A stretch of 64,000 nucleotides of DNA from the IMG/VR virus record IMGVR_UViG_3300046059_000013. One strand, 5' to 3'. The number at the start of each line of letters is the position of its first letter. The stretch's first letter is position 1. Positions 1-64,000 of this stretch are shown here, piece by piece. The notes beneath the pieces are model-generated. The model was not told the origin of the DNA and ran no database searches. It saw only the letters and a program-made list of their open reading frames with translations. The translations under genes were made by a program, and so were the position numbers. The DNA comes from a virus.

Positions 1-7
1 CAACACC

Positions 8-292
8 TTGGCAAACATCGCGCAAGCGTTCTGCGACATCACCCTTCACAAGGACCACGACCTTCGCCAACTCTGGCTAGACGACCAAGAAGCCTTATGG
101 CGCTACAACATTCGCGACGTGGAAGCTACAGCCGCTATTGACAAGCAACAACTCTACAGCGACCTTGCAAAACGAGCCATGTTCCTCACCTACTCCACCG
201 ACGCACTAAGCGTTACACGAAGCACAAGCCTGTACGATGGCTTATTCCTCAAGTACGCACAGGAGGGCAAGGTAGCATCTCCACCCGAGTAG
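8..292 (+). CDS. polB: Family B DNA polymerase, N-terminal fragment (frame open to window edge; Exo III region)
   Basis: YNIRDVEAT resembles the PolB ExoIII YNxxD motif. The frame ends in TAG just before the motif-A-containing ORF. Confidence 0.7.
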   Translation: MANIAQAFCDITLHKDHDLRQLWLDDQEALWRYNIRDVEATAAIDKQQLYSDLAKRAMFLTYSTDALSVTRSTSLYDGLFLKYAQEGKVASPPE

Positions 293-300
293 CGCTCCCC

Positions 301-2706
301 ATGAAGAAAAGCGGAAACGACTGGCGCTCAAGCGGCGCCTACGTCTTTGAACCCAAAGCAGGCCTGTACGACCGCGTTGCTGGCCTCGACCTGGCCTCCC
401 TCTACCCAACCTGCATTTGTAGTGGCAACATCAGCAAGGAAACGCTCATCCCCGAGCCCAAGATTCCCTCCTACAACAAGGACGAGCTGTTTTTCGTGCC
501 GGACCTTGACTCGGAGGAGGCCCGCCTTGACCCCCCCATCGCTTTCTGGACGGGCGAGGAAGGCATCCTCCCGCGCGTGACGAAAGACGTCTGGGAAATC
601 AAAAAGGAACAAGGACGACGAAAGAAAACAGCCGAGGGGGAAGATAAGCAAAGCGCCGAAATACAGTACGACATGTCAAAGATATTGCTCAACTGTTTTG
701 CTCCTGACACGCACGTTGTGACACCTGATGGCATCGTGAACATCAAGCAGCTCGACGAAGGGGACGAAGTCTTCTCGTTGAACCCAGAGACACTAAAGGT
801 TGAGCGCAAGGACGTTACTGAAACCTTCGAGTATGAGTATGATGAAGAGATGGTTCATATCGAGCAGACCTACCTCGACCATCTTGTCACGCCGAACCAT
901 AAGTTCCTGGCGTCCCGAGCTTGGAAGGGACGCGAGGACCTCCAGTTCTTTGAGGCTTCAGACTTGTGCAACCACAAGGTGCCGAATGCAGAAACAGTCT
1001 ACCAAGGAGAAAGACACCATCTCTACACCCTCGAGCGCCCCCAAGAACGTTCCAACGAAGAAGAAACAGAAGAAGAAGAGGAATACGGTTCCGAGGTTCC
1101 ACGAACCTATGACATGAACAACTGGCTCCAGCTTATGGCATGGTTCATTACTGGAGGGGGTGAAACTATCCAAGAGCCGGAATCTTTCGAGGATAACGAA
1201 CGAGGTCGTGCAAAAACCATCGTTATCTCCCAGCACAAGGAGAAGTATCGGGCAGAGATTAAAGCCCTCCTTGAAGAAATGGGGCTGTCCTATAGTGATA
1301 ACTGTGGTGACTTCAAAATTTCGAACGCTATCCTCTATGACCGTCTTGTAGAGGATTGCGGTCGCACGTCTCACGAGAAGACGTTTCCCCTTTGGGTGCT
1401 TGAACTAAGTGAACCTCAACGCCGCCTTTTCTTCAAAACACTCAGAAAAGGCGATGGAGACAAGAGCGCCCCTCGATATACAACAAGTAGCGAAGAGCTA
1501 CGGGACCGCGTTCTGGCTCTCGGTGTCAGCTTGGGGTTCAAGGCACGATATAACGCTGAAGAGACTTATTACCGAGTCTGGTTTAGTGACCACAAAGGCA
1601 CCATCACTAATGGGAATGACCACATCCAAACCAAGGACAACCCCTTCAACAAAGTCTACTGTGTAGAGGTCGAAGATAATCACACGCTCTATGCAGGAAG
1701 GAATGGAAAGTTTGGCTGGACAGGCAATAGCGCCTACGGAACAAGCAATAGCCCGAAATCCCGCCTAAGCGGCATCGAACTCGGCGAAGCCACCGTCTCC
1801 TTCGGACGCCACATCATCAAACAACTCGCCAAAAAAGCACAAGCCCTCAACTACCCGGTCGTCGCCGGTGACACAGACAGCCTCTACCTCGACCTCGACA
1901 ACGAAACCCCCGAACAAATCCAAACCCTTGCCCAAGAACTCACCAACTTCGCCCAGCACGTCGCCGACGACTGCGGAGCCATCGAAACCAACCGATTCCA
2001 ACTCGAACCCGAAGTCATCGCCGAACCAGCCCTCTTCGTCGTCAAAAAACGCTACGCCTTGATGAAAACCTGGGAAGAAGGAACATGGCTCGACAAGCCA
2101 AAACTCAAACCGAAAGGCTTCTACATGATTCGAACCGACTGCCCCGACTACACCAAGGAAATAATGCGCACCACGCTCCTCAAATTGATGCAACACCGAG
2201 AACCGCCCAGCAACGTGTTCGATGATTACGTGAACGAGCGCTATGTTGACGTTCGAGACGGCAACGTAGAACCCTTCCGCGTTGCCTCCCGAAAGAAAAT
2301 CAAAAGCGACCTGCAAACATACCGCGAAGAAGAAGGAAACGGATGGACATACTGGGTCGCTCACGCCGCTTACGAAAGCAACCGACACTTCGACACCTGC
2401 TGGGGAGCAGGAAGCCGACCGTACCTTCTACGACTTAATGACAAGCCAGAAGAGTATGAAGCGAACTACGTTGCCCTCGAAAAGGGGCAAAAGATTCCCG
2501 AAGCGGTAACGATTGACTGGGAACAGCAAGCTCAGAACACGGTCGTGGAAAAGGTTACCCGCATTTTCCAAGCTCTGGACTGTGATGACCGTCTTGAGGT
2601 TGCCGGTCAACGTTCCCTAAGCGAGTATCCTGCATCCCCCACGGACATGGACACGTCGTCCCTTTCCGAGGAGACAAAACAGAAGAGCGTTGCCGAATTT
2701 CTCTAG
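301..2706 (+). CDS. polB: Family B DNA polymerase, polymerase domain with intein
   Basis: Motif A DLASLYP, motif B KILLN|SAYG split by an intein, motif C GDTDS, KKRY motif. Confidence 0.95.
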   Translation: MKKSGNDWRSSGAYVFEPKAGLYDRVAGLDLASLYPTCICSGNISKETLIPEPKIPSYNKDELFFVPDLDSEEARLDPPIAFWTGEEGILPRVTKDVWEIKKEQGRRKKTAEGEDKQSAEIQYDMSKILLNCFAPDTHVVTPDGIVNIKQLDEGDEVFSLNPETLKVERKDVTETFEYEYDEEMVHIEQTYLDHLVTPNHKFLASRAWKGREDLQFFEASDLCNHKVPNAETVYQGERHHLYTLERPQERSNEEETEEEEEYGSEVPRTYDMNNWLQLMAWFITGGGETIQEPESFEDNERGRAKTIVISQHKEKYRAEIKALLEEMGLSYSDNCGDFKISNAILYDRLVEDCGRTSHEKTFPLWVLELSEPQRRLFFKTLRKGDGDKSAPRYTTSSEELRDRVLALGVSLGFKARYNAEETYYRVWFSDHKGTITNGNDHIQTKDNPFNKVYCVEVEDNHTLYAGRNGKFGWTGNSAYGTSNSPKSRLSGIELGEATVSFGRHIIKQLAKKAQALNYPVVAGDTDSLYLDLDNETPEQIQTLAQELTNFAQHVADDCGAIETNRFQLEPEVIAEPALFVVKKRYALMKTWEEGTWLDKPKLKPKGFYMIRTDCPDYTKEIMRTTLLKLMQHREPPSNVFDDYVNERYVDVRDGNVEPFRVASRKKIKSDLQTYREEEGNGWTYWVAHAAYESNRHFDTCWGAGSRPYLLRLNDKPEEYEANYVALEKGQKIPEAVTIDWEQQAQNTVVEKVTRIFQALDCDDRLEVAGQRSLSEYPASPTDMDTSSLSEETKQKSVAEFL
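694..1728 (+). mobile_element. Intein (345 aa) in PolB motif B with LAGLIDADG-type endonuclease domain
   Basis: Starts CFAPDT after KILLN, ends GKFGWTGN before SAYG. Contains block B (LVTPNH), block E (LRKGDG) and a degenerate block C (WFITGG). Confidence 0.92.
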
Positions 2707-2936
2707 CCCGCGAGATGGGCGTTGCGGGCAAGCTTGTGCACCAGGAACCCGCCCGCCGCGAACAGCGCCTTGACACCCGCGTCCAGGTAGGCGCCGCTTA
2801 CGTCGAGAAATCCGGCGAGGCCGCCGACGAGGACCACGAGCATCCCGCCCAGAATCACCAGAGGCCCGTACTTCTCGGCGATGGTGCTCCCGTTCTTGGG
2901 CTTGCAACCTTTGACCAGGTCGTTGCTTCCAGGCAT
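2703..2936 (-). CDS. Small two-TM membrane protein, holin-like
   Basis: Two hydrophobic stretches; last gene of the late region. Confidence 0.45.
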   Translation of the reverse strand: MPGSNDLVKGCKPKNGSTIAEKYGPLVILGGMLVVLVGGLAGFLDVSGAYLDAGVKALFAAGGFLVHKLARNAHLAG

Positions 2937-2988
2937 ACTAGAGCGCGTGTACGCTCTGCGCGGTCAAGAAGCCCGGGAACACGTCTGG

Positions 2989-3291
2989 TCACATGAAGAG
3001 CACGTAAAGGATTTGCGCGGCCTCAGCAAGCGCCACAAGCAAAATAGCCACCTTCTGGCCTGCCGTCCACGCTGACTGCCTTGCCGCCTCAATCGCCTCT
3101 TCCTCATCCCGCAAGCGCTCCAACTCATGCAAACGCTGTTCAAGGTTGTCGACGCTTTCCTCGATGCTCTCCCGGTACTCGCTGGCCCGCTCGCGGTCAC
3201 GCCGAATCTCCTTGACCAAATCCTTGAGAGCCTGCCGCGTGGCAACCGCTAGGTCGCGCGTGTCCCCGCCGGACGCGCCCTCCTCAACCAT
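2989..3291 (-). CDS. Coiled-coil protein with C-terminal TM anchor (lysis-module-like)
   Basis: Heptad-rich E/R segment then VAILLVALAEAAQILYVLF; start taken at ATG 3291. Confidence 0.6.
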   Translation of the reverse strand: MVEEGASGGDTRDLAVATRQALKDLVKEIRRDRERASEYRESIEESVDNLEQRLHELERLRDEEEAIEAARQSAWTAGQKVAILLVALAEAAQILYVLFM

Positions 3292-3442
3292 CCGCGCGTT
3301 CCTCGTCTCCCTCTTGTTGGAGGCATCGTTCGAGCCGGTCGCAGGCTTCGAGGACGCGGAGTGCGGAGTAGGTGGCGTTGCGCTTGGCTTCGTCAAGCTT
3401 GCCGTTCAAGTGCGGTGGAAGCGAGTCAGCTATGTTGCTCAC
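3284..3442 (-). CDS. Small hypothetical protein (52 aa, MSNIADSLPP...)
   Basis: GTG start overlapping an AGGTGA SD-like motif; fills the gap and overlaps the next gene start. Confidence 0.45.
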   Translation of the reverse strand: MSNIADSLPPHLNGKLDEAKRNATYSALRVLEACDRLERCLQQEGDEERADG

Positions 3443-3463
3443 CTACTGTGAGCATGGAAGCGG

Positions 3464-6262
3464 TCATGGAATGGTCAGTTTGACGATTGGCGGTGGTCCA
3501 GCCGGAATAATGTGATTATTGCTTATATTTTCGTCATTATAAATTGAATCTAATACATTTTGATCTGACCTCATCCTGATGTTTGACTGGGTGGCGCTAT
3601 GGTTGTTAGCTTCGATGGTCACCTTAGCTTTAACCTTGTTGCTGACGTTGTCGCTAACGCTGATTTTTTCTACTCTAGCATACCAGTCGAAGATGTCACC
3701 TGCTGACCAATTCGAGGAGGGCACGATTGTAGTAGTGTTTCCGTCGGAGCCGTCAGAATCGTCCACGTATTCTAAAACAATATTACCACTCGAATCAACA
3801 GTAACACTATTATTACTATTACTGCTTCCCTCTGCAAAATTAATTAGTAAACCGGCTTGGTTTTCCGTCGCTACAGAACCCCTGAAACGCATCTCAACAA
3901 CCGTGTTGTTCGGCACCTCCAGCCGACCACTACTAAGGTTATCATTCAAATTAAACTCCAACGAATTATAAAAGTCAAAAGCTTCAGAACTAGTTCTAAA
4001 GGGGTTCCATATAGAATCTTTGTCGTAGGCTCGATAAGAAACGGACTTACCGCTCGTTTTCTTTGCCTGCTCGTACGGATTCACCACACCATCACTCACT
4101 CCCGGACTCGGGTACGAACCGCTCAAGTCCCCACCCGCAGACTGACCCTCCCCAATAAACTCGCTGTTCAGATTCCGCGAACCAACCGTTTCAACGTGAC
4201 CCCGATTGTCCGTGCTGACCTGGTCAATAACATTCGCCCCGCCTACGTTCTCCGAATCACTACCCGTACTCGCATGAGCAAGACCCGCGCTGTTTTGTGA
4301 AAGGTCCGTGCCAGCCGTGACTTCCAGATTATCGCTGTTCACGCGAATACCATTCGCCGTGTTCACACTAACAGCAACGTTGTTGCCTAGGCTCGTCGAG
4401 CCTCCACCGGCAAGACCGCTTCCCGCCGTCACTCCAAACTGGGCAGCATCAACTGTAATCGTACCGTCTTCAGTCCCAGTACCCCCACTAATGCTGATTC
4501 CACCACTCCCCGAAAGCGTATCAGCATACGCAAGAACCCGATGATTCTGGTTCACGTTCGACACCATCAACCCCACGCTGTCATCCCAAACCAGAGCGCG
4601 GGTCCGATTGGTCGCTTCACGGTTATTGAAGCTGAGCGTGTGAATCGAATGAATGTCGTTCTCGTTCATGTTCAGGTCGCCGCCGATGCTCCTGCTGAAG
4701 TCGAGCGTGAGAGAAGTACCCAGATTGGTGCTTCCGCCGCCCGTTAGGTCTGTGCCAGCGTTAACCTGGAACTCTTTCGCCTTGAGTCCAGTTGAAACCT
4801 GTATTAGGCCTGTCCCGGCTAGAACTTCCAGCCGGTCGTTCCCATCCACTCGAATGCCGTTGTCGATGTTGACTTGGAAATTATTGCCCCCATCCTCGGA
4901 AAGAGCCCTCCCAGCAATACTTTGCGGGTTCACATCGAGTGTGCGACTCGACGTAAGGTCCCCCCCGCCCGTGAGTCCATTCCCACCCGTGATGCTCACG
5001 CTCGAATGGTCAACGTGCTCGCTACTGGAAACATTCGACAAGTCCCCATGGTCAACACTCGTAGAACCACCAAGACTCACCCCGTTCCCCGCCACGGTCA
5101 CACTCTCGTTCTGGAGCCTGCCCTGCGGAATGTAACCAGCGCTACTATTCCAAATAACGGTCCCGTTGTCCCCAATATCGCCGCGCACGTCGACCGGGTG
5201 ACTCGGCGGCAACGTCGTACCGCCCACGATGATGCTAGCGCCGAACGCTTGGTCGGAACTCCATTTTAGGCTATCGCTCTCATCTACACCAATCGTGCGG
5301 TCCGAGGTGAGGTTCCCGATGCTGTTGATGCCCGTGCCACCGGAAAGACTGCGACCCGCATGAACGGCATCACCCGTGCTTGTAGCCTGCTGGAGATTTG
5401 TGACCTTGTTCGAGTTCGCGTCCAAGTCTGTGACCAGTTGCCCGCTGAACGTCACATCCCCCGGAAGCGTAACCTCCCCACTCGACCCACGCCCCACAAC
5501 ACCATTGTTAGCGTCGCGGTCGCGGTCCCGCAACAGTTCAATAGGGTCCGTGCCATCCGGGTCAACCTTCAACGCCTTCCCGTCAACCCAAATCCCGCCC
5601 GCTCGACCGGACTCGTCCCCGGTGCTGATGCGGCGAGCAATCGGGTCCGACAGGTCTTCAACGTGCACCGTGCTCCCGCTTTCATTCGTGACCTGGAGCT
5701 CGGCGCTCGAATCGTTATCGTTGTCACGAAGCCAGAACCGGAACGTGTCGCCCGTGTTTTCGTCGTTGAGTTGAACGTAGGGCTCGCTCCGTGAGAGGAG
5801 CACCGTGTCACCTTCGAACTTGGCGTTCCCGGTGTCCGTAGCTGTGAACGAGCTGGCTTCAACGTTGACCTTGATTTGAACCGTTTCGTCCCGCAGGTCC
5901 GTCACGTTGTTGACGCTGTTGCTCCCCGCGTCCAGCTCGTACAGCTTGATGGAATCGCTGTTTGTGGGGGCGCCGCTGGTTTCGAGTTCGATGTCGCCGT
6001 CGGGCTCGAGCCACACGTGCGTGGTCGAGTTCGAGGAAACGGTTTGCGTGAACGTGGTGTCCGAGGGGTCGCCGACGAGTCTGCCGTCGACGATGGCTTT
6101 CCCGTCTCGGATGTTGATGTCCAGGCCGTTGTAGGTGAGTTTGTATCCTTCGATGTGCCTGTTCTTGATGCTGAGGAGGCCTTCGAGGTGCTCTGCGAGT
6201 TCTTGGGCGGTAATCTCGGTGCCCGCGGTTGGGTGGGACGAAAACGCACTATACACCGCCAT
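3464..6262 (-). CDS. Long tail fibre / receptor-binding protein
   Basis: Gly/Ser/Thr-rich with repeated (A/G)GxGL(T/A)GGG and NGIRV..LEV.AGT units; follows the baseplate genes. Start taken at MAVYSAF. Confidence 0.8.
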   Translation of the reverse strand: MAVYSAFSSHPTAGTEITAQELAEHLEGLLSIKNRHIEGYKLTYNGLDINIRDGKAIVDGRLVGDPSDTTFTQTVSSNSTTHVWLEPDGDIELETSGAPTNSDSIKLYELDAGSNSVNNVTDLRDETVQIKVNVEASSFTATDTGNAKFEGDTVLLSRSEPYVQLNDENTGDTFRFWLRDNDNDSSAELQVTNESGSTVHVEDLSDPIARRISTGDESGRAGGIWVDGKALKVDPDGTDPIELLRDRDRDANNGVVGRGSSGEVTLPGDVTFSGQLVTDLDANSNKVTNLQQATSTGDAVHAGRSLSGGTGINSIGNLTSDRTIGVDESDSLKWSSDQAFGASIIVGGTTLPPSHPVDVRGDIGDNGTVIWNSSAGYIPQGRLQNESVTVAGNGVSLGGSTSVDHGDLSNVSSSEHVDHSSVSITGGNGLTGGGDLTSSRTLDVNPQSIAGRALSEDGGNNFQVNIDNGIRVDGNDRLEVLAGTGLIQVSTGLKAKEFQVNAGTDLTGGGSTNLGTSLTLDFSRSIGGDLNMNENDIHSIHTLSFNNREATNRTRALVWDDSVGLMVSNVNQNHRVLAYADTLSGSGGISISGGTGTEDGTITVDAAQFGVTAGSGLAGGGSTSLGNNVAVSVNTANGIRVNSDNLEVTAGTDLSQNSAGLAHASTGSDSENVGGANVIDQVSTDNRGHVETVGSRNLNSEFIGEGQSAGGDLSGSYPSPGVSDGVVNPYEQAKKTSGKSVSYRAYDKDSIWNPFRTSSEAFDFYNSLEFNLNDNLSSGRLEVPNNTVVEMRFRGSVATENQAGLLINFAEGSSNSNNSVTVDSSGNIVLEYVDDSDGSDGNTTTIVPSSNWSAGDIFDWYARVEKISVSDNVSNKVKAKVTIEANNHSATQSNIRMRSDQNVLDSIYNDENISNNHIIPAGPPPIVKLTIP

Positions 6263-6386
6263 GTTTATCGCTCGAGGGACTCCCGCTCTTTGGGTGGGCG
6301 GGAATTGAGCGTAGTTCGGGTCGCAGTCTACATAAGGGTGTTGTTTGCATATTGCCTGTTCCACCGAGAGGGCATCGGGACTTTAG

Positions 6387-6597
6387 CCTAGGGGAGTAAA
6401 TTCGGGAAACGTTGATATGGTGGAGGGTGCTTTGTTCGCTGAGCGGGATGCCCCCGGGCCGGGGGTCTCTGTAAAGAAGTTCCCGGTTTCCAACACCCTC
6501 CCGCAGGGTGGAACCCGACACCAGGCCGCAAGGCCGGTCGGAGAAAGCCCCACCCCCGAACATGGGGAGAAGGTCACCACACAGGGCTTATGAAGGA
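6387..6597 (+). ncRNA. Candidate stand-alone TnpB omegaRNA / non-autonomous IS605 derivative
   Basis: 6545-6577 AAGCCCCACCC..TGGGGAGAAGGTCAC matches the right end at 53357-53390. Hairpin-rich non-coding gap with an upstream GAAACGTTGATA promoter-like motif. The left boundary is a guess. Confidence 0.55.
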
Positions 6598-6615
6598 CCG
6601 GAAGCGCTGTGGGTT

Positions 6616-8133
6616 TTAGCTGCCGAACACGTCGCCGCTATCGTACTCAGCAACATCCTCATCCCACTCAACCTTGCAATCGTCAAAGTAAAGCGTGAGC
6701 CCGTCCGAGCCCGGGACCCCGTTTTGCGTGGCCTCAAACTCGTACACATGGTCCTCCTCCAACTCCTCCGTAAAGCCGAGCGTTTCCCAACTGGTCGCGG
6801 AGCTCGTGCCTGAAGCCTCGTTAACGAGCGTCGAATCTGTCACGTCCCGCAACCCCAAGCGAGCTTGCTCACCGCCTGAGCCGCCTGTGCGAGCCCGCAA
6901 GCTCACGCTCCACTCCGTAGTGCTGGACGGGTTAAACAACTGCTTCAAACCCTGGTCCCCCGTAGTGGTGCCGCTCGTCACCACTTTGGCACTAATGTCC
7001 CCATGGTCCACGATGGACGTCTCACTCGAAAACGACGCCCCCGCCCCCGTGTTCGCATCCCACTCCGGCGGCTCACCATCGCTGGGATAATCTTCGTAAC
7101 TGGCATTATCAAGCAGGTTCCCAGACCCGTACTCCGCCGTCGAAATCAGCGTGACAATCCCCTTCACACCGCCCGCCGTAACCCGGTTCAACAGCTTCTC
7201 GATGCTGCTAAGCTCATCATCGAACGGTGACGCAAACCCGAGGCCCTCAAGCAACGGTTGCGGAATGCTGAACTCGATGCGCCGCTGACGATACGCACCA
7301 TCGTTCGGGTCCTTGTTCAACGTGACCGCAATATCCCCCTCGCTCCCGCCAAGCGCACTCTCGACGAAGCCTTGAAGCTCCGTGACCGTGACACCGCCAA
7401 TTTGCTTCGCAATCTCAAGTTTAAGGTCCACGAGCAAGCTCTCGTCACTTTGCCCCGGGTCCCGGAACACGTTCCAGAACTTGGCGGTCTTCGTGAGCGC
7501 GGGCCCGGTTTGATCCACGACAGCCTGGTATTCTCGGAGCTCGTCCCGCGAGCGCTCCCACTCGGCGAAGAACCCTTGCCGGAGCACGCGCATCAGTTTC
7601 TCCCAGTTGGAGCCGCCCACGTACAAGTCCTCCATGTCGAGGAGGTTCAAGTGCGCTATCCAGTCTTCCTTGCCGCGGGTGTTGTAGAAAATGGTGGTGT
7701 TGGCTTGGTCTGTCGTGTTCAGCGCGTTCCCGGTGAGGTCCCAGGCCTCGTCGCTGGCGATGAACCAGTCCGTGTCAATCTCGTGAAGGTGATACGGGTG
7801 GTCATCCACGTCCACATCGTTGTGGTCCTTGCTGAACTCGAGGTTGCTGTCCGCGTCCACGAAGCGCACGATGCCCGAGGCGAAGAGTTGCAGCTTGGAA
7901 TCGTTGCCAAGGTCAAACTCCAACAGGTCCGTGCGAGCGGTCGTGACCGTCCAGTCAGTAAAATCGTCAACAAGCAGGGTCTTCGTTTCAGCGGGCGGTC
8001 CGCGCGTGATGATGATTTCGCTGTTCCCTGGGTCTAGCGTGTAGTCGGTGCCGGCCCATGCTCCAACGTGGATTTGGAGTTTGTTGGTGCCGGTGTCGCC
8101 TTCGTTAAAGCGGCGGGCCTCGTATTGAGCCAT
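6616..8133 (-). CDS. Baseplate wedge-like protein with C-terminal carbohydrate-binding-like domain
   Basis: Directly after baseplate J. RVTAGGV resembles P2 gpI-type wedge proteins; NASYE...W beta-rich tail. Confidence 0.55.
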   Translation of the reverse strand: MAQYEARRFNEGDTGTNKLQIHVGAWAGTDYTLDPGNSEIIITRGPPAETKTLLVDDFTDWTVTTARTDLLEFDLGNDSKLQLFASGIVRFVDADSNLEFSKDHNDVDVDDHPYHLHEIDTDWFIASDEAWDLTGNALNTTDQANTTIFYNTRGKEDWIAHLNLLDMEDLYVGGSNWEKLMRVLRQGFFAEWERSRDELREYQAVVDQTGPALTKTAKFWNVFRDPGQSDESLLVDLKLEIAKQIGGVTVTELQGFVESALGGSEGDIAVTLNKDPNDGAYRQRRIEFSIPQPLLEGLGFASPFDDELSSIEKLLNRVTAGGVKGIVTLISTAEYGSGNLLDNASYEDYPSDGEPPEWDANTGAGASFSSETSIVDHGDISAKVVTSGTTTGDQGLKQLFNPSSTTEWSVSLRARTGGSGGEQARLGLRDVTDSTLVNEASGTSSATSWETLGFTEELEEDHVYEFEATQNGVPGSDGLTLYFDDCKVEWDEDVAEYDSGDVFGS

Positions 8134-8141
8134 GTTAAGGG

Positions 8142-8264
8142 TTAGCTCTTGTCTTCGTACGCGAACAGTTTGCGACCCGGCGGCAGGATGAGGGGCTCCC
8201 GCGTTTCCGTGACGTACGCGCTCGTGCCAAGCCGCTCCAAGAGGCTTTCCGTATCAAAGGCCAT
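8142..8264 (-). CDS. Small hypothetical protein (40 aa)
   Basis: ATG-started ORF filling the gap between two baseplate genes. Confidence 0.4.
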   Translation of the reverse strand: MAFDTESLLERLGTSAYVTETREPLILPPGRKLFAYEDKS

Positions 8265-8269
8265 GAAGG

Positions 8270-10036
8270 TCACACCTCGTTGATGGTTACGCTAACGTCC
8301 GTGTTCACGTCCTCAACCTGGAACCGTTCACCGGGAGCGGGTTCAAGGTTCACCGTGTTGCCCGAGTCAAGGTTCGCAGGGTCCGACGTGTTACTCTTCC
8401 GGTCGGCGCGCATGGTCGTAATGTCCTTGACACCCGCAAAATTATCCGGGTCCATGATGAGGCTCTCAATACGGTTCAAAATGAGCTCGTCATCAAACTC
8501 AAGCCCGGTACGATTCACACCGTTCGTGTCCGTGCCCCCGATGTAGTCCACGATAACGTCCTTGACCTGGTCTTCGTCCCCGCTGAACTGCTCCAGGGTT
8601 TCAAGTGTGACGCTCACCGTGACGAACACATCAACCGGCTCTTCCCAGTAGATGGTTTTCTCGCCCTCGCGGTCCTCAGCCGTTTCCTTGTTCCTCCCAT
8701 CCAGCGCGATGCCCCCAGCCGACGTGTCAAGCAATTGCTGGGCAAGCTCTTCACCATCGAACTCGCCGCTTGCGAAGATGCGAACCGCGCCTGGGGGAAC
8801 CCCGGCTAGCACCCTGTTGTTGATGCTGGTAACCGTATCCCCGGAGTTGTCCGTGGTTTTCGTCACCCAGGACCCGCTGTCCTCGAACTTAACGCTGCCA
8901 ACGCTGAACTTGGTCGTACTGCTTGAGGCCTCGAACTTGCCGCTGCCGCCCGTGGCCTCGAACACGCTCCAGTACGTCGTGTCCGCGCTCAGGTACTTGC
9001 CCTTGTCGTGCTTGCTGCTCGTGTCCTTTGTACCGTCCAGGTCAAAGCCCGTGGATTCGAGGCGGTCATGCACGAGCGCACCGCTTGGCTCGTCGTTCGC
9101 GGAGTCGTGCGTTTGAATGCTCACCGTGCCGACAAGGTCGCTGTCCACGGCAAGCTGGTACGTGAAGTCCTGGTGAAACCTGCGGTTGTCCGGGGTGAAC
9201 TTGTGCGCTACTTTCGTAACGTTCCCGCCGCTAGACACTTCCACCGTTTGCGACCCGTCTTCTTCACCGTCGAGGAGCGTGTTCTCGGTTTGCGCGTCGT
9301 ACGGGTCGTTGTTCTCGATGCCGTCCGTGCTCTCAACGCCGTTCACTTCGTCCGCGGCGCGGATGAGCCCGCTTAGGCTAGCGCCGGGCTGGGCGGCTCG
9401 CTGGCGACGGACGCGGCGCTTGACTTCCGGGTCTGTTTCACGGGCTTGTCCGCCTGTGAACCCCTCGTCGTTGTTGAAGCTGTCAATCTCTTGCGCGAAG
9501 CGTTGGCGAACGCTGGAGTCAATGTCCACGTCCACGATTTGCCCGTTCGTGATGTTTCCGTCCGTGCCGAGGAACGTGGCTTCCACGTCCACAACGCTCG
9601 TGTTCGTGGTGCTCGGTGCGTCGGGAAGCGTCACGCTTCCATCCTGGTCGTAGCGACGGTCGTTCGCGTCGATGAACGTGAGCGACCCGTCCGGGAAGAA
9701 CGGGTCGTAATCGTTCTTGTTCAGGCTGTTCGTGAGTGTGAGGTTCACCTTGCCAGAGGCTTTTGTGGCCTGCTCGCGCTGTTCCCCGATGAGGTCAAGG
9801 TGCTTGTCAAGTGCGTTCTGCGTGGCATCCGGCGGGAGCATTTGCCGGAAAATGTCTTCGTGCTCGTTCTCGGCTTCGGCGAGCGTGAGGGCAACGGCTT
9901 CAATAATGGCTTGCGCGGGGTCGGCTTCGGAGAGCGCGTGGTCCTCCCCGAGCTGGGTTTCCACAGCGTCCTGGAGGTCTTGAATAACTTCGCCGAGAAC
10001 CCGGGACCGGTACACGCCATCATCCGTAATAGGCAT
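8270..10036 (-). CDS. Baseplate J-like protein
   Basis: A..ALD.....G..R..AT.ASG.V; N..GFTGG...ETD....R; GAS..GL; GAVRIFASG. Confidence 0.9.
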   Translation of the reverse strand: MPITDDGVYRSRVLGEVIQDLQDAVETQLGEDHALSEADPAQAIIEAVALTLAEAENEHEDIFRQMLPPDATQNALDKHLDLIGEQREQATKASGKVNLTLTNSLNKNDYDPFFPDGSLTFIDANDRRYDQDGSVTLPDAPSTTNTSVVDVEATFLGTDGNITNGQIVDVDIDSSVRQRFAQEIDSFNNDEGFTGGQARETDPEVKRRVRRQRAAQPGASLSGLIRAADEVNGVESTDGIENNDPYDAQTENTLLDGEEDGSQTVEVSSGGNVTKVAHKFTPDNRRFHQDFTYQLAVDSDLVGTVSIQTHDSANDEPSGALVHDRLESTGFDLDGTKDTSSKHDKGKYLSADTTYWSVFEATGGSGKFEASSSTTKFSVGSVKFEDSGSWVTKTTDNSGDTVTSINNRVLAGVPPGAVRIFASGEFDGEELAQQLLDTSAGGIALDGRNKETAEDREGEKTIYWEEPVDVFVTVSVTLETLEQFSGDEDQVKDVIVDYIGGTDTNGVNRTGLEFDDELILNRIESLIMDPDNFAGVKDITTMRADRKSNTSDPANLDSGNTVNLEPAPGERFQVEDVNTDVSVTINEV

Positions 10037-10437
10037 TACCTGGGGCCTCCAGTTCGCACGTCGGTTGAAACTTGAATCGTGTCCCCGTTGGCGAGGGTGA
10101 CGCTAGCTGAAACGTTTGCAACCCGGTTGATGCGGTCGTTCCTGTTCATGCGCACGGTCACGTTGTCCACGCTGTCCACCGCCGCTTCGCGCTTAACCTC
10201 GCTTCGAACCGCGATGCGCAAGAGTTGCCGACTGAACGAGCCGGTGAGCACGAAACGGGGAAGCCCCATCTCGGGGTGAAGCGCGTTGTCGTTTCGCACG
10301 GTGCCAAGGCGCACGCGGAGACGCTGAGCAACGGCTTCTTTCCCGTTGAGCGTGCGGAAGGTGCGGGCGCCGCTGTCGTTACGCTTGAGCTCAAGGTCAC
10401 CATCGCCGTCAATAGCAAGAGTCTCACCGTACGCCAT
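10036..10437 (-). CDS. Baseplate wedge / sheath-initiator (gp25/DUF2634-like)
   Basis: GDL..G.EAVAQRL.VRL......HPEMGLP pattern, upstream of J. Confidence 0.8.
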   Translation of the reverse strand: MAYGETLAIDGDGDLELKRNDSGARTFRTLNGKEAVAQRLRVRLGTVRNDNALHPEMGLPRFVLTGSFSRQLLRIAVRSEVKREAAVDSVDNVTVRMNRNDRINRVANVSASVTLANGDTIQVSTDVRTGGPR

Positions 10438-10448
10438 TCACTTTTCTC

Positions 10449-10907
10449 CTAGGCTTCGACTTCTTCACCGACCTCTCGCGTAGCGCCGAGCCAGTCCTCG
10501 TACTGGTTGCGCTCGCCCTCAAGCTCGCGAATCTCTTCCCGAACCTCGTTAATCTGCTCGATAAGCTGCTCCGGTTCAACATTCAGGTCGCTGGCCACGT
10601 CGTTGCGAATCGTGCTGATTCGCTCCTGCAACATCTCGCGCTCCTGTTGGATGCGCTCGAGCTCCTCGCGGGCCTCCGCTTCCCCGATTTCGTCGTTCTC
10701 GCGCACTCGCTGGACAGCGTTCTCGGCACCGTCCAGCTCGTCAAGGTCGTCCTGGACACCCTCGTTGATGACGCGCTGCTCGGCTAGGGTTTGAAACTCG
10801 TTGAGTTGCTGGCCTAGTTCCTGGTTCTTGTCGCGCTTTTCCTGGATGTGCCCTGTCACGTCGCTGATGAGTTGCTGGAGAACGTCCTCGTCCATGACCT
10901 TGGTCAA
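10449..10907 (-). CDS. Acidic coiled-coil protein
   Basis: Continuous heptad pattern, E/Q-rich. Confidence 0.65.
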   Translation of the reverse strand: MTKVMDEDVLQQLISDVTGHIQEKRDKNQELGQQLNEFQTLAEQRVINEGVQDDLDELDGAENAVQRVRENDEIGEAEAREELERIQQEREMLQERISTIRNDVASDLNVEPEQLIEQINEVREEIRELEGERNQYEDWLGATREVGEEVEA

Positions 10908-10980
10908 GGCGTATCGCCTCGCGAGAGCGTAAGGGTTCTGAGGGTTTTAACAACCCGGAAAGGGCGGGGGCTTTCCACGG

Positions 10981-11715
10981 CTAGTCTCCCACGAACACGG
11001 TGTCGCTACCCTCGGTAATGTTCGTAGCTGTGCCGCCCACGTCGTCGCCTTCTCGCGCTGCGGCGGCGTAGTTGCTCGTGTTTTGACTGGTGGACCCGAT
11101 GAACACCTTGTCCGGGACCCGGGCAATGAACTCAAGCCCGTTCCCGGTTTCCTTGAACGCGTAGTACCCTTCGTCATTCGTGCCCGGGTTGGCAACCATG
11201 GCCACATCATCGCGCCCGATGTTGTCCCGATTCACATTATTGTCGTTGGGTTCAAGGTGGTTGGGCGTAGGGTCCGTGCCCGTTGGCGTAAACGGGTAAA
11301 ACCCGGCACCGTTGGCCTTGTGCTTCTCGTCCGTGACCGCTTTCTGGATGCCTTTGCTGGTGAGGGCGCCGCGCGAGTCCGAGCGAGGAAAAATGAGGAA
11401 CCCAACCGTGGGAGAACCCTGCTCCCCGTCCTGGGCTTCAGGGTTCCACTCAGTCATGGGACGATACAGTTGCACGTGCTGCCCGCCCCAACCCTGAATG
11501 GGCACGTCCACGACGAGAGGCTTCTGGTAGTTCCCGTCAGGGTCCTTGGCGTCGAGCTTGTGGCGCACGTCCACGGTTTGCTCTTCAAAATTGTAACTGT
11601 CAACAACCGCAAACTCGCAGGTCCACTGGTCATCCAGCATTTTGCGGATGCCTTTCTTGAGCGTGAGCTCTTCCTTGACACGATTGCGCTCGGAACCTTC
11701 CTCAGCTACACTCAT
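10981..11715 (-). CDS. Baseplate central spike with C-terminal PAAR-like motif
   Basis: OB-fold-like N-terminus (AVVDSYNFEEQTVDV..VDVPI); ends AAREGDDVGG...ITEGSDTVFVGD. Confidence 0.75.
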   Translation of the reverse strand: MSVAEEGSERNRVKEELTLKKGIRKMLDDQWTCEFAVVDSYNFEEQTVDVRHKLDAKDPDGNYQKPLVVDVPIQGWGGQHVQLYRPMTEWNPEAQDGEQGSPTVGFLIFPRSDSRGALTSKGIQKAVTDEKHKANGAGFYPFTPTGTDPTPNHLEPNDNNVNRDNIGRDDVAMVANPGTNDEGYYAFKETGNGLEFIARVPDKVFIGSTSQNTSNYAAAAREGDDVGGTATNITEGSDTVFVGD

Positions 11716-11717
11716 GA

Positions 11718-12821
11718 CTAGTTCACGTCGTCAAAGATTTCGTTGCGAAGATTCTGAATCGTAGCCGCAAACGCACCGGTCCACTGCGTGCGCCACCGCT
11801 CCCCCACCTCGTGCCGCACGCTCTCCACCACGGCAAGCCCAGACTGACCTTCCGGGTCCGTAATGGCGACGGTGGTCCCCGGCGAGATTCGCGGGTCCAA
11901 AGGACCGGCAAACCTGTACCCGATGCTAGTTTTCTCAGCCTGCTCGGACTGAATGGCAAGCTTGCGCTCGGGCTTCACGCTGCTGGGAACCGTAACCTCG
12001 ATGTCCGGGCTGCGCGCCTCGGGCTCCGCCGTGTAATTCGTCACCTGGTTCAGGGGAAGGTCCATGATGCGGCGCCCACCAAACACGGGCTCGCTCGTGT
12101 CCACCATGAAGAACCCCATCGGTTTCTCCGGGAGCGTGCCAAGACGGTGTGGACGCGCACCCTGAACCCGGTTGGACTTGCGGATGCGAGCGCTAACCTC
12201 GCGAGCGCTACCCTCTAACAGGGCTTTGGCTTGCCGCGTCTCAACGGTCGTGTTCCTCTCAAGACGAACCACGCCTGCTGGAACTTCCGGGTGCTCTCCC
12301 GTGGCGGCGGCGGTGGGTTCAAACGTGGCGCCCACACTCGCAGCCGCGTCACGAGCGAACTCGCCAACGGTAGGTGGCTCGGCTTCCTTTTGAAAGCTCA
12401 CCACGCTTCGGGAGATGTTTGCACGGAGTTGCTCGGTGCTGCTGCTGGCCCGAATACGCCAAGACGGGTTCCCATCCCTACGGAGGCGAAACGCGTGCTG
12501 GACTTGCCCTAGGTAGAGCGCGGTGGACGGGGGCACGTTGATGCCGGTGTCGTTGCCTTGGTACCCGGCTCGTACTCGGACCCATCCACCGCTTTGGATT
12601 TGGCGTCCAAGGTTGTCGGGCAGGTTCTCAATGGTGACGGTGAGCGTGTTGCCGACGCCTTCCTCGCTCGTGGCACCCTGCACCGTGGCCTCAACCTTGC
12701 GTCCTTTTGTTTGCTCGCCTATGTTGGCTTGGACGCGAATGACGGGTGCTCGTGTTGCTTGTTCCACAGCGTCCAAGATGTCCTGGTCTTCCACGTACTC
12801 TACAGGTCGTTCGATTTCCAC
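11718..12821 (-). CDS. Baseplate hub (gp27/gp44-like)
   Basis: TVTIENL, VRVRAGY, LYLGQV, PLDPRISPG, VESVRH motifs; canonical position. Confidence 0.8.
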   Translation of the reverse strand: MEIERPVEYVEDQDILDAVEQATRAPVIRVQANIGEQTKGRKVEATVQGATSEEGVGNTLTVTIENLPDNLGRQIQSGGWVRVRAGYQGNDTGINVPPSTALYLGQVQHAFRLRRDGNPSWRIRASSSTEQLRANISRSVVSFQKEAEPPTVGEFARDAAASVGATFEPTAAATGEHPEVPAGVVRLERNTTVETRQAKALLEGSAREVSARIRKSNRVQGARPHRLGTLPEKPMGFFMVDTSEPVFGGRRIMDLPLNQVTNYTAEPEARSPDIEVTVPSSVKPERKLAIQSEQAEKTSIGYRFAGPLDPRISPGTTVAITDPEGQSGLAVVESVRHEVGERWRTQWTGAFAATIQNLRNEIFDDVN

Positions 12822-12844
12822 GACGGCGCGGGGTTTGCGGAGGG

Positions 12845-13213
12845 TCAGCGCAGTTCACCCGTAGCGATGATGAGGTCGTGCGTCTTGCCGAAGTTGTCGG
12901 GTGTGAGGGCTCGTTGCTTGTTGCTGGTTGTGCCGATGAAGAGGTACGCGTCGGGGTTGCTGGAGAGGGGGTTGAATCCTTCTTTGATTTTCACTTCGTA
13001 GGGTTTGGGGAAAAACTGGAGAACAATCCTGTCTCCTCTGTCGATGGTGACCTTGTAGTATTTGTATTTCGTGTTCCAGCGGAAGTTGAAACTGAACGCG
13101 GTGCCGTCGATGGTGGTGTCGATGCCGAAGCTTGTTCTTGCTTGGGCGAGTTCGTTGCTTACTCCCAGCGCGATGACTTGACCGTCTCCGGTTATGAAGT
13201 TTTCTGGCATCAA
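12845..13213 (-). CDS. Small baseplate protein (plug-like)
   Basis: FSFNFRWN motif; lies between tube-initiator and hub. Confidence 0.6.
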   Translation of the reverse strand: MMPENFITGDGQVIALGVSNELAQARTSFGIDTTIDGTAFSFNFRWNTKYKYYKVTIDRGDRIVLQFFPKPYEVKIKEGFNPLSSNPDAYLFIGTTSNKQRALTPDNFGKTHDLIIATGELR

Positions 13214-14857
13214 TTAGCACTTGAAGTCGGTTTTTTCCAGGTCGTCAATGTGCTGGGCCACTTGCTCCAGGTTCGCATATACGTTTTCGAAGAAGGGTGG
13301 TTCTGTAACCCCGCCAGCTTCGTTAATAACCGTGTCGGGGTTATCGTTATACAATACTACGCTTTCGTCTTCACGAATCAGGTTGAACCCGTTACCATCA
13401 TCAAAGTGTAGGTCCAAAACGTCATCTTGCAGATACCCCGGCACTTCACTTAGGGGAACATACAGGCCTCCATTTACTTTACTACGCACCGTTGGCGTGC
13501 TCTTCTCGCCCACCTCATAGCCGAGTCTCTCATATTTTTGGAGTTTAGATTGCGGGTCATTAGCCGATTTGAAGTCATCCTTTTCTGGGGGTGACTTAAC
13601 AATTTCATTACCAACCTCGCCGAGAGCAGTATCAACCCCGAAAAAGGCACCGGCAGGATGGTTTATGAGCTTGCTCCAATCTTGCTTGATGTTCGGTGCG
13701 TCAAGGTTCGGGAGCGAGAGGCTGATTCCATCACCCGAACGCCGCTCGCAAATCGTGATGCCCCCATCTTGGACGCGAGAATCAGGTGGAACAGGCAGGC
13801 CAATACTTCCAGGCCCGAAAGGCGGCACCTTGTCTTCATGGAAATCCTCAAGCGGATTATCCTGCGCCGTATCTTCCCCAAACGCAGGAACACGAAACAC
13901 GCCCAATTCAACGCCACCATCTTCGGGTGTGAGCACTTCCTTGACGGTGACCTCTGCGGTGGCCACGTTGTCGCTTTCGGTCTCGTCGCGCACGTGCACG
14001 TTTTGCACGACGCCTCGACGCAGGTTCAGGTCAAGCTTGCTCGCGATAACCTCCACGGTGGACCCTTCTAGGCTTTCCGCTTCATTCACCTGTTTCTTGA
14101 GTGTTGTGTTCTGGTTCGTTGGTGCTCCTGCATCCGGGCTTGGAACAGGCGGGACTTCGATTTGCCCGGCTAGGCGAAGCGTAACACGGAACGAGTCCGG
14201 GGACTGGTTGATGCGGCTTTCGACACCAAGGTCTTGCGAGGGTTGGTTCGTGACCTCCACCGGGTTCTCCATGTCGATGTCGTCGTACACGTGGTACACG
14301 AACGCTTTGCGCTTGAACTCGGCGCTTGGCTCGTTTTCGCGGAGGAACATTACGTACGGGAAATCAGGGTCGGGCACCTGCGCGTCTTGGTCCGGTCCTC
14401 GAAGCGCGGGTTCGCCTTCCGTGTCCCTGTTCTCGGACACGTTGAGGGAGTTCTCGTGCACGGCTCGGTTTGGTCGCTCGTCTCCAAGGTCTTGCGACGA
14501 GTCAACGTGAGCCCGAAGGCCGTGGTCACCGCTGACGGCTGTCCACAGCTCGCCTTGGTCATCCTGTTTGCTCCATGAATACACTCTGAGCGTTTCACCT
14601 GCTGGGATGCTTTGGGCAAGGTCCGAGTTGCTGGACTGGACTCGCACCGTGCTATCAAAGTCTTCACCCAGCACCGAGAACGTGACATCGAAATCCGTGA
14701 CCGTGCTGTCTCCGATGTTCTCGATGTCGATGTAGAGGACAACCTCGTCACCGCTAGTCGGGAAGCCGCTGGGGAGGTTGCCGCCTTCCAGGATGTTGTC
14801 ATCGTCGCTGACAGCGGCAAAGCGAGGAATGTCAGCAACGCTCAGTTCACCAGTCAA
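13214..14857 (-). CDS. Tail tube initiator/Dit-like protein with N-terminal CARDB-like Ig domain
   Basis: VVLYIDIENIG..DFDVTF..G.H.LRAHVD....DE..N; central T..P.E.G-like segment; directly after the tape measure. Confidence 0.55.
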   Translation of the reverse strand: MTGELSVADIPRFAAVSDDDNILEGGNLPSGFPTSGDEVVLYIDIENIGDSTVTDFDVTFSVLGEDFDSTVRVQSSNSDLAQSIPAGETLRVYSWSKQDDQGELWTAVSGDHGLRAHVDSSQDLGDERPNRAVHENSLNVSENRDTEGEPALRGPDQDAQVPDPDFPYVMFLRENEPSAEFKRKAFVYHVYDDIDMENPVEVTNQPSQDLGVESRINQSPDSFRVTLRLAGQIEVPPVPSPDAGAPTNQNTTLKKQVNEAESLEGSTVEVIASKLDLNLRRGVVQNVHVRDETESDNVATAEVTVKEVLTPEDGGVELGVFRVPAFGEDTAQDNPLEDFHEDKVPPFGPGSIGLPVPPDSRVQDGGITICERRSGDGISLSLPNLDAPNIKQDWSKLINHPAGAFFGVDTALGEVGNEIVKSPPEKDDFKSANDPQSKLQKYERLGYEVGEKSTPTVRSKVNGGLYVPLSEVPGYLQDDVLDLHFDDGNGFNLIREDESVVLYNDNPDTVINEAGGVTEPPFFENVYANLEQVAQHIDDLEKTDFKC

Positions 14858-14860
14858 GGT

Positions 14861-17553
14861 TCATCCGGCTCCTGTTCCGAACACGGTTTGACTAACGGCG
14901 TCCCCGGTTTCGCGACCGATTTCAGAGCTACGGGAACCACGAGCGTCCACATTCACGTCCACGGTCGTGCCACCGCCATCACTACTCTCCTCGTTGTCGC
15001 TGGTGTCTTCACTAGCCTTGTCGGCTTCGCGTCCCACCTCGTCGAGACGGTCGCTAAGTTGAGCAAGACCCTCGTTGAACCCAGCCGTTTTTTCGTTCAC
15101 CATGTCGAACAGGCCGCCCACGACAGGCAGGTTCTCCGACAGGTCCTGAAGCGTGCGAAGAATGCCCTTGACAGCGTCAATGATGAGGCGGAACACGAGG
15201 TTCACGGCGCTACCCGCGGTTTCAAGACCGCGGAACAGGAAGATGAGGCCTTCGATAGCGAGCCCGGCGAGCCCGCTCTGGTCGCGCAGGTTGCCCAGGA
15301 GGTCGGCAATCTTGTCAAGCGCGGGTTCCAGGAACCCGACAAGGGCAAGAATGTTACTTGTTCCCACCCTAGCCAGGCTACCTCCAACCGCGGGCAAGCG
15401 GCGTACAAAGCCTTTCACGAACCGGTCCACGCCGCCGACAAGCTTGCCGATGACGGCTTGCAGGCGCATACTCGCAGGACCCGTAGGCCGGAACGCCCGC
15501 CCCACACCCGGAATCTTCTGCAACAACGTCGTGGACTGCGCCCCCCTACGAATAGCCGCCTCCTGGGACTTCATGCCCAACGCAGTAGCCCTGCCCGGAA
15601 CAGGACCCCGCATCGCTGACGGAGACGACGGAAGCACGCTACCAAGCCTACTCGCCGCGCCCGAAACAGCCTGACCGAACCGAGTCTGCGAAATTGCTCC
15701 CAAACCAAGAACACGACTGATTTCTCCGCGAATAGCGCCGAACATGCGCCCCATGCCGGTGCGAAACGTGCTCACCATGCGCGCACTAAGGCTCTCCGTG
15801 TTGGCGACAGCCGCCTGCTGGAACCTCCGCATCGCCCGCTGGTGCGCCTTCGCCGCCTTCTCGGTTTGCGCCATCTCGTCCGCGAGGTTCGACATTACAG
15901 GAGTAACATCCTCACCCTTCGCCGCCAACTGGCCGATGCTGGCTTCCAATTTCGCGGTCCTCGCCTGCGCTTTCTGTAGTGCGGCCTCCGACCGGATGAG
16001 TCCCTGCACAGTTTCCGGGCTTTGACGAATCGCTTGTTGCAGGGCTTGCGGAGCGCGGTTGCTCTGCATAAGCGCTTGAAACGTTTGCGCTTCGCTCATT
16101 TTCGCGGCCTGCCCACCGAACGCACCGCGAATCGTCTCAAGGCCCTGGGTCAAGATGGGGCGAGCCATCTTCTGGAAAATACCCACCGCACCCACGCCAG
16201 CCAAACCCAGCGCCGAAATCACGCCACCCCCCGCAAGGAGCGGCGCGATGAAGGGAATCTGGTTGATTTTCTCGGTCAGCACCGAGAGCGCGTCAATCAT
16301 GGGCTCGAACACGCCCGCAAGGAGAGCCCCGCCCTGTCGCGCGAACGTGGAAACCTCAAGGCCCAGTTTACGGAACGAGGCGGCGGTCGTTTCCAGCATG
16401 ACCTGGAGCTCCCCGTGCAGTTCCGTGGTCTCTCGGCCCTGCTTGACGCCGCGCTCGATTTCCTCGTTCGCCTCATCCCGGAACTTGGTGACCTTGTCCA
16501 GGCTCGCCGCCATCGTGGACAACGTTCGGAGCCCGCGCACGCGCTGGAGCCCGATTTCCTTCAGGATTTCCCCGCGCTCCGTCATCGTCATGTTGTTGTT
16601 CTCCACTTGGCGCGTCAACTCGCGGAACGCGCTCGCGGTGAGCGTGAACACGCGGAACGGGTCCTCTCGGAACAGTTGCGTGAGGCCCTCGTCCGTTTGA
16701 AGGAGCGCGCGCTCGGCCTCGGTTGCACCCGTCGCGAACGTCTCGAGGAAGCTTTGCACCTCTTCCTCGGCTTGCGGGATGCGCTTGAGGAACAGGCGAG
16801 TAATCGTAGACCGCGTAACGCGCCGCGCACGCTCGTCCAGGTCCGTCATGGCGCCCGCGATGGCGATGAGGTCAGAGCGCGCGAGGTCGGCTTGAACCCC
16901 GGTGGATTGGATGGCTTGAATGAACTCAATCATCCCGTCCACGCCGCCAGCGCTCTGGTCGCTCACGAGCTTCATGGCGCTCGCCAGCGAGAACGACTGG
17001 TCGAGGAGCTGGTCCATGGACTGGTCGGCGTCCCTGGTGGCTCGCGTAAGGCGGAACAGGGCCGTGATGGCGGTTCTGGCGTTCGTGTCCCCGAACTTGG
17101 CGAGCGTAAGACCGGCTTCAGCCAGCTTCTTGGTGGTGGATTCGCTCACGTCGCCGAACTGCTGAATCATGCGCACGGCACCGAGCGCCTCGTCGGGCAT
17201 CTCGTTGACGCTGCGGGCCACGTCGGTGGCGGTGTTGCGGAGCTGGTCCATGGTGCCCCGCATTCCTTCCATGCTGCTGGTGGCGGCAGCAGCGGCGACG
17301 GCGCTTTCTTTTTCGAAGTCGGCGAACGCTTTCGTCATCGCGGCGCCGGTGGCGATGGCGGTGAAGCCTAGGATGGCGATGCCAGCGCGGAGGTGTTCTG
17401 CGGATTGGGCGGCGCCGCCCATCGTGCTCTCCATGGCGTTGACGCGATTAGACGGGCATTTGCCCGAGCGAGTTTGGATGAGAATCCAGCGTCATCGAGA
17501 CGTAGCCCGATAGTCATCATTCTCAGGAACCCAACTCCTGGGACAAATGCCAC
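14861..17553 (-). CDS. Tape measure protein (apparent 1-nt frame break near 17449; track ORF 14861-17434)
   Basis: Long Ala/Gly helical protein with TP901-type core (FADFEKES...A). GAGGTG SD plus GTG at 17553 opens IGLRLDDAGFSSKLARANARL in another frame. Confidence 0.85.
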
Positions 17554-17841
17554 AATTACCACCTCTCGTGGTGTGGCTTTTGCCCGCCACTTCTTGGACT
17601 CGCAGGCGCGCTAACGGGGTGGGGCCTGCGTGGTTTTTCAGAGAACGGTTCCCGAACCATGGAACCTTTCACGCGATAAGAGGGCGTGGTGGTGACATGG
17701 TTGCACCTACTACTGGCACCCTCGAGCAAGCGAGGAGAGAGACAGCGAGCAGACACCATGCCAGGCTCTACGCTCGTGTTCGTTGCGGACTCCCCTAAAA
17801 GGCGAAGAACGAGGGGATGGGTTTCCAAGTCCCAGCAAAGA

Positions 17842-19025
17842 CTATTCTTCTTCCCACTCCATGTCCTCTTCGCTCGCGTCCTCAATAGGCTCGCCGGTCC
17901 ATGGGTCGATGCCGTCCTCCAGCATCGTTTGCGCGTTCTCGTACTCTTCATCGTCTTCATGCACGGGCCCGTGCTCCTCGCGGTCCGTCTGCCTCGTGGG
18001 CTCCTGGGACAAGCCCGTCATGTTCCCTTCCGACCGCTTCACGCGCGTATTCTTCTCCCTGTCCGACACAGGCTCGCGAACCTCGCCCACGCGGCGCGAA
18101 ACCGGGTCCAGGTCCTCTACTCGTCGCTGGATGCCGCCGGCTCCACCACGCTTCCCTCGTCCTCGTTGCTCTGGGTGCTCGAGAGGTTCTGCGTCTTCCC
18201 CTCCGAGCGCGAAGACGGCGACGTTCCCGAAACTCCAGTAGAGGTCTTCGAGCCGCTCGGTGCGCCGCCTTTGCTGGCCCCTTCGGACGGCCCGGTAGAA
18301 CCGGAGGAGCCTTTGCTTGTTCCACCAGCCGCCTTGTCGTTCAAGGCTTCGCTTGAGGTCTCGAGGAGAGATTGAATACGCTCGTCCGACAGCGTGGAGG
18401 ACGTCTGTTGGCGAGTGGTCTGGCCAGTCGCCATCCCTTGCAGCGCCGCGAAAAAATCCTGGTTGAACCCCAACCAGCCAAGCAGTCGATACTCGAGCGT
18501 GGTCCGGTACGAGGGCGGCATCGTCCAGAACGCATCCACGTGGTCAAGTGGGTACTGCTTGTTGTCCTCGTCCTCGTACTGGGCATGTTCGTCTTCGGAC
18601 AGGTGGTTACTAAACACGCGGAACGCTTGCGGCTTCACGATGGTGGCGCGGAGCGCCGTCTCGATGGCTTGGTTCCATGTTTCCTCGTCTGCGCCTTTCG
18701 CCTCGGCCAGGCTCACGAGAATGGCGTCGGACTCGTCCGGTTCCTCCACGATAGTTTCGATGAGGATGGGCGTGCCTTGGTCGTCCACGCCTGCGGGAAT
18801 CTCCCACGTTTCGCGAACCTTGCCGCTGTCCTCATCCCGCGTGGATGCCGCCTCGCGCCAGTCGTCAACGACGCGCCCGGTTTGCTGTTCTTGGGCTTGG
18901 CGGAGCTGTTCCTCGATTTCGTTGTCGCTCATTCCCGAGTCTCGGAGTTCGGCGACGAGCGTTTCGAGGGCGTCCTGGTTGAAGGCGTCGTTGAACGCTT
19001 CGGGCTCGTCCTCGGGCGGCATCAA
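17842..19025 (-). CDS. Tail assembly chaperone GT-like product via -1 frameshift at T TTT TTC (18456-18450)
   Basis: Canonical slippery heptamer. The -1 frame is open to 17842 and reads protein-like (DVLHAVGRAYSISPRDL...RLLRFYRAV). Confidence 0.75.
18117..19025 (-). CDS. Tail assembly chaperone (G-like)
   Basis: Between tube and tape measure; low-complexity Ser/Gly tail after NQDFF. Confidence 0.75.
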   Translation of the reverse strand: MMPPEDEPEAFNDAFNQDALETLVAELRDSGMSDNEIEEQLRQAQEQQTGRVVDDWREAASTRDEDSGKVRETWEIPAGVDDQGTPILIETIVEEPDESDAILVSLAEAKGADEETWNQAIETALRATIVKPQAFRVFSNHLSEDEHAQYEDEDNKQYPLDHVDAFWTMPPSYRTTLEYRLLGWLGFNQDFFAALQGMATGQTTRQQTSSTLSDERIQSLLETSSEALNDKAAGGTSKGSSGSTGPSEGASKGGAPSGSKTSTGVSGTSPSSRSEGKTQNLSSTQSNEDEGSVVEPAASSDE

Positions 19026-19076
19026 ATCTGCTCATGGAGTGAGAGACAATAAAACAAGCGAGCCACCCCCAGGCCT

Positions 19077-19538
19077 TCAAAACAAGAGAGACACGTGCGG
19101 TGCGATGCTGCTCCACGCCGCGTCGAGGGGGGTAGGCCAGCCAAGCGCGTGCTCGACAGCATCATCCACAGCAACAAGAACCCCAACCAAAGCGATGACA
19201 CGCCACTTGAGGGCGTACTCTTCCCACTTGGGGTCCAGCCACCCTGGCGGGTTGGGAAGACACGTGTACGGTGCTAGGACGCCATCGTAGAGAATGACGA
19301 GAAAAGCCAGAACCGTTGCAACCAAGGTGAGGGTTGCACCCATCACGGGGTAGTACGGCCACGCGAAAAGAAACGAAAACAAGGCCAACCCAAGGAGCGA
19401 AGCCGTAATAGCAGGCTCGCGCTCCCGATAGTCATCCCAGACGACGAGCAACGCTAGGAAAGCCACGAGCACGCCCCACGTGAAATGGTGCGGGGCGAAC
19501 GCTGCACCGTCCGGGACCACGTCAACCGGGAACGCCAT
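19077..19538 (-). CDS. Multi-TM membrane protein (PHHFTWG motif)
   Basis: About four hydrophobic helices. Confidence 0.75.
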   Translation of the reverse strand: MAFPVDVVPDGAAFAPHHFTWGVLVAFLALLVVWDDYREREPAITASLLGLALFSFLFAWPYYPVMGATLTLVATVLAFLVILYDGVLAPYTCLPNPPGWLDPKWEEYALKWRVIALVGVLVAVDDAVEHALGWPTPLDAAWSSIAPHVSLLF

Positions 19539-19561
19539 TTTTATTCCTCTAGACCGTCTGG

Positions 19562-19990
19562 TTAGTCCTCGCGGTCCTTGTAGTCGCGAATGTAACCAAT
19601 ACCAGTAACGTCGTACGTTACGGGCTCCTGCTCGTCCTGCCCAACGTTCGTGCCACCACCGTTGACGACACCTTCCCGCGTACCCAGAGCAACCTCCTGC
19701 CCAGGGTCATACGCATCAATATTACGGGCCAGGACAACCTTGACCTCGACCTCGCGCTCGCTGTTCACCAGGTCCTCAACGAACTCCTTGTCGCGGGACA
19801 CTTGGAGAATGCTGAACGAAAAGTCCACGCCGTTCGCGTTGCGGCGATGGTTCCAACCCACGCGGCGCTGACCGCTGGCCTCGATGGGCGTCGCGTCACC
19901 TTCCTGGCTGATGTCGCTGGCCGAGTCGAACCCTTCAATAACGCGACCCGCAACAACCAGGTCCCAGTCTCCACCGTCGTAGTTAGGCAT
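19562..19990 (-). CDS. Tail tube protein
   Basis: 142 aa beta-rich, immediately after the sheath; YD...W.L.V.GR.IEGF. Confidence 0.8.
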   Translation of the reverse strand: MPNYDGGDWDLVVAGRVIEGFDSASDISQEGDATPIEASGQRRVGWNHRRNANGVDFSFSILQVSRDKEFVEDLVNSEREVEVKVVLARNIDAYDPGQEVALGTREGVVNGGGTNVGQDEQEPVTYDVTGIGYIRDYKDRED

Positions 19991-20046
19991 TTAGCGTTCA
20001 CCTCGAGGGGGTAGAACCGTTCTAGGGGTTTCCTGCATCATTTTTA

Positions 20047-21426
20047 TCAGAGGTCGATGTCGAGGTCGATGTTGGTTACATGCACCTGCGGGAGGATGCG
20101 AACGGTGACCTGGAAGAAGTCCAGGACACGGTCCACACGGTCTGCGTCGCTCACGTCACTCAGGCGAGGCTCGTTGACCTGAACGTCACCGGGCGACGTT
20201 CCCACAACGTTCTGGCGTTGCAGGTTCCCGATTTCCTGCTCGATAACCCCCTTGAGCGCCTGGATACCAGCATCCGAAATGGGAATGGCCTCCGGGCTCT
20301 CACGCCGAGCCGCCTTGATGCCTTCCTGAATCTGGCGTTCGACCGCGACCTTTCCTCGAGTGTTCGAGAAGAACGTGTCAAACGTGCCGAGGCCGGTGAC
20401 AGCGCGGTCGTTCGAGATGCGGAAGTTGTTCTGCAAGTCGCGGAACACAGCGTTGAACCCCTGGTTGTGGAACGTGTCAGCGTCCGAGGACTGGTCTGCC
20501 CCGAAATCGCTGTACGAGTACCCCTGGTCAATAGTCACGCCCTCGGGGGCCAGGGCCTCCTTCGTGGTGCCCATGATGCCGATGCTGGCACGGTACGCGC
20601 ACCACGCGCTCGAAAGGTCCCCCGAGTAGTGCGCGGCGAGCACGCATAGGTTGGGCTCTGGGTTGAGCGCGTCGGAAATGTCCTTCGTGGTGTCCCCACT
20701 CGGACTGTCAGCCGAGGGGTCCGCGCCGCTTTCGAGAACCGCTGTCACGAGGCGCTTGTGCCGGTTAACTGTGACCTCGTTGAGAATCTCTTTGTAGCGA
20801 CCGAACGTGGCCGCGTTCAGGGGCTCGTCCGGGATGGTCACCAGCTCGAACGGGTGCTCAAGCAGGTTGCCTAGTGGGCCCAGCGTGTCGAGCTTCTTCC
20901 ACGAAATCTCGACACCGGTGTGCGTGGTGTCCGCGTTGAAATCGCCTGTGTCCGTGTTGATGAGCACGGTGTCCGAGTCCGGGGTCTGCGTGCTCGGGTC
21001 GTCCACCGTGTATTGGACCGTGAGCGTGGTTTCGGTGGTGGCGCCTTGGCTGTCCTTTCCAACGGCGGTCGTGCTCGACGGGCTCGTTGGCGTTTCCTCC
21101 CAAATGGGCAGGTCCGAATCGGGCAGACTATCCTGCGTGGAGCTGAAGAACGAGGTGAAGGGAGAATCGCTATCCTCGTCAGCCGCTACAGCCCAGACTT
21201 GGCTGTTGTTTTGGAGCGCGGCCTCGACACCGTCCGCGGCGGCGCTTCCTTCCCCGTGGTCGCTTCGCGCCGTGCTTGAGACGATGTACCGGTTCGTCTC
21301 ACCAGCGCCGATGGTGGCGTTGCTGTCAAGGGGACTGACGATGGCCGGGACGCGCCGACCGATGGGGGCGCGGGAGGTGGCGCCGGTGCGGGTCGTGATG
21401 TTGGTAAGCTCGGTGCTTGTGGCCAT
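20047..21426 (-). CDS. Tail sheath protein
   Basis: C-terminal GFNAVF..R.SND, IP.SDAGI..L, DR.DR.L...V.V sheath signature. Confidence 0.85.
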   Translation of the reverse strand: MATSTELTNITTRTGATSRAPIGRRVPAIVSPLDSNATIGAGETNRYIVSSTARSDHGEGSAAADGVEAALQNNSQVWAVAADEDSDSPFTSFFSSTQDSLPDSDLPIWEETPTSPSSTTAVGKDSQGATTETTLTVQYTVDDPSTQTPDSDTVLINTDTGDFNADTTHTGVEISWKKLDTLGPLGNLLEHPFELVTIPDEPLNAATFGRYKEILNEVTVNRHKRLVTAVLESGADPSADSPSGDTTKDISDALNPEPNLCVLAAHYSGDLSSAWCAYRASIGIMGTTKEALAPEGVTIDQGYSYSDFGADQSSDADTFHNQGFNAVFRDLQNNFRISNDRAVTGLGTFDTFFSNTRGKVAVERQIQEGIKAARRESPEAIPISDAGIQALKGVIEQEIGNLQRQNVVGTSPGDVQVNEPRLSDVSDADRVDRVLDFFQVTVRILPQVHVTNIDLDIDL

Positions 21427-21535
21427 CTCGCTCTCGGTGACTCATTCTATCAGAGCGGAATAAAAAGGGAGCGAACCAGTCTGGCCCGGGCCTAGCTGTT
21501 TCGCCGCTTCTTCCGTGGGTTCAACCCCTAGTGGG

Positions 21536-21570
21536 GGAACCATACGGCTTTAGCCGTGGGAGGATGTCAG
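21536..21570 (+). mobile_element. Orphan IS605-type right end (hairpin + GGGAGGATGTCAG)
   Basis: 30/35 identical to the reverse complement of 43602-43636, with a compensatory stem change. Confidence 0.7.
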
Positions 21571-22499
21571 TCGTCGGTGAGGAGGATGTTGCCCTCATCG
21601 CTGAGGAGGATGTTGCCCTCATCGGTGACGAAGGTGTCGGCCCCAAACTGGAAGTCCACAGTCCCCTCGTCAGCACCTTCCCCAGCCCGCATAATGAACC
21701 GACCAGCAAGGCGCTTGTCTTCAGGAGGCTGTGCGTTCCGATTCCGGCGAAGCACGACCTGCATCATGCCCGTGACCGTGGACTCGCCTTCCTGCACTCC
21801 GATGTCGGTTAAATCGCGAATGTCCTCGAGGTGATATGCGCCATCTTGCAGGCTGTGGCCGCGGTAGAAAGCGGCAAGGTCAGAAAGGAAGTCCGTGGTC
21901 TCCTCAAGCACGTCGCTCTTTGAGTAGTCGATGCTCGCGTTCGCGTTGCTGGACGGGACCTCACTTCCGTGAATGATGAGGTTCATCATCCGGGTCTCCC
22001 ACGAGATGCGCGTCTCGCTAACGAGACGATGGTTGTAGTCAATCGTGAACTCCGTGTCCTCGTCCGGCGTGTCGCCGCCGTCGAGCCACTTGATTGCATG
22101 AGGAAGCGAACGCAGAGCGTTCGTGAAAATCTCGAAGTCATAGTCCTCGGTGAAGGTGTGATTAGAACCGTTCAAAGTGCCGGAGACGCTGTTAATGGAG
22201 GAGATGTCCTTTTCGTGCACGTCGTAAACGTCCTGCGTGGACGTGTACGTGGTGGTCGTGGTGTCTTGCTTGTTCTTGGAGACGTTTTTGCCGCGTTTGC
22301 TTTTCATCGAGCGCTTGATGTTGCCTGGTTCGATTTCGATGAGGGGAACGCTTTCGCTGGACAGGTCGTCGTGGTCCACGTTCACTTCGGTGCCGTCGAC
22401 GAGGGTAAGGGGGAGTTTGTCCCCGTTTTGCATTTGCACGGGGTCGGCTTTGTCGTGGAGGAACTCGCCGAGCGCTTTGATGGCGTTCGCCGTGACCAT
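21567..22499 (-). CDS. Tail terminator/completion-like protein with inserted Ig-like domain
   Basis: Immediately upstream of the sheath; central beta-rich insert (GSNHTFTEDYDF...PDEDTEFTIDY). Confidence 0.5.
   Translation of the reverse strand: MVTANAIKALGEFLHDKADPVQMQNGDKLPLTLVDGTEVNVDHDDLSSESVPLIEIEPGNIKRSMKSKRGKNVSKNKQDTTTTTYTSTQDVYDVHEKDISSINSVSGTLNGSNHTFTEDYDFEIFTNALRSLPHAIKWLDGGDTPDEDTEFTIDYNHRLVSETRISWETRMMNLIIHGSEVPSSNANASIDYSKSDVLEETTDFLSDLAAFYRGHSLQDGAYHLEDIRDLTDIGVQEGESTVTGMMQVVLRRNRNAQPPEDKRLAGRFIMRAGEGADEGTVDFQFGADTFVTDEGNILLSDEGNILLTDD
21578..21625. repeat. 24-nt tandem duplication (DEGNILL(S/T) x2)
   Basis: TGAGGAGGATGTTGCCCTCATCG(C/G) twice. Confidence 0.95.
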
Positions 22500-22591
22500 C
22501 TGGTTCGTGGTTCTTGCTTCGAGCGTTAAAACCCAGCGATAAGCGCCCGGAAGCCAAACCCTTAACCATGGACGGTTTCCTGGCCTGGCAG

Positions 22592-23710
22592 ATGCGCGTA
22601 GCGCTCTTCGGCCAAGTCTGGGGCCGCGTCTCCTACGCCCTCCTCAACAGAGCCTACGCCCTCGGCCTACACAATCAAGGCCACGACGTTCGCGTCATTC
22701 CCGCCGGAAGCATCGACGCAACACAGTACCACGACGACGAAATGCGCCACGTTGAAGAACTCTGCGTAAACAGCAAACCCGAAGCAGACGAAACCGTTCG
22801 CGAGTGGAGCGACGCCCGACTCCTCGTCCTCGTCCCCACCGCCGTGCGCTACCTGGACTCGCACGACTGGCCCGCCAACGACTGGGCCATTCACACCGTG
22901 TGGGAAACAGACCGCGTGCAACAAGGATGGGTCCCCCTCTTGAACCGGTTCAAGGCCACCATCACCGCAACCACGTGGAACCAGCACGTGTTCGAGCGAC
23001 AGGGAGTCACGAACGTAACCAACCGCGTGGCTCCAGAAGGCATCGACCCAAGCACTTACTACCCTGAGCACGAGAGCGACGACCAGCTCACGTTCGTCAC
23101 CGTCGCCGACTTCAACGCGCGCAAAGGCCTCCGCCAACTCCTCACCACGTTCGCGCACGTGTTCGGCGGCGGGAAAGACGCCAAGCTCCTCGTGAAAACC
23201 TGGTCGATGCGGGGCGAGGATATTGACGAAACCGCTGAGCGTATCAACCAGTTCGCAAGCGACTTCGGCGCCGACATTCGACCCATTACCACGCCCTTGC
23301 AACCCGAGGAGATGCGGCGCTTCTACTGTCGCGGCGATGCGTTCGTGTTGCCCACGCGCGGGGAGGGATGGTGTCGCCCGGCGATGGAGGCGCTCGCGTG
23401 CGGTACCCTCCCAATTGTGACGGGGTGGAGCGCGCACGAAGAATGGCTCAACGAGGACTACGCGCGGTTCCTAGACTACGAACTAACGGAGCCCCGGCGG
23501 CGTGTGGCGGGGTACAAGGCACCGCAGAAGTGGGCGGTCACGAGCTCGAAGGACCTGGCCGAGGCGATGGCCGACGTAGCTAACAACCGGGAGGGTGTTG
23601 CTGAGACTGCGCGCGAGGGGTCGGGTTGGGTTCGTGAGAATTGGAACAACGGGCACGCCGCGGAGAGGTTGGAAGACGCGCTGGTGCAAGTTTTTGAAAG
23701 TGGAACTTGA
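22592..23710 (+). CDS. Glycosyltransferase, GT4 (GT-B fold)
   Basis: APEGIDP, RKG..LL..F, FVLPTRGEGWCRPAMEALACG (Ex7E). AAACCCTTAA lies about 27 nt upstream of ATG 22592 (leaderless start inferred). Confidence 0.9.
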   Translation: MRVALFGQVWGRVSYALLNRAYALGLHNQGHDVRVIPAGSIDATQYHDDEMRHVEELCVNSKPEADETVREWSDARLLVLVPTAVRYLDSHDWPANDWAIHTVWETDRVQQGWVPLLNRFKATITATTWNQHVFERQGVTNVTNRVAPEGIDPSTYYPEHESDDQLTFVTVADFNARKGLRQLLTTFAHVFGGGKDAKLLVKTWSMRGEDIDETAERINQFASDFGADIRPITTPLQPEEMRRFYCRGDAFVLPTRGEGWCRPAMEALACGTLPIVTGWSAHEEWLNEDYARFLDYELTEPRRRVAGYKAPQKWAVTSSKDLAEAMADVANNREGVAETAREGSGWVRENWNNGHAAERLEDALVQVFESGT

Positions 23711-23735
23711 GAAGCAAAAGAGAGATGCTTGAAGC

Positions 23736-24122
23736 ATGACCAAAACTATCACGGTTCCCGAAAGCGAGGAAAAGATAGAGGCCCGCATCGACGAAATCGA
23801 ACAGGAGCTCGAAGACGAGCGATGCATCGGGGCCCCCGAGCATGTGAACTGCACATGGTGCGAGCTGATAAGCGAGAAGAATATACTCGAGAAGGTGCTC
23901 GACAATCGCGGCGGGTTCGAGGCCGTCATCGGCAAAGGGCAACGCTCTTGCACCGCCCAATTCAAGTTGCAAGACGAAGCACCGATTAATCTTCGCAGCG
24001 GGGACACGGCCAGGCTCATCATCCCCACAACGGACGGTGACATTAGCATCGCCGTCGAGGCAAAGAAAACGCACGTCAACGTCGATGCCACCAGTCTTCC
24101 CAGGGAGAATCTGGAAACGTGA
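23736..24122 (+). CDS. Hypothetical protein (CTWC motif)
   Basis: Co-oriented ORF between the GT and the sulfotransferases. Confidence 0.65.
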   Translation: MTKTITVPESEEKIEARIDEIEQELEDERCIGAPEHVNCTWCELISEKNILEKVLDNRGGFEAVIGKGQRSCTAQFKLQDEAPINLRSGDTARLIIPTTDGDISIAVEAKKTHVNVDATSLPRENLET

Positions 24123-24790
24123 CACGCTTTTTCGCTGTCGGCACGGGCCGGTGCGGCACCAAGTACCTCGCCAACCTTCTCCAAACCAACAACGTGAACG
24201 ATGCGTATTGGGAAAAGGAACCCTTCCTGGAGGAGCGTCTCCTCGCCTACTGGAAAGGCGAGCTCAACCAAGGCCGCACACGAGACCTCATCAAGGACCT
24301 AAAGCGCACACGCAACGACGTGTTCTTCGAAGCCAACCACGCGCTCACCTTCGGGATGCCCCTCCTCCTCGACGTGTTCCTCGACGCGCGCTTCGTCCAC
24401 TTGCACCGGGCCCCGGACCCGTGCATCACCTCGCACCTGCGAAACTCACCAAGCGTCAACCTCGAAAGCCGATGGACCGCGGACGAAAAATTCACCGCCG
24501 CCTGCAAATGGTGGTCGATGAAGAACGGGTTCATCCTGGGATTGCGGGAGCGAATCGAGGACGAACTTGTCCTCGACCTCCCGTTCGAGGACCTTGTCTC
24601 GGGCGAGGTGGACGCGCTCCAGGACTTCCTCGGCATGGAGTTCGAGCACGACGAAACCGCGGCGATGAACAAGACCAGCCAATACCGCGCCGACAATTTT
24701 CCACCGCCAACCGAGTGGAGCGACGAGAAGTGGGACACGCTCGAAGAGACGTGCGGGGAAGTTGCGGAGGCCCTCGGGTACGATGTGTAA
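24119..24790 (+). CDS. PAPS-dependent sulfotransferase 1
   Basis: 5'-PSB GTGRCGT; 3'-PB FVHLHR.P..CITS; L.FEDL. Confidence 0.85.
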   Translation: MTRFFAVGTGRCGTKYLANLLQTNNVNDAYWEKEPFLEERLLAYWKGELNQGRTRDLIKDLKRTRNDVFFEANHALTFGMPLLLDVFLDARFVHLHRAPDPCITSHLRNSPSVNLESRWTADEKFTAACKWWSMKNGFILGLRERIEDELVLDLPFEDLVSGEVDALQDFLGMEFEHDETAAMNKTSQYRADNFPPPTEWSDEKWDTLEETCGEVAEALGYDV

Positions 24791-25376
24791 GCCAACGGTC
24801 AAGGTATGGGGCCTTCAACGAAGCGGCACGAACTGGTTTCGCCTCCTATTGGACAAGAACCTCGAGTGCCGCACGGTCGTCCACGACGACGTGTGGAAAC
24901 ACGCCCCACCCGCGAGCCTGGACCCAGGCAAGAAGCACGTTTACATCACGAAGCACCCGCTCTCGTGGCTCGTCTCGTACAAGAACTATCGAGCCCAAGA
25001 GAGCGGCGTGGAACCGGATGCGTTCACAAGCCTCCAACTGTACGCCAGTTGGCACCAAGCCTGGAACAATAAAAACGCGCTTCATGTTCGGTACGAGGAC
25101 GCACTCCACAACCCCAAAAAGGAGGGAGTTGGCGCGGTGAAGCACGCTTATGACTTTGACGAGTCCCCCCTCTACTTTCGGAACTTGGAAGGGCGCGTGA
25201 TGCCTGCGGACAACGACGCGCAAGTCCGCCTCGGCGGCTCCTTTGACGCCTCCTACTACTTGGACGAGGAATGGCTTGACGAGTACGAGAACGAGACAGC
25301 AAGCGCGCTGTGGTCCTGGATGAAAGAACGCAACCTGACCCGCGTGGCGGGGAGCCTCGGGTACGCTGACCGCTAG
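24783..25376 (+). CDS. PAPS-dependent sulfotransferase 2
   Basis: GLQRSGTNW; WKH; ITKHPLSWLVSY; VRYEDAL.NP. Confidence 0.85.
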   Translation: MCKPTVKVWGLQRSGTNWFRLLLDKNLECRTVVHDDVWKHAPPASLDPGKKHVYITKHPLSWLVSYKNYRAQESGVEPDAFTSLQLYASWHQAWNNKNALHVRYEDALHNPKKEGVGAVKHAYDFDESPLYFRNLEGRVMPADNDAQVRLGGSFDASYYLDEEWLDEYENETASALWSWMKERNLTRVAGSLGYADR

Positions 25377-25549
25377 ACAGGGTCGAAGTTGTCGCTGAAG
25401 TTCGCCTTTCGAGCGGCGCGCTCGTTCACGTCCTGAACCTCGCCCACCTCGTTAAACGTGTACGAGTCCGCGTCACTAGGCCCGGCTGGGTTGACCTCGA
25501 GCGTGACGGGTGTCGCGGACTCGGGCCCCGTATACTTGACTTCAGGCAC
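25373..25549 (-). CDS. Small acidic protein (58 aa, MPEVKYTGP...)
   Basis: GTG start after GAGG; last ORF of the appendage module. Confidence 0.55.
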   Translation of the reverse strand: MPEVKYTGPESATPVTLEVNPAGPSDADSYTFNEVGEVQDVNERAARKANFSDNFDPV

Positions 25550-25560
25550 CCTCTACACCT

Positions 25561-26502
25561 CTAGCTGTTCTTGTTCTGGGCGCGTAGAACCATCTCGAAC
25601 TGGTCCCCGTTAACCAGGTACAAGGGGTCTTCGAACACGTGACGGGCAAGCATCTTGCCGCTCGTCTCCGTGTCACCATCCGCCAGGTAATCGCTATCAC
25701 CATCGGGTGGCGGGCTCGTCGAGTTGAACACGCCCGTTTCGTTCACCGTGGCCGTATGGGTTGCCGTCCACGTGTGCCGGAACTCGCTCGTGTCGTTCGT
25801 TGCCGAGTTCGGGCTGGAATACTGGTTAATCGTGGCAGCAGCGCGGGAGAGTCCGTACCCGTCGCTGTTAGGGTCCGCGTCCGTGAACTCGTACCCGAGC
25901 GCGTCGTTGTTTGTTGCGATGGGCACGTTGTTCGTGCCGTTCCCGTACCCAAGCGCGATGGCGTTGAACCTCGATGGGTTCTTCGAGTAGTACAGGTCGT
26001 ACACGGTCAGGTAGTTCGTCTCGCGAACTCCCGGGTACACGACCGCCTCGTACGGTCGGTCGCCGCTAACGTCGGCTTCGCTGTCCACGTTCACTTGAAC
26101 GTCAACGGTGAGCGTGAAATGGTCGTCCGGGCTGAGAGAGAGAACCTTGTTGAACGCGGTGTGGAGCAGCATGGGCCCGCTGTTCGCGTTCGTGTCGTCG
26201 TCGGCGAACACGCCGAACTCGCTAACGTCCCGGTCCGCGGTTACAATCCACTTGTTCTCCCACCGCATCGTGTCCGCGGTGTAATCCGTGGTTTGGAGGT
26301 TCTGCACGTTGGCCTGCTCGCGGCTGAGGCCGCCGTCCGTGTGCTCGTTCTCGAGCTGGCTGTCCGTTTCCGTGATCGAGGGCGGGGCGCCTTCATCCGC
26401 GCTGCCGGTGCCCCAGCCTAGGGCGAGAACCCCGAACGGGCCGCCGCTGTCACCGTGCGTGAGGAGGGCGACGCGTTCGATTCCGTCTTCGGTAACCGTC
26501 AC
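25561..26502 (-). CDS. Virion fibre-attachment-like protein with a tandemly duplicated domain
   Basis: Two copies of ALG.G.G...GLSR..A...(S/N)E.G(V/F)F...G.ML....F....L...D.F. Confidence 0.65.
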   Translation of the reverse strand: MTVTEDGIERVALLTHGDSGGPFGVLALGWGTGSADEGAPPSITETDSQLENEHTDGGLSREQANVQNLQTTDYTADTMRWENKWIVTADRDVSEFGVFADDDTNANSGPMLLHTAFNKVLSLSPDDHFTLTVDVQVNVDSEADVSGDRPYEAVVYPGVRETNYLTVYDLYYSKNPSRFNAIALGYGNGTNNVPIATNNDALGYEFTDADPNSDGYGLSRAAATINQYSSPNSATNDTSEFRHTWTATHTATVNETGVFNSTSPPPDGDSDYLADGDTETSGKMLARHVFEDPLYLVNGDQFEMVLRAQNKNS

Positions 26503-26804
26503 GGTAGCACCCCCGGCGGGTTCTGGTCGAGGTAGTCATAGAGGTGGTCCGGGCCGGCGTCTTCTTCGATGATGACGTTGCCGTCTTCATCGAACTTGGG
26601 GCGAGCGTTATTGTCCTCGGTCACGATTTTGCCTTGCTTGAGCACGTTCCCGTCCTCATCGTAGAGGCGTTCGACCTCGGCATCGTTGCGGGGGTCGGTG
26701 ACGCTGACGACGTACGTGGCGCCGTGGTAGTGGTTGTTATTGGAGCCGCACGTGATGGTGCGCGTGTGGTACTCGTTGTAGGAGCGGGGTCCTTCAGGAG
26801 TCAT
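26499..26804 (-). CDS. Hypothetical protein
   Basis: Overlapping start/stop with neighbours; (Y/F)DEDGNV repeated. Confidence 0.6.
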   Translation of the reverse strand: MTPEGPRSYNEYHTRTITCGSNNNHYHGATYVVSVTDPRNDAEVERLYDEDGNVLKQGKIVTEDNNARPKFDEDGNVIIEEDAGPDHLYDYLDQNPPGVLP

Positions 26805-26954
26805 AGTTTACTCGTGTCTCGGTGACACCGTCTTCTTGGTCTCGCTTGCGGAAGACCTCGAGCTTCTTGTTTCCGTCTTCGTCTTCGACGGTGACTTCGG
26901 CCATTGGGTCTTCTTACGCAGAATGGGGTTTTAAAATGTTGGAAGTTGCTCGTG

Positions 26955-28784
26955 CTAGTCGTAGAGGTCCACTCCCCTGGTCTTGCCTTCGGCCCGGTGT
27001 ATAAGCTGGAGGATGAGAGGAGCGTAGTCGGTGTCCATCCACTGGTCAGAGAAGCACTCGAGCAGCTCTACGGTCCGGTCGTACCGTTGCCGGCCGATGA
27101 CGAGTTCGGTTGCATCGAAGAGTTCGTCATCAGACTTGAGGAGCTTGGCGGGGTCCTCGACGCGGCTGAGGCGTCGGTCCCAGTCCACCTCGTCTATGTT
27201 GGTGCTGGTGGTTTCTTGCCGTGTGAGGCTTCGGGTCTCGTCCGTGGCAAGGCTTTGGTGTGTGGTGTTGAAGCGCGTGGCGCTGCGCGTGTAGTCCTCG
27301 CTGACCAGCAGGGATGCGGTGTCGAACCTAGAGAGGACGCGGTCCGTGCTTTCCACGTCAACGACGCGAGAAGCTTTTTCAGAGCGTGTCAGGCTGCGGT
27401 CTTCGTCAGCGTCGTACGCGGACGTGGTGGTTTCTGGACGTTGGAGAAGGCGGTCCGCTTCGCTGGTGACTCCGCGCACTTGTTCCTCGAAACGTGACAG
27501 GTGCCGGTCCTCGTCCTGGTTGAACGAGCGGATGATGTCTTCCGGCTTGAAGAGTTGGCGATGGTAGTCTCCGAGGTAGGCTTTGGCTAGTTGAACTTTT
27601 CTTGTCAGGTTGCGAGCGTCTTGGTCGCTGATGGTTTTGGATGTGCGCTCGTGCCGGGTGAGGAGGCGGGTGAACGTGTCGGTGAGGGCTTGCGCTTGCC
27701 GTTCGGGGCGCGTGATGTTGCGCTTCCTGTCTCCTGTGTGTTGTCTGGTCGTGGGCGTGGGTCGGGTGAGTGCTCTTTCGAGGCTGGGGAAGTGGTTGCA
27801 CTTTGTTTCTTTGGGCCTGCTGAGGGAGCGGTGCCATTCGTTGGTGTGTGCCGTTGAGGCGCTCTCACGCCGTGTGAGGGCGCGGGATTCCCGGAGAGGG
27901 GTCACGTTGCGGGAAGTGGTGTCGCGGCGTGTGAGGGTCCTGTCTTGGCTTGTGGCCATCATCCTAGCCACAGCCTCGACTCGGGTTGCGGCGAGCGTGT
28001 CATCATCCACAAGCACGCTGCTACTCTTGTTGAACCGCGTTATGCTCCTCTCCTCGTCGTCCTGGAAGCCTAGAGACGTTGTTTCAAGACGAGTTAGGCG
28101 TCTACTATAATCACCCTCCAAGCCCCGGATCGAGTCGTCGTATCGGGTTAAGGTTCGGTGCGTGTCGACGCCTGCGTAGTCTCGTAGAAGAGCATCAAAG
28201 CGCGTTGCGTTGCGTGCGTCGTTGTCTGAATAGCCACGTTTCGCGTTCTCAAGCCGCGTCACGCTGCGGGCTTCCCCCGACTCGGTGAGAAGGCGTGTCG
28301 TGGTTTCAAAGCGGGAGAAAGCTCGAGCGTTATCGTCGCGAAAGTCGCGGGCTGCGTCTTGGAACCTGGTTAGGTTGCGCAGTTCGCCCACTTCAGCGAG
28401 GTCGCGCCTGGTGTTCTGGAAGCGTGTTAGGCTTCTAGCTTCACCGGGTTCAAGGTGGTCGCGTTGCGTGATTTCTAGCCGCGTAACGTTACGCTGCCGG
28501 CCCTGTTCTTGCTGGTTGCGCTTGGATTCGTTGAACCGGGTAATGAGGCTTGACCCGGTCACGGTGAAGTCTCGAAGGAAGCGATGAAACCGCATGAGGT
28601 GGCGAACATCTTCACCGGAGAACGTTCTCCTCGTCTTGGGGAACCGGGCAAGGGAGCGGTCTTCGTTCAGGCTTGCGTCCTCGATGCGGGCTGTCTTGAA
28701 GTTGCCTCGGCCTACTTGGCTCGTGCCGAACGTGATGTTGGTGATGCTGGGCTGGCCTTGGTTACTCAAGCCTGCATCACCCAC
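26955..28784 (-). CDS. ~18-aa repeat protein (R-x-L/I-T-R-x-E/D), putative fibre/solenoid
   Basis: Roughly 25-30 imperfect repeats across most of the ORF. Confidence 0.7.
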   Translation of the reverse strand: MGDAGLSNQGQPSITNITFGTSQVGRGNFKTARIEDASLNEDRSLARFPKTRRTFSGEDVRHLMRFHRFLRDFTVTGSSLITRFNESKRNQQEQGRQRNVTRLEITQRDHLEPGEARSLTRFQNTRRDLAEVGELRNLTRFQDAARDFRDDNARAFSRFETTTRLLTESGEARSVTRLENAKRGYSDNDARNATRFDALLRDYAGVDTHRTLTRYDDSIRGLEGDYSRRLTRLETTSLGFQDDEERSITRFNKSSSVLVDDDTLAATRVEAVARMMATSQDRTLTRRDTTSRNVTPLRESRALTRRESASTAHTNEWHRSLSRPKETKCNHFPSLERALTRPTPTTRQHTGDRKRNITRPERQAQALTDTFTRLLTRHERTSKTISDQDARNLTRKVQLAKAYLGDYHRQLFKPEDIIRSFNQDEDRHLSRFEEQVRGVTSEADRLLQRPETTTSAYDADEDRSLTRSEKASRVVDVESTDRVLSRFDTASLLVSEDYTRSATRFNTTHQSLATDETRSLTRQETTSTNIDEVDWDRRLSRVEDPAKLLKSDDELFDATELVIGRQRYDRTVELLECFSDQWMDTDYAPLILQLIHRAEGKTRGVDLYD

Positions 28785-30085
28785 TCCGTGCGGTTCAACA
28801 CGTAAAAATTCGTACCAGTAACCTCCCAGCTTTCACCGGGCTGAAGAACGGCCATCATAGTGCGTTGCGTGTCGAAATCTGAGCTTTCTGCATCGTGGTA
28901 AACAAAAGATACATCGGTACTTGAGCCCAAAGTAATTTGGGCTGCCGCCTCCTCTAAACTGGTGGGATTGAGTTCCACATGTGCGAGAACAATGGTAATG
29001 TTGTCCTGGCTGGGCGTACGCAAACTTGTACTGGAGCCTACCCTTACTCGATTGAATCCGTTGCTCGCGTTGAAGCCGTTTGATGCGTTCTGGTCCAGGT
29101 CGCGGAAGTTCTGTTCGATGGTGGATTCGCTGTCGCCGCTGTTGAACAGGATGGCATTGTGCGTATTGAAATCCCACTGGTAGGTGAACCCGACTTCCAC
29201 ATTATTGTTAACTTCCTCTATCCTGTAGCTCCCGTTCGGGTTTATGGGAATGGGAAACGAGTTCTGCACCTCGATCCCGTCGTCCACGCTCATGCGACCG
29301 ATTTCGGACAACGCTTCGCCCTCGTCAGCTTGCTGGATGCTAGCTTCCGAGATTGTGCTTGTGCCGGTGCTCACGTTCACTTGTGGGTTCACTAGGGCTA
29401 CCACGTCGCCGACGCTGTACTCGGTAGTCACGTTCCGAGCGGGGCTCGTGCGCTGGGGGCCATCGTCACGGCGAACCATTGCGTTCACACCGTCCGCGTA
29501 CGTGTTCAAGTCGTTGCCGCTGCTCTGGTCTGCGTAAATGGTTTCATGATTTGTCCAGTCCTGGGTGGTGTGCGCTGCGTCAAAGTCGAACTCGTACACG
29601 GTGGCGTTGTCTTGGCTGCTTAGGCTGACGTTACTGTTCCCGCTGCTGTCGTCTACCATTCGGTACTCTTCGTCGGGTGCAACAATGAAAATGAGGGGGT
29701 ACTTTCTGCGGCGCTGAGTATTGCTCGGGGTTTTTTGGCTTACGACTCCAGGCGTGTGTTCGACGCCGTTTGTTGCGAAATCTTGGGATGTTTCCGCGGT
29801 AACTTTTGCGATTGCTGAGTCGGTGTCTATTGAGCTGGCTTCAAGGTACGGGCACGCGATGACAAGCCTTGGCACGCCACTACTGTTTGTTTCCACGATT
29901 CCTATGCTGCGGCTGTTCGTGACGTTGCCCCACGAGGACTCCGGGTCCGCGCTGGCGTTGTTGTCTTTCCCTTGCCACATTTTACTGGCTTGGTTCTCCA
30001 CTTTGTCAAACGCTCGCTCCGTGCGAGCGTTGTAGTTCCCGCTGAAGGGCCCGTTTGGGCCGTACACTTCGTCGTACTGGCTCAC
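28766..30085 (-). CDS. Asn/Ser/Thr-rich virion protein
   Basis: GTG start at 30085 overlaps the upstream TGA; beta-rich; lower GC than flanks. Confidence 0.65.
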   Translation of the reverse strand: MSQYDEVYGPNGPFSGNYNARTERAFDKVENQASKMWQGKDNNASADPESSWGNVTNSRSIGIVETNSSGVPRLVIACPYLEASSIDTDSAIAKVTAETSQDFATNGVEHTPGVVSQKTPSNTQRRRKYPLIFIVAPDEEYRMVDDSSGNSNVSLSSQDNATVYEFDFDAAHTTQDWTNHETIYADQSSGNDLNTYADGVNAMVRRDDGPQRTSPARNVTTEYSVGDVVALVNPQVNVSTGTSTISEASIQQADEGEALSEIGRMSVDDGIEVQNSFPIPINPNGSYRIEEVNNNVEVGFTYQWDFNTHNAILFNSGDSESTIEQNFRDLDQNASNGFNASNGFNRVRVGSSTSLRTPSQDNITIVLAHVELNPTSLEEAAAQITLGSSTDVSFVYHDAESSDFDTQRTMMAVLQPGESWEVTGTNFYVLNRTEWVMQA

Positions 30086-30606
30086 GAGGAGGTCCTCGCA
30101 CAGGTAACGAGTGTCTCTTCGTCCCACGTGAACGTGTACGTGCGGGTTTGCGTGTCCTGAACGGCCTTTATTTCCGTGACTCGGTCTTTGGAATCCCGCT
30201 TGAGCGACGTATCTTGACCCTCCACGAGGAACGGGAACGAGTTCCCGTCGACCAGCGTTTTCGTGGTCTGACTGACCTTCGGCTCGTCGGGGAGCCAATC
30301 CACGTCATACTCGACGTCTCCTTCCTCGTATTCGACGTCGACTTCCTGGATGAGTTTGCGTACATCATCCCGCGTGAAGGTGTGGTCGACGTACGTCATG
30401 TCCAGCAGGGAGTGAAGGCGGGCCAATCGAATGTTCTGAATGCTAGTGAATAGGACTTTGGGCGGGTCGACCGTGATGTCAAGCTGTTGACCGTCAAGGT
30501 TGACGCTGACCTTTCGTTTGCGCGTGGTTGTGCCGAGTTTCACCTCTACCTGGTCGTCGGTTTCTTCCGCGGTAACGGTCGTGTATTCGACCTCGGCTTG
30601 CGCCAC
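30082..30606 (-). CDS. Hypothetical virion protein with YD-like C-terminal beta hairpins
   Basis: LKRDSKDRVTEI..RTYTFTWDEETL. Confidence 0.6.
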   Translation of the reverse strand: MAQAEVEYTTVTAEETDDQVEVKLGTTTRKRKVSVNLDGQQLDITVDPPKVLFTSIQNIRLARLHSLLDMTYVDHTFTRDDVRKLIQEVDVEYEEGDVEYDVDWLPDEPKVSQTTKTLVDGNSFPFLVEGQDTSLKRDSKDRVTEIKAVQDTQTRTYTFTWDEETLVTCARTSS

Positions 30607-30609
30607 GGG

Positions 30610-30960
30610 TTACGCTCCTATCGTGGTCACGTCGGGTCGGACGGCGAGCTTGCCGCCGAACAGCGTTTTGATGACGCCGCTGTCTTGTTCGACTTGAACG
30701 TCGTACACGTAGTTTTTGCCGGTTTCGAGGGCGTTGGTTTGGTTGCTTGTGAGCTCGATTTCGATTTCCCCGTCTGCGGGCTGGGTTTTCTTGATGGTGA
30801 ACTCTTCAACGATGGTGCTGGAGTCTAGGTCTTCTCGGATGTGTGCGTCAAAGGTCCAGTTGGACACGTCCTTGGGGCTATCGTTTTCTTTGATGGTGAT
30901 GGTGCGAATGAACGTGTCTTCGCTGTATACCTCAAGGTTGACGGTGCCGGGGAGGCTCAC
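30610..30960 (-). CDS. BppU-N-like Ig adaptor protein
   Basis: L.V...DTF...I.I...D.S.WTF.A.IR...G.I.I.LT..QT..L....YVYDVQV pattern. Confidence 0.7.
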   Translation of the reverse strand: MSLPGTVNLEVYSEDTFIRTITIKENDSPKDVSNWTFDAHIREDLDSSTIVEEFTIKKTQPADGEIEIELTSNQTNALETGKNYVYDVQVEQDSGVIKTLFGGKLAVRPDVTTIGA

Positions 30961-31036
30961 GGCAAGCGTTTAAGCGCCAAGGGTTTACAAGCTTTGGAAA
31001 GGGTGAGGCGCCTTTGCTCTCTGGTTCTTGCACGTG

Positions 31037-32863
31037 CTAGCTAAGGTCCACGCTCTTGAGCGTGCCCCCGTCGTTGTAGTAGAGGCTGACGGTGTTCGTG
31101 TCCGTGTCCTTCCAGAGCGCCCACTGGTCGTCGGGGATGTCCGTCGTGCTGGGGCTTCCGGACCCGCTCTTGAGGCCCTCCAGGCCTTGCGCGTTGACGT
31201 TGAGCGGAGCCTCTAGGCGCGCTCGGAAGGGGTCGTTTTCCAGGCGGAAGACTTGGCCCTCGCCGGGGATTTGCCACCGGAGCTGGTCCTGGTACACGTC
31301 CTGCACCCAGTTTTTGTAGGAGCCGGCGCCTTCCAGAAGGACTTCTCCGCCCTCGTTCGTGTCGTCCTCAGCTCGGAGGCGGAGGGGGTCGCTCACGACG
31401 CGGCTTGCTTCGCCCGTTCGGAACAGGTTGCTGACCTGGGTGTTCACTTCAAGGTCGACTTGCGTCCCGGATCGGGCGTCGATGGCCTTGCAGGCCTGGA
31501 GAGCGGTTTGGCCGACGGTGCCGGTGGTGACGAAGTTTTTCCAGTTCCCCACGCCAACGCAGGCCTGGTATGTTTGGTTGTCTCCATTCTCGTCGAGGAA
31601 GCCGACGCCTTGCGTGTCGCGGCTGTGGAAAAACTGGTCACGGTCGTTGTTCAGCGCTTCACAGGCGTGGAACTCGTTCTTCTTTGCCCGCCCGAGGGAC
31701 CCGCTCCGAAGGTAGAACCCGTGCGTGGCGTTGTTGAACGACTTGCACCCGGTAAACTTGCTGAACTCCTGACCCTCAATAACGAACCCGTCGCCCTGGA
31801 AGCTCCCGCTGACGGTGTCGTTAATCGTGCTGGCTACCCAGCAGTTCACCATCAGGTAGTGCCCTCCGTCCGCACCGGCTGTTGTCGCACCGGGAAGCTC
31901 CTTGATCCAGTAGCCGTAGTCGCTGCAGGCGTCGGCGATCACGCTCTCGGCGAACAAGCTGTCGATCCCTTCGAAGACGTAGCCGCGCATGTTGTCCTCG
32001 GCGGGCATCGTCGCGACATTCGGGTTGATGCCGCCGTTCCGACCGAGGCACGTGCAGTGCATGATTTTCCCACCGCTGACGGGACTGTCTTCGTCAGCGG
32101 TGATAATGAAGCCGGGGTTGCCGCCGTTGCTCGTGAATTGGTTGCGGACGAAGATGCTCTCCCAGATGCAGTCCCAACAGTTCGCGAACCGGACACCCGT
32201 GTCCCGGCACTCGTTCACGTTCAGGTTCTTGAACGTGGAGCGGACAAGCGAGTTCGTATTGGGCGTAAAGTCGATGCAGCGCGCCATCCCATCGAACACA
32301 ATATCCTCCACAAGCAGGTTCCGCCGTTCCCCACCGCTCGTGTCGATGCGGATCGCAACGTTCCCGTCTGGTTGGTGAATGTTGTTCGGGTCGCGGAACG
32401 TCACGTCGCGCAGAACGCCGTCGGTGCCGTTCATCACGAACAGGTCCTCGCTTGCTCCAACCTCGAGCACGGTGGACCCGTACGCGGTGCCCTGCACGGC
32501 AACACTCTCAGGAATCGTGACGGTGGAATTGATCGTGTAAACACCGCTGCGGAACAGCACGTCGCCGCCCTCGTTCCCAAACTGCCCGATGAGCGTGGTG
32601 AGCACGGTGCCGAGGTCGGTGTCGCGCTCCTGCTCTTGCCCATCCCCGTCAACGCCAACCGCCTGGCTCCCGTCTTCGTACACGACCGCGTCGGCCTCGT
32701 GCTCGGGACCGATACCCACAAGGTCCTCAACCGTCGTGGCGACCGTGGGTTGGGTTTCGCCCTGCACGAGGAGGGCCAGCGCGTCTTGCACGTCGTCGGG
32801 GTCGACGCGACTGACGCGCGTTTCGTCGCTGATCCATTCCCGGAGTTGTTCTTCGCTGCTCAT
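31037..32863 (-). CDS. Pectate-lyase-like parallel beta-helix (tailspike/depolymerase-like)
   Basis: GGDVLFRSGVY.I...V.IP..V..QG start; repeated NxxxxxC..G turns. Confidence 0.85.
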   Translation of the reverse strand: MSSEEQLREWISDETRVSRVDPDDVQDALALLVQGETQPTVATTVEDLVGIGPEHEADAVVYEDGSQAVGVDGDGQEQERDTDLGTVLTTLIGQFGNEGGDVLFRSGVYTINSTVTIPESVAVQGTAYGSTVLEVGASEDLFVMNGTDGVLRDVTFRDPNNIHQPDGNVAIRIDTSGGERRNLLVEDIVFDGMARCIDFTPNTNSLVRSTFKNLNVNECRDTGVRFANCWDCIWESIFVRNQFTSNGGNPGFIITADEDSPVSGGKIMHCTCLGRNGGINPNVATMPAEDNMRGYVFEGIDSLFAESVIADACSDYGYWIKELPGATTAGADGGHYLMVNCWVASTINDTVSGSFQGDGFVIEGQEFSKFTGCKSFNNATHGFYLRSGSLGRAKKNEFHACEALNNDRDQFFHSRDTQGVGFLDENGDNQTYQACVGVGNWKNFVTTGTVGQTALQACKAIDARSGTQVDLEVNTQVSNLFRTGEASRVVSDPLRLRAEDDTNEGGEVLLEGAGSYKNWVQDVYQDQLRWQIPGEGQVFRLENDPFRARLEAPLNVNAQGLEGLKSGSGSPSTTDIPDDQWALWKDTDTNTVSLYYNDGGTLKSVDLS

Positions 32864-32927
32864 TCGACTTGTTTCGTCTTTTCGTTGCCACGCTTTTACA
32901 AGTTCCGGAACGTGGGCGGCCTCATCG

Positions 32928-33746
32928 TTATCGGCGAGGGATCGTGTTGAACGCCATCACGTTTTGCAGGAGCTCGCTGGCGATGTCCGGCGCGATTTCA
33001 TCGTCAGCAAACTCCGCCGTCACATCGAACCAGCCGAATCCGGGAATGGGCACGTCGCCTTGCTGCCAGCCGTTCTCAAGGATTTGCGCGAGCTTGGCGA
33101 CGCTCATGTCCGCGTCTGGGTGTCGCTTGTTCTCGAACCCGATGAGGGCTTGAGCACCGTTCCCGGTTTGCGTAACGTCGGAGTCGAGCGCGTTGAGAAG
33201 CGTGCGCGTGTCCCGCAGCGCCGTGTTGTCCTGGTTGAGAGAGCGCTGACGGACCGTGTCCTGGGAAATGGGCCACGGGTGCCTGCCAGAGTAGTCGGTT
33301 CGTGCGACGAGGCTGCGGCGACCCTGCGGCACTTCCCCGCGCCCATTCACGTTGGCTTGCATACGCCACACCATTTCAGCCGCCTTCTTCATGCGCTCGG
33401 CAGCATCCCCCGCCGCCTCTTTCGTGATGGCGGGCATGGCGGCGAGCAAGCTGGGAATGTTGTTGCGGTCCCTGATAACCATCGTGCCGCGCTGTCGGGA
33501 CGCGGCGAAGCGGCCCACTTGAAGACCGCCGGTTGTTTGCACGTTGAACACGCCCGCCATCGTGCCCGGGCTCGAGCCCCCGCTAACGCTGCTCTCGAAA
33601 GAGGAGAACGTGGTGCGGAGGGGAACACCGTTGCGCTTCATGGCGGCGCTCATGCGCCCGACGCCAGAGCGGGAGAGTTCCTGAATGTTCCCGATGCCGC
33701 CTGCTTCTTTGGCGACGGCGTTCATCGCTTGCTCCGGGCTGACCAC
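32928..33746 (-). CDS. Neck/tail-completion protein
   Basis: LRDT.TLLNAL, LA.ILE.G, IP pattern; position after head closure. Confidence 0.55.
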   Translation of the reverse strand: MVSPEQAMNAVAKEAGGIGNIQELSRSGVGRMSAAMKRNGVPLRTTFSSFESSVSGGSSPGTMAGVFNVQTTGGLQVGRFAASRQRGTMVIRDRNNIPSLLAAMPAITKEAAGDAAERMKKAAEMVWRMQANVNGRGEVPQGRRSLVARTDYSGRHPWPISQDTVRQRSLNQDNTALRDTRTLLNALDSDVTQTGNGAQALIGFENKRHPDADMSVAKLAQILENGWQQGDVPIPGFGWFDVTAEFADDEIAPDIASELLQNVMAFNTIPRR

Positions 33747-33749
33747 GGT

Positions 33750-34172
33750 TTAGGTTCTCCGTTCGAGTTCCCATTCCAGCGTGCCGCCATGCGTCACGTC
33801 ACGGGACTCGCGAAACCAGTCGTAGGTTTCCTTGAGACCGGTGACCTCCCACTCGGTCGTGTCCGCGCTGGGTCCGGTGCTGATTCGCACGAGGTCGCTC
33901 GTCTCGATGCGAGCACTTTGCTCCATCGTGTCGGGGTCGTCCTTGGGATGGTACGCGAAGAGCACGGCCTCCCCCTCCGAGAGGTCTGGGCCCATGCGTC
34001 CGAACGCTTCGTTCACCCATGGCCCAAACATGACATCCGCCGAGGCGAGGATGTGCGTGGTCGTGCTGGCGGTTATGTAGTCTCCGCCGCTGGACCAGTC
34101 TCGTTGGCGACCGCTACTGGTTTTGACGAGCACCACGCTTTCAGGGTGCTCGAACGTGTCATCAAAGCCCAT
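33750..34172 (-). CDS. Head-closure-like protein
   Basis: 140 aa beta-rich, canonical position. Confidence 0.5.
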   Translation of the reverse strand: MGFDDTFEHPESVVLVKTSSGRQRDWSSGGDYITASTTTHILASADVMFGPWVNEAFGRMGPDLSEGEAVLFAYHPKDDPDTMEQSARIETSDLVRISTGPSADTTEWEVTGLKETYDWFRESRDVTHGGTLEWELERRT

Positions 34173-34175
34173 CGT

Positions 34176-34610
34176 CTAGGTTGGCGTGGTGTTCCAGTTG
34201 AGGTCCTGCCAGCGGTCGCGCATATGCACGTCCGCTTGCGGAGAGCCGTCCTCTTGCTGGCCTTCACAATGCACTTCGAGGGACTCGCTTGCTAGCTCGA
34301 ACCAGTCCCCAGAGGGGTCTTCTTGGCTAACCGCGTACCGGACGCGCTTGTTTCCTTGTCGGCGTTCAACGACGGGTTTGGCGTTGCTACTGTTGGGGTA
34401 CTTTTTGAGGATGAGGGCAACGGTGCGTTGGAGAGCGGCTTCGGCGACAAGGAAGGGAAGCGTGTCGTCTTGTGCGAGGTCGGTGTCTTGGCACGTTTTG
34501 TTGGCGGTGTGGCGTGCCCAAGGGATTTGGCGTGATAGGATGCCTTGAATCTCGGGGTCGTCGAGGCTGGTGTTGATGTAGGTTCGGACGTCCTCTACCG
34601 TGGGCGACAT
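34176..34610 (-). CDS. Head-tail adaptor
   Basis: TVEDVR.YI.T.L.D..I...L; ERRQG...V.Y; after the capsid genes. Confidence 0.65.
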   Translation of the reverse strand: MSPTVEDVRTYINTSLDDPEIQGILSRQIPWARHTANKTCQDTDLAQDDTLPFLVAEAALQRTVALILKKYPNSSNAKPVVERRQGNKRVRYAVSQEDPSGDWFELASESLEVHCEGQQEDGSPQADVHMRDRWQDLNWNTTPT

Positions 34611-34703
34611 CGCTTAATCGTGGTTTAGGGGTAATGGGCTTAAAGGGGGTGGGTTCGTGGACGGGGCTGGCAAGTTTCCACGACTTCATCTGTGGGTGGG
34701 TTC

Positions 34704-34933
34704 CTAGTTGTCGCGTTCGTCCCACCAGTATGGCATCCTGTCGCGGTACATTTCAGAGAAGTTGAAAGCCATGCAGAGTGCAAAGAACAACACGCCTAAA
34801 ACCAGGAGCGACGCAATCCAAAGCGGCGACAACACCCAAACCCACGACCACTCGATAAAGCCCGTCAGCTTCAACGCGACAAAAACAATTGTTAGGAGGG
34901 CGACGAAAAGGCCCCACGCCCGCTACTCCCCAT
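34704..34933 (-). CDS. Small phage membrane protein (LLTIVFVALKLTGFIEWSWVWVLSPLW), 5' frame break
   Basis: Recognisable widespread phage motif. The ATG (MGSSG) is one frame off the conserved body at G-runs. Confidence 0.6.
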
Positions 34934-34936
34934 CTT

Positions 34937-35389
34937 CTACTCCTCGGCGATGAGGTCTTCGGCCCGCTGGACGAGGGTGCGCGCGTTCGCGTTCGGCGGG
35001 GAATAATCCTCGATGGTTGCAGGGTCCTCGATGTTGGCTAATGCTTCCGCGTCCGCGAATCCCATCTCGCGCAGAGCCTCCGCCGTGCTTGGCCCAATCC
35101 CATTAATCTCAGTAAGAGCAGGAGCCTGCTCGCCGCTCTCGTCTACACTCGTAGCGTTGCCTTGCACGATGTGCTCGGCGTCGAGCTCCTGGGCGAGGTC
35201 CTCAACCTCGCTCGACGCATCCGCATCTGCCGCGTCTACTTCGTCCTCGGTGGGTTGTTCGAGCACCTTGACCGCGCCGATGCTGGCGAGGTTTTGGAGT
35301 TGCTTCACGGTGAAGTCGTGCTCGTTCGTGTCGATGACGTTGCCTTGGGGGTGGTCGCCTACGGTTGCGTTGAGTACCTTCGCGCGCAT
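34937..35389 (-). CDS. Capsid-associated protein with C-terminal helix-hairpin-helix
   Basis: LTEINGIGPSTAEALREMGF. Confidence 0.7.
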   Translation of the reverse strand: MRAKVLNATVGDHPQGNVIDTNEHDFTVKQLQNLASIGAVKVLEQPTEDEVDAADADASSEVEDLAQELDAEHIVQGNATSVDESGEQAPALTEINGIGPSTAEALREMGFADAEALANIEDPATIEDYSPPNANARTLVQRAEDLIAEE

Positions 35390-35444
35390 CGTGATTCAAC
35401 GTAACTGGACGCGCAAGTATAAACCCTGCGGGAGAGAGGAAAGA

Positions 35445-35497
35445 GAAGTGAAAAGGAGGGGAAAAGGAGAAAAAGGGGCCAGCCCGCATGGGCTGGC
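35445..35497 (-). terminator. Hairpin plus pyrimidine tract after the MCP gene
   Basis: GCCAGCCC-ATGC-GGGCTGGC followed by a long T/C run on the minus strand. Confidence 0.6.
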
Positions 35498-35520
35498 TCT
35501 ATCTTGCCGAGTCAGGCGCT

Positions 35521-36417
35521 CTACAGGCCGTCAATCTTGAGCGTGTGACTCTTATCGCTACGATAATCCACGAAGCTGGCAAGGTGGAACGTCTTCATGC
35601 GAACCGGCTCCCCCGGCTCGTCACGACCCTTCACCAGCTCAACCCCGTTCGGCGTAGCGTGAACGAACGCAGCGTTGTCGGCCCGCTGGAAGTGCAGAAC
35701 AGCCAGGTCGTCCAGGTTCGCGTTCTGCACAGGAACCATCTCGTCGATGACCTGGTTCAGCATCTCCATCGCGCTAGGCCCGCCACTGCTGGACTCGTCG
35801 TACGGGCGAATGAGCTCCATCGCCTCGGCGCTGTCGATGCCAAGGGTCCGACTGCCGCTCACCTCGTCGTCCTCAGCGGTCTTCGCGGCCTTGATGACGG
35901 CCTTGACGAACTCCTTGGGCCCGTCGCTGGCCGTCATGTTGCTGCCCATGGTGAACGTCTCGCTAGCGGTCGGGATATTGATGAGGCCGTCCCAGTTGTC
36001 GACACCGTCACCGTTCCACGCGCTGTCGTCGAGCTTGCGACGGATGGCGTCCACGATGCGGACGGCCTCCTGGTCGCTGACCTCCTGCACGGGGCTGGGC
36101 TGGTCGGGCTGACCGCCGCGGCCCTGCTCGCGAATCCAGCGCTCTGCCCACGGGATGTCAAGGCCCGCGGTGAAGAACCACATGTCCACGTTGTCCCGCT
36201 CGCGGGTGATGTTGCCGCGACGCCCAAGCTCCCCGTTCCGGGTGACCGTGACAGGAATCTCTTCCTGAATGGTGTTGTAGTCGAACCGGTACGTGGGGTC
36301 GATGGTCTCACGGTTGAGAACCCGCTCGAACGACGGCTCCTCCTGGAGCACGTCGATTTCCTGCTCGCGCAGGCGAATCTTGAACTCGGGGTCAACGGTT
36401 CCTCGACTCGTAGGCAC
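35521..36417 (-). CDS. Major capsid protein, HK97 fold (encapsulin/DUF2184-like)
   Basis: 298 aa after protease/decoration; DAIRRKLD.SAWNGDG..NWDGLIN.P. Confidence 0.8.
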   Translation of the reverse strand: MPTSRGTVDPEFKIRLREQEIDVLQEEPSFERVLNRETIDPTYRFDYNTIQEEIPVTVTRNGELGRRGNITRERDNVDMWFFTAGLDIPWAERWIREQGRGGQPDQPSPVQEVSDQEAVRIVDAIRRKLDDSAWNGDGVDNWDGLINIPTASETFTMGSNMTASDGPKEFVKAVIKAAKTAEDDEVSGSRTLGIDSAEAMELIRPYDESSSGGPSAMEMLNQVIDEMVPVQNANLDDLAVLHFQRADNAAFVHATPNGVELVKGRDEPGEPVRMKTFHLASFVDYRSDKSHTLKIDGL

Positions 36418-36902
36418 TAGGCATCACCCTTCCTGTAGGTTAGGAGCATGACACGAAGATACGTCTGCCCGGCTTGGTCGAACTCGCTGTCAACCGCTCG
36501 CGCGGTGACCGTGTCATCGCTCACGGTGGAGTCGTACTTGCGGGCCTTGCCGTGGTCGTCGGCGGCGATGTAGTCGCCCTCGACCACGCTGCTGAGGGTG
36601 GGCGTGGCCTCAACGGTCACGGGTTGCGTGTTGTCGTACGCGACGCGGACAGTATCGTCCGATGTGAACCCGTCGTACTCGCGCTTGGGGGCGTCGGTCA
36701 CCGCGCCGGGGTCGGTGCGGAGCATGGAAACCCCAAGCGGGTCATTCTTGCTGTCCGCGTGCTCGACGCGGCCCTCGGTCCCGGTGGACTTGACGAACCG
36801 GGCAACGCTCACGTCCGAGGCGCTGGAGCCCACGTGCAGCTCGCGCCAGACCGTGTCGTCCGCGTCACCGTACTCGAGGACGCGGGGAGGTGCTTCAGCC
36901 AC
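36417..36902 (-). CDS. Head decoration/cement protein
   Basis: Between scaffold and MCP; GDYIAADD.GKA. Confidence 0.6.
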   Translation of the reverse strand: MAEAPPRVLEYGDADDTVWRELHVGSSASDVSVARFVKSTGTEGRVEHADSKNDPLGVSMLRTDPGAVTDAPKREYDGFTSDDTVRVAYDNTQPVTVEATPTLSSVVEGDYIAADDHGKARKYDSTVSDDTVTARAVDSEFDQAGQTYLRVMLLTYRKGDA

Positions 36903-36903
36903 G

Positions 36904-39270
36904 TTACGTCACCCCGGGGTTGGTGTTCGCTGCTGGACTTCCGGTCCAGTCGCCGTCGCTGGTCTTGAGTAGCTCGCCGCGGGCGAGTCGTTCCTTGTGG
37001 AACTCGTCGGCCGCCTCGAAGGAGTTGGGAACCTCGACGCCGGCTTCGCTCGACTCGCGCTCCTGAACGGGCACGGTCGGAGCGCCGGCGCGCTCGAGCT
37101 GGGCCTTGAAGAACTCAAGGTCCTCGACGGAATCGAAGCGCTCGAGTAGGTCTTCGGCCTCCACGTCGTAGAGGACGGACATCTCTTCGGCGAGTTCCTC
37201 TCGCTCGCGCTGCTGACTCTGCCGGCGCTCTTCCACGACGTCGTTCACCGTGTCGAGCTTGGACTCGATGCCGCCGAGTTGGTCCTCGAGCTTCTGCTCG
37301 AGCTTCTGCTCGACGATAGCTTCGACGTCGAGCTCCGGCTCGTCAGCGTCGCTTTCGGGGTTGGGGGTGGGCTCGGGCTCGGGCTCGGGGCCTGTGGCGT
37401 CGAGCTCCTCAACTTCAGCGACGTCGAGGTCGCGGGCGTCCTGGAGGTAGTCCTCTAGGACCCCGTCCTCGGCGAGCTCTTCGAGCGCTTCAACGGCCTC
37501 ATCGGTGTCGAGGCCGAGCGCCGCCTTGAGCTCTTTAGTGCCTTGCATACTGGGCTCACCCTCGTGTTTACCATGGTGGGTATTTAACGGGAGGGAACTC
37601 GTCTGGGTTTCCTCGTCAAGGATGCTGGTGTGTTCCTCGAGGAATTCAACCAGGTCGCACTCTTCGGCAACGCTTTGCGCTGTCACGAGGCCGGTCATGT
37701 CGAGGTGGTGGCGACCGGACAGGATGAGCGCCTTGGCGAGCGCCTCCTCGTCCTCGTCTTGGTGCCAGGCTTGCCAAGCCATGCCCTCGTCTTGGTTTTC
37801 TGGAGGGACGTGGGATTCGAGGTGGCTCAAGATGTCGGTCCTGGTGGAGTGGAGGTCCTCGGTCTGGTTGAGTCGAGCCTTGGCGTTGATAACGCCTCGA
37901 CGACTTGGATGCGGGGCGTTGTCGTGGTTGTCGGGGAAGTGGTGGGGGAGGTTCAGGTCGTCGTCAAAGTTGTCCGTGAACTCGTCCTCGTCGGGCGCGT
38001 CAGCATAGTGGCGAGCGATGCGGTTCTTCTCGTCGTTGCTGGTTTCACTCCACGTTTCAGCGTCGTTGTCCGTGTAGTCCGACAAGGACGGTCGCTCCCA
38101 CTCGCCGTCGCGAGGGTCGCTGCTTTGTTCCGGGTTTTGCGGGACCCTAGCTTGGGGGTTTGTGGGCGTGTCGGGCGTGATGCTGGTGCCGTCCGTGGTG
38201 ATTACGTTCGTAACGCTCACGTTCCCGTTTTCGTTCTCGTTGAACAGGAAGGAGTTGGCGTTCTCCGGGTTGGTGCTGGTTACTCCGTCCGCGGGAGCGT
38301 TGATGTTGACGTTCAGGTTGTCGGTCACCGTGCTGGGGTTGTCGCTCGCGGTGCCGGTGCTGGTGCCTCGTGTTTCCTCAGCGCCACCACCGCCGTCCCG
38401 GACAGGCGTGGTTTGGCTGGTGTGGGCGCGAAGCTGGTTTACAGCACTCTCGAACGTGGTAACCTCATCCACAAGACCCTGCTCTCGCGCGTTGTCCCCA
38501 ATGCGCACCCGACCATCCGCAAGCTTCTCAACGTCGGAAACGTTCAGCCCGCGACCGCGCGCGACGCTTTCCACGAAAAGCTCGTGGTGCTCCTGCAAGC
38601 GCTGCTCGTGCATCTCAAGCTGCTCGCTCGTGACCTCCGTGCCGGGCGAAAAGTCGCCCTTGTGCTCGGCGGTCTTGATGACGTGCGCTTCGAGCCCTTC
38701 ACGCTCAAAGGCTTCACTTTGGTCGACGACGCGCGTGAACACGCCGATGCTTCCAACTTCTGCGTGCCGGTTGGTGAACACGCGGTCGGCTTGCGAGGAA
38801 ATCCAGTACGCGGCGCTCGCGCCAAGGTCGTCAATAAACGCGAACACGGGCGTTTGCGTGTCTGCGATGGTGTCGGCGAGGGTGCCGGTGCCGGGCACGG
38901 TGCCGCCGGGCGAGTCGATGCGGAGCATGATGCCGCGCACGTCGTCGTTCGCGTCGGCTTCCCGGATGGCTTGGCGAGCGGCGCTCATGCTCGTTCCGCC
39001 GAGGTGCTTGTTCAGTTTGTGCGCGTGCTTGGTGAGGGGGCCGTCGAGGCTGAGGGCGAAGATGCCGTCCGGGCTGGTGCTGGTTTCCAGGCGGTCGGGG
39101 TCTTGTTCGCCGAGTTGCGCGATGTCTTGGCTTTGCAGGAGTTCGGTGGCGGCTTCCCAGCATTGTGCGAAGTGCTGGGGTTCCATCGCGTAGGCTCCGA
39201 TGAATTGGCTGTAGTTGTTGCAGACCTCGCTGTTGTCGAGGCCTGTGAGGACTTCCACCTTGTCACTCAT
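36904..39270 (-). CDS. S49 (SppA-like) prohead protease fused to scaffold
   Basis: LRIDSPGG, GASAAYWISS, VGSIGV, GLVDEV; acidic coiled-coil C-terminus. Confidence 0.92.
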   Translation of the reverse strand: MSDKVEVLTGLDNSEVCNNYSQFIGAYAMEPQHFAQCWEAATELLQSQDIAQLGEQDPDRLETSTSPDGIFALSLDGPLTKHAHKLNKHLGGTSMSAARQAIREADANDDVRGIMLRIDSPGGTVPGTGTLADTIADTQTPVFAFIDDLGASAAYWISSQADRVFTNRHAEVGSIGVFTRVVDQSEAFEREGLEAHVIKTAEHKGDFSPGTEVTSEQLEMHEQRLQEHHELFVESVARGRGLNVSDVEKLADGRVRIGDNAREQGLVDEVTTFESAVNQLRAHTSQTTPVRDGGGGAEETRGTSTGTASDNPSTVTDNLNVNINAPADGVTSTNPENANSFLFNENENGNVSVTNVITTDGTSITPDTPTNPQARVPQNPEQSSDPRDGEWERPSLSDYTDNDAETWSETSNDEKNRIARHYADAPDEDEFTDNFDDDLNLPHHFPDNHDNAPHPSRRGVINAKARLNQTEDLHSTRTDILSHLESHVPPENQDEGMAWQAWHQDEDEEALAKALILSGRHHLDMTGLVTAQSVAEECDLVEFLEEHTSILDEETQTSSLPLNTHHGKHEGEPSMQGTKELKAALGLDTDEAVEALEELAEDGVLEDYLQDARDLDVAEVEELDATGPEPEPEPTPNPESDADEPELDVEAIVEQKLEQKLEDQLGGIESKLDTVNDVVEERRQSQQREREELAEEMSVLYDVEAEDLLERFDSVEDLEFFKAQLERAGAPTVPVQERESSEAGVEVPNSFEAADEFHKERLARGELLKTSDGDWTGSPAANTNPGVT

Positions 39271-39779
39271 TCTCGGCTTCCTCGTCGTTGGAAGCGAAGC
39301 GTCCAGGAACCTCGGCCACGTTTGCCTCGGGCGAGTGTTCCGTGTTGAGGTCGAGGTCGAGTTCGCGGACTCTTCCGATGCCTGGAATCATCAAGGTTTG
39401 ATTCTCGTGTTCGGCTTCAAAAAAGGCGCGAACCGGCCTGGGGCAGTGGGGGCTGGGTTCGTGGACGGGCCCGTTTCGGTGCCCCTCGTGCCCCCTCCTC
39501 GTCCCTACTGCCTGCGCCGTTTGGCCTTCACAGCGCTGTGGCTTGCCATCATCGAGACTTGAAGGAGCGTGAGGGGCCCTCTTCGGGCACCACTAGCGAT
39601 TGCCGCACCCGCCCGTGCAGAGCGAGTCGGCTTGCGACGCCCGCGCCGTCTTGTGGGCGCCGCGAGGTGCTCCCCGCCGCCGCGCAAGGGAGCACTCGTG
39701 GGTTGTCGCCAGCCGGGCACGCACTCTCGTCCATGCCGCGTCCGCGCGTCTCCGCGCTCGAACCCATCAATCCCACGTA

Positions 39780-40118
39780 CTACGTGTCGACGGAAGAATC
39801 CTTGGGCTGACCATCGAAGCCAGTCAACATCTTGTCCGGGTCCGTGTCCGGGGGCCAATCCTCGAAACGGAGGAACCTGCGAAGACCACAATCCGTGTTC
39901 ATGCACCCGAAACGGTCCGTGAGCAGGCCCGTAGCGTCAACCGAAAGGTCACCCTTTGGGCCCACGTCGAACGTATACTTCGTCCTGCAATTGCATCGAA
40001 AGATGAGCAAGTGCGTGTCGCCTTCCGCGACGAGGGCGCCCCAGCGTAGGGGCTCCCGCAGTTCCTCCTGGCTCTCCGCGTGGGGGACGTTGAGAGGTTG
40101 GCGTCCAGTCGGGGCCAT
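39780..40118 (-). CDS. Small Cys-containing protein (CNC...C.N..C)
   Basis: ATG 40118 just after the portal stop. Confidence 0.55.
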   Translation of the reverse strand: MAPTGRQPLNVPHAESQEELREPLRWGALVAEGDTHLLIFRCNCRTKYTFDVGPKGDLSVDATGLLTDRFGCMNTDCGLRRFLRFEDWPPDTDPDKMLTGFDGQPKDSSVDT

Positions 40119-40122
40119 GGTG

Positions 40123-41655
40123 TTAGAGGTCGATGTCGGCGGCCACGGAGGACTCGTCCAGTTTGCGGGAAACCTCTTCGAGGTTCTGGTTGAGCTCCTC
40201 CATGAGCATCTCGAGGTTGCGGTCGTGCATGGACGCGGCGCGGTCTTCCCTGCTTGCCGCGGCCTCGTTGGCGCTGACTTCGTTCGCGCCTGCCTCGACG
40301 CGCGGGATGGGGTCGCGGTCCGGGTCGTCGGGGAAGAAATCCTCGATTTCCGGGGGCACCTGTCGACCCCAGCGGAGCGCGGCCTCGAGCGCCATGCTCG
40401 AGGAGCGGAACACGTATGCGAGTTCGCGCAAGTTGTAATGCCTGCTTTCCGGCCACCGAAAGTTGACGGGGAGCTCGGCGGCGCTGGGAACTTCGCCGGT
40501 GACTTTGCCAACGGTTACGGCGTGTTGGATGTGTTGGGAGGCGAAGTTGGAGCGAACGGTAGAGATGGCGGAGTCCCACTCGTCCCGGTCGATTTCCTCC
40601 AGGTTGGCGCCGGTGCTCACGCTTGCGATTTGGCTTTTCGTGAACTCGGTCGCGTTCGAGATGCGGGCGACCAGCGCGTTAATAATTTCGCGGGGGTCGG
40701 GCAGGTCGGCGGCGCCGATGCGTTCAATCGTAATGCCTTCGACGGGGTCAATAATTTGGTTGTGGCCGCTGATGAGGCCGCCGAGGTTGCTGCGGAGTTT
40801 GGATTTCTCGTTTTCGCCGAGCGTGATGTTGCGTTCGAGGGCTTTGTCGTCAACCGTGACTTGCAGCGCGTTGCCCTCGAATTGTTGGTGTGTTTGCGAG
40901 TAGAGGATGTCGCGGAGGTTCCAAATGTCGTCGTAAATGGGCATCAGTTTGGGGCGCCCGAGCCAGTCTTGCACCGTTTTGTCTTCTTTGAACAGTTCGA
41001 GGCGGCTTCCGTGAATCGTGGTGGTTTCGTCGTCTTGGAGTTGCACTTGCCCGATGCGGTCTCGGGCGATGAGCTTGTTGGTGCTTGTGCTCATTTTGAC
41101 GTTTTCAACCTGGTCTTGGTTGATAACGTCGAACCCGACCACGTCGTCGCCGCGGGAGGCGGGTTCGTCCAGGTTGCCCGTCATGCGCCAGAAGAGGAAG
41201 GAGGAGCCGTCGCGGCGGGCGATGCTTTGCGCTGCTTGCGAGTGGTCAAGGTAGCCAAGACGGACGAGGCGGGTGAGCCAGGTGTCGATGTCGTTTTGCC
41301 CGGTGCTGGGGATCCCGGCCCATACGGCTTTGGGCACCTCGTGAATAATCATTTGCGCGGTGGGGTCGCGGTTTTCGAGGTACCGGAAGTCGTGGCGGAA
41401 GAGTTGGGGGTTGTAGTTGTAGACGCGGGTTTCTTTTTGCCGGTTGGAGAAGGGGTGTCGGTAGCCGTCGCCTTCACTTAGCCAGGCGTCCCAGAGTGCG
41501 CCGGGTACTGTGGTGCCGGCGCCTTGCGTGGTGGGGACGGTTTCTTCGTGACGGTGCGTCATCCATTCGTCGAGCATTCCCTGGTCTTGGTCTCGTTGGA
41601 CGGCGCTGAGGAAGTTGACGACGCCGTCCGCGGAGTCGAAGATGAATGAGGGCAC
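40123..41655 (-). CDS. Portal protein (DUF1073-like)
   Basis: A..AR.DGSSFL, IHGSRL, GRP, ISNATE.T.S.I; head-module position. Confidence 0.8.
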   Translation of the reverse strand: MPSFIFDSADGVVNFLSAVQRDQDQGMLDEWMTHRHEETVPTTQGAGTTVPGALWDAWLSEGDGYRHPFSNRQKETRVYNYNPQLFRHDFRYLENRDPTAQMIIHEVPKAVWAGIPSTGQNDIDTWLTRLVRLGYLDHSQAAQSIARRDGSSFLFWRMTGNLDEPASRGDDVVGFDVINQDQVENVKMSTSTNKLIARDRIGQVQLQDDETTTIHGSRLELFKEDKTVQDWLGRPKLMPIYDDIWNLRDILYSQTHQQFEGNALQVTVDDKALERNITLGENEKSKLRSNLGGLISGHNQIIDPVEGITIERIGAADLPDPREIINALVARISNATEFTKSQIASVSTGANLEEIDRDEWDSAISTVRSNFASQHIQHAVTVGKVTGEVPSAAELPVNFRWPESRHYNLRELAYVFRSSSMALEAALRWGRQVPPEIEDFFPDDPDRDPIPRVEAGANEVSANEAAASREDRAASMHDRNLEMLMEELNQNLEEVSRKLDESSVAADIDL

Positions 41656-41722
41656 GGTCTGGTTGGCATACGGCCTTCACGCCTTATGAAGGGTTGGAGG
41701 TTGTGCGGGGCCCTCAGGGGGT

Positions 41723-41917
41723 CTAGCTCTTGGTTCGGGTTCCTGCTTGTCCTTTTTTGCCTTGCCAGGAGGTTGCGTCCATGTCTAGGTCGTACTTGTC
41801 TTCCATTTCGAAGTCGTCGTCTTTGGCGTCGGCGGGGTTGAAGGTGGCGCCGAAGTCGATGTCGGCGGTTTCCTCTTCGTCGTTGTTTTGCTGGGTTTTC
41901 TTTTTGAGCGAGGGCAT
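41723..41917 (-). CDS. Small acidic protein
   Basis: D/E-rich ORF upstream of the portal. Confidence 0.5.
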   Translation of the reverse strand: MPSLKKKTQQNNDEEETADIDFGATFNPADAKDDDFEMEDKYDLDMDATSWQGKKGQAGTRTKS

Positions 41918-41968
41918 ACCTTGCTATTGCATGGCAAGGCTTGTTGAAGTTTGCCGTCCCGCCTCGGC

Positions 41969-42160
41969 TCACAATAGCCAGTTTTCGAGCTTCTCAGCGC
42001 ACCGCTTGGCATCATCACGAAGAGCCAGGGGAGCCCCCGACGCCTCCGCCCTAGCCACAAGTCCCTGAAGACGAGTGTGAAGCTCGCGCACCTCCTCCTT
42101 CAGGTCGTCGTACTCGTTGAGTCGGTCCCTATCTCGCACGAGGTGGGGAAGAGGAACCAA
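41969..42160 (-). CDS. Small helical protein
   Basis: Coiled-coil-like; start uncertain. Confidence 0.45.
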   Translation of the reverse strand: MVPLPHLVRDRDRLNEYDDLKEEVRELHTRLQGLVARAEASGAPLALRDDAKRCAEKLENWLL

Positions 42161-42190
42161 GCAAGATAAGGGCTACGCACCTGTGTGGAA

Positions 42191-43582
42191 GTGGCTTCCT
42201 CCCCGGCCTTCACGCCGGGGCTTCCTTGTTCATTCACGAGCACCAACCCCCTGAGTGGGTTTGCAACCTCTCGTGTCCAAAGGCGTTGATTCCCCACAGC
42301 CCGTGGGTACTGGTTCGTCGTTGACTTCAAGTTTCTTGATGCCCCGTTGCCGAATCTCACGCGCCGCGTTCTGGTCGCGACCCATCGTGAGCCCGCACTC
42401 AGGGCAATCATGCTCGCGCTGCGACAACGGTTTCGGGCTCCGATGCCCGCACCGGTGACAATCGCTCGTCGTGTGCTTGGCGTTCACGCGGACAAGATGT
42501 CCGCCGTGCTCTTCAAGCTTGTACTCCAAGAACCGGAACAGGGTCCCCCACGCGGCATCATGCACGCTTTGGGCGCGGGAGCCTTGGGTGAGTCCCGTGA
42601 GGTTGTCCTCGACGGCGACCACCTGGTACTCCTCGGCCAGGTACCGTGCGACCTTGTGAAGGTAGTCCCTGCGCTGGTTCTTGATTGTGCGATGCAGTTT
42701 GGCAACCTGTTCGCGTTGCTTGTGCCAATTGTTGCTGCCTTGTTCCTTGCGGGACAAGTGTCGTTGTTCTCTCTGAAGCTTCTGCAAGGACTGTTCGAGG
42801 TGACGAGGGTTGGGAATCGTGTCCCCGTTGCTGAGGGTTAACAACTCCGTGAGGCCCGCGTCCACGCCCATCACGCCGCCTTCGGCCTGGGGCTTGGCGA
42901 GGTTCTCCTCGGGCACGTCGAAGGTGATCAATGCCCACCAGTCGCCGTGTCGGTCTTCTTTTACCGTGCATGTTTTTGCCTTGCAGTTTTCATCCAGCCA
43001 CGGCGGCTTGTCCTCGTGGAACGCTCGAACCCATCCAAGCTTGGACAAGTACACCTCGCCATCCCGGTACTTAAACGAGCCGTGTCCACTATTCCGGGAT
43101 TGGGGATACGTCATCGAGCGGTACGCTGCGCGTCCCTTGTAGCGCGGGTACTCGTGGTTGGTGTCGGGGTTGAAGAAGTTCTGGAAGGCTCGGTCCAGGC
43201 GCTTCACCACGTTTTGCAAGACCTGCGCGGGCGGGTCCTGAAACCGTGGATGGTCCTGCTTGAATTGAACCAATTGGGCCTGTTGCTCGGTTTTGGAGAT
43301 GCTTTCTCCGTACTCTTTCCACAGGAGTTCTCGATGTTCAAGGCACAAGTTGTACAGTGTCCGACATAGGCACAGCGTCCAGCCCAACTCCTCCTGCTGG
43401 TCTTGCGAAGGGTACAATCGGAGTTTTAGGGTGCGTTTGGGCATTGGGCGTCGTGCGGATATACGCAAGGGGGTTGTGGGGTTTGGGTCTTTTGGTCAGA
43501 GTGTGCGTGGTGCCATGCTCCTTGTTCCGACCCCTTCGATTCATCCCCAACCTAAAGAACAGGAACCCTTTTGACGGAAGAG
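42191..43582 (-). mobile_element. IS605-family element, tnpB only (IS-1)
   Basis: Right end CCCCGGC..GCCGGGGAGGAAGCCAC. Left end TTAA|CTCTTCC...TTTAGGTTGGGGATGAATCG resembles the left end of IS-3. Confidence 0.75.
42230..43444 (-). CDS. tnpB: TnpB RNA-guided nuclease
   Basis: RuvC D (GVDAG), E (AVED), D (RDQNAA); CxxC zinc ribbon. Confidence 0.95.
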   Translation of the reverse strand: MPKRTLKLRLYPSQDQQEELGWTLCLCRTLYNLCLEHRELLWKEYGESISKTEQQAQLVQFKQDHPRFQDPPAQVLQNVVKRLDRAFQNFFNPDTNHEYPRYKGRAAYRSMTYPQSRNSGHGSFKYRDGEVYLSKLGWVRAFHEDKPPWLDENCKAKTCTVKEDRHGDWWALITFDVPEENLAKPQAEGGVMGVDAGLTELLTLSNGDTIPNPRHLEQSLQKLQREQRHLSRKEQGSNNWHKQREQVAKLHRTIKNQRRDYLHKVARYLAEEYQVVAVEDNLTGLTQGSRAQSVHDAAWGTLFRFLEYKLEEHGGHLVRVNAKHTTSDCHRCGHRSPKPLSQREHDCPECGLTMGRDQNAAREIRQRGIKKLEVNDEPVPTGCGESTPLDTRGCKPTQGVGARE

Positions 43583-43800
43583 TTAAACCCATCGCCCCGA
43601 ACTGACATCCTCCCACGACTTAAGTCGTGGGGTTCCACGGTCACAGACCGTGCCCCCGACTCCGGCAGGTTCCCGTCGTCGGCGGTTTCCTTGGCGGCTT
43701 CAAGTTCTTGCTCGGCGGCTTGAACGTGTTCGAGAGCTTCCTCGTTCACGCTCCCGGGCCTTTGGTGAAGACGTGTTGCTCGTCGCAACGAGGACACCAC
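43552..43800 (-). CDS. Small protein whose C-terminus runs through the orphan right end
   Basis: Helical N-terminus, then EPHDLSRGRMS (typical tnpB-end translation). Confidence 0.45.
   Translation of the reverse strand: MVSSLRRATRLHQRPGSVNEEALEHVQAAEQELEAAKETADDGNLPESGARSVTVEPHDLSRGRMSVRGDGFNSSVKRVPVL
43602..43636 (-). mobile_element. Orphan IS605-type right end
   Basis: GGAACCCCACGAC-TTAA-GTCGTGGGAGGATGTCAG with no tnpB upstream. Confidence 0.75.
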
Positions 43801-43869
43801 TTTATGACATAGTTCCTAGGCGCGGGAGAGGTCAAAGCCATCGCCCTGAAGATAGTGCCGGGGGCAACC

Positions 43870-44781
43870 TTAGTGTTCGGTTTGCGGGTAGACGACTTCG
43901 CCGCTGAGCACCTCGCCCGACCGCACGCTGAATTTCGTGTACGCCGACGGCTGCGCCGACACACCCATGTCCAGACTATAATCATCAACAGCGTGCGCAG
44001 GCAACTCGTCAGGAACCATCGTCGTATCCCGGAACGTGCCACTCTTCGCATACCACCGCTCACACGGGTCCACAAACCGATGCCTACCATCATGCTGCTC
44101 GCTCGTGGACGCCCCGTGCTCCACCCACGTCATCTCCTCCTCCACCTCATCATCCAGGAGCTTGTGCTTCGAGCGGTCCGGCGGCCCAAACACGGCGCTT
44201 TCGTGCGTGTGACCCGTGGCAACAATACTGGCGCTTGCCGCCTGGTCCTGCGGTTCGCTAAACCGCCGCATAATCGTGTAGTACCGACCCCCGTGCTTTT
44301 TCGCGTCGCTGTTGCTGCTCTTCGGGATGCGCCGCCCCTTGTGCTGAACGTGCGCGCCAACGCCCCCGTTTGGTGTTTTCATCATCACGAAGTGTTGCCC
44401 GCTCAGGTAGGGCGATTCCAGGTCGTGGCACATGCGGTCACGAATGGGGCTCACCGTGTCGAGCACCATCTTGTCGTGGTTGCCGCGCAGGATGCCCAAA
44501 ATGTTGTCTTGAATGGGTTCGAGGAGGCTTGTAGCGTGCTCGAGCTGGTCGAGGGGTTTCTGAATGTCGAGGAGCTCGAACTCGTGATGGTCGTGGCTTG
44601 TGGGGTGGCCTTCGATGTAGTCGCCCATGAGGATACAGTATGTTGGGACTTGCGCGTTTTGAATGTCGTCAACCATGCTTTTGACGCCGTCCTCGTTGAA
44701 GAAGACGCTTCCTGTGTGGAGGTCCCCGGCGAGGACGAGGTCGAAATCGCTTTCGACGTTAACTGTGAGACTCCGGCTCAC
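43870..44781 (-). CDS. Calcineurin-like metallophosphoesterase
   Basis: GDLH, GDY, GNHD, GHTH motifs. Confidence 0.9.
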   Translation of the reverse strand: MSRSLTVNVESDFDLVLAGDLHTGSVFFNEDGVKSMVDDIQNAQVPTYCILMGDYIEGHPTSHDHHEFELLDIQKPLDQLEHATSLLEPIQDNILGILRGNHDKMVLDTVSPIRDRMCHDLESPYLSGQHFVMMKTPNGGVGAHVQHKGRRIPKSSNSDAKKHGGRYYTIMRRFSEPQDQAASASIVATGHTHESAVFGPPDRSKHKLLDDEVEEEMTWVEHGASTSEQHDGRHRFVDPCERWYAKSGTFRDTTMVPDELPAHAVDDYSLDMGVSAQPSAYTKFSVRSGEVLSGEVVYPQTEH

Positions 44782-44960
44782 GTTTCCACTCCTAGCGTGA
44801 CTTCTTTGGCGTCCACAACGAACAGGCCTCCAAGGCATCCATCCCCGCCAGCGTCCGTGTGGCGCGGCAACGAGAGCATGTTAAAGCCTCCAAGCGGGGA
44901 AGGTGTAAGGGGGAGGTCTTCGCCGCATTGTTGGCACGTCGCCTCAAGCTGCATGGTCAC
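44778..44960 (-). CDS. CxxC micro-protein
   Basis: CQQCG. Confidence 0.6.
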   Translation of the reverse strand: MTMQLEATCQQCGEDLPLTPSPLGGFNMLSLPRHTDAGGDGCLGGLFVVDAKEVTLGVET

Positions 44961-45514
44961 GTTGGTACCTCGTAGAGCTTGTCCATCGTGGCGGGCGGTC
45001 CGTGATTGGAATCCTCGCGGTACATGTTATGGTCACCATGATGCCTGTAGAACCGCATCGCCCGTCGACACCCATCGCAATAGGTCCCCTCTTCCTCGCA
45101 TGGTTCAAGCTCCTCACCGCATTGCCAGCACCGCCCCTCCTCCTTGTTGGAGTGGTGCCACTCGCGCCGAATACGGTTTTTCTCTTGGTTGCAGGGGCGG
45201 CACCGCACCGAGCCCTCCCGAGCCTTGCGGTCACCGCAATGGACACAGGTTCCCTGCTCTTTGCGCTCCTCGTACTGCCTCTTCATGCGTTGGCGCTGTC
45301 TGTGCAGTTTGCAGCGTCGGCGCGGGCAGTACCGTTGCCAGGGGTTGTATTTCGAGGAGGGGGCAAAGAAGAAGCCGCAATGCGAGCACGGCTTGGGCGA
45401 GGAGGCCTCGAGGTCCATCGCTCGCATTCGGTGAAGGGGCTGGGAAAGCAAAAACCCTTGTTTTCGCTGTTGGCCAGGAGGGGGAAACGCCTTTCCGAAA
45501 GCCTCGCACGCCAT
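44957..45514 (-). CDS. Multi-zinc-finger basic protein
   Basis: CSHC, C...C, CVHC, CRPC, CWQC, CDGC. Confidence 0.7.
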   Translation of the reverse strand: MACEAFGKAFPPPGQQRKQGFLLSQPLHRMRAMDLEASSPKPCSHCGFFFAPSSKYNPWQRYCPRRRCKLHRQRQRMKRQYEERKEQGTCVHCGDRKAREGSVRCRPCNQEKNRIRREWHHSNKEEGRCWQCGEELEPCEEEGTYCDGCRRAMRFYRHHGDHNMYREDSNHGPPATMDKLYEVPT

Positions 45515-46132
45515 TTACGTGTCCGTGTCGTCGGCGGGGCTTTCACTCGACTCGTCCGCGTCCCCGTTGCTTGGCTCGTTGGCGGGGCCCTCGTCCGGTT
45601 CGTTGTCTCTCTCAAAGTCGCGCGTCTCTTTCGTAACTGGGAACCCACGCCCACACAAGGGACAATTATCGGCGCCCTGGTTGGAGAGGTGCCCGTGCTT
45701 GCGCTTCATCGGGCACAACTTGTACCGGACCTCGTCCTCGAACTGTTCAAGAATGTCCCCGGTAATGTCGTCGTCGTCCATTTCCTCGACGTCCGTTTTG
45801 GTGAGGTCGCCGAGGGGCTTGTCCGGGGTGGTGTCCTCGTCGGATTGGTCGATGGTGACAGCCTGACGGTACGGGACTTCCTTGGCGCGGGACGCCAGGC
45901 GCGTGCCAATAGGAACGTTGCGTTGCCCGGCCTCGCCAATAGGGACCAGGTCGCCGCGCTTGAGGCGACCCACGAGGTAGCACTCGGGGCAGCACCAGCA
46001 CGGGCTGATGGTAGCTTTCCCGTCGCCGCCATGCACTTGGTGCCCGGTGTCTTCGGGGCCGCAGCAGAGTCGCTCTCCGCAGCTTGGGCAGTCGAACTTG
46101 GCGCGGCCTTTCTTGAGCGGGATGCGCGTCAT
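45515..46132 (-). CDS. Zinc-finger protein with acidic tail
   Basis: CPSC, CPEC, CPLC. Confidence 0.7.
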   Translation of the reverse strand: MTRIPLKKGRAKFDCPSCGERLCCGPEDTGHQVHGGDGKATISPCWCCPECYLVGRLKRGDLVPIGEAGQRNVPIGTRLASRAKEVPYRQAVTIDQSDEDTTPDKPLGDLTKTDVEEMDDDDITGDILEQFEDEVRYKLCPMKRKHGHLSNQGADNCPLCGRGFPVTKETRDFERDNEPDEGPANEPSNGDADESSESPADDTDT

Positions 46133-46401
46133 GAGTCTTCGTCACCAGGGTCGGCGTCGTTTTCGGTTCGCTTCTGGAAGTATGCTCCAATCAGCAACCA
46201 GAAAAGCATGTACCCCGTGATGATGAGAGCGGGCACAATAAGCCACGCATAGAACTTTCCGTAGGGTAAGTGGGAAGCGTACACGAGGTGGGAGAGGATT
46301 CCAACAGCGGCGAGCGTGAAGGCGTTCGCGAATTGCTCGCCCGAGTCGCTGAAGAGGCCCATCGCGAGCGCGAGCAGGCCCACAACGAGTTCCAGAATCA
46401 C
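46129..46401 (-). CDS. Small membrane protein
   Basis: Three hydrophobic segments. Confidence 0.6.
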   Translation of the reverse strand: MILELVVGLLALAMGLFSDSGEQFANAFTLAAVGILSHLVYASHLPYGKFYAWLIVPALIITGYMLFWLLIGAYFQKRTENDADPGDEDS

Positions 46402-46964
46402 GTTCCTTCCTCCTCGTCGTCGTTTATGACGACGCCGTCTTCCTTGCGGTCTTGCTGGTAGGCTAGTTCTTTCTTCTTCTCGCCCATGGTGAGAATCTCC
46501 TCGGTGCCAACGTTGCGGTCCTCGGGAGCGCCGCTCTCGCGTGCTTCCTTGGTTTCTTCTTCGCTTCGTTCGTGAATGTTCACGTACCACCGCTCGGGCG
46601 GCGGGTTCACGATGTCGTTGGAGTCCAGCGCGTCTCGAAAGTAGTCTTCGTTGTCGAGGATGAGTTTGAGGAGGTGCAGGAACTGGTGTCGGTGCGCGGG
46701 GTCGTCAAGGAACACCCACAAGGCGAACGAGGGGAAGCGGTTCCATTGTCGGCGTTGACCGTTACGGTCGATGCGGGCCACGATTTCCTGTTGGTTGAGT
46801 TCATGAAGTTTCGAGACGATGGGGTCGTTCGTGTTGTCGAGTTCGGCGTGAAGGCGCTCTAACGGGATGACGCCGTTCATGATTTCGTTGGCGAGGTCGC
46901 GGAACTTGTCTTTGACCTTGTCGCCGATGTTGTGGTTCATGAGCCAGTCGCCGAACTTGCTCAT
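46398..46964 (-). CDS. Hypothetical protein
   Basis: Acidic, protein-like ORF with overlapping junctions. Confidence 0.7.
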   Translation of the reverse strand: MSKFGDWLMNHNIGDKVKDKFRDLANEIMNGVIPLERLHAELDNTNDPIVSKLHELNQQEIVARIDRNGQRRQWNRFPSFALWVFLDDPAHRHQFLHLLKLILDNEDYFRDALDSNDIVNPPPERWYVNIHERSEEETKEARESGAPEDRNVGTEEILTMGEKKKELAYQQDRKEDGVVINDDEEEGT

Positions 46965-47362
46965 GCTTTGGCCTCCTGGTTGGTTTCGTATTGTTGGATG
47001 CGGCGGATGAGGTTGAATGTTTTCTCGCGGTTCTGGTGGTATTGTTCCTCGTGCGCGGTGAGTTGTTCGAGGATGCGGTTTCGGTAGCCTTCGAGGAAGG
47101 AGCGGAGGTCGTCAACCGCGTCTGGGTTGCTGGCGTCGATTTCGAGGTCGGCGACTTTTGTTTTCGCGTTGATGGTGCCGTCGAGGGTGGTGAGGGTTTT
47201 GATGAGGTTTTGGATGCGTTCTTTTTCGCGGCGTAGGGGGATGATGTGGGATTCGCGTTGCATCGCCATTTCGTTGCGTCGGATGTCGACGACGCGGCGT
47301 GCGTCTTCGATGGTTTCGATTTCGGTGGTTTCGGCGATGGTGGAACCCTCTTGTTTCACCAA
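46961..47362 (-). CDS. Coiled-coil protein
   Basis: Heptads; operon context. Confidence 0.65.
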   Translation of the reverse strand: MVKQEGSTIAETTEIETIEDARRVVDIRRNEMAMQRESHIIPLRREKERIQNLIKTLTTLDGTINAKTKVADLEIDASNPDAVDDLRSFLEGYRNRILEQLTAHEEQYHQNREKTFNLIRRIQQYETNQEAKA

Positions 47363-47450
47363 GAAGGTTTCACGTTAATAAAAGAAGTGATGGAAGGGGG
47401 GTTCTGCAAAAAGAGGAAACCGAACGCCCTTCGCCTTGAGCCCAAGACGT

Positions 47451-47669
47451 TTACTCTTCTTCGTCCTCGAAAACAATAGGCCCGTGGTTCCAATCTTCAA
47501 GGACAACGTGCTCGTGGAACGAGCACAGTCGACAATCCACACTTGGGTCCACCTCGCCGTCTTCAGCCACGTCGTGAACGAGGTATGCGGGAATGTCGCA
47601 AGCGGGACACCGCATCCTCACCCCGACATTCGTCAATTCCCAATCCTGGATTTCGACGTGTTCGGACAT
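47451..47669 (-). CDS. Zinc-finger micro-protein
   Basis: CPAC...C..C.FH. Confidence 0.65.
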   Translation of the reverse strand: MSEHVEIQDWELTNVGVRMRCPACDIPAYLVHDVAEDGEVDPSVDCRLCSFHEHVVLEDWNHGPIVFEDEEE

Positions 47670-47703
47670 GAAAGCGAAAATGCCTCGTGTTCGGGGTTGC
47701 GCC

Positions 47704-47880
47704 CTATGCTCCTTCTTGGGGGAGTTCCCAACTGAAATCGTCCGCGTGGTCTCGCTTTAGCTTTTCCTTGATGCATCGTCGGATGAAGCTGGACCGGTTC
47801 TCGTATCCTCGTGCTTCTTCAACGGCTGTGAGGGTTTCTTCGCGGATGCTGATGCCAACGGTCGTAGTTGGGGTGGGCAT
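47704..47880 (-). CDS. Ribbon-helix-helix (CopG-like) transcription regulator, 58 aa (not in ORF track)
   Basis: TTVGISIREETLTAVEEARGYENRSSFIRRCIKEKL. Confidence 0.8.
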   Translation of the reverse strand: MPTPTTTVGISIREETLTAVEEARGYENRSSFIRRCIKEKLKRDHADDFSWELPQEGA

Positions 47881-48067
47881 TGTGCTCTCGTTCCTGAAAG
47901 GTTCCTTTTTGTTGAAAAGGTTTCGGCGTCAAAGGAGTAGGGATGAGGGTGGCGGTCCGGGCAACACGCCCGACCGCCGAGGTGGAATCCCCCATCCCAT
48001 CCGTTGGGAACCGGTGGCTCTCCACGAGCCAGCATCGACAACCGTAGTGGTGTAAAGAAGTCTTCGG

Positions 48068-48391
48068 ATGCGAAATGTTGATAGTGGCCCAGGCAACTGC
48101 GAGCGTGATGAGCCGCCCAACCATTTACTTCGTGCGGCGCGCGGTCGAGCACACGATGCGAGAAAAGGAAGATTTGGAGACTGGTGTGCAGGCGGCCAGC
48201 CGTTTTCTCGACCAATACCTGGAGGGAACATTTTGGGATTCGTCTTAGTCGTTTCTGCAGGCACGCTCATGGTAGGGTTGTGGTTTCTCATAAGAAAGGG
48301 GCTATACCAGGCGGAGTTCTGGCTCGGGTACGTCACAGCCAGCTTCCTTATCATTCTGCTGGGTGTTCTAGAGGTGCTGTTCCTTGGCTGA
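48068..48391 (+). CDS. Small membrane protein (true start probably downstream)
   Basis: Two TM segments in the C-terminal half. Confidence 0.45.
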   Translation: MRNVDSGPGNCERDEPPNHLLRAARGRAHDARKGRFGDWCAGGQPFSRPIPGGNILGFVLVVSAGTLMVGLWFLIRKGLYQAEFWLGYVTASFLIILLGVLEVLFLG

Positions 48392-48531
48392 TTTCATCAC
48401 CGATAACGTACATCTGGGAGACGCGCAAGACGCACAGAAATGGCACGGGATGCGACTTGCCGTTCACGAAAGCGCCTGGAGCGTCCCGCAAACAAACCGC
48501 TATTGGATTCCGATAGCTTACCGCGCGAACG
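48384..48531 (+). pseudogene. Dual-specificity-phosphatase-like N-terminal fragment truncated by IS-2
   Basis: ITDNVHLGDAQDAQ resembles DSP starts; the IS right end abuts 48531. Confidence 0.4.
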
Positions 48532-49850
48532 GTAAACTACCCGTCCCGAGCTTGAGCGGGCTCGGAACGGGCTTTGCCTGTGTTCTCCCCCTCTAACGAC
48601 GCATCATGAGTGGCGTCGCACGAGAAACACTCGTTCGGGGTCATCGTTCCAGACGTTAAGGCCAGTTTACCGTGGCCCGTGCCCACGGACGACTTTTGGT
48701 CCATGGACACAAGGTACTTGTACCCGATTGACTTAGCAGCGTTGTAGTCCCGGTCGTTCTCGTACCCGCACGCCTGGCACGAAAACCAACGGTCCTCAAG
48801 GTTCTCTTTGCTGGTGTGCCCGCACCGGCTGCACGTGCGCGAAGTGTTCACGGGGTTCACCTGTTCAACCTGGATACCCAAGGCTTGGGCTTTGTACTCT
48901 ACGTACTCCACGAGTTGCCGGAACGCCCACTCGTGGTAGCGTTTCCCGCCTTGCAATTGGTCGCGGATGTTCGTGAGGTCCTCGAACGCGATTACGTCCA
49001 CGCCTTGCTCGGCGGCGTGGTCTACAAGGCGTCGGCTCACCACGTGCAGGTGGTGTTGGTTCCAGCGGGCCTCGCGACTGCTTAAGCGTTCAAGGGTGCA
49101 GTGGGCGCTTTGCGTGCCTGTTTGTTGGAGGCTGGCGCGCGTTTTCTCGTATTCTTCCCTGCGGTGGTTCAGCGGGCCGCCGGTGTGGAAGTGGGCGGTG
49201 CTGGTGGTGGCGAGGTTTTCGATGCCGAGGTCCACGCCCAAGACCGTGGGGTGTTGGGGCGTCTCTGCATCGGTTGTCTCGCGCTTCATGACGACGTGCA
49301 GCCACCAGTCGCCGTCCCGGTGGTGCAGCGTGGCGCCACCAGGCTCGTAGTCCTCGCTTAACAGGTAGTCGCCGTGCGGGGTTCCTTCGGGTTTGTTGGA
49401 GAGGTGGAGTTGGGCTTGGATTCTTCCGTTTGTGGTGGCTAGGCTTACTGTTTTGTTTTGGAGTTGAATTGTGTAGCAGCGTTGGTCGTAGTTCACGGTT
49501 GCACTCGTGAACCTGGGCTTGCCGGGGTTGTGGCCTTGGCGGCGGCGTTCCACGCAAGCTTTGAGGGCTTCTGCCGCTGCGCTGCGAGCCTGTGTCACGT
49601 GGTTGGCGTGGAGGTCTGAGCTGGTTTTGATGGGGTGGTAGGTGGCGTCGTGGAGTTCCGACTCGCGTGCCTCCAGGTTGCTGTTGTCGTTCCAGCCTTC
49701 GTCCACGACGCGGTTTGCTGCCGCTCGGTACTGGTCCAGCGTGTCCCAGAGGTCGTCTTTGGCGTCGCTGGGGACGGTGAGTCGGATTCGGACGGTGCGA
49801 CGTGTCTCTGCCACCAGAACACTCATGGTGGTGGGCCTACATGGTTCCTT
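48532..49850 (-). mobile_element. IS1341-type element (IS-2); left end not resolved
   Basis: Right end AAAGCCCGTTCCGAGC...GCTCGGGACGGGTAGTTTAC. Confidence 0.7.
48537..49826 (-). CDS. tnpB: TnpB, haloarchaeal IS1341 type
   Basis: RRTVRIRL start; GVDLG, FEDL, DRDYNAA; CSRC..CQAC. Confidence 0.95.
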   Translation of the reverse strand: MSVLVAETRRTVRIRLTVPSDAKDDLWDTLDQYRAAANRVVDEGWNDNSNLEARESELHDATYHPIKTSSDLHANHVTQARSAAAEALKACVERRRQGHNPGKPRFTSATVNYDQRCYTIQLQNKTVSLATTNGRIQAQLHLSNKPEGTPHGDYLLSEDYEPGGATLHHRDGDWWLHVVMKRETTDAETPQHPTVLGVDLGIENLATTSTAHFHTGGPLNHRREEYEKTRASLQQTGTQSAHCTLERLSSREARWNQHHLHVVSRRLVDHAAEQGVDVIAFEDLTNIRDQLQGGKRYHEWAFRQLVEYVEYKAQALGIQVEQVNPVNTSRTCSRCGHTSKENLEDRWFSCQACGYENDRDYNAAKSIGYKYLVSMDQKSSVGTGHGKLALTSGTMTPNECFSCDATHDASLEGENTGKARSEPAQARDG

Positions 49851-49911
49851 TGGCCGATTCCTCTCCGACCCAACCCTAGCGGGTTGGGAAAGAGTTTCCT
49901 CGGCCGATAAG

Positions 49912-50457
49912 ATGAGCAACATGGAGAGACTTGTAGCACTCGACCTTGAAACCGGCGGCCTTGACCCCTCCGAGCACTCCATCATCGAAATAGCTGCGTA
50001 CCATCCCGAGAGCGGGGAAACGATACAGCGCCTTGTCCGCAACGAAACGTACCATGTCACGGACCAGGCGATGGACGTGCATGGATACAAGATTCGCGAC
50101 CTCGCCAGCGCAAACTACGTCGGCATCGTGGACGAGGAAGTAAAGAATTGGCTCGACGAAACCGTTGACGGGAACGCCATCGCGGTAGGAATGAACGTTT
50201 ACTTTGATTTGGCTTGTTTGGGGGAGCACATGCCGCAAACGGCGAGCAGGTTCAGCCATCGCACGCTGGATGTTACTTCCCTTCAGTTCTTCCGAGATTG
50301 TTGTAGAGGCCAGCGTCTTGGAGCATCCGCAAGCTACTTCAAGAATCACGTCTTCGAGGACGAATACACGCACTCGGCGCTTGACGACGCGAAGGTCGCG
50401 TGGAAGGTTGTCGAAGCACTCATCAGCGACGTTGACAAAGAGGTGTTTCCATCGTGA
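49912..50457 (+). CDS. DEDDh 3'-5' exonuclease
   Basis: ALDLETGG, NVYFD, HSALDD. Confidence 0.9.
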   Translation: MSNMERLVALDLETGGLDPSEHSIIEIAAYHPESGETIQRLVRNETYHVTDQAMDVHGYKIRDLASANYVGIVDEEVKNWLDETVDGNAIAVGMNVYFDLACLGEHMPQTASRFSHRTLDVTSLQFFRDCCRGQRLGASASYFKNHVFEDEYTHSALDDAKVAWKVVEALISDVDKEVFPS

Positions 50458-50951
50458 AGCACGCTGTTGTTGCGGGTCCGCCGGGTGTTGGCAAGTCGAC
50501 CACGCTGGCCCACCTCGACACCCGCCCGATGGACGTAGGCCGCGTGTTCGAGGACGTGAACGGGCTTGTAAGAGAGGCGGAGCGCGACAACCGCTACGCC
50601 CGCTTCGCCAGCGAGGTTGCTAAGGAACAGTCCACGTTCCTTGAGGTGGGTTGCATCCAGCCACGCACGACGTGGCGCTTGGTTTTCGATGCGCTTGAGG
50701 GGGACGTGGTCGTGGTGGGGCTCGACGCGACGGAGGCGGCGTGCGTGGAGCGGGTGCGTGGGCGGGGTGACGCGGGCATGGTGCCGGTTGTCAAGGCGGC
50801 GTGCTCGACGGACCTCAGCAAGAGTCTTGCCTGGGCTCGGGGCCGTGACGACGTTGTTGGAGCGAAGTATGTTTTCAGGGGTGTGCTTGGGGAGGAGGAG
50901 GTTGCTTCTACGGTTGCAGGATTTCTAAGACATCATGGGCTTTCAGTTTAA
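50454..50951 (+). CDS. P-loop kinase-like NTPase
   Basis: GPPGVGKST; ACVERVRGRG lid. Confidence 0.8.
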   Translation: MKHAVVAGPPGVGKSTTLAHLDTRPMDVGRVFEDVNGLVREAERDNRYARFASEVAKEQSTFLEVGCIQPRTTWRLVFDALEGDVVVVGLDATEAACVERVRGRGDAGMVPVVKAACSTDLSKSLAWARGRDDVVGAKYVFRGVLGEEEVASTVAGFLRHHGLSV

Positions 50952-51003
50952 GCAAAGGGGGTCGTGGGGTTCAAGTGCTGTCCGCGCGAACGTGAAAGCC
51001 TCC

Positions 51004-51108
51004 ATGACCACAGTTTGTCCCAACTGCGGAGCAGAGCTCGACAGCGACCGTCCCTGCGCCGCGTCCATGTGCGACGGATGCGGCCACCGCCCTTCGTGCC
51101 ACGACTAG
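51004..51108 (+). CDS. CPxCG zinc micro-protein (34 aa)
   Basis: MTTVCPNCG...CDGCG. Confidence 0.55.
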   Translation: MTTVCPNCGAELDSDRPCAASMCDGCGHRPSCHD

Positions 51109-51146
51109 CGAAACTTTCAACAACGACCAGTCGCGTTGCGTGAGCG

Positions 51147-51524
51147 ATGGAAATCGAAGTCGTCCTCAAATTTCCCGGGAACGAAGTGTCTTTCGACACG
51201 CGAACCGTAGCCATCTGCGACAACCTCAAGGAAATGGAGTTGTTTCTCGACAAACTCCAAAACGGGAAAATACGGCACAGCTCAACGGACTGGCAACTCA
51301 CCGGCGAGTCCTATTGGCGGACAATCGCTGACAAGGAACGTGCAAGAGTGCAACTTTCAGTCGCTAAGGGCGACAAGGTCGCCATCAACGTGCCTCGGGA
51401 CAGTCTGGTCGGCGCCGAGAACGCTCTCCGAACTATCCTAAACCAGGAGCAACTGCCTGCCCTTTCCAACGAGAAGCACCTTGAAACCGTCCTCGACGCT
51501 TTGCAAGAGGAGGACCCCCGGTGA
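51147..51524 (+). CDS. Hypothetical protein
   Basis: ORF downstream of a promoter-like motif. Confidence 0.65.
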   Translation: MEIEVVLKFPGNEVSFDTRTVAICDNLKEMELFLDKLQNGKIRHSSTDWQLTGESYWRTIADKERARVQLSVAKGDKVAINVPRDSLVGAENALRTILNQEQLPALSNEKHLETVLDALQEEDPR

Positions 51525-51734
51525 GCGAGAACGAGGGATTCGTGCCTACGTTGACGCTTGCGTGCCAGTCGTTTGGTTGCGAGGAGGAGACGCGCGTGAC
51601 GGATGCGCTCGAGGAGGCCACGTGGCGCTGTCCCGAACACATTAGCTTCTCCTGCGCGAAGCCCCCGCCCTTCAGGGTGGGGATGAAGCGCCCAAACACC
51701 TATACGTACAAGGGTCTTTCCATGCGGCAGAGCC

Positions 51735-52139
51735 GTGGACTACGATACGAAGTCGGGAAGCCACTCCATCTACGCTCTCCAGTACCACCTCGTGTGGTGC
51801 ACCAAGTATAGGGAACTCCTGATGCTTCCCGAGGCCCGGGATGCCCTGAAGGAGAAGATCCACGATCTGTTTGAACAGTCTGGCATAGACATCCTCAACA
51901 TTGAGGCGGATGCCGACCACGTGCACGTTCTCTTCCGAGGAACGCCGACGGTGACGCTGTCCCGGGTCGTCAACAAGATGAAGGGGGCCACGAGCAAACA
52001 CCTTCGGTCGCAGTTCCCAGAGCTGGGTGCAAGGGATCACCTCTGGAGTCCTGCCTACTTCCTAGCTACGACGGGGCAGGTCACGCTGGACCGGTTGATG
52101 GAGTATGTGGACGAGCACGCCGAGGAGCGTGAAGCCTAG
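51735..52139 (+). CDS. tnpA: TnpA Y1 HUH transposase
   Basis: YHLVWCTKYR, DHVHVL, LWSPAYF. Confidence 0.95.
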   Translation: MDYDTKSGSHSIYALQYHLVWCTKYRELLMLPEARDALKEKIHDLFEQSGIDILNIEADADHVHVLFRGTPTVTLSRVVNKMKGATSKHLRSQFPELGARDHLWSPAYFLATTGQVTLDRLMEYVDEHAEEREA

Positions 52140-53350
52140 TGCCCATGCGCACCCTAGAACTCCGGTTGTATCCGTCCCAGGACCAGCACGAGGCGATGGG
52201 GCAAACGCTGGGCTTGTGTCGGATGCTCTACAATCTCTGCAAGGAGCACCGCGAACTCGCCTACCGGGAGTACGGGGAGAGCGTGTCCTGGTATGAGCAG
52301 AAGCGACAGTTGGTTCAACTCAAGAAGGACCACCCTATGTTCCAGGACGTGCATAGCCAAGTGCTCCAGAATGTGACCGAGCGCGTGGACACCGCGTTCC
52401 AGGCGTTCTTCGACGGTCGCAACGACTACCCAAACTGGAAGAGCCGCAGCGACTACCGCTCCTTCACGTACCCGCAGGAGGGCGGGTTCCGGTACCAGGA
52501 TGGCGAAGTGTACCTGTCGAAGATTGGGTGGGTGCGAGCCTTCCACGAAGACAAACCACCCTGGTACGACCCCGACACCTGCACACCCAAGACCTGCACG
52601 GTGCGCGAGGAACGGTTCGGGGACTGGTGGGCAAGCATCACGTTCGACGTGCCCGAGGAGAATGTGGTGCGTGAGCCCGCGGACCCGGGCCTCGTGGGCC
52701 TCGACGCGGGCCTCACCACGCTGGCCACGTTGAGCGATGGCACCAAGATCACGAATCCACGCCACCTCAAGGAGTCCCAGGAACGCCTCGCCAAGGCGCG
52801 ACGGGACCTGTCACGCAAAGAACGAGGAAGCAACAACTGGCATAAGCAGAGGCAGCGCGTAGCGAAGCTCGAACGCAGGGCCGCCCGCAAACGTCAAGAC
52901 CACTTGCACAAGGTGTCTCGACACCTGGCCGAGTCCTACACGTGCGTCGCCGTCGAGGGAAACCTAGCGGGACTCACCCAATCAGAGGACCACGCCCAAG
53001 CCGTTCACGACGCCGCCTGGGGCACCCTGTTCGAGTTCCTGGAGTACAAGCTCGATGAACACGGAGGCCGGCTCGTTCGCCTAGAGGGCGAGAATCAGGC
53101 CTACAGCACCAAGGACTGTAGTGAGTGCGGGTACCGCAACCACGATTTGTCCTTGGAGGACCGATCATGGACCTGCCCCGACTGCGGGGCAATGCACGAT
53201 CGGGACATCAACGCGGCCAGGAACCTAGAGCAACGCGCACGCACCAAGCTCCAAGACGAAGGAACCGACGTACCCATGGACCGTGGGGAATCAACGCCTT
53301 TGGACACGAGAGGTTGCAAACCCACTCAGGGGGTTGGTGCTCGTGAATGA
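52139..53350 (+). CDS. tnpB: TnpB RNA-guided nuclease
   Basis: GLDAG, AVEG, RDINAA; CSEC..CPDC. Confidence 0.95.
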   Translation: MPMRTLELRLYPSQDQHEAMGQTLGLCRMLYNLCKEHRELAYREYGESVSWYEQKRQLVQLKKDHPMFQDVHSQVLQNVTERVDTAFQAFFDGRNDYPNWKSRSDYRSFTYPQEGGFRYQDGEVYLSKIGWVRAFHEDKPPWYDPDTCTPKTCTVREERFGDWWASITFDVPEENVVREPADPGLVGLDAGLTTLATLSDGTKITNPRHLKESQERLAKARRDLSRKERGSNNWHKQRQRVAKLERRAARKRQDHLHKVSRHLAESYTCVAVEGNLAGLTQSEDHAQAVHDAAWGTLFEFLEYKLDEHGGRLVRLEGENQAYSTKDCSECGYRNHDLSLEDRSWTCPDCGAMHDRDINAARNLEQRARTKLQDEGTDVPMDRGESTPLDTRGCKPTQGVGARE

Positions 53351-53601
53351 ACAAGGAAGCCCCACCCTTCTAGGGTGGGGAGGAGGTCACCGAGTTTGTT
53401 CCTGCTCCGGGCACGAGCAAGGCCGAAAGGCTGGGTTGCAAGTGTGAGCGCGTGGAAGGCGTGGCGAATGGGCCTCTCTTTGTTGCTTTGGGTTGCAAGA
53501 TGCATTCGAGTCAAGCTGAAGATTGACTTCTTCTCCGGTCTCTTCTTACGGGTCGGAGAGACCCGCAAAGTTGATGCATTAACAACCGCCTGGCAACAAG
53601 G

Positions 53602-53916
53602 ATGCCAGACGACGAAGAGCCCATCGAATGGGACCCGGAAGACTGGGACGACGTGGACAGCGTCGACGCCGACGCCAGCACCATGGACCACACCACCGAA
53701 CCCCGCCCCGTTTGCCCCTTGTGCCGTGAAGAGGTCAACATGGACGAGGAGGCCCCCCTGTACGGTGCCCAGCAAGTCTGGCATGACGAATGCGCTTCCT
53801 GCCCCGACGATTGCGGGGCTGAGTTCACGATTCACCATTGGGTGGGGGAAGAGGACAAGCCCGCTCGCGTGCGGTGCCTGGCCTGCATGGCCTACAAAGA
53901 GGGCAAGACGCCGTGA
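53602..53916 (+). CDS. Acidic zinc-finger protein
   Basis: CPLC, CASC..C, CLAC. Confidence 0.65.
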   Translation: MPDDEEPIEWDPEDWDDVDSVDADASTMDHTTEPRPVCPLCREEVNMDEEAPLYGAQQVWHDECASCPDDCGAEFTIHHWVGEEDKPARVRCLACMAYKEGKTP

Positions 53917-54188
53917 GCGTTAGGGGGTTCCTGTGGCGGTACTTGTTGCCACCTAGCCACACGCAGAAGTTCACGGAAACGGTGTGGTGGACGGCGAACA
54001 CCGGCGGCGACGAGTTGCACGAGAAACCGCCGACGCCGCCGATGCAGACGGAGGACGAGCGCAAGCAAGAAGAGGTTATAAAGTGCCCAGAGTGCGGGAT
54101 GCACAACTCTCTGTACCTTCCGTTTACGTCGTGTCCGCGATGTGACTGGAGCGCGTGGTGGTAGGCAACCCTAAGGTTGGCCGTGGGG

Positions 54189-54629
54189 ATGCCAAAACCC
54201 TCTTCACTTCCCAGACAGTACGAGGGTTCGATGCCCGACGTTCACCCCTACGTTCTCGAGCACGGACCCTGGAAAGACGCCTTCCAACACGAAATGGAGG
54301 AAGCCGTCGAACTCCTCATGGAAACCCGCCTACGGAGCAACCTCATCAACGCACCCTTCGACCCCAACCACAACGAGGAGGTTGCCGAGAGCGTGTCCGA
54401 GCGCCTTGGCGACGTTATCCTTCGCCTTGACGCGCTCCGTCGAGCCATGTTCGCGGACACGTGCCCGTACTGCTTGCAGGAGGGCGTCATCGCTCGCCGT
54501 AGCGATAATTTCGTGACGGTTGAGTGTCACAACGAGGATTGCCAGGCGCCGAATGTGAGCGAAGACGGAACACGGCAATTCCACCGTTTCACGAGTGGGG
54601 CGGACGCGAGCGTGGATGCGGAGCCTTGA
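54189..54629 (+). CDS. Hypothetical protein with zinc ribbon
   Basis: CPYC...CHNEDC. Confidence 0.65.
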   Translation: MPKPSSLPRQYEGSMPDVHPYVLEHGPWKDAFQHEMEEAVELLMETRLRSNLINAPFDPNHNEEVAESVSERLGDVILRLDALRRAMFADTCPYCLQEGVIARRSDNFVTVECHNEDCQAPNVSEDGTRQFHRFTSGADASVDAEP

Positions 54630-55320
54630 GCGGGAAGGGGTGAACTTTCCTGTTCGCACGCAGGAGAAAACTTTTCAACGTTGACGATGCTGGTTGGGCA
54701 TCGTGAGTGCCCAAGCAGAACGAGTCGAGAAATGGGCCAGCGCGCTCGACGGCGCCAATAGCGCCGAATGCACGCATTGCGGGAAGAAAACGTTGACGCT
54801 TGCCTCGAACCGTGAGCGCGGGCGCACCTCTTGCTCAGATTGTGTCTAGGAGAAGTGAAAACATAATTAGAAAAGAAAGGTTGACACCCGAACAGTTTGT
54901 CGAGCGGTTGAAGAACGTGATGTTTCCCCAAGATGCCGACCAGGAGAACGTGGAGGCTCGTCGTCTCGAGTTCACTCTGGTCGAGCACGAGGCCGGAATC
55001 GCCCTCCTCGAAAAGGACAACAAAGAGCACGAGCCCATTCCGCTGGTGCCTGGCGACGTTCTGCGCATCGGGGACCACTCTATCGAGATTGAGCCGGACG
55101 GCGCGGTCGAGGAGCAGGAGGAAGAGTAACCATGTCCTGGTCCAAATGCGGATACTGCACCGCGATAGTCTATTCATTCAGGACGAGACGCGGAGACGAA
55201 TGTCCCGAATGTGGAATAGAAGGAAGCCTTATCACCTCTTTCACGCCCTGCCAGGCGGTGGACCCCAAAAGAGCAAGACATCAAGCACGACGCCCGGATT
55301 CGACGAAGGTGGAATGACTC

Positions 55321-55872
55321 GTGAGCGTGGAATACCTCGTTGTTTCCTCGGACGGTGACATGCCTAAGGGCTACGTGCGCATAGGAAAGAAAGGTGAGTG
55401 GAGCGGGGAGAACGGGGCGCTTCTCTGGGCCGCGCTGCACTTTTGGGATGAGCCCCGCTTGATGCGGTTGGAAAACGCCAGCAAGGGACTCCTAGACGCA
55501 TATACGGATTTCACGAACGGTCTCTTGGAGGCTCCCAGTATAACGAGCTGGATAGACGTGGTGCAAGAGTCGAGGCGCGCGAGCAAGCTCCAACACGCCG
55601 CCGCCTCCTATGCCCGGCACGTGCATAGATTGGTAGAGCGCGTGGAGAAGCCTGACGACCAAACGGCAAGCAACGAACTGCGAGAAGAAAACGACAAGCT
55701 CCGTGAAAAGCGAGACGGCCTGCGTGAAGTGTGCCAAGAGCTTCACGACACGCTCAAGACCATCGCCAGCGACACCGGCCACCCACCAAACCGACGCCGC
55801 GCCGAGGCCGCCCTGGAAAAGGCACGCCAGCACAGAACCACGCTCGAAGACGACAAGGAGGAAAACGCATGA
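55321..55872 (+). CDS. Hypothetical protein with C-terminal coiled coil
   Basis: Overlapping junctions; heptads. Confidence 0.6.
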   Translation: MSVEYLVVSSDGDMPKGYVRIGKKGEWSGENGALLWAALHFWDEPRLMRLENASKGLLDAYTDFTNGLLEAPSITSWIDVVQESRRASKLQHAAASYARHVHRLVERVEKPDDQTASNELREENDKLREKRDGLREVCQELHDTLKTIASDTGHPPNRRRAEAALEKARQHRTTLEDDKEENA

Positions 55873-56405
55873 CTGATGTAAGTTTGGTTCCCGAGCACCG
55901 CGCCCAAAAAGCAGTCCAAAAAGCTCTGGAAGCCGCTGGAAGCATCGTCCCCACCAGCGCTTCACGGGAGTACCCTGGCCTAAGAACGGAAGACTTGCTT
56001 ACGATTCACGTCGCCAACGCAATTCGCAAGCACGAGAAAGCCGTGCTCGAACACGCCGCCGACCGGTTACGACAAGAGGCAAGGGCCTGCGATTCCCCCA
56101 CCAAAGGCGAAGGACTCTGCCAAGCCATGTTCATCCTCAAAGAGAGGGCTCCTGAGACGCATACCGACGAGTCGCAGAACCGCATCAAGCCAGGTAGCGG
56201 AACCATCGAGAAAAGCCACGATAAGCCCGGTGACGAGGAAACCGGGTACCCGAAACCTGGAGAGAAGCGTGGTGTCATCGCCCTGCGAAATGCTATCGCC
56301 ACTTGCAACCCTGCTATGAAGCCTCTCGTGAACGAGGTAGCTGAAGAGCTACTCTCTGGACGACGCCACGTGGACGTATGGCTAGAAGAAGGACACGATG
56401 TCTGA
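55869..56405 (+). CDS. Hypothetical protein (HEKAVLEHAA motif)
   Basis: Motif shared with 56836-57135. Confidence 0.6.
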   Translation: MTDVSLVPEHRAQKAVQKALEAAGSIVPTSASREYPGLRTEDLLTIHVANAIRKHEKAVLEHAADRLRQEARACDSPTKGEGLCQAMFILKERAPETHTDESQNRIKPGSGTIEKSHDKPGDEETGYPKPGEKRGVIALRNAIATCNPAMKPLVNEVAEELLSGRRHVDVWLEEGHDV

Positions 56406-56835
56406 AACTGTAAACGCTCTAGACGCTGAAGTCCAGCAGAGGAATGGCCGAGACGACGTGCTTGTTCTCCCTTGCCCAAAGTGCCAGACCAAATTCTACC
56501 GGACAGTTGAACCAACAGGTTGGAGCTATGCTATTGCAAGCAAGCTCGAATCTGAAGTAAAACTCCATCTAGAAAATGACTGCGAGGCACACAGAAATGA
56601 CTGACCAGGAAACCCTGAGATTCCTCTACAGCCTCCAAGCCCAACTCCGCATGGTCCGCACACGCATTAAACCCACCAAACCACACCCAGACGCACCAGA
56701 AAACCAGGGCACCATCGCCGACCCGGACCTCTGCATCGAAAAGCTAGAAGCCATACACAACCGCGCTATGGAACTGCATGACAAACTTGAAACCAGGTAC
56801 GAAGCCGACAACGAAGCCGCTTACGGTGATAATTT

Positions 56836-57135
56836 ATGACAGAAGAGCACGAGCAACCCGACGTAGAGACGAAAGCCCGAGCCGCTATCGCCTGCGCCCG
56901 TACAGAACCTATCCGGGATTACGAGGCGGTAGCCGACGCGCTCCGCGAGCACGAAAAAGCCGTGCTTGAACACGCTGCCAAGGAAATTACTGACCTCAAA
57001 GTGGAGAATTCCTTCCCCGGCTACCAAGAGGATTCCACGTACAACGGTTGCATCACGGACGTGGTGAACAAATTTCGCGAGATGGCGGCGGAGGCTCGGC
57101 AAGGCAACGAGGAGGACCACGACGATGGGAGTTGA
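56836..57135 (+). CDS. Hypothetical protein (HEKAVLEHAA motif)
   Basis: Paralogous segment with 55869-56405. Confidence 0.6.
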   Translation: MTEEHEQPDVETKARAAIACARTEPIRDYEAVADALREHEKAVLEHAAKEITDLKVENSFPGYQEDSTYNGCITDVVNKFREMAAEARQGNEEDHDDGS

Positions 57136-58181
57136 ATGCCTCGAGTGCGGCCAGTTCAACGCTGACGTGTGCTTCGAATGTGGAGCCGAGCTACCACCGT
57201 CACAGGGGGTCAGCGAGGAGGAGTACGAGCGGCAGCAGGGCGAAAGCTACGAGCTTGGGAAGTTGTCGCGGCTGACCGACCTTTCGGGCGAGTTGCGGGA
57301 ACGAGCCGGAGAGAGGTTTGCCGAAGACAACATGGACGAAGCGATGTGGCTCAAGGACATCGCCGAAGAGCTTGAAGAACGACACACCAAGGAACGTGAA
57401 CGCTGGGAAGACAAATACCTGGAGGACCACACAGATGCCTGATGAGAATGAGCCTCTTGCTACGTTGAAAGCCATCGCCGAGAACGGTTCCGAAAAGGCT
57501 GCACCACACACGATTGAGGCCGCGTGCGCTTGGGCGGTCAAAGAGATTAAAGAGCTCCGCTCGCAGACTTTGGAACCACCGTGCGCGAACCTCAACTGCG
57601 AAGACGGGAACGGTAAAACCCATATTGCTGGAATGGCGCTCGGGAAGCCGGTAGAGGTTCGCGTGTGCGAGGAGTGCGCCACTAATGCCTGAAACTGCGC
57701 CCGAGAACCAAGTCCGCGTCGCCTTCGAACCCCAAGGAGGCAACATCGACATCCTGTGCAAGCACAAACAGCGATACGAAGCCGACCACGTTCCCGAACC
57801 AGGCTACGTAGCCCTGCACGCAACGTGCAAGCAAGGCTGCACGGACCTGACCCTCGTAGGAACGAGTGCTAACGTCGGCATCGGACCCAAGGTGACGACT
57901 CATGACTGACAAGCACAAGCCCCTGAGCAGCGACGAACTGGACAATCTTGAAGCGAGGTTCAACAACCACTATTTTGGAGGCTTTAAGGACAACCGCGAC
58001 CGGCAGATGGTCCTCCGCCTCGTGCGCGAAGTGCGCCAATTGCGCAAGCGCAAGAGAAAGAACGCGACCATCCACTACGATGCTTGCGACGAGCACCTGT
58101 TCGATGCACCGTTCACGGGTGCCGGGTACGAGTGCCTCTGGTGCTTCGTGGAGGACAAAATCCAGGAAGAGGGGGAACAAA

Positions 58182-59189
58182 ATGACTGACGAGCACGGGG
58201 CGTTGACCGACGAGGACCTCGACCAACTGCAAGACTACGCCGAGGACCACGTTGAGGACTTCGGGAAAGGCTTCCCTGCGAGCCAGGTGCTCGCGCTCAT
58301 GCGCGAGGTGAGAAGGCAACGCGAAGCGCCCGAAGAGGAGACACCTTGGATGCGCTGCGAGGCCTGCAACCATGCGATTCTTAACCATGAAGTACACGCC
58401 TGGCCAGGACGGGTTACAGAAACGGGAATCCTTTGCGAAGCCTGCGAAGCTGCACAAAACCACACCAAGGAAGAGCAAAAGTGCAAGGTTTGCAGCCGTG
58501 ACTTCAGCGACTACAACGCATGGCCCCGCGACGGGTCCCCGCAACGATACTGCTCATGGCGCCACATGGTAAGAGACCAACTCAAGCTCAACGACGCGAA
58601 GCCGTCCGCGGGCGAGCAAGCAACAGCGCACCAAGACCACCTCGACGGATACCGGGACGGGTACCGTGAGGCGGTTGAGGACGCTGTTCAAGCCGCTCGC
58701 ATCGCCGCCGTCTCCGAGGCCGACAAGGACAACGTCGAGGCGAGCATCCGGCAACTCGCCCCCGACACCGCCGAGCCCGAAGACGGGCCCAACCATTCCA
58801 TGCCCAACGCGGACAAACTGAAAGAAAAGTTAGAAACTGTATGGGTTGTCCACACTCGCCCCGCTGACAGAGCAGAAGAGTTCCATCAACTAGCGGAAAC
58901 CGCCATCAACGCGCTAGAGAACAAGGACGAATTGTTAAGAGCAGAAAGACGCGGCAAAACCGACACCCTAGCGATGCTCAAACGTGTAGAGGAGGAACGC
59001 GACAACCTGCGCGACCTGTGCCAACAATTCGTGAACGCGCTCTTTGAAGAGGTCGCGTACCATGCGGGCTCGCTAAGCATTACGTCCTGCGACTACTGCG
59101 GGGTTGTGGATGCGGATGAACACAAGGACGACTGCCTGTTCACGGTGGCGCGAGTCGAGCACGGCATCGAACCAGGAGGCGACGCCTGA
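58182..59189 (+). CDS. Modular protein with several CxxC fingers and coiled coil
   Basis: CEAC x2, CKVC, CDYC. Confidence 0.65.
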   Translation: MTDEHGALTDEDLDQLQDYAEDHVEDFGKGFPASQVLALMREVRRQREAPEEETPWMRCEACNHAILNHEVHAWPGRVTETGILCEACEAAQNHTKEEQKCKVCSRDFSDYNAWPRDGSPQRYCSWRHMVRDQLKLNDAKPSAGEQATAHQDHLDGYRDGYREAVEDAVQAARIAAVSEADKDNVEASIRQLAPDTAEPEDGPNHSMPNADKLKEKLETVWVVHTRPADRAEEFHQLAETAINALENKDELLRAERRGKTDTLAMLKRVEEERDNLRDLCQQFVNALFEEVAYHAGSLSITSCDYCGVVDADEHKDDCLFTVARVEHGIEPGGDA

Positions 59190-60426
59190 TGCACGAGACC
59201 ACCCGGCTCACGGAGCACGAGGAAGACATCGGATGGCCACCAAAGGCATACCCCCACAACTTCATCGTCATAGACCCCCTTTCCGATCTTCGGAAAACTG
59301 TTCGGCGTATCAAGGGCCACGAGCACGATGACCCGGTAAGCGACTGCTGGAAGTGCAAGCGACTCCAGCGCGAACTAGAAAAAGTTGTGCAAGACACGAC
59401 TGGAGCCTCGTTCCACAACCAAGGAAAGGGGGAAGATTGATGCCGTCGAACAAGCTCGAACGACAACTCAACGAGGCGGACCTCTGCACTTTCATCGACC
59501 ATCGCGTAGGATTCGAGGGCAACATGAATGGGAACGCGAGTTTTGCAAGCGTAATCCTTACCTGGGGCGACGTGACTGCTTCCTATATTCGAGCTTTGAA
59601 CCAGATGGGACTCGTGATGGAAACGCACGATGTTGCACCCGAAACCAACGATGAATAACTACAAACAACAGCTTAGGCGGAAACAACGCGAACTTCGTGA
59701 CCTGCGCCTTGAAATTTGCACGCACGATCCGCACGAGGCAGAGAGCACGTGCCCTGGCGCGGCCCTCGACCAAGCCCTAAAATGCCTAAACACGGCCATC
59801 CTTGACCTTGACCAGGAAGAAAACGATGCCGAGTAATACACCAAGATTCTGCCAAGCCAAAAGTTGCGACGCCACCCCACTCCCCGGGCACGACCGGTGT
59901 GGACGATGCTGGCAACTAATGATTCCCTTGGAGGAATCCTGATGGCCTGGGACGATAGAGAAAACATGGACCAGATTTCCTACTTCCCTCTTCAGTCATG
60001 ACGAAAGATGGTGAACAAGAATGACTAAAATCATGCACGAGTTTCGGGAATACAGCACTAAGTACGTTCACGAGTACCGGGAAAGCGGCACCAAACTGGT
60101 TCTCTGTAACAAGGAACCGTTAAGAGAATGGAAGCCCAAAACTTTTATCATCGCCACGGTCGATGCCCGTGATGAGCCCCTCTCCTACGCGGATGCCATC
60201 GAGATGAAGGAACAGGGTGTCTTCGACGAGATTCGCGAACACCAAAACCAGGACCAGGAGGACCCCGCGTGAGCATGATTGACCCCAACGATGTTGAAGA
60301 GGTCGAGGCTCTCCGCCACGACCTGCGGGCCTGCGCGTCCATGAACGTGCAACCCTCGACCACAGCAGCGGACCAGGCCGCAGACGTGCTCGACGCCTAC
60401 CTAGACCAGCTCGCGGAGGGAGAGCC

Positions 60427-61113
60427 GTGACGGACCCCCACGAGCATCCCATCTTGATGCACGACCGGAGCGTGCAAGGCATCCTTGACGCTCGGAAGAC
60501 GCAAACACGACGCCCCGTGAAGCCTCAACCCAAGCCCGTTCCTGAAGAACAGGTTGAGAAGGGAGCCCGAGACGGGTACTGGTGGCTATACAGCGATGGC
60601 CAAACCATGGTCCACGTCGACAAAATGGAAAGCGGGCACTCTCCCTATGGCCCAAAGGGGGACATCCTTTGGGTTCGGGAAGCCTGGCAGGTGCTCGGCA
60701 TCCGAGAACTTGACCCAGCCACCGGTGAGCACCGTGTCAGCGTCCGCTACCGCGCGGATAATGGGCACGAGTCCTTCCTCCTCAACAAGGACACGGAGGC
60801 TCTCGAGCAGGCCCGCCGCTTCGCGAAGAAGACAGGATGGAGCCCGAACATTTTCTGTCCCCGTTGGGCTTGCCGCCTCTTCTTGCTCGTCAAGGACGTG
60901 CGCGTGGAGCGCGTGCAAGACATCACTATCGAAGACGCGAAGGCCGAGGGTGTCGAGGTAGACCTCCGGGACAGGGTAGCGAACCACTACCGCGGCGCGT
61001 TCCAGAAAAACTGGAACGACACCTACGACGAGGACGGGCTCCGGTGGCGGGACAATCCCTGGGTTTGGGTTGTCGAGTTCGAGCGCTTCCACCACCAGGA
61101 GGAATCCGCGTGA
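60427..61113 (+). CDS. ASCH-like phage protein
   Basis: PILM....V.GIL..RKTQTRRPVKPQP; PYG..GDILWVREAW; W..NPWVWVVEF. Confidence 0.85.
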   Translation: MTDPHEHPILMHDRSVQGILDARKTQTRRPVKPQPKPVPEEQVEKGARDGYWWLYSDGQTMVHVDKMESGHSPYGPKGDILWVREAWQVLGIRELDPATGEHRVSVRYRADNGHESFLLNKDTEALEQARRFAKKTGWSPNIFCPRWACRLFLLVKDVRVERVQDITIEDAKAEGVEVDLRDRVANHYRGAFQKNWNDTYDEDGLRWRDNPWVWVVEFERFHHQEESA

Positions 61114-64000
61114 CATGGACGGTCTGCGCAGAGTGCAGGGCGCTGTGGATTGAGGACTACTGGGTCGAAGTCGCCAACCACACGCCCTTGGTTTGTCTCC
61201 GTTGCGGCGCCAAAAGCAGTTGTTTCTTCGAGCCTGACCTTCTCAACCCCTGCGAAGCCTGCACCGGCGAAGGTTACAAGGAGGAATCCACGTGACTCTG
61301 CCAGAGTGCGCAAGCTGCGGACACCCCATGCATCATTCGAGCGACACGGACAGCCTCGACGGTTACCCCTGCTGCGGGGACCCCGACGTGCGCCGATGCA
61401 CAAACAATCGTTGCGAAAGCTGGGAGAACGCGAACAGGCATCGGGCGTGCGGGAATTGTGGCACCTGGTGGGGCCCGGTAACGTGGTAGTCCCTACTACC
61501 CTGGAGGGACGCTCGTGACATTTGGCAAGGACCAATGTCCGTACTGTTACGAGGGCCGCCCGGTTGAGGCGTTCACGTTCTACGGTGGTACCGTGCATGT
61601 CTGTCAAGTGTGCGGGAAACCCGTGCGCTGGGGAGACCCACCCGGTTCACACGCTAGCATGGACTATCTGGCGGGTTGCGAGCCTGCTCGACCCAGCAAG
61701 GCGACACCATGACTCGGTTGCCCAAGTGCAGACACCCTCTCAACCCCTGGTGAATGCCTGATGCCCGGCTCGCCCGCTTGGGACGAGGTGGTCACCAACT
61801 GCTCCCAATGCTCGGACCCCGACAACCCCAACCAAGGCCTCGAGTGCAACCACCCCTACCGCGTAGCGCTGTACCTGTACGAGTGCCCCGAGTGCGGCGT
61901 GGCCAACATAAGCGTGCGCGCCAACGGGCGCATCGTCCCCCACGAACCCGGGCTCGGATACGTGCCCGACCTGCCTTGGGAGGTGCGCCGATGCGAGGCC
62001 AGTAACACGTTCGCCACGCGCGCCTACGACCTCACCCAGCAAGACGACGCCCAAGACAAGGTGACAAGATGAGCGATGACGAGACCAGCACAGATTTCCT
62101 CACCGCCCTCCACGGTGCGGAATGGACCCCAAAGAACAAGAACAACCGACTCCATCCCGTAATAAGGACGTGGAGCTTAAAAGTGCCGACTATCAAAGAA
62201 ATAATAAGGTCAAGCGAAGAGAAAAAGAGAGAAAGAGATGGCTAGGAAGTACTGGCGCAATCATGTTATCTGTGGCAAAAGCATCACCGACGGGGACGAC
62301 GTGGCCTTCTTTCTCGGCGGGCGCAACATCGTTCTCGGAAACATCAGCCACATTTACGCGGGCGACCATGGTACCGCTCCCCAGTTTGCCGCGTACGCCT
62401 TTGCCTTCAAGGGAGGCGGAATGGTGGAGGTCGATGATATAGAGGATGTGATTGTGAATCCCGACTTGCCCGACGACCGTCCCCGCTTTCTGGACGGTGG
62501 ACCAAACCGGTGGAAGCGACTCAAGGAATACCAGGAGGAAAAGAGCGATGGGAAGTAGCGAGAACGAAACCGTAGCATTTCTCTGCACTATCCACGACTG
62601 GGGTTCAATCGTTTATACTGGCACCAAGGAAGAGGCAGTTGAGAGAGCCAAGAGCAAAGCCGAAATGGAAAACTCCAGCCACACGGTTCGACCTCTTGAC
62701 GAGGAAACCGCGCGACTGTGCCGCATGGGCAAGGCACTTCCCAGGATCATGGGAATGCTTAGTCGTCTTGTTGACGGGCGCGGCGATCCCGAGGATATTG
62801 AGGAAAAGGCGCTTGAGCTTTATGATGATGCTCTTTCGCGTGATTCTCGATGAGCCGGAAAGGCAAACCAGAACCAGGCACGCTTTTGTGTCCTTCGTGC
62901 AACTCGTGGAGCCTGATTCATCCTGAATGGCCCGAAGGCCGTGTCAAGACAGTCAACGGTAATGAGATTGAGTGTGACCGGTGTGGTAAGATGCTTGTCG
63001 TGAAGGTCGAAGTGCGAGGGGGTAATGATGACTGACCATGGTAAAGGCGAGGCAACGCTAACGAGAATCTACTGCCCCTCGTGTCGCCGATGGAGTCTGA
63101 TTGGACCCAGTTTGTATGAGAGTAGTGTTAGGGTGTCTCCCGGTAGAACGTTTGAATGCGCTGAGTGTGGTAAGACGCTTCAGTTGAAGATTGAAGTGCA
63201 GGAAGATAACGATGGTTGACTTCGAAAACGTTGTCGAAGGCGCCCTTGTTTTGGGAATGATTCTAGGCGTGATGAACCTCGCGTATGGGTTGGCGGTGGG
63301 TGTCTTCTCCTTGTGGCTCGCCCTCCTCGCGGGGTTCAGCGGTGTTGCTGTTGCGGTTCTTTACGTTATCCACTCGCTGACGTTCACGTCCAGGATTCTG
63401 TTTCGAGAAGCCGATGGTAGAACGATTGAATTTTACGGGAAAACACTCGGGAAGAATTGGTCGCCGGGGAGTTGGGCTTTCGGCGTGTGGACTTGGAGGA
63501 AAGACGATGAGTAACCATCGCCACCATTACTACATTCGCTGCCCTCCGGGAGACCCCAACAAGTATATCATTTATGCCGTACCCGAGGGCCACAAGCCAG
63601 CGAAACCTGACATGGAGAAGGTCAGGTTGGAGGGCTATAGTGTTGAAGATGTGCTTGAACTCGTGGATGCTGAACGGGTAACGAGAGAGGAGGCCCTATC
63701 CAAGTCCCGCAAAACCAGGATGGTTAACCCTGACGTTAGAGTTAATCTTAGTGTGTGCCCGGCGTGCTCGCTTGATGCTTTCCAGACGGAGAAGGCCCGC
63801 CAAGTAGAGTTAGGAGAGCATGATCTTCCTTTGAGCATTTTTCAGAACCGAGTTCACAAGGCCCAAGGTAGAAAGGAGAAAGGGGGGCCGGGTAAGCGCC
63901 CTTGGAGCATTAAGGAGGGTAACGATGGGTGACCTGGGTGATACGGGTCTCAAGAAGTTGAGCCCTTCGCTTAGTTCCGTTCTTCTTGATATTGTTCGGG

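Follow-up and report, generated by a model that had tools for sequence, protein, structure and literature searches.

An IS200/IS605 insertion sequence in a tailed virus genome, with a predicted TAM and guide for its TnpB

RESULTS

Genes of the inserted element

We analyzed a stretch of 64,000 nucleotides (the window) from the virus record IMGVR_UViG_3300046059_000013, part of a 91-kb contig with a GC content of ~59%. The tailed virus genes present encode a baseplate J protein, a tail sheath, a tape measure protein, a prohead protease, and a family B polymerase with an intein. The ORF of this family B DNA polymerase (301-2706, + strand) matched the Pfam families PT-HINT, Hint_2, and Intein_splicing. 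An IS200/IS605 element lies between the two parts of an apparently split small viral gene, and the features assigned to the element and to this gene are listed in Table 1.

Table 1. Features of the insertion sequence and of the gene that it appears to split (window coordinates)
Feature	Coordinates	Strand	Remarks
5' part of split small viral gene	51521-51645	+	GTG start, 41 codons plus 2 nt
TTAG, left TnpA cleavage/target site (CL) and predicted TnpB TAM	51642-51645	+	17 nt 5' of left hairpin foot
IS200/IS605 element	51646-53390	+	1,745 bp; from genes, ends, and alignments of relatives
Left DNA guide (GL), AAGC	51659-51662	+	4 nt 5' of left hairpin
Left subterminal imperfect palindrome	51663-51682	+	8-bp stem with G.T mismatch, loop TTCA
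tnpA, Y1 HUH transposase, 134 aa	51735-52139	+	Pfam Y1_Tnp, E 1.4e-33
tnpB, RNA-guided nuclease, 403 aa	52139-53350	+	Pfam OrfB_IS605, Cas12f1-like TNB, and HTH domains
omegaRNA scaffold	53250-53390	+	Overlaps tnpB 3' end and right end; covariance model 150.9 bits
Right DNA guide (GR), GAAG	53356-53359	+	4 nt 5' of right hairpin
Right subterminal palindrome	53360-53380	+	8-bp stem, loop TTCTA; covarying stem pairs in relatives
TCAC, right cleavage site (CR)/transposon-encoded motif	53387-53390	+	Last 4 nt of element, 10 nt 3' of hairpin
Predicted omegaRNA guide, first 16-20 nt of right flank, CGAGTTTGTTCCTGCTCC	53391-53408	+	IS605 TnpB position rule (PMC8612924; 10.1101/2023.03.14.532601)
Putative 3' part of split gene	53391-53526	+	1 nt plus 44 codons plus TGA; in frame after excision

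Both tnpA and tnpB are intact ORFs. The best solved relatives of TnpA in the PDB were the TnpA proteins of ISDra2 (phmmer, 1e-24) and IS608 (4e-19), and its HUH motif (HVH, DHVHVL) and C-terminal tyrosine align with those of ISDra2 TnpA. For TnpB, the best natural structure matches were those of ISDra2 TnpB (E 1.5e-46). The RuvC residues D189, E273, and D356 were invariant in an alignment with seven to eight relatives, as were the zinc-finger residues C327, C330, C346, and C349. No target duplication was found, the flanks CATTAG and CGAGTT not being repeats.

As far as sequence can tell, every IS200/IS605 feature that can be read from it is present, and the element is probably a complete autonomous insertion sequence of the IS608/ISDra2 type. 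The clean IS605 insertion of the original prediction was thus reproduced, with TTAG and the element at the positions in Table 1, both genes recognized by Pfam, and the boundaries backed by relatives.

Ends of the element and pairing of DNA guides with cleavage sites

Right ends (the last 220 nt plus flank) were aligned for six elements, namely the studied element, another TnpB element of the window (42191-43468, - strand), and elements on four contigs with TnpBs at 54-66% identity. Similarity ended exactly after ...GGTCAC, the six-element consensus being ...AGGARGYCAC, with none thereafter. Ten metagenome contigs, from AT-rich genomes, had only the last ~36 nt in common and likewise diverged directly after GGTCAC. 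The ends are well beyond chance expectation, the full right-end 35-mer occurring once in the window against zero expected occurrences. At the left end, four elements (IS-1, IS-2, L001, and L003) share a layout in which an invariant TTA and one base that differs among them are followed by a C present in all, 16 more nt, the hairpin, and then ATGAA; their upstream DNA is unrelated. From the end positions given by these alignments, the element therefore extends over the interval in Table 1, with TTAG at its left and CGAGTTTG at its right.

The left and right hairpins are direct repeats, on the same strand, with 79% identity over 29 nt. To judge from these copies, the arrangement is the signature of IS200/IS605 elements and not that of an inverted-repeat transposon. 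In IS608, a spacing of 19 nt separates TTAC from the left hairpin on its 3' side, and one of 10 nt separates the right hairpin from TCAA (PMC3201880); these cleavage sites pair with the four bases 5' of the hairpins (AAAG/TTAC and GAAT/TCAA; PMC5934647). Under the IS608 pairing scheme, the corresponding pairs of the studied element, AAGC/TTAG and GAAG/TCAC, retain all canonical pairs. The fourth target base varies among relatives because the last GL base covaries with it, the pair being G-C in the studied element, T-A in L001, and A-T in L003. This covariation gives independent support for TTAG as the TnpA target of the studied element.

A mini-element in the contig L093 misfits the 17-nt spacing rule and was set aside as a more distant family. 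In the contigs L086 to L095, the right-end terminus of ~36 nt (GR, hairpin, and AGGAGGTCAC) is nearly identical, and these contigs have nothing else in common with the studied element; the TnpA recognition module thus seems far more conserved than the rest.

omegaRNA scaffold and predicted guide

The consensus fold that six sequences gave for the 140 nt preceding the right end has 34 pairs in three helices, with compensatory changes at 12 of the 34. Folded as a single sequence, the omegaRNA was no more stable than its shuffles (z -0.74), and no Rfam family matched the omegaRNA region. Within the window, a covariance model built from the six-element alignment picked up both full elements, as well as three orphan right ends.

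The use of the target motif as TAM and of the right flank as guide has been published for other IS605 elements (Karvelis 2021, PMC8612924; Meers 2023 preprint, 10.1101/2023.03.14.532601). By analogy, and by the position rule established for the TnpBs of ISDra2 and ISGst, the TnpB described here is predicted to use TTAG as its TAM and the right flank (CGAGTTTGTTCC...) as its guide. These predictions are well founded because the ends, the IS608-type pairing, and the omegaRNA fold agree. They also bear out the TAM (TTAG) and the guide starting with CGAGTTTG of the original prediction, as predictions that now have firmer support than originally, from the family boundary alignments, the IS608-type complementarity of guides and cleavage sites, and the covarying omegaRNA fold. 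The predicted guide sequence has no second copy in the window.

TnpB might in fact read a longer TAM (ATTAG) or a looser one (TTAN). In close relatives, TnpBs that are ~65% identical adjoin TTAT and TTAA, and this set could therefore show a joint change of TnpA target choice and TnpB TAM reading. TCAC and TTAG differ at two of four positions; in ISGst2, the TAM and the transposon-encoded motif likewise differ at two positions (10.1101/2023.03.14.532601).

We considered the right flank as a remnant of an older IS or omegaRNA and rejected this candidate: BLAST gave only exact words of 7-11 nt, and the omegaRNA covariance model had no match in the right flank of the studied element. The 8-mer GGTTGCAA occurs both in the split gene, within its 3' half, and in the omegaRNA scaffold, and no wider similarity was found.

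The interrupted gene and excision in silico

The GTG start of the split gene overlaps the stop codon of the upstream gene (GTGA) and is preceded by a purine-rich stretch, GAGGAGGA. The codon score of the 5' part (+0.19 per codon) and its GC3 (0.78) are gene-like. In the Atlas search, which uses a protein language model, this part had protein-like features, and its nearest neighbors, to be taken as a lead only, were small viral proteins. The 5' part looks like a real gene.

Joining the 5' and 3' parts in silico gave ...CACATTAG/CGAGTTTGTTCC... (the slash marks the joint; in short form, ...CACATTAG/CGAGTTTG...) and an 86-aa frame with PGTSKAERLGCKC. The joint, the frame, and the motif that excision had been expected to restore were all recovered. 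The frame is not significant on its own, since 43% of positions taken at random from the window begin an open frame of at least 45 codons; the restored frame is a consistency check that by itself proves little. The 3' half is neutral: its codon score (-0.15 per codon) and GC3 (0.55) fall between the two distributions, coding and non-coding, the likelihood ratio being ~1, and its Atlas "recognition" was low and without matches. No homologues of the 3' half were found among the longer proteins searched. A full HMMER scan of 1.8 billion representatives returned a single match (P0122), which was rejected as a spurious, repeat-derived artifact. GGGTTGCAAG occurs twice in the 3' half (53433-53442 and 53490-53499, + strand) and encodes LGCK each time.

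The 86-aa frame may accordingly differ from the ancestral product, the 3' half being non-coding or drifted and its frame open by chance, as the frequency of open frames in the window, the coding measures of the 3' half, and its lack of real homologues would allow. We hold this to be a minority reading, although one to be taken seriously. The ends are fixed to the base, and hence the frame across the joint is no free choice; the 5' half resembles a real gene; and after the stop codon a hairpin and a 75-nt spacer precede the next gene, which fits the local gene packing.

Searches for an empty site, a related virus, and a host copy

The original prediction held that the empty allele can be read directly. 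The junction does follow from the sequence, but solely as a product of excision in silico. The proposed check for IS-free alleles in metagenomes gave none, a degenerate donor-joint pattern having no match in IMG/VR or in the metagenome contigs. The upstream gene had no relatives in IMG/VR and matched only itself in a set of 5.8 billion proteins. Two larger neighboring genes likewise had no relatives in IMG/VR, and 3.2 kb of DNA compared with phage records had no nucleotide relative. The virus lineage is simply unsampled.

Alignment of TnpB with species genomes gave one close relative, at 65% identity, in a Thermoplasmata MAG from soda-lake sediment; all others were at most 40% identical. A host copy of the studied IS was not found in these genomes by TnpB alignment. 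From this Thermoplasmata relative of TnpB, the virus probably infects an archaeon of saline sediments.

Other TnpB genes and right ends in the window

A second, TnpB-only element (42191-43590, - strand) encodes a TnpB with 61% identity to that of the studied element and has a right end that closes in AGGAAGCCAC. At its left end, TTAA and the 17 nt are kept, and the hairpin is degenerate. About 80 nt of the omegaRNA scaffold are letter-identical between this element and the studied one, whereas the proteins differ. A third TnpB (48537-50090, - strand; 517 aa, ~29% identical), with OrfB_IS605 and TNB domains, is encoded on the strand opposite to the interrupted gene, at a distance of 1.4 kb upstream of it.

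Right-end/omegaRNA-like units without tnpB were recognized by the covariance model at 43602-43727 (- strand, 32.7 bits), 6430-6577 (+ strand, 17.0 bits), and 21460-21570 (+ strand, 15.9 bits). Two of these three close in AGGATGTCAG, which marks a different subfamily. The orphan units may be mini-elements that are mobilized in trans.

DISCUSSION

Proposed life cycle and role of the element

We take the published IS605 life cycle to be the best explanation of the element. We put the probability of this explanation as a whole, including completeness and autonomy of the IS, at roughly 75%. Insertion would have occurred by single-strand "peel-and-paste" transposition, directly 3' of TTAG in a small gene of the tailed virus. 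As in other members of the family, TnpA would excise the top strand precisely and leave a scarless donor joint, TTAG/CGAGTTTG..., and TnpB would take up an omegaRNA with its last 16-20 nt transcribed from the right flank. TnpB would then cut every viral genome copy with the donor joint, that is, the TAM TTAG and the target. The occupied site would escape cutting because TCAC stands in place of the TAM. Recombination with an IS-bearing genome would then restore the element. In a virus with many copies per cell, the system would be a device for retention and fixation first; in mixed infection, conversion of or damage to an IS-free relative would be a further effect.

Targeting of the donor joint has been published (10.1101/2023.03.14.532601), as has a TnpB gene drive in multicopy plasmids, by which an IS spreads through plasmid populations (PMC11870625). 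HpyTnpB of IS608 was inactive in a published interference assay (10.1101/2023.03.14.532601), and an intact sequence is thus no guarantee of cleavage.

That some natural TnpBs, such as HpyTnpB, are inactive in assays also bears on a different reading, in which the element is an inert passenger: structurally complete, host-derived, and fixed in the lineage, with TnpB and omegaRNA silent or inactive and the guide without a natural target. In favor of this reading, other close relatives are TnpB-only elements, and the collections searched yielded neither an IS-free allele nor any relative of the genes that flank the element. Both ORFs are intact, however, with all catalytic residues present, and so are both hairpins and the guide/cleavage-site pairings, features that are soon lost when selection is absent (cf. 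IS-2, with its degenerate left end). We therefore think an inert passenger improbable.

Sister-virus cutting during co-infection, as in the original prediction, seems a legitimate extension of the model published for donor joints and for gene drive in plasmids. The main selective value of the element would then lie in mixed infection, where TnpB would cut the intact gene of IS-free relatives, resulting in homing or exclusion. This follows from the donor-joint model, since any IS-free genome with TTAG and the 16-20-nt target would serve as substrate. Homing endonucleases of phages act in this way, as does an intron endonuclease (PMC13565253), TnpB drives an IS through plasmid populations, and there are three TnpBs in the window, along with several orphan right ends. 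Against this stand the lack of any known sister virus and of homologues of even the neighboring genes, which leaves no sign that such targets exist. Homing by TnpB between viruses was, moreover, not reported in the literature searched, and retention already accounts for the anatomy of the element. A main role as a weapon between viruses is rather unlikely in our judgment. Retention after TnpA excision, within one pool of replicating genomes, would be the simpler published role.

A bolder form of the extension is an RNA-guided gene drive between viruses, in which TnpB would cut TTAG/CGAGTTTG... and either copy the IS with flanking markers into a competitor or destroy the competitor, the three TnpBs and the orphan right ends forming a set of guides. 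We regard such a drive as speculative and as unlikely.

Comparison with known systems

The element resembles characterized systems in several respects. It shares with IS608 of Helicobacter pylori the order of tnpA and then tnpB in one orientation, top-strand imperfect palindromes in subterminal position, insertion 3' of TTAN without duplication, a right cleavage site 10 nt 3' of the hairpin, and 4-nt DNA guides that pair in the same pattern (PMC3201880, PMC5934647). It differs from IS608 in having TTAG instead of TTAC, TCAC instead of TCAA, and a spacing of 17 instead of 19 nt, and the TnpA match is moderate. ISDra2 of Deinococcus radiodurans (PDB 2xm3, 8exa, and 8h1j) provides the best structure matches for TnpA and natural TnpB and likewise has an omegaRNA overlapping both the 3' end of tnpB and the right end, its guide being derived from the flank (PMC8612924). 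The ISDra2 TAM is TTGAT, however, its gene arrangement is another, and the omegaRNA described here has no Rfam match.

An IS200-type tnpA with an intact IS1341-type tnpB is also present in a tailed archaeal virus, the halovirus PhiH1, as ISH1.8 (= ISH12; PMC6210493). ISH1.8 exactly matches a host IS and mediates L-region rearrangement in PhiH1, whereas no host copy of the element studied here is known, and ISH1.8 has no nucleotide similarity to the window. The functional model adopted here comes from the ISGst elements of Geobacillus stearothermophilus and the plasmid TnpB drive: TnpB cuts a scarless donor joint made up of the TAM and the right flank, the TAM and the transposon-encoded motif differ at two positions, and the IS is driven through multicopy replicons (10.1101/2023.03.14.532601; PMC11870625). 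Those systems reside on bacterial chromosomes and plasmids and have experimental proof; the one described here is in a virus genome and is known from sequence evidence only. TnpB-like genes were found in 218 phage records. IS200/IS605 elements in viruses are thus already documented, by PhiH1 and by these phage genes, and no new mechanism is revealed here.

The interest of the element lies in the assignment to the base of each cis element of an IS605-type transposon, from the target/TAM, DNA guides, and hairpins to the right cleavage site, omegaRNA scaffold, and guide. The source lineage, a tailed virus that is probably archaeal and from saline sediments, is without an experimental TnpB system, and the TAM and guide predicted here are offered as a concrete pair for testing.

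The tetranucleotide TTAG occurs 107 times in the window, against 142 occurrences expected from trinucleotides (ratio 0.76), and is thus somewhat rarer than expected, while TTAT is commoner (ratio 1.42); these figures are counts only.
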